This document shows positions 1 to 5,898 of a stretch of DNA of 5,898 nt, piece by piece. Origin of the DNA: a virus (lineage: Duplodnaviria > Heunggongvirae > Uroviricota > Caudoviricetes); the IMG/VR virus record IMGVR_UViG_2713896773_000011. One strand, written 5' to 3'. The notes under the pieces were generated by a model. The model worked only from the letters and a program-made list of their open reading frames with translations. It searched no databases and was not told the origin of the DNA. The translations under genes and the position numbers were made by a program. The first letter of the stretch is position 1, and the number at the start of each line of letters is the position of its first letter.

Positions 1-4
1 AACC

Positions 5-556
5 GTGGGTAAGCATCACTGGAAAGTAGAAAAACAGCCTGAGTGGTACGTGAAAGCTGTCAGAAAAACTATCGCAGCGTTGCCGGGGGGTTACGCTGAA
101 GCTGCTGACTGGCTGGATGTAACAGAGAACGCATTATTTAACCGCCTTCGTGCCGATGGCGATCAGATTTTCCCGCTGGGATGGGCAATGATTTTGCAAC
201 GTGCTGGTGGAACTCACTTCATTGCTGACGCTGTGGCGCAGTCTGCAAATGGCGTCTTTGTGTCTCTTCCTGATGTCGAGGATGTGGACAACGCCGATAT
301 CAACCAACGCCTGCTGGAGGTCATTGAACAGATCGGCAGTTATTCAAAACAGATTCGTTCAGCAATTGAAGACGGTGTAGTGGAACCGCATGAGAAGACA
401 GCAATTAACGACGAGCTGTACCTCTCAATTTCGAAGCTGCAGGAGCATGCAGCACTGGTCTACAAAATTTTTTGCATTTCAGAAAGTAATGACGCCCGCG
501 AGTGTGCAGCTCCGGGCGCCGTGGCGTGTCGTGACTGTGGAGAAACTAACGCATGA
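5..556 (+). CDS. Phage early regulatory protein, CII-like / YmfL-like (tentative); 5' end may lie upstream of the window
   Basis: 183-codon ORF whose frame is open to the window edge; the first start shown is GTG at 5. Stop TGA 554-556 overlaps ATG 553 of the next gene (ATGA coupling). Family assignment is by recalled resemblance to prophage CII-type regulators and is not verified. Confidence 0.55.
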
Positions 557-891
557 ATAGTTTAACAACACACTACCGTCGCTCGCAACTGATTGCGCTT
601 CCTGTACCGGGTGGAAAAGCGAAGGTGGAGTATTGCTATGCAGTTAATGTACCAGGTGACAGGGAAATTGTAACCCACAGCTTTGCTGAGTGGGCTGTGG
701 GTGATTTCAACCGGCAGAAGGAGACAGTCCTTTGCGACAAGTTAACCGCTGGTTCAAAGATCACTACGGAGTGCCCGTCAGAGTCATTCGTTGGGAGCCG
801 GAAACACAACGGGTTATCTACCTCCGCGAAGGCTATGAGCATGAATGCTTCAGTCCGCTCGAACAGTTTCGTCGTAAATTCAGGGAAATAG
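553..891 (+). CDS. Small prophage protein of unknown function (112 aa), possibly YmfM-like
   Basis: ATG 553 overlaps the upstream stop. The ORF ends at TAG 889-891, directly followed by GAGG (891-894) and ATG 901 of the replication gene. Length and position match e14 ymfM by recall only. The C-terminal half is Ser-rich and an alternative frame is also open (see findings). Confidence 0.5.
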
Positions 892-900
892 AGGTCGGTC

Positions 901-1842
901 ATGAGCACTAAATTAACCGGCTATGTATGGGATGGTTGCGCAGCGTCAGGCATGAAATTATCCAGCGTGGCAATTATGGCACGCCTGGCTGATTTCAGTA
1001 ATGACGAAGGTGTGTGCTGGCCATCAATTGAAACCATTGCCCGCCAGATTGGCGCGGGGATGAGTACCGTCAGAACGGCTATCGCACGGCTGGAAGCAGA
1101 AGGCTGGTTAACGCGTAAGGCGCGTCGCCAGGGTAACCGCAATGCGTCGAATGTTTATCAGCTTAACGTTGCGAAGCTTCAGGCTGCGGCTTTTTCTCAA
1201 CTGTCAGATTCTGACCCGTCAAAATCTGACGCATCAAAATCTGACCCGTCAAAATTTGATGCGTCGAAATCTGGCAAAAAAGCGGGTTTTCACCCGTCAG
1301 AATCTGGCGGGGATCCGTCAGTAAAATCAAAACATGATCCGTCAGATAAAAAAACTTCTCGTCCGGACGCTTCGCAACCGGACACGCAGAAGGCTGAACA
1401 GGATTTTTTAACTCGCCATCCTGATGCGGTTGTATTCAGCCCTAAAAAGCGCCAGTGGGGGACGCAGGATGATTTGACCTGCGCACAGTGGCTCTGGAAA
1501 AAAATCATCGCCCTGTACGAGCATGCCGCCGAATGTGACGGCGAGGTGGTTCGTCCCAAAGAACCGAACTGGACAGCCTGGGCAAACGAAATTCGCCTGA
1601 TGTGTGTGCAGGATGGTCGTACTCATAAACAAATCTGCGAGATGTACAGCCGCGTCAGCCGCGATCCGTTCTGGTGCCGTAACGTGCTCAGCCCGTCGAA
1701 GCTGCGGGAAAAATGGGATGAGCTTTCCCTGCGCTTATCGCCGTCCGTCAGCACGTACACCGAAAAACGCGAAGACCCGTACTTCAAAGCCAGTTACGAC
1801 AACGTGGACTACAGCCAGATCCCGGCAGGATTCAGGGGGTGA
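901..1842 (+). CDS. Phage replication initiation protein (N-terminal winged-HTH DNA-binding domain, repeat-encoded linker, C-terminal DnaT/primosome-like domain)
   Basis: 313-aa ORF with GAGG 6 nt upstream of ATG 901. The N-terminus (SSVAIMARLADFSNDEGVCWPSIETIARQIGAGMSTVRTAIARLEAEGWL) is typical of HTH replication initiators. The central linker is encoded by tandem 15-bp repeats. The C-terminal region resembles phage replication/primosomal proteins. Confidence 0.85.
   Translation: MSTKLTGYVWDGCAASGMKLSSVAIMARLADFSNDEGVCWPSIETIARQIGAGMSTVRTAIARLEAEGWLTRKARRQGNRNASNVYQLNVAKLQAAAFSQLSDSDPSKSDASKSDPSKFDASKSGKKAGFHPSESGGDPSVKSKHDPSDKKTSRPDASQPDTQKAEQDFLTRHPDAVVFSPKKRQWGTQDDLTCAQWLWKKIIALYEHAAECDGEVVRPKEPNWTAWANEIRLMCVQDGRTHKQICEMYSRVSRDPFWCRNVLSPSKLREKWDELSLRLSPSVSTYTEKREDPYFKASYDNVDYSQIPAGFRG
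1201..1353. repeat. Iteron-like array of 15-bp direct repeats (consensus about CCGTCAAAATCTGAC) inside the replication gene; putative origin of replication
   Basis: Five contiguous in-phase 15-bp units at 1201-1215, 1216-1230, 1231-1245, 1246-1260 and 1261-1275, then degenerate copies starting at 1294, 1315 and 1339, followed by an A7 tract at 1347-1353. They encode DPSKS/DASKS pentapeptide repeats. The arrangement is analogous to lambda ori lying inside gene O. Confidence 0.6.
1834..1839 (+). promoter_or_regulatory. Shine-Dalgarno (AGGGGG) for the PerC-like gene
   Basis: AGGGGG ends 5 nt before ATG 1845. Confidence 0.5.
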
Positions 1843-1844
1843 TC

Positions 1845-2333
1845 ATGAGTCTGTTAAATGACGTTCAGAAATTCATTGAAGCCCATCCGGGGTGTACTTC
1901 CGGAGACATTGCGGATGCTTTTACAGGTTACTCACGGCAGCGCGTTCTGCAGTCAGCAAGCAAGTTACGTCAGAGTGGGCGTGTGGCTCACCGTTGTGAA
2001 GGGGATGCACGCAGACATTTCCCGCGCCAGACAAAGATATCGCCGGAGGCGGAACGGCAACCAGTTCGTGAAACCAGACCTGTGCGCAATTTCTATGTCG
2101 GCACTAACGACCCGCGGGTGATTTTGTGCCTGGCCCGCCAGGCGGAAGAACTGGAGTCCAGGGGCTTATTTCGTCGTGCTGCAACCGTGTGGATGGCGGC
2201 ATTCCGTGAAAGCCACTCCCAGCCAGAACGAAACAATTTTCTGGCACGTCGTGAGCGGTGCTTACGGAAAAGCAGCAAGCGCGCTGCATCGGGTGAAGAG
2301 TGGTATCTGTCAGGGAATTACGTGGGGGCTTAA
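1845..2333 (+). CDS. PerC-family-like transcriptional regulator with an N-terminal winged-helix-like region
   Basis: ORF with ATG 1845 preceded by AGGGGG; the six-frame track starts at GTG 1839. The C-terminal segment LESRGLFRRAATVWMAAF matches the recalled PerC/Pch hallmark (LE..GL.RRAA..W). The stop TAA 2331-2333 overlaps ATG 2333 of the next gene. Confidence 0.55.
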   Translation: MSLLNDVQKFIEAHPGCTSGDIADAFTGYSRQRVLQSASKLRQSGRVAHRCEGDARRHFPRQTKISPEAERQPVRETRPVRNFYVGTNDPRVILCLARQAEELESRGLFRRAATVWMAAFRESHSQPERNNFLARRERCLRKSSKRAASGEEWYLSGNYVGA

Positions 2334-2986
2334 TGAGTAATAAATATTGCCGGGCGCTGGTGGAACTGCGGAACAAACCAGCCCATGAACTGAAGGAAGT
2401 GGGCGATCAGTGGCGCACGCCGGACAACATTTTCTGGGGAATTAACACCCTGTTTGGCCCGTTTGTTCTGGATCTGTTCACTGATGGTGATAACGCTAAA
2501 TGTGCCGCTTATTACACTGCGGAAGACAACGCGCTGGCGCATGACTGGTCAGAACGTCTTGCGGAGCTTAAAGGTGCTGCCTTTGGTAATCCCCCATACA
2601 GCCGCGCCAGTCAGCATGAGGGGCAATACATCACCGGCATGCGTTACATCATGAAACATGCCAGTGCCATGCGTGATAAAGGCGGGCGCTATGTTTTCCT
2701 GATCAAAGCTGCCACCAGCGAAGTGTGGTGGCCGGAAGATGCAGACCATATTGCTTTTATTCGCGGGCGTATTGGTTTTGAACTGCCAGCCTGGTTTATC
2801 CCGAAGGACGAGAAGCAGGTGCCGACAGGAGCTTTCTTCGCTGGTGCTATTGCTGTTTTCGACAAGACCTGGAAGGGACCGGCAATCAGCTACATCGGGC
2901 GCGATGAACTTGAGGCATGTGGTGAGGCGTTTCTGGCGCAGGTTCGCCAGCAGGCGGAAAAACTGGTCAGGGAGATGGCGGCATGA
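2333..2986 (+). CDS. Phage orphan DNA N6-adenine methyltransferase (Dam family)
   Basis: The FGNPPYS motif (catalytic NPPY of N6-adenine methyltransferases) is present along with conserved phage-Dam-like blocks (WRTPDNIFWGINTLFGPFVLDLFTDGDN; RYVFLIKAATSEVWWPED). ATG 2333 overlaps the upstream stop in a TAATG arrangement. The track ORF begins earlier at GTG 2300, but ATG 2333 is the more likely start. Confidence 0.88.
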   Translation: MSNKYCRALVELRNKPAHELKEVGDQWRTPDNIFWGINTLFGPFVLDLFTDGDNAKCAAYYTAEDNALAHDWSERLAELKGAAFGNPPYSRASQHEGQYITGMRYIMKHASAMRDKGGRYVFLIKAATSEVWWPEDADHIAFIRGRIGFELPAWFIPKDEKQVPTGAFFAGAIAVFDKTWKGPAISYIGRDELEACGEAFLAQVRQQAEKLVREMAA

Positions 2987-3093
2987 CGACGTTAACTCAA
3001 TGCCAGCAGCAGGTGCTGGATATGCTGATTTCTTATCAGAAAGAGCGTGGCTTTCCGCCAACCAATCAGGAGGTGGCAACCATGCTGGGATAA
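2983..3093 (+). CDS. 36-aa mini-ORF resembling the N-terminal part of the LexA DNA-binding domain (helices 1-2 only)
   Basis: MTTLTQCQQQVLDMLISYQKERGFPPTNQEVATMLG aligns by eye with the LexA N-terminus ([34 protein letters not shown]) and stops before the recognition helix. ATG 2983 overlaps the Dam stop (ATGA). Confidence 0.4.
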   Translation: MTTLTQCQQQVLDMLISYQKERGFPPTNQEVATMLG

Positions 3094-3098
3094 CCAGC

Positions 3099-3422
3099 AT
3101 GCAAAACAGCAGATCGCACTGGGGTCACAGAGAACCCAGGAAGATATCAAAATGGCTGTTGCGGATGATGATTGTGCTTCACGTGCTGTGCCTGCTGCCG
3201 CTGCTGACCGGTTGCGGAAGTACGCGGACAGTTTACGTGAGCGTTCCGGTGGCACCACTGCCACCCAGCCTGACTTCTGATACTCCTGTACCGTTTATAC
3301 CTAATCCGCTGACGTATGGTGCCAGTCTGGAGCTGAATGTGAGTCTGTTGTCTGCGCTGGCTAACTGCAATCGGGATAAAGCTGATATTCGTAAAATAGA
3401 TGCAGAGAGAACTAACCATTAA
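3099..3422 (+). CDS. Lipoprotein (signal peptide with lipobox LLTG|C; Pro-rich mature region with a second Cys); function unknown, o-spanin-like or exclusion-type
   Basis: Frame open from 2739, but the plausible start is ATG 3099 (alternative ATG 3165). It has a positively charged n-region, a hydrophobic stretch (MMIVLHVLCLLPLLTGC), Gly at +2, a proline-rich segment (VPVAPLPPSLTSDTPVPFIPNP) and a downstream Cys. Confidence 0.6.
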   Translation: MQNSRSHWGHREPRKISKWLLRMMIVLHVLCLLPLLTGCGSTRTVYVSVPVAPLPPSLTSDTPVPFIPNPLTYGASLELNVSLLSALANCNRDKADIRKIDAERTNH

Positions 3423-3443
3423 GCAATAAAATTGTCAAATTAA

Positions 3444-4070
3444 TCAGTTGTCAAATGAATATACGTTAAAGGTATATGTCGACATAATTTCACCAAGTAC
3501 CTCAATACATACACTTTTTTTATGAAAATTACTGGGAAATGAACTTAGCTCCTCAAGACATTGCACATAAGTGCTGATATCACTTGCATCACGTTCAAGG
3601 AATTTCACTTGACCAAAAGAAGGAGTTTTAATCTTGGTTCTTTGCTGGATTATATGGATAAAGTGTGTAGTTGGTGAAACTATTACTCTTGAAATATCGG
3701 AAATGATGTCTTCTTGAACTTGCCGATAAAGTAAATCCTTTGGGTAATGGTGTTTAATCTCGATGGTTGCAACATTGCCATTATGTTCAGACGTTAATAT
3801 CGACTGGTTATAAAGTGATATGTCAACAGCGCCGATACCGAGTTTTGGATGCTCACTTAAAGCAGTTAGTGTGCTGATTTGATTGAGTATAACAACTAAC
3901 TCATCACGTATTTGTGTTTCATGTTTGCGATTGTAGAAGTAGCCATTCAGTTCATTTAACTTTTTATGCATCCTATCGTGACTAATTGCTTCGATCAGTA
4001 AATCCTGAATCATACTTTTCTCTAGGTAATCCGAACGGTTGTAAGTGACAGTATTGTGCTGGCATGTCAT
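3444..4070 (-). CDS. Hypothetical protein (208 aa) with a possible PD-(D/E)xK nuclease-like signature
   Basis: Long ORF in AT-rich DNA, second gene of a minus-strand pair. Candidate motif residues are D56/E57 (RDELVV), D83 (GIGAVDISL) and E104-I-K106 (ATIEIKHH). No good SD precedes ATG 4070; an internal ATG (Met20, about 4013) follows a purine-rich stretch. Confidence 0.6.
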   Translation of the reverse strand: MTCQHNTVTYNRSDYLEKSMIQDLLIEAISHDRMHKKLNELNGYFYNRKHETQIRDELVVILNQISTLTALSEHPKLGIGAVDISLYNQSILTSEHNGNVATIEIKHHYPKDLLYRQVQEDIISDISRVIVSPTTHFIHIIQQRTKIKTPSFGQVKFLERDASDISTYVQCLEELSSFPSNFHKKSVCIEVLGEIMSTYTFNVYSFDN

Positions 4071-4113
4071 TAATATGTAAAGGTATTGTGAATGCCAGAA
4101 AGATAACGAAGTA

Positions 4114-4449
4114 TCATCGATAGAAAAACTTTACAGCCCACTCGTAAACAGCTTTGTAAATCGGTTCATGGTAAATACTATCGATACTATTCAGATGTGC
4201 GATCATCGCCTCCACAGTTGTAGTGGTTGTTTCTAATATTTCGATTATTGCAGGGCGGTCATCATCTTCATCGAAGTATTCGAACAGCAGTACAGGTTTA
4301 CCATGCAATTCAGCATCTGAGACTCTAAGGTTACAACTACCGCTCAACTCAAAGTGAATTTTGTAATTACCTTCTACAGAATGGCCTACGGGGAAAAAGT
4401 ATAGGGTGTCATCTTTGTTCAAAAGCCATTCCCATTCATAACTATTCAT
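4114..4449 (-). CDS. Hypothetical small acidic protein (111 aa from ATG 4449; 117 aa if ATG 4467)
   Basis: First gene of the minus-strand pair. A strong SD (AGGAG, plus-strand coordinates 4457-4461) sits 7 nt upstream of ATG 4449. It contains an acidic run (FEYFDEDDDRP) and a Thr5 tract. I recognise no family. Confidence 0.6.
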   Translation of the reverse strand: MNSYEWEWLLNKDDTLYFFPVGHSVEGNYKIHFELSGSCNLRVSDAELHGKPVLLFEYFDEDDDRPAIIEILETTTTTVEAMIAHLNSIDSIYHEPIYKAVYEWAVKFFYR

Positions 4450-4456
4450 TTGTGAA

Positions 4457-4461
4457 CTCCT
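4457..4461 (-). promoter_or_regulatory. Shine-Dalgarno (AGGAG) for the small minus-strand gene
   Basis: Minus-strand sequence reads ATGAACAGGAGTTCACAAATG; AGGAG is 7 nt upstream of the second ATG. Confidence 0.6.
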
Positions 4462-4536
4462 GTTCATTGAGTTTCAACAACTATCAACTACATCCAGCGA
4501 AGCATAAAAGATCGTTTATGGCAAAACCGGAATGGA

Positions 4537-4974
4537 GTGCGATTCGATTCTGAGAAGGGTGCCACGTACCGACACTGGATGGGAACGGGGACTGTCGGTG
4601 TGATGATTGCCGGCAGTGACCTGATTAATCCCATTCCGGAAGAATCAACGGAAACGGCGGCAAGACAACATATCGGGCCACTGGCCCCGGTGGCAGGCTC
4701 TGATTTGTATGTATTCAGGCCGGTGGCGCATAAAGTGGATTTTCATATCCGTGTGACGCCGGACACACCGGAAATACGGGCTGCCATCACCGCCGAGTTG
4801 CGTTCGTTCCTGCTGCGTGATGGTTATCCGCAGGGAGAACTGAAGGTGTCACGTATCAGTGAAGCGATTTCCGGTGCGAACGGGGAATACAGCCATCAGT
4901 TGCTTGCACCGGCGGACAATATCTCCATTGCAAAAAATGAACTGGCGGTACTGGGGACGATTTCATGGACGTGA
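4537..4974 (+). pseudogene. Baseplate assembly protein J-like (P2 gpJ / Mu gp47 family), C-terminal fragment only
   Basis: About 145 codons ending ...AVLGTISWT, against roughly 300 aa expected for J-family proteins. The frame is open back to 4471 with no ATG and no SD, starting at the edge of the low-GC segment. It is followed by an I-like gene and a tail fiber gene in the canonical J-I-H order. Similar to the e14 jayE remnant by recall. Confidence 0.65.
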
Positions 4975-5549
4975 CAAACGATGATTACATCCGTCTGTTG
5001 TCGGCACTGTTGCCGCCCGGTCCGGCGTGGTCAGCCAGAGATCCGGCGATTGCCGGTGCGGCACCGTCATTAACCCGCGTTCATCAGCGTGCGGATGCCC
5101 TGATGCGGGAGCTGGATCCGCGCACCACTACTGAACTGATAAACCGCTGGGAGCGTCTGTGCGGTCTGCCGGATGAATGTATTCCCGCAGGGACACAGAC
5201 CCTTCGCCAGCGTCAGCAACGACTGGATGCGAAGGTTAACCTGGCGGGCGGCATCAATGAGGATTTTTACCTTGCACAGCTTGCTGCCCTGGGCAGACCA
5301 GACGCTACCATCACGCGATACGACAAAAGCACGTTCACCTGCTCATCTGCCTGTACTGACGCGGTGAATGCGCCGGAATGGCGGTATTACTGGCAGGTCA
5401 ACATGCCAGTCGCCACCAACACCACCTGGATGACATGTGGCGATCCCTGTGATTCCGCGCTGCGCTTCTGGGGGGACACCGTTGTCGAGTGTGTGCTTAA
5501 CAAACTCTGCCCGTCGCATACCTATGTGATTTTTAAATATCCGGAGTAA
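4965..5549 (+). CDS. Phage tail/baseplate protein I-like (YmfQ / DUF2313, Mu gp48-like)
   Basis: 194-aa ORF whose ATG 4965 overlaps the upstream gene end (ATGGACGTGA). The N-terminal LLPPGPAW motif and the position between the J-like gene and the tail fiber gene support the call. Confidence 0.8.
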
Positions 5550-5552
5550 TCC

Positions 5553-5898
5553 ATGCATCGTATAGACACGAAAACCGCGCAGAAGGATAAGTTCGGCGCG
5601 GGTAAGAACGGTTTTACCCGTGGTAACCCCCAGACTGGCACGCCTGCCACCGATCTGGATGATGACTACTTTGACATGTTGCAGGAGGAGCTTTGCAGCG
5701 TGGTGGAGGCATCCGGTGCCAGCCTGGAGAAGGGGCGGCACGATCAGTTGCTTACCGCACTTCGCGCGCTGCTGTTAAGCCGCAAGAATCCGTTTGGCGA
5801 TATCAAATCGGATGGCACGGTGAAAACGGCTCTCGAAAACCTTGGTTTGGGAGAAGCAGCTAAAAGGAATGTAGGTACAGGGGCGAATCAGATACCTG
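5553..5898 (+). CDS. Phage tail fiber protein, N-terminal part (3' end beyond window)
   Basis: ATG 5553 lies 3 nt after the upstream stop, with GGAG at 5541-5544. The N-terminus ([47 protein letters not shown]) resembles the conserved tail-fiber N-terminal domain. The ORF runs off the window. Confidence 0.75.

Follow-up and report, generated by a model that had tools for sequence, protein, structure and literature searches.

A candidate replication origin within the linker-coding part of a lambda O-type initiator gene of e14/P27-like temperate phages

Introduction

Does a repeat array inside a phage replication gene serve the protein that it encodes, or is it a site in the DNA itself? This question is raised by a prophage sequence of 5,898 nucleotides (IMG/VR record IMGVR_UViG_2713896773_000011), the whole of which we call the window. 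A gene on its plus strand (901-1842) encodes a lambda O-like initiator of 313 amino acids, and short tandem repeats run through the middle of the gene. A preliminary description of this DNA had proposed that they form an origin of the ori-lambda kind and that the element, lacking structural genes, leads a satellite-like or plasmid-like life. From the comparisons reported here, we consider it probable that positions 1195-1383 are a cis-acting element, most likely an origin of e14/P27-like temperate phages, located in the linker-coding part of its own lambda O-type initiator gene. In the literature, we found neither a description of the origin of this initiator family nor a published origin for the group of e14-, CPS-53-, P27-, and SfV-like phages.

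Results

In the initiator, a linker that bears the repeats joins an N-terminal winged helix to a C-terminal domain of the lambda O type. The entire protein (amino acids 1 to 313) matched phrog_391, "replication initiation O-like" (E = 3e-135), and is 99% identical to the "DNA replication protein O" of PhiR29_1. Its N-terminal DNA-binding domain (amino acids 1 to 97; 901-1191, plus strand) carries an HTH_36 winged helix (PF13730) at residues 23 to 70 (E = 4e-11), while the GntR, MarR, and DnaD_N matches were weaker. Pfam detected no Phage_rep_O (PF04492), the family of the lambda O N-domain, in this region; the two share the fold class but differ in family. A search of the PDB sequences with the initiator gave only weak MarR-type matches (E ~0.008) and no solved relative. 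We presume that this domain is the reader of the repeats.

The C-terminal module (1384-1842, plus strand) is homologous to the C-terminal domain of lambda O, which in lambda is the P-binding domain. In tblastn, residues 131 to 277 were 34 to 36% identical to O of lambda, 434, 21, HK140, and Stx phages (E ~1e-18 to 4e-19), and blastp against lambda O gave E = 3e-26, with 36% identity over the same residues. The placement of the repeats in the linker of a replication gene is upheld by both the PHROG and the HTH_36 matches. The C-terminal module is also exchangeable: many relatives share residues 1 to 161/168 (~80% identity) and then continue into Phg_2220_C or other C termini, so that the N-domain stays with the repeats (~80% identity) while at least three kinds of C-terminal module follow them. 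The break, at residues 161 to 168, coincides with the end of the conserved DNA. As in lambda, where the same modularity is established, the N-domain and the repeats thus behave as one specificity module.

We then characterized the repeats themselves, whose units and enclosing segment are given without strand. Five in-phase 15-bp units occupy 1204-1278, with the consensus TCAAAATCTGAC+NNN, that is, TCA-AAA-TCT-GAC-NNN; there is a GTCA..TGAC dyad in every unit, and the 3 bp of the spacer vary. A repeat search placed copies at 1204, 1219, 1234, and 1249, spaced by 15 nt, and Tandem Repeats Finder reported 1210-1273 both at period 15 (4.3 copies, 81% matches) and at period 30 (2.1 copies, 88% matches). 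The preliminary description had counted five perfect-phase repeats. Their phase is indeed perfect but their sequence is not, the fifth in-phase unit (1264-1278, TCGAAATCTGGCAAA) being degenerate. The in-frame translation of the five units (SDSDP SKSDA SKSDP SKFDA SKSGK) agrees with the DPSKS/DASKS peptide repeats noted earlier.

Three related units lie downstream of this array, at 1285-1311, 1312-1335, and 1336-1354. The first, GGTTTTCACCCGTCAGAATCTGGCGGG, is the most conserved of all (consensus ggTTTT.ACCCgtCAGAATCTGG.GGg, at least 90% at most positions); another repeat copy was found at 1282-1311 and a degenerate copy, TCAGAATCTGGCGGG, at 1297-1311. The other two are GATCCGTCAG units that start 24 nt apart, at 1312 and 1336, and together span 1312-1354. 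Each contains one GATC site (1312-1315 and 1336-1339), and an A7 run closes the second (1348-1354). The degenerate copies mentioned in the preliminary description correspond to the one at 1297-1311 and to the two GATCCGTCAG units, and its A7 tract is present as well, although it runs to 1354, one base past the proposed end of the array at 1353. Overall, the segment contains three unit classes, TCAAAATCTGAC, TTTTCACCCGTCAGAATCTGG, and GATCCGTCAGTAAAATCAAAACAT.

The repeat pattern is far beyond chance. The motif TCRRAWTYTGRY had 10 matches, all within 1203-1308, against 0.07 expected, a count reached by none of 200 shuffles, and GAYSCRTCR had 8, all within 1213-1344, against 1.0 expected. Together with the two repeat searches, these counts confirm that the array exists. 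Since the units are dyad symmetric (GTCAGA-T-TCTGAC), they are inverted as well as direct repeats. In TGAY-SC-RTCA, the Y of GAY would pair with the last base of the variable codon; inspected by eye, the two positions showed no consistent co-variation. As for base composition, 1312-1354 is the most A+T-rich part of the segment (local GC, 0.43), and the lowest GC in any 60-nt interval is 0.40 to 0.43. The A+T-richer stretch at ~1318-1354, with its A7 run, is short and far weaker than the AT-rich block of lambda. We regard 1312-1354 as a candidate for the unwinding or methylation-sensitive part.

To separate constraint on DNA from constraint on protein, we used a set of ~170 related prophages and derived codon statistics from 50 homologues ranging from Escherichia to Proteus and Providencia. 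The synonymous sites were nearly frozen across 1195-1383, the segment that we propose as the candidate origin. Within it, protein conservation was 0.70, the major-codon fraction 0.87, and the normalised codon entropy 0.24, compared to 0.84, 0.55, and 0.79, respectively, in the N-domain (Mann-Whitney P = 4e-17 and 8e-20 for the two codon measures). Similarly, the fraction of codons identical to those of the window in pairwise comparisons was ~0.85 in the segment and ~0.4 in the N-domain. The array had been described as extending over 1201-1353; the repeats are there, but the DNA under constraint is wider, at ~1195-1383.

The same picture emerged from individual codons. Serine, a six-fold degenerate residue, was encoded by TCA in 100% of the homologues at many columns of the segment, and in the columns of the GATCCGTCAG units Asp was GAT, Val was GTA, and Ser was TCA in 100% of them. 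We also counted codons in 224 15-bp units from the 50 homologues. Units had to begin with TCA or TCG to be chosen, and the TCA found for the first serine in 220 of the 224 is pre-set by this rule. Lysine was AAA in 149 cases and never AAG, and GAG was never used for Glu. The third residue, serine, was TCT in 126 units and TCC in 13, and the glycine at position 5 was GGG in 20, with no other Ser or Gly codon at these positions among the 12 commonest codons listed. A comparison of repeat number across homologues, as had been suggested, showed that the number of 15-bp units varies in 15-bp steps.

These data bear directly on the simplest explanation, namely that the segment is only a low-complexity protein linker. 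The 15-bp repeats would then have arisen by slippage and would encode a flexible Ser/Asp/Pro/Lys spacer with no cis role, and common descent, concerted evolution, or codon preference would account for the similarity of the DNA. The peptide is indeed rich in Ser, Asp, Lys, and Pro, its length varies by five-residue steps between homologues, and slippage does homogenise tandem repeats. However, the linker is less conserved than the N-domain as protein and far more conserved at synonymous sites, which is the opposite of what protein-only constraint predicts. Moreover, its serines are fixed as TCA, whereas AGC, TCT, TCC, and TCG all occur freely in the N-domain of these genes; to our knowledge, TCA is not a preferred serine codon in enterobacteria. 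Two further observations, the use of one DNA unit in two reading frames and repeat spacings in distant homologues that are not multiples of three (both described below), also speak against it. A mere linker is thus strongly disfavoured, and we consider it very improbable. The codon statistics indicate instead that selection conserves the nucleotide sequence of the repeat segment and not the encoded peptide.

An overlapping gene in another frame would likewise constrain synonymous sites. Open reading frames of 60 codons (1142-1324, plus strand) and 55 codons (1163-1330, minus strand) do cross the repeats, and one antisense frame is stop-free over 189 nt in 25 of the 50 homologues. Yet this best antisense frame is broken in the other half, the remaining frames contain stops in 49 or 50 of the 50, and open frames are expected when a repeat unit happens to be stop-free. 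We therefore hold an overlapping gene to be extremely improbable.

The reading frame of the repeats is not fixed either. A 22-nt unit, TTTTSACCCKTCAGAATCTG, is read in a second frame in phage P27 and in a Citrobacter prophage (L051), the latter having two copies, one per frame. Accordingly, the translation of the most conserved unit (1285-1311) is GFHPSESG in 46 cases but VLTLQNLD in P27 and VFTRQNLT in L051. In another relative (L064), CAGAATCTGRAC is retained at 15-bp spacing under a different peptide. This is a complete 44-kb circular phage genome; of its 46 annotated features, 41 were examined, and among these no replication gene other than the initiator could be recognised. In Proteus-type relatives, the 24-nt sequence GATCCACAAGTAAATTCAAAACAT is present twice without mismatch. 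The core CAGAATCTG is unchanged across N-domains that are only ~50 to 60% identical, and with this core constant, no fine-scale co-variation between protein and site was seen within the Enterobacterales. In at least 120 viral contigs, a 27-nt block occurred exactly once per contig and always inside an open reading frame; a homologous N-domain lay upstream of it in 116 of 120, and the other 4 were cut by the contig end.

In more distant HTH_36 homologues, the winged helix is likewise followed at once by repeats, which differ from lineage to lineage. In Pseudomonas, there are five repeats of 21 nt with spacings of 16, 17, 23, and 22 nt, which are not multiples of three; in Saccharibacteria, there are five of 22 nt; and in the Caedibacter plasmid pKAP, a perfect 21-nt tandem array of ~7 units lies inside the gene.

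The codon data demonstrate selection at the nucleotide level and not the purpose of that selection, and the segment might act at the DNA or RNA level but not as an origin, which we regard as unlikely. It could offer sites to another phage or host protein, for instance in early-gene regulation or anti-repression; it could form an mRNA or single-strand structure controlling the translation or stability of the initiator message; or it could be a conserved junction promoting recombination between the exchangeable N- and C-terminal modules. Several features are in agreement with this. The segment coincides exactly with the boundary at which one C-terminal module replaces another, no typical A+T-rich unwinding element was seen, and as a single strand the segment folds far better than its shuffled counterparts (z = -6.5 for RNA and -5.6 for DNA), a property that also counts against an origin. 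The strong fold, however, follows automatically from the dyad-symmetric units, and the predicted unpaired stretches (~1318-1340 and ~1345-1360) are as frozen synonymously as the paired ones. Regarding regulation, a sigma-70 scan of 1100-1500 gave no promoter-like site, and an Rfam search of the window returned no family; one terminator-like hairpin (1296-1283, minus strand) is not conserved in homologues. The variable spacer codons and unit numbers point to long divergence under site-specific constraint rather than to the recent recombinational spread of a junction. Finally, the distant homologues repeat a multi-copy array after the DNA-binding domain of the initiator, at the ori-lambda position but with different sequences. 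Such recurrence is more readily explained by self-recognition than by a generic junction or RNA switch. Because selection acts on the DNA of the repeats, they are most likely a replication origin inside their own initiator gene, and a linker peptide that tolerates many sequences allows the coding frame to carry such a site.

We compared this arrangement with ori-lambda in gene O (lambda, 434, 21, and Stx phages such as 933W). In both, the initiator has two domains, an N-terminal winged helix and a homologous C terminus; a dyad-symmetric repeat array lies in the part encoding the inter-domain linker; and the gene is located in the early rightward operon after a CII-like gene. In pairwise alignment, the repeats line up with those residues of lambda O for which the iterons and the AT-rich region code. 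The aligned position, the C-terminal homology, and the DNA-level selection together support the proposal of a lambda-like dual coding and cis-acting architecture, as far as sequence comparison can indicate. There are also differences. Lambda and the Stx phages have four to six iterons of ~19 bp, whereas here at least five copies are spaced by 15 bp and are followed by three units at 21 to 24 bp. Lambda has a long A+T-rich block, and no block of that length was seen here. In lambda the P gene follows O, but here the initiator is followed by a PerC-like (PerC/MarR-like) winged-helix protein and a DNA adenine methyltransferase. Lastly, the element, unlike that of lambda, includes conserved GATC sites.

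By analogy with lambda, dimers of the N-domain would bind the dyad-symmetric units, the predicted binding array comprising the five 15-bp units and three CCGTCAG-containing units 21 to 24 bp apart. The resulting nucleoprotein complex would distort the DNA so that the A+T-richer 1312-1354, with its two GATC sites and A7 run, opens, and the C-terminal domain would then bring in the host helicase. Three points, besides the strong single-strand fold and the missing co-variation between N-domain and core, weigh against reading the segment as an origin. It shows no strongly A+T-rich unwinding element comparable to that of lambda. The 15-bp spacing corresponds to ~1.4 helical turns, compared to about two turns in lambda, so the geometry of any complex would differ from that of lambda. 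Finally, no P-like or DnaC-like partner is encoded within the two downstream genes, even though the C terminus resembles a P-binding domain; helicase recruitment would thus be direct or go through another partner.

Parallels also exist with the iteron origins of theta plasmids (R6K pi, pPS10 RepA, F RepE, and P1 RepA), which combine a winged-helix initiator with multiple direct repeats, as predicted here; the pKAP homologue with its in-gene array adds to this likeness. In plasmids, the usual place of iterons is outside the rep gene, and they have a second role in copy-number control by handcuffing. In the P1 plasmid origin, short GATC-bearing repeats need Dam methylation.

The methyltransferase of the window is a phage Dam-type N6-adenine enzyme encoded two genes downstream of the initiator (2333-2986, plus strand; Pfam Dam, E = 1e-45). 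Among 42 homologous loci, N6-adenine methyltransferases made up 31 of the 55 first- or second-downstream open reading frames scanned, and they belonged to three unrelated families (Dam PF05869, D12 PF02086, and MT-A70 PF05063). They were found in most of these loci, whereas DnaC-like and DnaB genes were downstream only in the P27/Proteus type. No helicase-loader gene, either lambda P or DnaC-like, was found immediately downstream in the window. The Dam-type enzyme is possibly linked in function to the GATC sites of the segment. A broader proposal, which we consider rather doubtful, is that the in-gene origin is methylation coupled and loader independent and that coding-embedded iterons are perhaps general in the HTH_36 initiator superfamily, from Pseudomonas to Saccharibacteria. 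If so, the GATC units (1312-1354) would be the opening or licensing part, with their state set by the downstream adenine methyltransferase; three unrelated methyltransferase families would have been recruited to the same position beside the initiator; and the lambda O-like C-terminal domain would recruit the host helicase without a phage loader of the P or DnaC type.

The satellite-like or plasmid-like lifestyle proposed earlier found no support. The same gene with the same repeats occurs in the complete phages PhiR29_1 (46 kb) and vB_EcoM-689R6 (98 to 99% protein identity), and the window itself is a prophage that has lost internal DNA at least twice. At 3092, a LexA-like gene breaks off after 36 codons and runs into an Rz/Rz1 lysis fragment with two cargo genes; a second junction connects these to the final 145 codons of a baseplate-J gene. 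Nor are structural genes lacking, since the right end (4537-5898) has kept tail genes. A plasmid search found no small plasmid with this replicon; the plasmid matches were prophages on large replicons, mis-typed chromosomes, e14-sized circles, and one excised whole phage. The window sequence was matched, at least in part, in 3319 of 5426 complete E. coli genomes, none of which had its arrangement over at least 80% of its length. A decaying prophage thus explains the intact initiator without any special lifestyle.

Discussion

Our analysis provides a concrete candidate origin of ~190 bp for very common enterobacterial temperate phages and remnants of the e14-, CPS-53-, P27-, and SfV-like kind. 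The arrangement is sound and conceptually familiar: it extends the lambda paradigm and overturns nothing. A precedent exists in a lambdoid plasmid, which no longer replicates once its in-gene iterons carry synonymous changes (Kozlowska et al. 2020, PMC7466680). The "P27" studied there differs from the L17-type gene of phiP27 (AJ298298) and bears iterons of the lambda type (ATCCCTCAAAACGAGGGA); the study is therefore no more than a precedent. A paper on plasmid pIGRK was also considered and is not relevant to this origin.

The segment is also a clean natural case of dual-use sequence, in which constraint on DNA clearly outweighs that on protein: the codons are frozen, the amino acids drift, and one unit is read in two frames. 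This could be useful for annotation, with synonymous-site conservation as a flag for origins, and for the recoding or engineering of such phages.

The prophage e14 of E. coli K-12 shares the early gene order ymfL, ymfM, and O-like gene (the ymfL-ymfM-ymfN [oweE] region). Over its first 79 residues, the K-12-type ymfN product matches the initiator described here at 99% identity (L050, L056); beyond them it is fused to a different sequence, apparently that of a late-gene product. The repeats and the C-terminal domain are therefore gone there, whereas the window retains the complete gene and the complete repeat segment. Since the K-12 gene is truncated before the repeats, e14 of K-12 should be without this origin. 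The right end of the window resembles e14 as well, with the baseplate-J fragment, a Mu gp48-like (YmfQ-type) gene, and a tail fibre gene.

The repeat array lies in the linker-coding part of the initiator gene

A full-length match (E = 3e-135) assigns the initiator (901-1842, plus strand, 313 aa) to PHROG 391, "replication initiation O-like," and the protein carries an HTH_36 winged helix at residues 23 to 70. Its C-terminal part is 34 to 36% identical to the O C-terminal domain of lambda, 434, 21, HK140, and many Stx phages (blastp against lambda O, E = 3e-26), and Klebsiella phage Kp4878-1 harbors a copy that is 72% identical.

Using Tandem Repeats Finder and motif counts compared to shuffled sequences, we found the repeats reported in the preliminary description to be correctly described, with small adjustments. 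A period-15 array occupies 1210-1273 (4.3 copies, 81% matches; 88% matches at period 30), and the in-frame 15-bp units over 1204-1278 are TCAGATTCTGACCCG, TCAAAATCTGACGCA, TCAAAATCTGACCCG, TCAAAATTTGATGCG, and TCGAAATCTGGCAAA. These five in-phase units are followed by a related unit, TTTTCACCCGTCAGAATCTGGCGGG, at 1287-1311 and by two GATCCGTCAG units starting at 1312 and 1336, 24 nt apart, the second of which runs into an A7 tract (1348-1354). The phase of the repeats is thus perfect, as had been stated, but their sequence is not, and the A7 tract is present but ends at 1354 instead of 1353. The motif TCRRAWTYTGRY had 10 matches, all within 1203-1308, compared to 0.07 expected, and GAYSCRTCR had 8 compared to 1.0 expected. 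The 15-bp units are dyad symmetric, the first one being GTCAGA-T-TCTGAC, which accounts for the matches on both strands and the many inverted repeats. A terminator-like hairpin, CGGGTGAAAACCCG followed by CTTTTTT, is also found on the minus strand at 1283-1296; its stem is not conserved in most homologues.

Codons of the repeat segment are frozen

We collected 59 homologous loci from species-representative genomes and aligned 50 intact genes codon by codon; these came from Escherichia, Klebsiella, Enterobacter, Citrobacter, Kluyvera, Yersinia, Rosenbergiella, Tatumella, Providencia, and Proteus. In the N-terminal domain (codons 2 to 97), protein conservation was 0.84, the major-codon fraction 0.55, and the normalized codon entropy 0.79. 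In the repeat segment (codons 99 to 161, nt 1195-1383), the corresponding values were 0.70, 0.87, and 0.24, and after codon 161 they were 0.64, 0.62, and 0.69. The N-terminal domain and the repeat segment differed strongly in major-codon fraction (Mann-Whitney, P = 4e-17) and in entropy (P = 8e-20). Furthermore, in pairwise comparisons with the window, shared degenerate residues had identical codons at a frequency of about 0.4 in the N-terminal domain, compared to about 0.85 across the repeat segment, and this held for every homologue. Throughout the 50-gene alignment, six-fold degenerate serine was encoded by TCA in 100% of the sequences at many columns, valine by GTA in 100%, and the aspartate of both Asp-Pro pairs by GAT in 100%, giving GATCC. 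Among 224 in-register units, lysine was encoded by AAA 149 times and never by AAG, while glycine at the variable position was encoded by GGG 20 times, with no other glycine codon among the 12 commonest codons listed. A freer protein with frozen codons is the pattern that selection on the DNA itself produces, and the repeat segment is very probably a cis-acting DNA element. A second gene overlapping in another frame is unlikely: stop codons interrupt four of the five other frames in 49 or all 50 of the homologues and the remaining frame in half of them.

The units are also found in different reading frames. The 22-nt unit TTTTSACCCKTCAGAATCTG is read G-F-H/D-P-S-E-S-G in 46 cases, but in phage P27 it is one base out of register and read V-L-T-L-Q-N-L-D. 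A Citrobacter prophage has two copies 32 nt apart, read GFHPSDSD and VFTRQNLT, and a Klebsiella phage (L064) keeps CAGAATCTGRAC at 15-bp spacing while encoding the quite different peptide SGRSESEPSESGRPESERP. Distant HTH_36 homologues harbor their own in-gene repeats directly after the winged helix: five 21-nt copies in Pseudomonas piscis (2745-2843 of its locus; spacings of 16, 17, 23, and 22 nt), five 22-nt copies in a Saccharibacteria contig/MAG (281-391; spacings of 18, 24, 24, and 23 nt), and, in Caedibacter plasmid pKAP (2805-2951), about seven perfect tandem copies of a 21-nt unit. Because some of the spacings in the first two are not multiples of three, peptide repetition cannot account for them. 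At this depth of divergence, different lineages of the DNA-binding domain have different repeat sequences, and coding-embedded iterons may be general for the HTH_36 superfamily.

The repeats are inherited together with the DNA-binding domain

Many relatives are about 80% identical to the window over residues 1 to 161/168 and then have an unrelated C terminus, which is Phg_2220_C in most and another type in P27 and Proteus; L17 of P27 shares only the N-terminal half (about 44 to 48% identity). The window shares its lambda-O-like C terminus with Kp4878-1, Providencia, and one MAG. The C terminus switches at the point where the frozen DNA ends, so that the DNA-binding domain and the repeats are inherited as one unit. 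In lambdoid O genes, the N-terminal/ori specificity module is likewise inherited as a unit. Additionally, the exact 27-nt block CAGAATCTGGNGGNGATCCNTCAGTAA occurs once per contig in at least 120 viral contigs, always inside an open reading frame (ORF); in the 120 contigs listed, a homologous N-terminal domain lies upstream in 116, the other 4 being cut by the contig end. In a complete circular 44-kb phage genome, the initiator is the only recognizable replication gene (30 kb, 41 of the 46 annotated features examined).

In K-12-type e14 (L050 and L056), the gene starting at 2501 encodes a 455-aa ymfN/oweE-type product in which only the first 79 residues (99% identical) are common with the initiator; the different sequence that follows is apparently a late-gene product. 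This gene is truncated after codon 79, and therefore the repeats are lost, as is the C-terminal domain.

The repeat segment is probably a replication origin

The comparative evidence well supports the earlier proposal of an iteron-type origin, and we consider the repeat segment to be probably such an element, a putative origin known from sequence comparison. It would be an in-gene origin of the known lambda type that differs in its repeats and in the family of its DNA-binding domain. N-terminal winged-helix dimers would bind the dyad-symmetric units, and the array, together with three CCGTCAG-containing units at 21- to 24-bp spacing, would form a complex resembling the lambda O-some. Opening would then occur in the adjoining A+T-richer stretch, where two GATC sites and the A7 run lie, and the lambda-O-like C-terminal domain would recruit the host helicase. 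All steps beyond a DNA element under selection are ones that we infer.

Because origin function and binding are proposed from sequence comparison, we leave a small share of probability to some other DNA- or RNA-level role, all such roles combined being rather unlikely. The segment folds far better than shuffled sequences (z = -6.5 as RNA, -5.6 as single-stranded DNA); the strong fold follows from the dyad-symmetric units, and stretches predicted to be unpaired are just as frozen. No promoter-like site was found in the segment, and no Rfam family was present. A recombination "junction" sequence, for its part, would not account for a constraint that is site specific yet leaves the spacer codons free and the number of units variable.

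The comparison supports the likeness to the lambda origin within gene O. When the two proteins are aligned pairwise, lambda O residues ~100 to 160 stand opposite those encoded by the repeats; read directly in lambda, this stretch is encoded by the four iterons and the A+T-rich block. The analogy thus rests on position and, in the C-terminal half, on homology as well. Three features set the window apart from lambda: its units are spaced at 15 bp, it has no strong A+T-rich block, and no P-like/DnaC-like loader gene is found within two genes downstream of the initiator. DnaC-like plus DnaB genes are found only in P27/Proteus-type relatives. No loader lies within this distance even though the C-terminal domain of the initiator is similar to the part of lambda O that binds P.

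Among 55 first- or second-downstream ORFs from 42 homologous loci (e.g., L002, L006, L010, L012, L013, L036, L043, and L064), 35 encode DNA methyltransferases (21 Dam PF05869, 6 D12-class PF02086, 4 MT-A70, and 4 C5 enzymes), the first three being unrelated N6-adenine families. The frozen segment keeps two to three GATC sites across homologues. Taken together, these findings hint that the putative origin may be linked to methylation.

The window is a decaying prophage

In the 5.9-kb window, the early region of a temperate prophage of the e14/CPS-53/P27 type (Escherichia coli or Shigella) is joined to late-region fragments. A YmfL/CII-like gene (5-556) and ymfM precede the initiator, whose stop codon is separated by only two bases (GGGGTGATCATGAGT) from a PerC/MarR-like yfdN gene (1845-2333; 162 aa, MarR-like winged helix and PerC-like C terminus). 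A Dam-type methyltransferase gene (2333-2986) is followed by the first 36 codons of a LexA-like gene (2983-3092; 108 aa in PhiR29_1), which is truncated there and joined to an Rz/Rz1 lysis fragment (Rz-like spanin/Rz1 [LysC]; ~3093/3100-3422). Two A+T-rich genes of unknown function lie on the minus strand beside this fragment (3444-4070, 208 aa; 4114-4467, 117 aa); they match PHROGs 12494 and 14397, had no match in Pfam or PADLOC, and look like prophage cargo genes. Beyond them lie the 3'-terminal 145 codons of a baseplate-J gene (4537-4974), followed by a Mu gp48-like gene (4965-5549) and, at the right end, by the start of a tail fiber gene. The deletion joints fall at 2983-3092, 3093-3422, and 4470-4974.

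The left 3.1 kb is common in E. coli genomes at 98 to 99% identity, and E. coli 20AR0354 has a 100% identical copy of the stretch 3093-4540, at least 80% of which is found in 73 genomes. No complete E. coli genome had the window arrangement over at least 80% of its length. Nothing points to the satellite- or plasmid-like replicative lifestyle that had been suggested: this decaying prophage has undergone at least two internal deletions, and the intact, complete phages PhiR29_1 and vB_EcoM-689R6 carry the initiator gene at 98 to 99% protein identity.

Immediately before the initiator, ymfM (553-891; 112 aa, phrog_1170) shares part of its sequence with a DUF4222 ORF (732-911; 59 aa, Pfam E = 9e-19) read in another frame. 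Both frames are family supported, and RefSeq annotates a DUF4222 protein at the same place in many genomes and plasmids.

Follow-up and report, generated by a model that had tools for sequence, protein, structure and literature searches.

Prophage domestication is usually pictured as a process of random deletions and selection. The cryptic prophages e14 and CPS-53 of E. coli K-12 (oweE/aaaE and beeE/jayE fragments) carry deletions of the microhomology type; in e14, an O-like gene is joined to a terminase gene via GGT and the portal gene is joined to baseplate J via GGTA. Hot spots of illegitimate recombination with one fixed end have been described as well. Michel and Ehrlich reportedly found, in 1986, deletions that ended at the nick site of the M13 or pC194 replication origins, and Ikeda is said to have observed illegitimate recombination at strong gyrase cleavage sites.

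E. coli LexA has an N-terminal DNA-binding domain (PDB 1LEA, 1JHH, 3JSO) and an S24 peptidase/dimerisation domain. Lambdoid, e14- and SfII-type prophages encode a 108-aa 'LexA family transcriptional regulator' (WP_000210181.1), and the 'LexA DNA binding domain protein' of Shigella phage SfII is an example of the same 108-aa group. A full-length member of this group aligned with residues 2-86 of E. coli LexA in a PDB search (E 7.5e-16); the alignment included the LAGE/AAGE stretch around the LexA cleavage site and ended at LexA residue 86. PF01726 alone was recorded in the full-length relatives, with no S24 peptidase domain. Modeling of a full-length relative with ColabFold (mean pLDDT 79) placed helices at residues 6-22, 28-35, 40-52, 74-87 and 93-102 and strands at 56-59 and 65-68, with a two-strand wing at residues 56-68 (AlphaFold/ColabFold model). 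The product of the parent gene is a LexA-type winged-helix domain with two short C-terminal helices and no peptidase domain. A literature search on the function of this prophage gene, on the breakpoint described below and on prophage deletion hot spots returned nothing relevant.

We analyzed a window of DNA (the whole stretch, 5,898 nt) that is the entire 5,898-bp contig LDYI01000131.1 of draft assembly GCA_001309485.1. The window is what two deletions have left of an e14/SfV-like prophage, and the left breakpoint of one of these deletions sits on a nucleotide-precise recurrent breakpoint, A110/C111 of the LexA-family gene (a slash in a sequence or gene position marks the break). A LexA-family gene of 327 nt (108 aa) occupied this position, downstream of Dam or yfdN, in more than 2,000 E. 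coli records; the copy in the window was cut at nt 110. When window positions 2300-3500 were compared by megablast with 5,426 complete E. coli genomes, 2,799 records were matched, and every best match ended at window 3092, where the underlying gene bears the annotation 'LexA family transcriptional regulator'. In E. coli O55:H7 CB9615 the gene (327 nt, 108 aa) came after Dam with the same 4-nt overlap and was followed on its 3' side by rusA, a KilA-N gene, a DUF968 gene and the Q antiterminator. In the intact locus L001, Dam occupied positions 4034-4687 and the full-length gene, annotated under the same name, positions 4684-5010.

In the window, the 5' stump of this LexA-family gene lies on the plus strand at 2983..3093 (ATG 2983, TAA 3091-3093) and was recognized from the ORF list, from Pfam PF01726 and from its identity to relatives. 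It consists of codons 1-36 plus a TAA made by the junction and encodes the 36-aa peptide MTTLTQCQQQVLDMLISYQKERGFPPTNQEVATMLG, whereas the intact gene contains PF01726 only and has 108 codons. The peptide was 100% identical to residues 1-36 of the full-length relatives, including WP_000210181.1. The original prediction had likened the ORF to a truncated LexA DNA-binding domain, and the similarity proved statistically real. PF01726 (LexA_DNA_bind) scored 32.2 bits (E 9.2e-8; profile positions 1-36 of 65), above its curated gathering cut-off of 23.7 bits, and stump residues 2-36 aligned without gaps with residues 2-36 of E. coli LexA (PDB 1LEA, E 1.6e-3). The peptide was also correctly described as the first two LexA helices, stopping before the recognition helix (helices 6-22, 28-35 and 40-52 in the full-length model); the recognition helix and beta wing of a complete winged helix-turn-helix lie past the stop codon. 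The S24 self-cleaving peptidase/dimerisation domain of E. coli LexA is absent from both the stump and its full-length parent, and the stump additionally lacks the DNA-reading helix.

Compared with the 108-aa prophage gene, the stump shares the place after Dam or yfdN, the ATGA overlap, and the upstream ymfL, ymfM, O-like gene and yfdN, but it is without codons 37-108 (helix 40-52, wing 56-68, helices 74-87 and 93-102) and takes its stop codon from foreign DNA. The proposed check for longer homologues was positive, with the frame extending to 108 codons at the same position in relatives. The ORF had been left open as either the remnant of a LexA-like repressor gene or a genuine micro-protein. 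The word remnant holds; the ancestor was a DNA-binding-domain-only LexA paralogue and not a full repressor with a peptidase domain. The family is a known one and the ORF an ordinary remnant of one of its genes; its entry at NCBI already reads 'LexA family transcriptional regulator, partial'.

The ATG of the stump overlaps, as predicted, the TGA of the gene for a Dam-family phage N6-adenine methyltransferase (2333..2986, plus strand; PF05869, E 1.2e-45) in the sequence ATGA at 2983-2986, the overlapping stop/start arrangement of a coupled pair. Dam in relatives has 217 aa and an annotated start at the equivalent of window 2333. The same ATGA overlap with Dam was present in the intact locus L001, indicating that the coupling was inherited and is not specific to the stump. 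The AGGAGG (3068-3073) and the in-frame ATG (3082, giving MLG-stop) that had been pointed out inside the ORF are both in the window (3068..3084, plus strand), where they form the codons for Gln29-Glu30-Val31 and Met34. These nucleotides were common to all full-length copies in the consensus, and Glu30 was invariant and Gln29 nearly invariant in the protein alignment (A2). Judged from this conservation, they are codons of the ancestral gene and no separate translation start.

The deletion junction J1 lies at 3088..3092, with the crossover inside TA (3091-3092). The left parent reads ...CTGGGATA/CCGTTC (LexA-family gene nt 110/111) and the right parent ...GGAGGCTA/ACCAGC, inside an Rz-like gene. 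When the three sequences were aligned, the left parent read ...ATGCTGGGATA/CCGTTC, the right parent ...CTGGAGGCTA/ACCAGC and the window ...CTGGGATA/ACCAGC, and the microhomology at J1 was 2 nt (TA). In megablast, matches to the lysis region began at window 3088/3091, and matches to the early region ended at 3092 in every record. In seven intact relatives, 5.4-5.9 kb separated the two parent sites. The deletion took codons 37-108, rusA, KilA-N, DUF968, the Q antiterminator, holin, lysozyme and the 5' half of the Rz-like gene, and the TAA stop of the stump is composed of the TA of the Tyr37 codon and an A from the Rz-like gene. A deletion of approximately 5.5 kb would have brought gene nt 110 (window 3092) next to sequence inside the Rz-like gene, with TA used as microhomology at the joint and the joint itself creating the TAA. 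We regard it as highly likely that the stump is the 5' front end of a LexA-like prophage gene whose remainder was lost in such a deletion. An insertion in place of a deletion was rejected because the missing right half of the gene was found nowhere within the junction-bearing loci, showing that these loci are deletions.

J1 was found in no other record searched and therefore rests on a single assembly. It was spanned by none of the 5,426 complete E. coli genomes, an exact 36-mer across it was absent from GTDB species representatives, and the junction-spanning 77-aa ORF was not on record. Three metagenome contigs with the same lysC had an intact Rz-like gene and no J1. J1 could be a chimera, arisen in assembly or in the library, within a short draft contig made up of repeated prophage modules, with the ORF not existing in the organism, and this reading draws on two facts: the window is a whole contig of 5,898 bp, and neither J1 nor the second junction (J2, below) occurred in any other record searched. 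However, assembly programs join sequences through shared k-mers that are tens of bases long, and the overlaps here were only 2 nt and 8 nt. Complete genomes and contigs of megabase size also had the same left breakpoint (L008, a 4.7 Mb contig; L164, a 4.7 Mb chromosome; H138/H139), and the contig itself was reported in two samples (look-up). A chimera is the least credible of the explanations considered, and we give it very little weight.

The junction collection and control scans centered on the site CTGGGATA/CCGTTCAG, of which the window retains the left half at 3085..3092 (plus strand). The junctions found at gene nt 109-112, in prophages at different integration sites, comprised one that retained the right side and at least 16 different ones that retained the left, placing the breakpoint at gene nt 110/111 (GGGATA/CCG). 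The exact 36-aa product was returned from 153 contigs by exact look-up, and the prophages bearing it had different integrases and different chromosomal sites. When the DNA after ...CTGGGATA was read at ten places, at least nine different continuations were seen; the partners included the rusA interior, Q, KilA-N and HNH genes, the end of Nu1, the tail genes J, gp46 and stf, and tfa. Look-ups added the junction types GGGATA/GTGATG, GGGATA/TCAGTGG and GGGATA/TGGGCG, among the loci L166, L174/175 and L176. The right parents could be recovered for eleven left-retaining junctions and usually had TA, GATA, GGATA or GGAT ending exactly at the join, showing that the microhomology is located at the 3' end of the retained GGGATA; partner sites had 0-5 nt of terminal microhomology. 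The right-retaining junction (P0079/L162, a protein with a foreign N-terminus) read ...CGCCTG/CCGTTCAG, exactly at 110/111 and with no microhomology. A matched scan of IMG/VR for right-retaining junctions returned 0. The shortage of such products may be due to selection against leftward deletions, which remove immunity genes. Many draft contigs were also seen to end exactly at this breakpoint.

The same 36-aa product arose from many junctions, on 153 contigs, with the native start, the Shine-Dalgarno context and the Dam coupling all kept, and these features would fit a genuine selected micro-protein (e.g., a LexA N-terminal decoy) for which truncation at codon 36 was repeatedly fixed as useful. 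However, the DNA breakpoint was constant whatever protein resulted. The 36-aa stop was present in only two of the five unbiased IMG/VR junctions, and the other three (L085, L133 and L135) read through; variant junctions gave products of 39, 41 or more residues by read-through, and intact relatives reach 108 codons. A small protein would be expected to have its own stop and a conserved length, and the stop was either a TAA or TAG from the joined DNA or missing, which spoke against the micro-protein option of the original prediction. Further, one event at the same phosphodiester kept the right half of the gene. The combination of a constant breakpoint with varied products indicates a mutational cause and not selection for the peptide, and we judge a selected micro-protein to be very improbable.

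By contrast with the micro-protein, a remnant is favored with high confidence as the identity of the stump. Since the fragment keeps only helices 1-2 and is without the recognition helix, wing and C-terminal helices, its 36-residue product would be unable to read DNA and is most likely an inert pseudogene peptide, a view that we hold with less confidence than that of a remnant. The native ribosome-binding context and the ATGA overlap were kept, and the 36-residue peptide may be produced together with Dam when the early-right operon is active. The stump ORF is of little import in itself and does not merit annotation as a micro-protein; of its features, only the recurrent breakpoint deserves follow-up.

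Recurrence of the breakpoint could result from ascertainment only, the deletion being real and deletions ending everywhere. Exact-product look-ups, which supplied part of the evidence, return only junctions at this codon, the protein database has truncations and chimeras at many other codons, and the breaks in K-12 e14 and CPS-53 are at other places. Sampling independent of the breakpoint was therefore added. The 120 IMG/VR loci picked solely by the gene's first 32 nt included two truncated copies, and both broke at the site (nt 109 and 110). IMG/VR was then scanned with one design throughout, which combined an exact anchor with a run of N and with three forced mismatches. The scan of nt 96-115 returned four distinct junctions, all at nt 110-112, and the control stretches nt 25-64, 54-97 and 123-204 (40, 44 and 82 nt) returned 0, 2 and 1 real junctions, respectively. 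Four junctions within 4 nt against three within 166 control nt in the same scan design is an approximately 55-fold enrichment, the upper end of an estimated 30-55-fold; about 0.07 events were expected at the site (Poisson P ~1e-6, own calculation). In the protein database, approximately 14 true chimeras were distributed over codons 49-108 compared with at least 11 at codons 36-37, and most of the other 'variants' of the gene were frameshifts. The unbiased hot-spot samples are small (5 events versus 3), and on these small but unbiased samples the recurrent breakpoint is well supported as real. An ascertainment effect alone is improbable.

The pattern of one fixed end, variable partners, 0-5 nt of microhomology and both polarities suggests a repeated DNA end. 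Such an end would have formed repeatedly at the A110/C111 phosphodiester, and microhomology-primed joining would follow its formation. We propose tentatively, giving the whole proposal slightly less than an even chance, that A110/C111, at the center of CTG-N10-CAG, is a recurrent DNA-end site, that the agent is an undescribed sequence-directed activity (nuclease, topoisomerase or strand transfer) from the host or a co-resident phage, and that the resulting microhomology joins repeatedly cost E. coli lambdoid prophages their late genes and render them cryptic. The site shares a nucleotide-fixed endpoint, a variable partner and very short homology with the fixed-end hot spots at the M13 and pC194 origins and at gyrase sites. 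It differs from them in that GGGATA/CCG showed no rolling-circle initiator or nick site and no recognizable gyrase or recombinase site, and is located inside the coding sequence of a theta-type lambdoid prophage. One phosphodiester of a common prophage gene is struck far oftener than its surroundings, across chromosomal sites. If a defined activity makes the cut, it would constitute a specific, testable mechanism of prophage inactivation and also a source of assembly breaks, as many draft contigs end there.

No enzyme, structure or motif that explains GGGATA/CCG was found among the candidates compared. Both strands were folded and gave z-scores of +1.1 to -0.9, showing nothing unusual in DNA secondary structure; the only inverted repeat seen, weak and 9 nt long, ends at nt 109. 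As a LexA operator (SOS box), TGCTGGGATACCGTTCAGTG, in which the CTG-N10-CAG spacing is centered on the break, scored 6.3 bits compared with at least 12.9 bits for known boxes, using a matrix built from 28 known E. coli boxes, and was rejected. RusA prefers cutting 5' of CC, which is compatible with the site, but it is far too unspecific to be the cutter. In comparisons by eye, no fit was found for resolvase site I, XerCD dif, Chi, EcoKI, EcoP15I, EcoP1I or type IIS sites, nor for Vsr/Dcm, the RuvC preference, type I-E CRISPR PAM geometry or IS targets. The IS3-family element of NCCP 13914 is in ymfM and not at this site. The crossover site of the Din-family invertases (Pin/Gin/Cin/Hin) is a 26-bp sequence with half-sites ..AAACC / GGTTT.. 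and a central dinucleotide (PMC4134206); neither half-site fitted around nt 109-111 when compared by eye with this consensus.

Downstream of J1, the window holds a 3' remnant of the gene for an Rz-like inner-membrane spanin (DUF2570) at 3091..3280 (plus strand), from which the start and 5' half were lost. The corresponding CDS of the relative L002 (4798-5190) is equivalent to window 2888-3280 and is present only from 3091 on; window 3088-4571 was 99.9% identical to L002. Embedded in the spanin gene is lysC, encoding an Rz1-like outer-membrane spanin lipoprotein, at 3165..3422 (plus strand; PF23793), following the L002 annotation (5075-5332). PF23793 (LysC) matched residues 35-103 of the ORF starting at 3099 (E 3e-18). 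The original prediction had the stump ending 5 nt before the lipoprotein start. An ATG is indeed found 5 nt past the stop, at 3099, but it is probably an accidental upstream in-frame ATG and not the real lysC start, which is annotated at the equivalent of 3165. The nearness of the stump to this 'lipoprotein start' is an accident of the deletion. A two-component spanin of the Rz/Rz1 type calls for a complete inner-membrane partner, in whose gene the lipoprotein is encoded in the +1 frame; here the pair is incomplete, with lysC intact and the DUF2570 gene lacking everything upstream of 3091; lysC is thus predicted to be whole but without a functional partner.

The second deletion junction, J2 (4564..4571), joins intergenic DNA lying upstream of HNH/terminase genes to the interior of a baseplate-J gene. 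In local BLAST, homology of the L002 type ended at 4571 and baseplate-J homology (L038) started at 4564; the parents read CCACGTA/TCG and GGACATA/CCGTCAC. None of the complete E. coli genomes spanned J2. A second hot spot at ATA/CCGT of baseplate J found no support, as jayE of K-12 e14 breaks 384 nt away. The right parent of J2 (ACATA/CCGTC) shares ATACCGT with the hot-spot site, which we record as an unexplained coincidence. The window shares gene order and the type of microhomology deletion with the K-12 cryptic prophages e14 and CPS-53 and is a further e14-like remnant, carrying a truncated baseplate J and ymfQ. However, the K-12 junctions are at other positions than those of the window, in which yfdN, Dam, lysC and two cargo genes are retained.

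The hot-spot site is the recurrent breakpoint GGGATA/CCG between nt 110 and 111 of the LexA-family gene (window 3092; a slash marks the cut). In the protein record P0134 (48 aa), an internal part of the gene had been deleted with the frame preserved: near the hot-spot site, codon 35 was joined to codon 96 (…ATML/RAAHWLHERGLKV), apparently via a GCTG repeat. Gene nt 110, or a position shortly before it, was also where many draft-assembly contigs (loci L167-L173) and many 'partial' records of proteins 28-37 aa long (cluster members P0123-P0132) ended; the genomes concerned probably hold two copies of the gene that diverge at nt 110. The second deletion junction, J2 (window 4564-4571), had the parents CCACGTA/TCG and GGACATA/CCGTCAC (L002, an intact relative, near 6481; L038, another relative locus, reverse strand). 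The heptamer ATACCGT was common to the right parent of J2 and the hot-spot site (GGGATA/CCGTTC), and the cut position was identical in both; this likeness could be a coincidence or a sequence determinant. The window was the entire contig LDYI01000131.1 (GCA_001309485.1; 1-5898), so its start and its end each mark a break of the assembly within repeated prophage DNA.

Downstream, lysC (outer-membrane spanin lipoprotein; window 3165-3422) was intact and embedded in an Rz-like gene. It was left without its partner because the Rz-like gene had lost its 5' half, with a remnant at window 3091-3280. Two genes on the minus strand followed (window 3444-4070 and 4114-4467); their G+C content was 33-39%, compared with about 52-55% in the flanks, and neither gave a significant Pfam match. 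This pair of genes was also observed in intact relatives between lysC and the HNH/terminase genes (L002 5354-5923 and 6024-6359), and it resembles a moron or cargo cassette.

Upstream of the LexA-family gene, the longest Dam reading frame started at GTG 2300 and encoded 228 aa (window 2300-2986). In relatives and in the source assembly, Dam was called from ATG 2333 (217 aa), overlapping the yfdN stop. Prophages differed in whether Dam lay between yfdN and the LexA-family gene or was absent (relatives H124-H137; loci L004 and L008-L010), and the presence/absence boundary lay right at the ATG of the LexA-family gene. Dam behaves as an optional module.

When the full-length 108-aa protein (e.g., L001:4684-5010, in an intact relative) was aligned with LexA, the alignment ran through the self-cleavage-site stretch (LLAGE vs VAAGE), whose counterpart in full-length relatives was residues 84-90. 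No peptidase domain was found in the 108-aa protein, which might mimic a substrate or bind SOS boxes without being cleavable. Strong LexA-box-like sites were present in L001 between rusA and the KilA-N gene (5448-5467; TACTGTATTTATGAACAGTG) and in the repressor region (1127-1146; TACTGTTTTTACATACAGTA), scoring 21-25 bits with a LexA-box matrix. The two sites suggest SOS control of a KilA-N anti-repressor-like gene and are a possible target for the 108-aa protein; both lay outside the portion kept by the window.

The O-like replication gene contained a tandem repeat (window 1210-1273) with 4.3 copies of a 15-nt unit (TCTGACCCGTCAAAA). These units encode the repeated PSKSD motif of the protein and may be origin iterons.

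Follow-up and report, generated by a model that had tools for sequence, protein, structure and literature searches.

The DNA analysed here, a stretch of 5,898 nucleotides from a Caudoviricetes record of IMG/VR (IMGVR_UViG_2713896773_000011) to which we refer as the window, contains a trough in GC content at about positions 3300–4500, where base composition falls to 0.34–0.40 against 0.49–0.61 in the rest of the window. The low-GC segment of about 1.1 kb (3423–4510) that an earlier note on this DNA had singled out is thus confirmed; the sequence on either side of it has a GC content of 50–57%. Two ORFs lie in tandem on the minus strand within the trough, at 3444–4070 (208 aa) and at 4114–4467 (117 aa), and the GC content of the two genes is 0.35–0.39 compared with about 0.53. 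The ORF list also bears out the claim that these are the only minus-strand genes of the window: the pair are its sole credible genes on that strand, and the remaining credible genes are all on the plus strand. The features of the locus, with starts as revised below, are the following.

3088..3092, no strand: left-hand deletion junction, placed by alignment to the intact prophage L001
3165..3422, plus strand: lysC, an intact gene for an Rz1-like outer-membrane spanin, recognized by the lipobox LLTGC in its translation and by alignment to the intact prophage
3444..4013, minus strand: predicted PD-(D/E)xK nuclease gene, 189 aa (the ORF up to ATG 4070 has 208 aa; conserved start at ATG 4013)
3926–3924 (K30), 3920–3918 (E32), 3824–3822 (D64), 3761–3759 (E85) and 3755–3753 (K87), minus strand: predicted catalytic codons of the 189-aa gene
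4014..4113, minus strand: intergenic spacer of 100 nt, carrying a candidate sigma-70-like match
4114..4449, minus strand: gene for the 111-aa acidic protein (pI 4.56; the ORF up to ATG 4467 has 117 aa), supported by an AGGAG, homologs and phrog_14397
4450..4568, minus strand: retained upstream region of the small gene, from alignment to the intact prophage

Both ORFs are real genes, as their reading frames are kept in homologs at 50–75% protein identity and dN against those homologs is 0.17–0.46 where dS is saturated. The ratio dN/dS, where it was computable, is 0.11–0.17, and by these substitution rates both genes are under purifying selection. The start of the larger gene can be fixed at ATG 4013, because all homologs of its protein start at MIQDLL, which corresponds to that codon, and because the RefSeq annotation of the gene is likewise a 189-aa product; the 208 aa proposed before is therefore too long. 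For the small gene, an AGGAG sits 7 nt upstream of ATG 4449 and gives 111 aa, the lower figure of the range of 111–117 aa given earlier. With the two starts corrected, the intergenic gap becomes 100 bp instead of 43 bp. The small protein is indeed acidic, as had been noted, with 20 D/E against 8 K/R.

At the lysis-side edge of the cargo slot, lysC is convergent with the nuclease gene, and 21 nt separate the two stop codons. Inside the spacer, a sigma-70-like match (TTTACA-17 nt-CACAAT) at 4081–4053 would give the nuclease gene a promoter of its own; it is only a candidate, as the matches returned by a promoter and terminator scan were not above those in shuffled sequence or chance expectation. 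An Rfam search gave no matches, and flanking repeats indicative of transposition were looked for and none was found.

The setting of the two genes becomes clear from an intact prophage in Escherichia coli strain T16R (L001). There, the genes for Q, holin, endolysin, an Rz-like protein and Rz1 (lysC) are followed on the opposite strand by the 189-aa and 111-aa genes, and beyond the 111-aa gene come an HNH endonuclease, a P27-family small terminase, the large terminase, the portal and so on. Window positions 953–3092 align to L001 1–2140, the early region, and positions 3088–4568 align to L001 8789–10269, which spans the Rz C-terminus, Rz1 and the cargo block. The left-hand deletion begins just past the N6-adenine methyltransferase gene and ends midway through the Rz-like gene, with about 6.6 kb missing (L001 2141–8788) and a microhomology of 2–5 nt at the junction. 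The right-hand deletion starts some 30 nt before the HNH gene and reaches the C-terminal part of a baseplate J-like gene; its junction is at 4568, where homology to the intact prophage stops, and the HNH endonuclease gene of the intact phage begins about 30 nt beyond the point that matches this position.

On this alignment, the window is a decayed prophage with two deletions, one on each side of the cargo block. The genes had been described as a cassette replacing the lysis and morphogenesis genes, an idea that the comparison does not support: the apparent replacement arises from two deletions that flank a normal Rz/Rz1–HNH/terminase slot, in which lysC is intact. The cassette, as aligned, is a normal resident of the lysis–packaging junction that survived the deletions.

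The doubly deleted layout, exactly as seen here, occurs in none of 5426 complete E. coli genomes, and the closest genome matches over 64% of the window. The cassette itself is present in 73 of the 5426 (megablast with 3300–4650 as query, at least 80% covered), and the two genes taken separately are carried by 75 and 79 genomes. The flanks of the same query, by contrast, are matched in 1361 E. coli genomes, which identifies the slot as a variable cargo site across related prophages. The view of the pair as compositionally foreign cargo in a prophage is thus upheld. The genes lie between phage modules, are patchy in relatives, deviate in GC and run opposite to the late operon, all of which is expected of morons; a promoter of their own is the one such trait for which there is only a candidate.

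Searches with the 189-aa protein recovered 27 clusters when the single sequence was run against 5.8 billion proteins, 42 representatives among 1.84 billion proteins with a profile, and 128 clusters with a broader profile, mostly from Bacteroidota and Acinetobacter and including one with the UniRef name 'Restriction endonuclease'. The family, as sampled in this way, is small. For both window proteins, searches of Pfam, NCBIfam, PADLOC and PDB sequences gave nothing usable, and tblastn against 50,697 GenBank phage records gave no match. The statement that neither protein matches a family holds for those first four resources and fails for PHROG, where both are full-length members of families of unknown function (phrog_12494 and phrog_14397). 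Neither is mentioned in the literature searched by accession and PHROG identifier, nor in the supplements of DefensePredictor and Vassallo 2022 searched by accession. Further, single distant members of the 189-aa family match HSDR_N (1.4e-4), SduA (1e-5) and, weakly, PDDEXK_9, DpnII-MboI and REase_II.

Conservation and predicted structure converge on a nuclease. In an alignment of 34 members, reaching down to 19% identity, exactly five residues are invariant (K30, E32, D64, E85 and K87), and N28, R36, E54, P56, D93, D106 and Y180 are nearly so. The AlphaFold2 model of the 189-aa protein is confident (pLDDT 84, pTM 0.85) and has the alpha-beta-beta-beta-alpha-beta core of the PD-(D/E)xK superfamily. 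E32 falls within a helix, D64 opens the second core strand and E85-I-K87 is in the third, so that the D ... (D/E)-x-K motif is found on beta-2 and beta-3; in the model, the layout of E32, D64 and E85-x-K87 is the canonical PD-(D/E)xK arrangement. Foldseek searches of the PDB and BFVD returned no significant match. The closest structural matches are type II PD-(D/E)xK restriction endonucleases of the EcoRV-like branch (R.SwaI, BglI, EcoRV, MspI, NlaIV and HincII), and the likeness is one of fold, with only 13% identity and no sequence-level match to any restriction-enzyme family.

We consider it very probable that the 189-aa protein is a PD-(D/E)xK nuclease. It would act alone as a minimal, Mg2+-dependent endonuclease, the predicted active site of which consists of D64 on beta-2 and E85-x-K87 on beta-3, with K30 and E32 on the preceding helix likely to assist. 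The family to which it belongs is unnamed and comprises minimal PD-(D/E)xK proteins in prophage cargo slots and defence islands.

The genomic surroundings of the more distant homologs point, in part, towards defence. The Tamlana homolog lies between KwaA/KwaB and HsdM/HsdS, followed by Fic; that of Chryseobacterium adjoins DarT/Macro, and that of Tenuifilum is near a HEPN AbiU2. Two Gillisia homologs overlap the start of hsdM, followed by hsdS, and Abi_2 lies downstream in the one that was examined. Among 125 ORFs surveyed around 27 loci with distant homologs were WYL regulators (six), SLOG/YspA (five), Fic/SoFic (two) and McrBC (one), together with several PADLOC candidate families. Other distant homologs have housekeeping surroundings, for example directly after dnaE, or sit beside metabolic genes in Acinetobacter. 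Known defence genes thus neighbour a substantial share of the distant loci, and the association with defence islands, seen here in raw counts, is partial and suggestive.

Several known systems share some of these features. Defence genes within type I restriction–modification operons are known, such as those for the anticodon nuclease PrrC and the RloA-C genes, and the homologs of Tamlana and of the two Gillisia loci are likewise immediately upstream of hsdM-hsdS; this likeness is limited to the Bacteroidota relatives, at about 25–30% identity, and leaves out the E. coli gene itself. Type IV restriction enzymes, Shedu SduA and SNIPE are, like the 189-aa gene, single nuclease genes without a cognate methyltransferase in islands or mobile elements. 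The 189-aa protein matches none of their models and differs from all of them in having little beyond the catalytic core, with no extra sensing, modification-reading or membrane domain. Shedu proteins are about twice as long, and SNIPE is membrane-bound and has a different nuclease domain. Assignment to Shedu (SduA, DUF4263) was rejected: the window protein has no PADLOC match, and one of the 34 family members reaches SduA at 1e-5. SNIPE is a nuclease defence that tells self from non-self without methylation, and serves here as a conceptual precedent only (PMC13190303).

An anti-phage role, which the earlier note had suggested for the two genes together, is plausible for the larger one, in view of its nuclease fold, intact motif, antisense cargo slot and defence-island homologs. 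We place the chance that the 189-aa protein serves in defence a little short of even. A bolder reading holds that this protein founds a new family of single-gene, methyltransferase-free defence, a minimal restriction-fold nuclease with a mechanism of self/non-self discrimination that would be new for an enzyme of this small size, common to Enterobacterales prophage cargo slots, Bacteroidota defence islands and type I restriction–modification operons, and that the 111-aa protein is a separate item of defence or anti-defence cargo, for example a DNA mimic; taken as a whole, we regard this as rather unlikely.

Given that type II restriction enzymes are its nearest structural matches, the 189-aa protein could instead be the restriction subunit of a split type II restriction–modification system with its cognate methyltransferase elsewhere in the prophage. 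Enzymes that could fill this role are at hand: the intact E. coli prophage encodes two DNA methyltransferases, an N6-adenine enzyme and one of 350 aa upstream of the holin gene, the first of which is retained in the window at 2300–2986, and the Yersinia prophage encodes a D12-class methyltransferase and Mom. However, the window has lost the 350-aa methyltransferase, whereas the nuclease gene is intact and its protein identical to the copy in the intact prophage, so that the gene survives the loss of the nearest methyltransferase of the prophage. No methyltransferase was found within 6 kb on either side of the nuclease gene in Enterobacter prophages, nor adjacent to it in E. coli, Enterobacter or Yersinia. 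Most of the distant homologs also lack a neighbouring methyltransferase, and the exceptions, which lie within type I restriction–modification operons, have HsdM and HsdS, which serve a different class of enzyme. As no methyltransferase is linked to the gene in any host examined, the protein does not qualify as a type II restriction enzyme of the classical sort. The split arrangement is improbable.

Selfish mobility would account for other aspects of the locus. PD-(D/E)xK homing endonucleases exist, and a free-standing one that cuts the empty lysis–terminase junction, with no benefit to the host, would fit a gene that is small, low in GC and patchy and that turns up at the corresponding intergenic site in phages whose flanking genes otherwise differ. 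Those flanks, however, differ by host (P27-type HNH/TerS, Terminase_2 or ParB/Mom), with no common target site evident among them, and an orientation antisense to the late operon is awkward for expression in a lytic co-infection. The distant homologs, moreover, reside in chromosomal defence islands and type I restriction–modification operons and not in phages, and we judge homing to be a poor explanation, with little chance of being correct.

The nuclease might also act in the lytic cycle of the phage itself, in recombination, junction resolution, breakdown of host DNA or counter-defence. This too is hard to credit for a gene that is missing from most related prophages and from all 50,697 GenBank phage records, that runs antisense to the late operon and that has homologs in non-phage chromosomal settings; the intact phage, furthermore, already encodes RusA.

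The relationship between the two genes was assessed from loci gathered separately for each protein from assemblies and IMG/VR, with the presence of the other gene scored by tblastn. Adjacency is confined to loci at which each of them has at least 94% identity to its counterpart in the window, which amounts to one shallow E. coli cassette. The small gene is missing from all of the approximately 30 loci, from Enterobacter, Yersinia, Citrobacter-like and Pectobacterium-like prophages, at which the large gene is a diverged homolog (50–71% identity), and the large gene is missing from all 15 at which the small gene is one (58–74% identity). Even close to the cassette the two come apart: two loci have a nuclease gene that is 96% identical and no small gene, and in three others, as well as in several complete genomes, the small gene has next to it a nuclease gene of which only 38 or 118 codons are left. 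Each gene alone is found in the same lysis–terminase slot, antisense, in Enterobacter, Yersinia and metagenomic prophages with different terminases and lysis genes, which marks the lysis–packaging slot as a cargo hotspot. The small gene occurs by itself in this slot of other prophages and also in a Pectobacterium chromosomal islet, and is therefore independent cargo. Solitary nuclease genes, for their part, are maintained under purifying selection in many genomes, and this tolerance argues against an unregulated toxin.

A conserved upstream partner of any other kind was likewise ruled out, the upstream ORFs being junk or members of unrelated families. In Enterobacter, the ORF upstream of the solitary nuclease gene has 75 aa and is unrelated; in Yersinia, Tamlana and many IMG/VR loci there is no upstream ORF; and at other solitary nuclease genes the upstream region holds heterogeneous ORFs or sequence that translates like non-coding DNA. 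Several Bacteroidota homologs do have a tightly coupled small ORF upstream, but these belong to at least four unrelated families, among them DUF6150, a beta-flower-like repeat protein and a protein with a hydrophobic, apparently membrane-spanning stretch at its C-terminus, and none is related to the 111-aa protein of E. coli. No paralog of the nuclease was found among the neighbouring genes.

The 111-aa protein itself offers few leads. It has 15 related clusters only, and its AlphaFold2 model is unreliable (pLDDT 53). Profile searches of the PDB with the alignments of both window proteins produced a single marginal match, a local and non-significant similarity between residues 47–109 of the small protein and the CPR-C4 protease (E 0.08).

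We are highly confident that the two genes are independent items of cargo stacked in the slot of a prophage with the anatomy described above, and not a two-gene system. The two-gene, toxin-antitoxin-like module put forward in the earlier note, which counted a lack of conserved linkage across genomes among the outcomes against it, is not supported, as every diverged homolog of either gene is without the other and linkage is absent beyond the cassette. A single operon, toxin-antitoxin-like or a two-component defence, in which the acidic protein neutralizes or regulates the nuclease, is highly improbable: in E. coli the two share a strand and are nearly always neighbours, a nuclease preceded by a small acidic protein recalls an immunity or antitoxin arrangement and the coupled Bacteroidota ORFs resemble it, but such co-occurrence ends with the cassette, the ORFs elsewhere share no ancestry and a candidate promoter-like site lies in the 100-nt spacer.

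For cargo in this position, phage phi80 offers a parallel. Its Tai/Ati defence locus (orf63/orf64) is cargo between Rz/Rz1 and cos/packaging and is expressed in the lysogen (PMC11364771). The slot is shared, and a gene of about 200 aa is antisense in both phages; for the window gene, such a location and orientation suggest that it is expressed in the lysogen. The proteins themselves differ. Tai acts by blocking the assembly of tails, not as a nuclease (PMC11364771), and Ati is a counter-defence gene on the strand of the late operon, whereas both window genes are antisense. Homology to TaiEcA (phi80 orf63) was ruled out (BLASTP E 24, hhalign probability 0.8%), and homology of the window proteins to phi80 orf65 was rejected by sequence comparison.

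The explanation that we favour, to which we assign a probability of about 0.5, is that the window holds two independent morons, one of which encodes a nuclease acting on incoming phage DNA in the lysogen. Each of these prophage accessory genes would have been acquired separately into the lysis–packaging slot of lambdoid/P27-like prophages. Lying antisense to the late operon, they would probably have promoters of their own and be transcribed in the lysogen, as their orientation suggests. Prophage decay through two deletions has stranded the block, with early genes on one side and a fragment of a baseplate gene on the other. The 189-aa nuclease would work with no cognate methyltransferase and no conserved partner, and its most likely target would be the DNA of superinfecting phages or other incoming elements. 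The cue by which such an enzyme distinguishes self from non-self would be something apart from cognate methylation; it could be a DNA modification particular to phages, a structure in the DNA or a signal that activates the enzyme. The acidic protein of 111 aa would be unrelated cargo that came to neighbour the nuclease by chance in one E. coli lineage.

These results also carry a caution, in that the presence of two genes as neighbours in a single species does not show that they function as a pair. The lysis–packaging slot of lambdoid prophages collects unrelated cargo side by side, and prophage decay can mimic the replacement of structural genes. If the defence reading is wrong, the two genes are merely two further prophage genes without an assigned function. 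The 189-aa gene is nonetheless, on the sequence comparisons presented here, a reasonable candidate for a single-gene defence, one that is short and simple to clone and that about 1.5% of complete E. coli genomes carry. Were it to restrict phages, its product would be among the smallest stand-alone defence nucleases known and would provide a tractable model of how a core-only PD-(D/E)xK enzyme can spare its host without a partner methyltransferase.

The decay of this prophage can be followed at the junctions left by its deletions and in the genes that these left behind, which we list together with the replication gene of the early region:

Window 901-1842: O-like replication/HTH gene, containing a 15-bp tandem repeat.
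Window 3088-3092: left deletion junction, at which the early region ends and the sequence resumes midway through an Rz-like gene, with microhomology of 2-5 nt.
Window 3165-3422: lysC, an Rz1-like outer-membrane lipoprotein gene, intact and orphan.
Window 4568/4569: right deletion junction, at which the region upstream of the small gene, which encodes the 111-aa acidic protein, meets a baseplate J-like gene of which the C-terminal part is left.

This doubly deleted layout was matched exactly in none of the complete E. coli genomes of our collection, the best coverage being 64%. Of the partners of lysC, a truncated Rz remains in the window; the genes for holin and endolysin have been deleted. 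Within the O-like gene, the unit TCTGACCCGTCAAAA is present 4.3 times in tandem (1210-1273) and is translated as DPSKSDASKS repeats; by analogy with lambda, these repeats look like origin iterons lying within the initiator gene.

In other genomes, the gene of the predicted PD-(D/E)xK nuclease has itself been truncated. In several genomes, among them those of E. coli NZ_CP189657, NZ_CP182220 and NZ_CP100954, and at the collected loci L070-L072 and L057, the small gene is intact, whereas only the first 38 or 118 codons remain of the nuclease gene beside it; the nuclease gene has thus been lost on repeated occasions, with the small gene left in place.

For the 111-aa protein itself, a marginal and non-significant profile match (residues 47-109, E 0.08) was found to CPR-C4 (PDB 7ob6), a vasohibin-like cysteine protease, with a striking local stretch, YHEPIYKAVYEWA in the 111-aa protein versus YRDPIYKSVRELA in CPR-C4; a conserved cysteine is absent. 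In Enterobacter prophages (L002-L006, L069), a conserved ORF of 72-77 aa (MGNVKIYAGLVNGD...) is found some 90 nt before the nuclease gene. Its product is rich in β-strand-favouring residues, has no Pfam match and bears no relation to the 111-aa protein of E. coli.

Homologues of the nuclease are found in further settings. In two Gillisia genomes (L136, 5980-8210; L137, 5983-8210), the stop codon of the homologue overlaps or abuts the start codon of hsdM, which is followed by hsdS, and in Tamlana (L013/L117) hsdM-hsdS lies just downstream of the homologue. No hsdR was seen in the examined flanks of these loci; members of the nuclease family weakly match the HSDR_N nuclease-domain model. In Capnocytophaga (L133, L135, L140, L145, L150), the homologue comes after arrays of paralogues ranging in length from about 90 to 570 aa, a context resembling neither the prophage nor the defence-island setting, and the array family has no match among the commonest Pfam families of our neighbour census. 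Finally, a subgroup of homologues (P0128, P0132, P0134, P0138, P0148 and P0166, from Acinetobacter and metagenomes; and L111) reaches about 310 aa by combining the nuclease domain with an extra region that in most members matches DUF6508 (PF20118), which suggests that the predicted nuclease core can gain an additional domain.

Follow-up and report, generated by a model that had tools for sequence, protein, structure and literature searches.

The minus-strand gene at positions 3444 to 4013 of the window (the whole 5,898-nucleotide stretch of viral DNA analyzed here) probably encodes a 189-residue protein, which very probably adopts the PD-(D/E)xK fold and is likely to be a catalytically active nuclease. 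The protein is best described as a member of a new, unnamed family of this well-known superfamily, a family so far known only as phrog_12494. The explanation that we favor, with moderate confidence, is that it is a stand-alone PD-(D/E)xK nuclease of 189 residues, likely expressed in the lysogen and directed against incoming foreign DNA. A preliminary description of the same DNA had noted a possible PD-(D/E)xK signature and had called the protein the effector of a cassette; the first suggestion is borne out by conservation and by the topology of the predicted structure, although the protein matches no curated family, and the second is contradicted by the distribution of the neighboring gene.

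The nuclease-like gene and its decayed prophage

The window is a heavily deleted prophage of the SfII/e14-like type. Its main features, the outer parts assigned by comparison with the prophage of Escherichia coli T16R, are as follows.

1-3092: early region, with ymfL, the replication protein, a PerC-like regulator, and a Dam-like methyltransferase
2300-2986: Dam-like methyltransferase gene, kept in the window
3047-3422, plus strand: truncated Rz, its N-terminal half lost at the junction; the Rz1/LysC lipoprotein frame embedded in it appears intact
3088-4571: retained segment of 1.48 kb, with the 3' half of Rz, Rz1/LysC, two low-GC genes, and about 100 bp upstream
3444-4013, minus strand: probable nuclease-like coding sequence, 189 aa from M20 of a 208-aa ORF; stop codon at 3444-3446
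4014-4070, minus strand: N-terminal 19 codons of the 208-aa ORF, probably untranslated, overlapping a promoter-like site
4081-4053, minus strand: sigma-70-like site TTTACA-17 nt-CACAAT, inside the N-terminal extension and about 40 nt upstream of the M20 ATG
4114-4449, minus strand: gene for a 111-aa acidic protein (pI 4.6) with the motif FEYFDEDDDRP, starting at M7 of a 117-aa ORF, with AGGAG before the start
4567-5896: 3' end of the baseplate J gene, then ymfQ

The retained segment is 99.8% identical to the intact prophage L001 (blastn), and its flanks map 6.6 kb and many kilobases away. The deletion junctions lie at 3088-3092 and 4567-4571, each with a few bases of microhomology; the first joins the early region to the middle of Rz, and at the second, sequence from upstream of the HNH gene meets the 3' end of the baseplate J gene. 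The holin, the endolysin, a 350-aa DNA methyltransferase, the terminase, the head genes, and most tail genes are missing from the window, and because holin and endolysin have been deleted, the lysis module is nonfunctional. Both low-GC accessory genes are intact after these two deletions of most of the prophage, and the window illustrates the selective keeping of accessory genes during prophage decay. The GC content is 36.8% over 3444-4467, compared with 53 to 56% in the flanks. The segment is carried by 73 of 5426 complete E. coli genomes, and the exact architecture of the window was found in none of the complete E. coli genomes. In the early region, at 1210-1273 within the replication-protein gene (901-1842), a 15-bp sequence, TCTGACCCGTCAAAA, occurs in four tandem copies. 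These encode PSKSDASKSD peptide repeats and are reminiscent of the iteron-type origin that lambda O-like genes contain.

The 208-residue ORF from which the preliminary description started is present on the minus strand at 3444-4070, but the homologue starts and the RefSeq annotation make M20 the likelier start of translation. The equivalent of M20 (MIQDLL…) is the start in almost all of 31 close homologues, all of them from Enterobacterales, and the 19-residue N-terminal extension is missing from almost all homologues. An identical E. coli protein, WP_000613842.1, is annotated in RefSeq as 189 aa. No Shine-Dalgarno sequence precedes the ATG at 4070, and an AG-rich stretch precedes the ATG at 4013. 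In line with these observations, the real coding sequence is probably 3444-4013. A promoter of its own for the nuclease-like gene at 4053-4081 is only a lead, and the promoter-like site is without statistical support, as a scan gave fewer such sites in this region than in shuffles.

The intact prophage of E. coli T16R encodes a protein 100% identical to this one, and homologues at 48 to 73% identity occur in Yersinia, Citrobacter, Enterobacter, Klebsiella, Pectobacterium, Providencia, Proteus, and Morganella. Comparison with the Yersinia orthologue gave a dN/dS of 0.15, synonymous sites being saturated in more distant pairs. This is a real gene under purifying selection.

Predicted fold and invariant residues

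Residues are numbered as in the 208-residue ORF; subtracting 19 gives the position in the 189-residue protein. The preliminary description had proposed D56/E57, D83, and E104-x-K106 as the elements of an E…D…ExK active site, while warning that such short motifs occur by chance. The identities of the residues considered here (K49, E51, D56, E57, D83, E104, and K106) were checked and are correct, as are the codon positions that it gave for D83 (3822-3824) and E104/K106 (3753-3761), and its warning was apt. E104-x-K106 is the sole (D/E)xK site in the protein; the pattern D-x(10-30)-(D/E)-x-K arises in 61% of 5000 residue shuffles of the protein, and the full acid…D…(D/E)xK pattern arises in 56% of them. 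The motif alone carries no weight.

Conservation across the wider family supports the assignment. The close family has 48 invariant columns and is little informative. A complete HMMER scan with the family profile, covering 1.8 billion representative proteins, retrieved 48 proteins at E ≤ 0.001, and a second profile search retrieved 74; members from Flavobacteriaceae and Acinetobacter are among them. In alignments of 39 and of 68 sequences, the latter covering 17 to 66% identity to the query at a mean column identity of 19%, exactly five columns are invariant, and they comprise K49, E51, D83, E104, and K106:

3918-3926, minus strand: codons of K49 (3924-3926) and E51 (3918-3920), the invariant K-x-E at the N terminus of the core alpha-helix 48-65
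3822-3824, minus strand: codon of D83, the invariant "PD" aspartate, directly before core strand 2 (84-87)
3753-3761, minus strand: codons of E104-I105-K106, the "(D/E)xK" motif in core strand 3 (99-108), with E104 and K106 invariant

Alignment of homologues thus found D83, E104, and K106 invariant in both sets. The probability that these three core residues of the preliminary description would all fall by chance among five invariant columns of 189 is about 9e-6, and that for three of the five residues it had named is about 9e-5. Its helix acid was misplaced: in the wider family D56 is either Asp or Asn and E57 varies, so the conserved acid of the first helix is E51 and not D56/E57. E51 is likely the first acid of the metal site, to judge from the alignments and the predicted helix. 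E73, P75, and D112 are nearly invariant in both alignments, and D125 is nearly invariant in the 39-sequence alignment only; by inference from this conservation, these four residues may line the active site.

An AlphaFold2 model built from the family alignment (mean pLDDT 82.7, pTM 0.83) has two N-terminal helices followed by helix 48-65, strands 69-72, 84-87, and 99-108, helix 116-127, and strand 136-146. The order of the core elements is alpha-beta-beta-beta-alpha-beta, as in PD-(D/E)xK nucleases. E51 lies at the start of the helix, D83 just before strand 2, and E104-x-K106 inside strand 3, and the secondary structure that the preliminary description had guessed agrees with the model: D56/E57 are in helix 48-65, D83 precedes strand 84-87, and E104/K106 are in strand 99-108. 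Judging from the topology of the model only, E51, D83, E104, and K106 would cluster in space. The preliminary description had proposed structure prediction and a structural search as a check, and the outcome was divided, the predicted topology being that of the nuclease core but Foldseek finding no significant match in the PDB (best E 0.15, to Alba and methyltransferases). A Foldseek search of BFVD likewise gave nothing significant.

Sequence profiles place individual members of the family near, but below the curated cut-offs of, several nuclease families. phrog_12494, a PHROG of unknown function, matched over the full length of the protein. The window protein itself gave no match at threshold in Pfam, NCBIfam, PADLOC, or the PDB sequences, and in Pfam not even a weak one; the 39-sequence profile gave no match in the PDB, and in PADLOC-DB v2 no family matched the nuclease-like protein or the 111-aa protein at E ≤ 10. 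The weak Pfam matches come from other members of the family. A 47%-identical homologue matched HSDR_N at 22.2 bits (cut-off 25.1; E 1.4e-4), individual members matched PDDEXK_4 below threshold (E 1.2e-3 and 0.013), and single members gave further weak matches to PDDEXK_9, DpnII-MboI, DUF234, and Tox-REase-7. The recurrent weak matches are mostly to nuclease families and cover the region of the E…D…ExK motif. We take HSDR_N, PDDEXK_4, PDDEXK_9, DpnII-MboI, DUF234, and Tox-REase-7 all to be families of the PD-(D/E)xK clan. The likeness to HSDR_N, PDDEXK_4, and PDDEXK_9 thus consists of weak matches of single members over the motif region, and the difference is that all of them fall below the curated cut-offs; such sub-threshold matches fit the idea of a new family within the superfamily and do not place the protein in any of the named families.

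The residues that are invariant also bear on whether the protein is a nuclease at all. It might be a generic alpha/beta protein, resembling a Rossmann-fold methyltransferase or an Alba-like nucleic-acid binder, or an inactive PD-(D/E)xK fold used for DNA binding only, but we regard this as very improbable: in 68 sequences no residues are invariant except the acid/acid/acid-x-Lys set that makes up a metal-dependent nuclease site, and inactivated folds usually lose these residues. The glycines of the segment LGIGAVD, a possible mimic of a SAM-binding loop, are conserved in the close family only and in neither the 39- nor the 68-sequence alignment, and a SAM-dependent methyltransferase of the Rossmann fold was rejected on the ground that the SAM-loop glycines are not conserved.

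Among characterized enzymes, the small type II restriction endonucleases of the SwaI/EcoRV/HincII/BglI/SfiI branch are similar in their small size. The structure of SwaI shows a typical two-metal PD-(D/E)xK site formed by D76, D93, and K95, each confirmed by mutation, and SwaI, HincII, and EcoRV themselves share only 9 to 14% identity (PMC5415892). D64, E85, and K87 of the window protein (189-residue numbering) have a similar order, spacing, and position in the chain to these SwaI residues. The second acid is Glu in the window protein and Asp in SwaI, and in contrast to the SwaI/EcoRV branch, the window protein starts its helix with a further invariant K-x-E, has no linked cognate methyltransferase, and shows no detectable sequence relationship to these enzymes. 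By analogy with SwaI and EcoRV, the active site would be formed by E51 in the core helix, D83 at the start of strand 2, and E104-x-K106 in strand 3; the acids would coordinate one or two Mg2+ ions at the scissile phosphate of the DNA, and the role of K106 would be to orient the attacking water.

Independence of the neighboring 111-aa gene

The gene upstream of the nuclease-like gene in E. coli encodes a protein belonging to phrog_14397, another PHROG of unknown function; its AlphaFold model is poor (pLDDT 53.6, too low for a structure search). The idea that the nuclease is the effector of a cassette could take the form of a toxin-immunity pair, in which a nuclease toxin is restrained by the acidic 111-aa upstream product. 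In E. coli the two genes are adjacent and in the same orientation, separated by 43 bp (from the ATG at 4070) or 100 bp (from M20); the 111-aa product is small and acidic (pI 4.6), like many antitoxins and immunity proteins; and a small upstream ORF rich in acidic residues is also present beside the Enterobacter homologues. The Enterobacter ORF, however, is unrelated in sequence to the 111-aa protein, and the Citrobacter nuclease gene has no co-oriented neighbor at all. Moreover, tblastn found the 111-aa protein beside the nuclease gene in the E. coli prophage only, and within 5 to 6 kb of none of nine close nuclease loci outside E. coli (four in Enterobacter, two in Proteus, and one each in Providencia, Yersinia, and Citrobacter). 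Conversely, at seven loci with 65 to 70%-identical homologues of the 111-aa protein, in the same slot, the nuclease is absent from all seven, and these homologues stand alone at the lysis-terminase junction of other Enterobacterales prophages.

The partner is thus absent at nine of nine nuclease loci, and the nuclease at seven of seven partner loci. From this independent distribution it follows that the two are independent accessory genes that share an insertion site in E. coli; the conserved, co-inherited adjacent partner expected of a toxin-antitoxin or nuclease-immunity pair is not seen. An obligate two-gene cassette was rejected on these distribution data, and we consider restraint of a nuclease toxin by the 111-aa product to be decidedly improbable.

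Genomic slot, distant relatives, and possible roles

In the intact phage the two accessory genes are flanked by the spanin genes on one side and the HNH/terminase genes on the other, and they run opposite to the late operon. Neighbors vary between the loci of E. coli, Enterobacter, Providencia, Yersinia, Citrobacter, and Proteus, but the slot is constant in the six Enterobacterales genera, running from the lysis genes to the terminase or to other adjoining accessory genes, and the gene is antisense to the flanking phage genes wherever those are called. The same slot in phage lambda is that of bor, another antisense insertion. Lambda Bor is a lipoprotein and Tai of phi80 blocks tail assembly, so that neither is a nuclease. 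With bor and the phi80 genes taiEcA/atiEcA the window gene shares the slot and a low GC content, and there is a precedent for immune genes at this place, the region upstream of the packaging module being a recognized immune-gene site in lambdoid phages (PMC11364771). Neither the nuclease gene nor the 111-aa gene was found in 50,697 isolated phage genomes by tblastn and blastn, so at BLAST sensitivity neither is homologous to Tai/Ati or to any gene of an isolated phage.

This low-GC antisense accessory slot makes expression in the lysogen, with cutting of incoming foreign DNA in superinfection exclusion or defense, the most likely role. The nuclease gene is a low-GC, antisense "moron" of lambdoid prophages, carried between their spanin genes and terminase, and its product would act alone, with no methyltransferase, antitoxin, or other conserved adjacent partner. 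That the gene was kept through two deletions of most of the prophage counts in favor of this explanation. A constitutively active solitary endonuclease should be toxic, which counts against this explanation, and host DNA would have to be spared in some way: the enzyme could depend on modification of its DNA substrate, an unlinked methylase such as Dam could protect host sites, or activity could be triggered only on infection. Taken by itself, a role in defense or exclusion is put forward tentatively, at a little under even odds.

One alternative is a nuclease serving the life cycle of the phage, whether in homing as a free-standing enzyme, in recombination or structure-specific cleavage, or in the degradation of host DNA. 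Occupation of one inter-module junction across lambdoid phages of differing terminase and lysis types is what mobile endonuclease genes show, Hjc and Cas4 are among the putative structural matches, and a GIY-YIG gene adjoins one group of distant homologues (loci L013 and L014). Against such a function, the antisense orientation to the late operon fits expression from the prophage, the gene is kept in a prophage no longer able to replicate lytically, distant homologues occur in nonphage defense islands, and, for homing in particular, the flanks that a homing enzyme must recognize are not conserved. A life-cycle nuclease is, on this evidence, quite improbable.

The distant relatives give a mixed picture. 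A locus search with the close-family alignment gave only four loci. In Tamlana haliotis (L025, 5001-8521), a distant homologue of 195 aa, named "Restriction endonuclease" in UniRef, lies 80 nt upstream of hsdM-hsdS and straight after kwaA/kwaB (Kiwa), and no hsdR was found within 5 kb. The Tamlana homologue may be a small nuclease that acts together with a methylase/specificity module of type I, in what is a single case. Two closer homologues gave near-threshold matches to HSDR_N, the model of the HsdR nuclease domain. Other distant members adjoin AbiH, and still others adjoin WYL regulators, a DUF2779 protein, and RNase T-like and PDDEXK_4 proteins. The distant homologues, too, are single genes, several of them amid defense genes. 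Counting against the explanation that we favor, a distant Acinetobacter homologue has an ordinary chromosomal context, and some distant homologues lie beside copper-resistance genes.

A classical restriction-modification system was rejected, as no methylase is linked to the gene: an adjacent cognate methyltransferase is absent in E. coli, Enterobacter, Providencia, Yersinia, Citrobacter, Proteus, and most distant loci, the exception being the hsdM/hsdS of Tamlana. Dam is present in the Enterobacterales hosts, and the protein could be a solitary type II-like restriction endonuclease whose host sites are protected by an unlinked methyltransferase, either host Dam or methylases of the prophage. 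The closest folds appear to be those of orthodox type II enzymes; the intact prophage encodes a Dam-like N6-adenine methyltransferase and the second, 350-aa DNA methyltransferase, the Dam-like gene (2300-2986) is still in the window, and one homologue, that of Tamlana, is followed directly by hsdM-hsdS. There is documented precedent for solitary restriction enzymes whose protecting methylases are encoded far away (PMC3488263). The arrangement nevertheless appears unlikely here, since there is no methyltransferase within 5 to 6 kb in the Enterobacter, Providencia, Citrobacter, Yersinia, and Proteus loci, distant homologues are mostly without methylase neighbors, and the 350-aa methylase gene has been lost from the window while the nuclease is 100% intact.

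The type IV enzymes offer another comparison for the stand-alone nuclease that we favor. McrA of prophage e14 is an HNH enzyme, and Mrr and other type IV enzymes carry a separate modification-reading domain. The window gene resembles these in being a solitary gene without a methylase in an e14/SfII-like cryptic prophage, and dependence on modification, as in type IV enzymes, would explain how an unpartnered endonuclease is tolerated. Unlike McrA, the window protein is not an HNH enzyme, and unlike Mrr it has no recognizable reader domain, Pfam detecting none in the 189-residue protein.

A wider reading of these data, possible but rather doubtful, is that the family constitutes a single-gene antiphage defense: a minimal restriction-type endonuclease of about 190 aa, without methyltransferase or immunity protein, which would tell foreign from self DNA by phage DNA modification, by the entering or replicating state of the DNA, or by host Dam marks. 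It would be mobile between lambdoid prophages and defense islands, from Enterobacterales to Flavobacteriaceae, and in some lineages might be a stand-in nuclease for HsdM/HsdS seemingly lacking HsdR, as in Tamlana.

The family is not a new enzyme class, and new PD-(D/E)xK families turn up regularly. No mention of the protein accession or the PHROG identifier was found in the literature searched, and neither the nuclease-like nor the 111-aa protein is included in the DefensePredictor supplements. The assignment proposes a specific function for a family annotated as "hypothetical" everywhere. About 1% of complete E. coli genomes carry this family, and so do several other prophages of Enterobacterales. 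If the protein is a defense nuclease, it would add a very small single-gene system to the catalogue, and it raises the question of how a host tolerates an unpartnered restriction-type enzyme.

Two further observations concern the variety of the family and its surroundings. A subfamily of about 310 aa has a C-terminal DUF6508 extension joined to the nuclease-like domain (Acinetobacter halotolerans, L026, 5001-5936; P0085, P0105, P0108, P0110, P0112, and P0127). In one prophage of Proteus vulgaris (L010, 118-3018), two large uncharacterized genes (579 and 369 aa) share the hotspot with the homologue, adjoining it on the other strand; they may be another defense cargo.

Follow-up and report, generated by a model that had tools for sequence, protein, structure and literature searches.

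Does the small acidic gene that lies beside a nuclease-like gene in this phage DNA serve as the partner of that gene, or do the two merely share a location? The stretch of DNA analyzed here, referred to as the window, is 5,898 nt long and comes from a tailed virus record in IMG/VR (IMGVR_UViG_2713896773_000011). The initial annotation, which was made from the letters of the window and its open reading frames, took the order of the two genes (a small acidic protein and then a larger putative enzyme) to resemble an antitoxin-toxin or immunity/regulator-effector pair. We examined the small gene, its neighbor, the occurrence of each family with and without the other, and the place that both occupy in related prophages.

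The small ORF encodes an acidic protein of 111 aa

The minus-strand ORF at 4114..4467 is 117 aa long when counted from its first ATG. The features within it are as follows.

4114..4449, minus strand: coding sequence of the small acidic protein from its preferred start, 111 aa (WP_001089763.1; PHROG 14397), based on the starts of homologs and on purifying selection
4450..4467, minus strand: six-codon extension with the first ATG (4467-4465), probably an untranslated leader; the extension is not conserved
4457..4461, minus strand: AGGAG Shine-Dalgarno (SD) element, 7 nt before ATG 4449, with equivalents in homologous loci
4252..4284, minus strand: acidic segment FEYFDEDDDRP, a predicted loop between strands 3 and 4 (low-confidence model; D-E-D invariance)

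The start codon had been flagged as ambiguous, with a preference for the second ATG, at 4449, and comparison with homologs backs that preference. In an intact E. coli prophage, RefSeq annotates the gene as 111 aa (WP_001089763.1), and the PHROG 14397 model spans residues 7 to 117 of the long form, which corresponds to the shorter form. The Met that matches position 4449 is the first residue in nearly all full-length homologs of the small protein, and two homologous loci (L009 and L012) carry an in-frame stop 1 to 3 codons upstream of the conserved ATG. Purine-rich SD-like elements (AGGAA, GGGAG, TGAGG, and AGGAG) are found 7 to 8 nt before the conserved ATG in the window and in five homologous loci. 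In the window, the AGGAG sequence lies exactly where it had been described, 7 nt before ATG 4449 (4461-4457) and within the reading frame that opens at ATG 4467. The starts of homologs, the RefSeq and PHROG extents, the placement of the SD element, and the unconserved six-codon extension all favor translation from 4449.

The 111-aa protein has a pI of 4.56, a net charge of about -12, and an Asp-plus-Glu content of 18%. The Asp/Glu run FEYFDEDDDRP that had drawn attention to the protein is indeed encoded at 4284..4252. When the small protein was shuffled with its composition preserved, a run of five acidic residues such as this one arose about 1% of the time (p = 0.010), and residues D60-E61-D62 (111-aa numbering) are invariant in homologs down to 37% identity (37 to 47%; alignment A5). 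The structure model of the protein has a pLDDT of 53 and could be assigned no fold; it places the acidic loop between E51-59 and E67-73. A TTTTT tract had been pointed out along with the acidic run. Such tracts are present (4398-4394 and 4128-4124) but are not notable, as they consist simply of Phe-Phe codons and are matched in shuffled sequences (shuffle mean, 0.73; p = 0.19).

The neighboring gene encodes a putative nuclease

Downstream of the small gene on the same strand are a short spacer and a larger gene.

4014..4113, minus strand: spacer of 100 nt between the small and large genes, with a sigma-70-like site (TTTACA, 17 nt, CACAAT) at 4081..4053 (promoter scan, 9 of 12)
3444..4013, minus strand: restriction-endonuclease-like (PD-(D/E)xK) protein, 189 aa (WP_000613842.1; PHROG 12494)

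The large gene starts at 4013 (MIQDLL...), and the 189-aa RefSeq protein and PHROG 12494 both agree with this shorter form. ATG 4070 was considered as an alternative start and rejected, as the conserved start is that at 4013. The large protein has a restriction-endonuclease-like alpha/beta core fold, and residues D64, E85, and K87 (D...ExK) are invariant in 15 sequences. In the predicted structure, D64 is located at the beginning of strand 65-68 and E85 and K87 inside strand 80-89, which are the second and third core strands. Because this is the canonical PD-(D/E)xK arrangement, the label "putative nuclease" that had been given to the downstream gene appears reasonable, judging from the predicted fold and the invariant D...ExK residues. 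A search of the BFVD viral fold library with the large protein yielded weak matches only, none with an E value of 0.001 or better. R.SwaI, with its type II restriction endonuclease fold, serves as a comparison for this neighboring gene only; in contrast to R.SwaI, the protein encoded here is only 189 aa long and has no sequence family match, and no methyltransferase gene is adjacent within the cassette.

A large homolog of 44% identity was also observed at 4001-4588 of locus L087, which is part of a nonphage chromosome and contains recJ, tusA, and genes for a GNAT acetyltransferase and a uracil-DNA glycosylase. This chromosomal neighborhood suggests that the nuclease-like family may have a housekeeping or domesticated form.

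No terminator-like site was predicted between the small and large genes, so their cotranscription is possible. The promoter scan detected one weak sigma-70-like site upstream of the large gene, in the spacer, and found no sigma-70 consensus promoter upstream of the small gene. The length of the spacer (100 nt) and the promoter-like site within it suggest that the two genes are not translationally coupled.

The small gene and the nuclease-like gene are not conserved as a pair

Loci of both families were gathered from assemblies, IMG/VR, and species genomes, and each locus was searched with both proteins by tblastn. The small and large genes were adjacent only where both were at least 94% identical to those of the window, namely, in 22 viral contigs and in 73 complete E. 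coli genomes. Where the small homolog was 39 to 74% identical, the large gene was found in 0 of 16 loci (L002, L003, L009-15, L028, L084, L086, L092, and L094-96); among these were prophages of the lambdoid and P22-like kinds, the remnant of a Pectobacterium prophage, a small contig that resembles a Rep3 plasmid, and the edge of a prophage. Where the large homolog was 44 to 71% identical, the small gene was likewise found in 0 of 34 loci (L004-8, L055-63, L065-67, L069-80, and L087-91), with solo large genes in Enterobacter, Citrobacter, Yersinia, and Morganella as well as in the chromosomal recJ/tusA context (L087). Some of the solo large genes leave no room for a partner. One is bordered directly by HNH and Rz (L089), and others lie 36 to 41 bp from the start of the terminase gene TerS (L057, L059, and L067).

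Loss variants were found for both genes within the E. coli lineage of the cassette. In L050, L051, and E. coli GF60, the small gene is gone except for its last 26 nt, and the large gene is intact, with all 189 aa and the D...ExK residues kept. In its place is a 151-aa gene of unrelated sequence, on the opposite strand (L050, 3369-3824, minus strand; GF60, NZ_CP172185.1, 4045748-4047108). The converse loss was also seen: in L017 (4551-5750), and also in L018 and L081-L083, an IS3-family element interrupts the large gene after its codon 38, and the small gene is intact.

Two further observations concern these loci. The 151-aa replacement protein matches no family and is probably membrane associated. 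One protein in the collection, P0014, matches parts of both proteins and was considered as a natural fusion; it proved to be a frameshifted read-through from a metagenome and was set aside.

Taken together, the solo loci and the loss variants with an intact nuclease-like gene leave an obligate toxin-antitoxin or nuclease-immunity pairing unsupported. The pair proposed in the initial annotation is thus not supported by comparison, as the partner was present in none of the 16 and none of the 34 loci and the large gene stays intact where the small gene has been lost. On the strength of these sequence comparisons, the view that the small gene has no dedicated role as partner to the nuclease-like gene appears well supported. 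Type II toxin-antitoxin systems and nuclease-immunity modules (colicin DNase-Im and CdiA-CT-CdiI) likewise have a small acidic protein encoded beside a same-strand nuclease-fold protein. In contrast with such pairs, here co-occurrence is not conserved, the genes are separated by a 100-nt spacer, the small protein has no antitoxin or immunity domain, and the nuclease gene survives alone.

A narrower form of the partnership would be a lineage-specific pair, in which the acidic protein was recruited within the E. coli cassette to inhibit, regulate, or confer immunity to its PD-(D/E)xK neighbor, with both families solo elsewhere in the manner of orphan immunity genes. Such recruitment would agree with the arrangement of the genes, which are adjacent and collinear on the same strand, 100 nt apart, and coinherited at 94% identity or more in both the 73 complete E. 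coli genomes and the 22 viral contigs, with no terminator predicted between them; it would also agree with the pairing of an acidic protein with a nuclease fold. We nevertheless consider it unlikely. L050, L051, the complete genome of E. coli GF60, and 34 of 34 diverged loci all have an intact nuclease-like gene but lack the small gene, and the promoter-like site in the 100-nt spacer and the lack of translational coupling do not point to a joint unit. Moreover, the large protein, with a pI of 6.0, is not basic, and the small protein has no match among antitoxin or immunity families.

Both genes are cargo of a variable slot between lysis and terminase genes

If the small gene is not a dedicated partner of its neighbor, its presence in the window can be sought in the place that it occupies. 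Two features of the window bear on this.

3440..4575, no strand assigned: low-GC two-gene cargo cassette, 34 to 40% GC versus 49 to 61% in flanking windows
4518..4553, plus strand: fossil of the TerS 5' end, translated as MAKPEWSAIRF and then a stop; it aligns with real TerS starts (MAKPDW...)

The GC content of 34 to 40% over 3300-4500, compared with 49 to 61% in the flanks, sets the base composition of this region apart from that of the surrounding phage genes. In intact SfV/e14-like E. coli prophages, the cassette is located between the lysis module (holin, endolysin, Rz, and LysC) and the HNH endonuclease/terminase genes, and in the intact E. coli prophage its strand is opposite to that of the late operon. 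Where the small gene is solo, a divergently transcribed TerS gene starts 67 to 68 bp away in five or more phage backgrounds, and solo large genes occupy the same place between the lysis genes and TerS/HNH. The cargo of this slot varies among otherwise syntenic prophages, and the contents seen were the small gene, the large gene, a 75-aa gene, the 151-aa gene, and LmuA/LmuB. The last of these belong to a complete Lamassu system that stands beside a large homolog in the slot in L073 (710-3610) and L076; LmuB is 579 aa and LmuA is 369 aa with a Cap4 nuclease domain. The slot corresponds to a moron region as defined in the literature, in which an accessory gene is present or absent among syntenic phages and lies between functional modules (PMC2629481), and it resembles a defense hotspot.

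A gene of 72 to 77 aa precedes the small or large homolog beside TerS in several loci (L003, 5663-5890; L004-L008 and L080, about 4683-4910). It matches no family and seems to be a third kind of cargo that can be exchanged in the slot.

The sequences upstream of the two families point to how cargo may be exchanged. Both are preceded by the TerS start, ATGGCAAAACCGGACTGG (MAKPDW), in reverse complement, together with its ribosome-binding site (RBS), and the match is weak for the large gene of the window. In the window, 68 nt separate the TerS fossil from the small gene downstream, and the fossil is not followed by a terminase gene either there or in the intact SfV-like prophage. The fossil at 4518-4553 shows that the small module originated in a phage where it adjoined TerS. 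A second TerS fossil is found in L004, directly upstream of the large gene and behind the 75-aa gene, and the 3' part of the spacer in the window has a weak, degenerate likeness to the TerS-start region that precedes solo large homologs.

A TATAAT sequence upstream of solo large genes was considered as a conserved cargo promoter and rejected. It falls, on the opposite strand, in the spacer between the terminase RBS and ATG, and its conservation may therefore owe nothing to a cargo promoter. We describe it as promoter-like only.

In most lineages the small gene is alone in the slot, and the 189-aa gene is a second, separate cargo that is also usually alone. The cassette of the window would then consist of two cargo modules that were stacked, with recombination at the conserved TerS 5' end as the most likely route, and the stacked cassette would later have moved into an SfV-like prophage. 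In such a scheme, the 5' end of the terminase gene would act as a recombination anchor, with each gene a separate cargo module of the slot.

The window as a whole (1-5898) is a mosaic from a degraded e14/SfV-like prophage, with junctions near 3092 and 4564-4575. The left part (1-3092, the replication/Dam region) is joined to the 3' part of Rz, which is followed by LysC, and the cassette is joined to the 3' end of a baseplate-J gene, which is followed by a YmfQ-like gene. Homology to the E. coli prophages ends at 4571-4575, and homology to the 3' end of the baseplate-J gene begins at 4564; the overlap of about 8 to 12 nt at this right junction suggests a microhomology-mediated deletion. The exact arrangement of the window was found in 0 of 5,426 complete E. 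coli genomes. Two ORFs, one of 48 aa (4488-4634, minus strand) and one of 145 aa (4537-4974, plus strand), straddle the cassette/baseplate junction and are most likely fusion artifacts; the 145-aa frame is C-terminal baseplate J sequence in which a GTG is spuriously taken as the start. Elsewhere in the window, the 313-aa ORF at 901-1842 encodes a helix-turn-helix replication-like protein with an imperfect Ser/Asp/Lys-rich peptide repeat, SDSDPSKSDASKSDPSKFDASKS, at about 1200-1320 (plus strand). An Rfam search of the whole window gave no match to an RNA family.

The small protein belongs to a very small family

Comparison of small-gene homologs gave 0.16 to 0.27 nonsynonymous differences per site against saturated silent differences of 0.77 to 1.0, and dN/dS was 0.13 in the one unsaturated pair. 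This purifying selection indicates that the small ORF is a genuine gene. The initial annotation had named, as a possible refutation, that the ORF might be a fragment of a larger unrelated gene. Full-length homologs are 105 to 112 aa, apart from one 135-aa protein that was called from an upstream start, and the small protein is therefore not a fragment.

An indexed search placed the small family in 15 clusters. An exhaustive profile search of 1.84 billion representative proteins returned 12 matches, four of them full-length clusters at 50% identity, and found no distant annotated relatives. Among 185,579 species-representative genomes searched with alignment A3 as the query, the family was present in three (Enterobacter soli, Escherichia sp. 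ESNIH1, and Hafnia psychrotolerans). A tblastn search of 50,697 GenBank phage records with both proteins found nothing, and a plasmid search with the small protein gave one match, in a 19-kb E. coli record. Neither protein had a significant match in Pfam, PADLOC, NCBIfam, or PDB-sequence profile searches, and neither matched a PADLOC 2.0 defense model at E values up to 1. In PHROGs, the only matches were to two families of unknown function, 14397 for the small protein and 12494 for the large one. Family searches with the small protein matched no antitoxin or immunity family and no DNA-binding domain. The protein is labeled hypothetical in every source, and a literature search found no paper on either gene. 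These results are consistent with a very small orphan family that is limited to Enterobacterales.

The most diverged small homologs were observed in two further settings. One is at 3048-3365 of L092, a 6.6-kb Rep3/NikA plasmid-like contig. The others (L094-L096) are at a prophage edge, near a TolA-like fragment and an orphan colicin/pyocin immunity gene (PF01320).

A role in phage conflict is possible

Since the small gene is antisense to the late transcript, it is probably expressed from the resident prophage; with no sigma-70 consensus upstream of the gene, expression in the lysogen is read from orientation only. What the protein does in biochemical terms is a guess. It probably acts alone, as a cytoplasmic binding protein, by way of its invariant acidic D-E-D loop, a putative binding site. 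Because related prophages have a complete Lamassu system in this slot, the most plausible role would be in phage-phage or phage-host conflict, either exclusion/defense or counterdefense. We tentatively suggest that the small protein could be a single-gene, prophage-expressed conflict factor that works through the D-E-D loop, and that the slot could be a recombination-anchored hotspot shuffled through the TerS 5' end among lambdoid prophages of Enterobacterales; this full account is possible but is not one that we would hold firmly.

Counterdefense by DNA mimicry is one specific form that such a role might take. The acidic protein would imitate DNA, as Ocr and ArdA do, and block a DNA-binding defense or phage protein. 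A net charge of about -12, a pI of 4.56, and a conserved acidic loop in a small cytoplasmic protein would suit a mimic, and Ocr and ArdA are themselves small and acidic. In contrast with these proteins, the small protein has a lower charge density (the acidic fraction of Ocr or ArdA is well above its 18%) and a different genomic position. It has no homology or fold match to Ocr or ArdA, nor does it resemble any known mimic in sequence or fold. Further, the gene is not placed among early genes but runs antisense to the late operon, in a temperate phage, and its persistence in prophage remnants (the window and L002) fits a benefit to the host better. We regard mimicry as quite improbable.

That the small ORF is nonfunctional or was miscalled in AT-rich foreign DNA, as its lack of a known domain match and its low-confidence structure model might suggest, is exceedingly improbable, as selection on it is strongly purifying with silent sites saturated, its length, start, and SD element are kept across homologs of 37 to 100% identity, and its frame is intact in degraded prophages (the window and L002).

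Discussion

The evidence points to the small gene as an independently evolving prophage accessory gene, or moron, in a variable slot of lambdoid, P22-like, and SfV/e14-like prophages. We consider this explanation probable as a whole, and within it the conclusions that the gene is not a partner of the nuclease-like gene and that it is a moron appear well supported.

This reading places the gene among familiar kinds of phage cargo. Lambdoid morons such as lambda bor are, like the small gene, inserts of foreign composition between the lysis and packaging modules that are present or absent among phages and run against the late operon; lambda bor is located downstream of Rz on the opposite strand. 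Bor itself is unrelated in sequence and is a lipoprotein, whereas the protein described here is cytoplasmic and acidic. Temperate phages also have variable defense hotspots, such as those of P2 and P4, in which conserved phage genes likewise bracket interchangeable cargo. The slot described here differs from the P2/P4 hotspots in phage group and in position (lysis to TerS/HNH), and the small protein matches no PADLOC model.

By itself, the small gene is ordinary for a hypothetical prophage gene, an uncharacterized member of a familiar class, prophage accessory cargo. The appealing reading of a small acidic gene followed by a nuclease gene as an antitoxin-toxin or immunity-effector pair is corrected by comparative genomics. 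Because cargo is apparently exchanged via the TerS 5' end and related prophages carry Lamassu in the same place, the slot between the lysis genes and TerS/HNH is a sensible place to seek further defense or counterdefense genes, among which both of the families described here may be included.

Follow-up and report, generated by a model that had tools for sequence, protein, structure and literature searches.

The 5' end of the baseplate J gene

How does a baseplate gene that has lost its beginning come to lie beside two low-GC genes, in a phage element with no head genes upstream? This question was raised by the 5,898-nucleotide stretch of tailed-phage DNA analysed here, referred to below as the window. 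The first-pass annotation had described a J-family gene truncated at its 5' end, lacking a start codon and ribosome-binding site and ending at 4974, and had supposed that cargo arrived within J. The feature in question was:

4564-4974, plus strand: 3' remnant of a baseplate J / Mu gp47-family gene, putative pseudogene (BLASTP, Pfam, PHROG)

An analysis of the reading frames revealed that 4468-4974 was exactly one stop-to-stop frame, from the TGA at 4468-4470 to the TGA at 4972-4974. In BLASTP, its translation matched the J protein of an intact prophage (L003), which has 352 aa, over residues 217-352 with 135 of 136 positions identical. A self-contained short protein belonging to another family was thereby ruled out. 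Pfam placed the fragment in Baseplate_J (PF04865; E 3.2e-11, score 43.5 bits, cutoff 21.1), with a match to profile positions 153-255 of 255 only, and PHROG assigned it to tail / baseplate wedge. The full-length parent J matched profile positions 2-255 (E 1e-52) and aligned end to end with Mu gp47, a protein of 360 aa (PDB 9ki1 chain H; E 4.6e-38). Homology to J began at 4564 in blastn, with the crossover at the TA of 4567-4568, and about the first 31-33 codons of the frame were without it. Position 4468, annotated as the start of the fragment, marked only an in-frame upstream stop codon. The alignment to full-length homologs that the first-pass annotation had proposed located the breakpoint at J codon 217 (nt 649). 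The surviving codons 217-352 and the stop amounted to about 39% of J, and the N-terminal 61% was missing; the earlier estimate of the “C-terminal half or so” named the correct end of the protein and overstated its share.

A J protein of this family has about 350-360 aa with N-terminal and central domains, of which only residues 217-352 were encoded here, and the fragment cannot be a complete wedge subunit because residues 1-216 are missing. It also lacked a start of its own and the gp45-gp46-gp47-gp48 operon position: the gp44/45/46-like genes were absent upstream, and the gp48-like ymfQ was the only baseplate gene after it. No Shine-Dalgarno sequence was found before the in-frame GTG 4537 or ATG 4579, in agreement with the description of a truncated gene without start or ribosome-binding site. 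The fragment is a piece of a Baseplate J / Mu gp47-family gene and most likely not a functional member of the family.

Two internal deletions in a collinear prophage

The missing part of J was traced by comparing the window with L003, an apparently complete prophage of about 40 kb that runs from int to pin at icd in E. coli 20AR0354. Its early region is ordered int, xis, repressor, ymfT, ymfL, O-like replication gene, yfdN and dam. These genes are followed by a LexA-like gene, rusA, kilA-N, a DUF968 gene and Q, and then by morons, holin, endolysin, the DUF2570 (Rz-like) gene and lysC. After lysC come two opposite-strand hypothetical genes, HNH, the small and large terminase subunits, portal, protease and capsid, and the element ends with connectors, sheath, tube, tape measure, baseplate genes, J, ymfQ, the tail fibre genes and pin. 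Pairwise blastn showed that the window consisted of three blocks of L003, in the same order and on the same strand, separated by two deletions whose boundaries were set by blastn and three-way alignments:

1-3092: block 1, L003 9898-12974, 96.5% identity
3091-3092: junction of deletion 1, about 7.0 kb lost (L003 12975-19997)
3088-4568: block 2, L003 19998-21478, 99.9% identity
4567-4568: junction of deletion 2, about 16.4 kb lost (L003 21479-37847)
4564 to about 5896: block 3, L003 37848-39180; the flanking blocks are 96-97% identical to L003
4450-4566, no strand: retained spacer from the low-GC cassette towards the deleted HNH gene, no difference from the left parent up to the TA in any of 10 intact loci

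The reconstruction from intact relatives that had been called for therefore yielded not one but two deletions. Deletion 1 began at codon 36 of the LexA-like gene and ended midway through the Rz-like gene. Lost with it were the rest of the LexA-like gene, RusA, KilA-N, DUF968, the antiterminator Q, morons, a DNA methyltransferase, the holin, the endolysin and, of the DUF2570 (Rz-like) gene, the 5' part. Deletion 2 began 32 nt before the HNH start codon (in L003) and reached J codon 217. Its losses were HNH, both terminase subunits, portal, protease, capsid, connectors, sheath, tube, tape measure, a DNA-circularisation protein, the baseplate gp44/45/46-like genes and J codons 1-216. The part of the J frame without homology to J is explained by the spacer, since 4468-4566 is intergenic and has its usual place upstream of the HNH endonuclease gene. 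Compared with intact SfV/SfII-type prophages, 23.4 kb were missing in total, comprising late regulation, holin and endolysin, packaging, head, tail and most of the baseplate. The absence of terminase, portal, capsid and tail tube genes between the retained blocks, as originally noted, was confirmed.

Three-way alignments with ten left-parent and several right-parent sequences showed that both junctions fell on an identical 2-nt microhomology, TA, with parent-specific bases on either side. The two parents at the junction of deletion 2 read ACGTATCG and ACATACCG (6/8). Junctions of this kind appear to be the signature of illegitimate deletion at the level of microhomology, and not of site-specific or homologous recombination.

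Megablast searches of 5,426 complete E. coli genomes with junction-spanning queries recovered neither of the two junctions, and exact-pattern scans of GTDB species representatives, JGI metagenome contigs and IMG/VR were likewise empty, so that the two deletions rest on one sequence. With the entire window as query, megablast against the same 5,426 genomes gave many partial matches and no record covering at least 80%. No exact-protein match was on record for the 145-aa, 117-aa and 77-aa junction reading frames. The 131-aa J product that starts at ATG 4579 had been called by automatic gene finders on three other contigs with different upstream contexts. In one, J was frameshifted and the tail module was complete in other respects, and another had a truncated or rearranged arrangement; in the third, non-J sequence met J about 49 nt upstream of the breakpoint in the window.

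The uniqueness of both junctions in every collection searched is what an assembly or scaffolding artefact would also produce, for example by a collapse between two related prophages of one genome that wrongly joined the three blocks. Related prophages often occur several times in an E. coli genome (median 2 places, maximum 10), and the middle block differed from its flanks in identity to L003. However, assemblers mis-join at long repeats, whereas these junctions share 2 nt only, and the order and orientation of the blocks were exactly those of the intact phage. Analogous double deletions have arisen independently in finished genomes (K-12 and H3). The flanks also have near-identical relatives of their own, which indicates ordinary phage mosaicism: the left block was closest to the thrW prophage of CH4790 (99.2%), the other flanking block had a relative at 99.6%, and the middle block was closest to icd-integrated prophages. 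An artefact is thus very unlikely.

Origin of the low-GC cassette

The genes next to the J fragment formed a low-GC cassette on the opposite strand:

3444-4449, minus strand: two-gene moron in the lysC/HNH slot, with 36.5% GC over 3423-4470
3444-4013, minus strand: predicted PD-(D/E)xK nuclease-like protein, 189 aa
4114-4449, minus strand: acidic protein, 111 aa

The drop in GC to about 36% directly beside the fragment, together with the strand of the cassette, would fit the view that foreign cargo was inserted into J, or replaced part of it, and so truncated the gene. This was contradicted by the position of the cassette in relatives. In an exact-protein look-up, it lay between lysC and the HNH/terminase genes in all 10 of the intact prophage contexts sampled, which had complete head modules, and there the cassette and its 119 nt of spacer were contiguous with both neighbours. 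Window positions 3091-4571 were contiguous in 74 complete E. coli genomes, with 99.6-99.9% identity among the matches listed, and in those phages J was intact about 16 kb away. The same slot holds other morons in other relatives. Because the cassette is resident in the lysC/HNH slot, the inference of an insertion or deletion that brought cargo into J was rejected, and its probability is next to nil; the junction is that of a plain 16.4-kb deletion starting 119 nt past the cassette. For annotation, the low-GC genes should accordingly be recorded as a native phage moron.

Six relatives (L009, L010, L013, L014, L015 and L017) carried different small cargo genes between the spanin and HNH/terminase genes, and this interval is therefore regarded as a variable moron slot. 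A 197-aa homologue of the nuclease-like protein, 67% identical, was present in Enterobacter and related genomes (L029-L032, 4001-4594). There, in another type of lambdoid phage, it again lay in the slot between the lysis and terminase genes and on the strand opposite to the late genes, but with another upstream gene (72-75 aa) in place of the 111-aa partner. Both cassette proteins were full-length members of PHROG families of unknown function, PADLOC and Pfam searches with them were empty, and the AlphaFold model of the 111-aa protein had a pLDDT of 53. The 189-aa gene looks like an uncharacterised nuclease-type moron and is a more promising lead than the J fragment.

Genes retained in the three blocks

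The early region of the window was an intact operon:

5-2986, plus strand: early-operon block, collinear with L003 9898-12974 (blastn)
5-556, plus strand: ymfL (relatives' annotation)
732-911, plus strand: DUF4222 gene (relatives' annotation)
901-1842, plus strand: O-like HTH replication gene (Pfam HTH_36)
1839-2333, plus strand: yfdN/PerC (relatives' annotation)
2333-2986, plus strand: phage Dam methyltransferase (Pfam)
2983-3093, plus strand: LexA-family gene stub of 36 codons (MTTLTQ...ATMLG*), 108 aa in full in relatives
3093-3422, plus strand: lysis-module remnant, 99.9% identical to L003 19998-20332
3165-3422, plus strand: intact embedded lysC (Rz1-like o-spanin), 85 aa, lipobox LLTGC (Pfam LysC, E 3.3e-18; PHROG Rz-like spanin)

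The replication gene had been called intact, and its exact 313-aa product was found in many intact prophages. The LexA-family stub ended at an out-of-frame TAA (3091-3093) that overlaps the junction and was made by deletion 1. Behind it, the C-terminal end of the DUF2570/Rz-like i-spanin gene was retained as far as 3280, in a different reading frame from that of the stub. Two earlier statements needed correction here: the early operon did not run directly into the cassette, because the junction at 3091-3092, the LexA stub, the Rz-like remnant and lysC intervene, and lysis genes were not wholly absent. Lysis requires both spanin subunits together with a holin and an endolysin. The lysis module would not be able to work, since it lacks the holin and the endolysin and, of the i-spanin, the N-terminal half.

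Downstream of the J fragment, the end of the late arm was retained:

4965-5549, plus strand: ymfQ (Mu gp48 / P2 gpI-like baseplate wedge), full length (Pfam Phage_Mu_Gp48, E 1.2e-26; ungapped blastn to L003 ymfQ)
5553-5898, plus strand, running off the window: 5' part of a tail-fibre gene (stfP / gp53-like; PHROG tail fibre, E 8.6e-55)

The start of ymfQ overlapped the stop of J, and its full length matched the description of an intact I-like gene at this position. Within the tail-fibre gene, 5842-5857 (TTGGTTTGGGAGAAGC) resembled a Pin crossover site, with 1 mismatch to TTGGTTTGGGAGAAGG and 0.01 such sites expected by chance. The reference is the inverted-repeat site at which Pin recombinases act in the e14 P segment (PMC12529663). 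An invertible tail-fibre switch probably continues past the end of the window.

Fate of the J fragment

Taken together, the results suggest that a temperate phage of the SfV/e14 type, whose early region is lambdoid, whose head is HK97-like and whose contractile tail is Mu-like, integrated and then underwent two internal deletions, probably by illegitimate recombination, each at a 2-nt TA. The first took the late antiterminator Q, and probably the adjoining late promoter region with it, and the second joined the final 136 codons of J to a non-coding spacer. The J fragment is very probably the 3' remnant left by the deletion of about 16.4 kb in the course of ordinary prophage decay.

In a scan of 2900-5100, shuffled controls contained more promoter-like and terminator-like sites than the sequence itself, and no useful site lay close to the fragment. 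As the fragment has no promoter or ribosome-binding site of its own, Q has been lost and the N-terminal 61% is missing, it is most likely a non-functional or untranslated pseudogene. The early operon might be read through lysC and the cassette into the fragment, as no terminator-like site was found between them. The remnant was free of frameshifts and stops. It differed from the L003 allele by 11 nt and 1 aa, and from the alleles in L005, L006 and L007, which lie in other contexts, by 1-2 nt and 0 aa. With no frameshifts or stops and 0-1 aa differences from alleles elsewhere, the deletion appears to be recent.

The same lack of decay might be read as a sign of domestication, in which the C-terminal domain of J (131 aa from ATG 4579 or 145 aa from GTG 4537) would be produced and act jointly with YmfQ and the invertible tail-fibre module, for instance to block phage adsorption. 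The remnant coincides with a stretch labelled Baseplate_J_C in precomputed Pfam, and in several cases an independent deletion ends within J or ymfQ and leaves the stf/tfa/pin arm in place. In K-12, products of the e14 P segment block adsorption of T2 (PMC12529663). However, that defence needs StfE2 only and not JayE, which is never mentioned in the study (PMC12529663). The fragment also has no ribosome-binding site or promoter, a recent deletion explains the lack of decay equally well, and the breakpoints differ (J nt 272, about 631 and 649, and one in ymfQ). Since no constant product is conserved among the relatives, the undecayed state was taken as evidence of recency rather than of selection, and domestication of the fragment is extremely improbable. 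The right-hand breakpoints of the independent deletions clustered in J, two of them 18 nt apart. It is at most a long shot that selection keeps a promoterless, translatable J C-terminal domain, YmfQ and the Pin-invertible module as an adsorption-blocking unit. Alternatively, J may contain a local deletion hotspot, or the nearness of the two breakpoints may be coincidence.

Decay by deletion thus remains the preferred account of the fragment. On its own, the finding carries little weight: it adds a further independent case in which an SfV/e14-type prophage decays through internal microhomology deletions while both arms are kept. The deletion allele was unseen elsewhere and the type of decay is already known. 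Annotators should flag the open reading frame at 4468-4974 (or 4579-4974) as a pseudogene fragment.

Comparison with e14 and other relatives

The early region (ymfL, the O-like gene and yfdN) and the end of the late arm (J, ymfQ and stf) were collinear with, and 96-99% identical in nucleotide sequence to, e14-type and SfII/SfIV-type elements, while Q and the genes for lysis (holin, endolysin), packaging (terminase, portal), capsid, sheath, tube and tape measure were missing. Comparison at this level supports the view of a degenerate, e14/SfV-type prophage without morphogenesis genes, as the first-pass annotation had proposed; the collinearity with an intact prophage of about 40 kb, interrupted by two internal deletions, gives this proposal its detail. 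Intact SfV/SfII-type prophages (20AR0354 at icd, CH4790 at thrW by proA, and Shigella SfII and SfIV) were collinear with the window at 96-99.9% nucleotide identity in every block, and the cassette had its native slot in them, as in block 2 of the window. Near-identical early regions and tail modules occurred in prophages with different integrases at different sites (L028 of CH4790 at thrW/proA; L003 at icd). The similarity of the modules to those of e14 therefore does not predict the integration site. In the strict sense, an e14 element is one that IntE has integrated into icd and that has mcrA/pinE at its right end; the window includes neither end of its element.

In relation to Mu gp47 and P2 gpJ, the fragment corresponded to the C-terminal part of the PF04865 profile. 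J-like DNA was found in 1,399 of the 5,426 complete E. coli genomes, and 1,077 of them retained at least 80% of the gene. About 287 of the 1,399 carriers had the truncation of K-12 and about 35 had other breakpoints; the breakpoint of the window was in none of them.

The likeness to e14 was borne out. K-12 jayE (b1152) is the same gene cut at another place (J nt 272 instead of nt 649), belongs to the same family with about 96% nucleotide identity over the common part, and is likewise truncated at its 5' end through an internal deletion of morphogenesis genes. It is followed by ymfQ, stfP, tfaP/tfaE, stfE and pinE. The K-12 deletions correspond to L003 11032-23073 (oweE'/'aaaE) and L003 24812-37470 (beeE'/'jayE). 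In e14, J nt 272-1059 is fused to a portal stub (beeE'), whereas in the window nt 649-1059 is fused to the spacer upstream of HNH. The replication gene of e14 is broken because the oweE'/'aaaE deletion joins it to the large terminase gene, whereas that of the window is intact. Unlike the window, e14 also has neither a lysC remnant nor the low-GC cassette.

Two further elements showed the same kind of decay. In GF31, the J remnant was annotated by PGAP as ‘baseplate J/gp47 family protein; incomplete; missing N-terminus’, but a single 23.8-kb deletion from kilA-N into J was responsible, in contrast to the two deletions of the window. The GF31 breakpoint (L001 15530-15550) lay in J just 18 nt upstream of that in the window (L003 37830 versus 37848). 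H3 carried two deletions, the second of which ended in ymfQ. The deletions of K-12 e14, GF31 and H3 differ from that of the window and arose independently in the same phage type.
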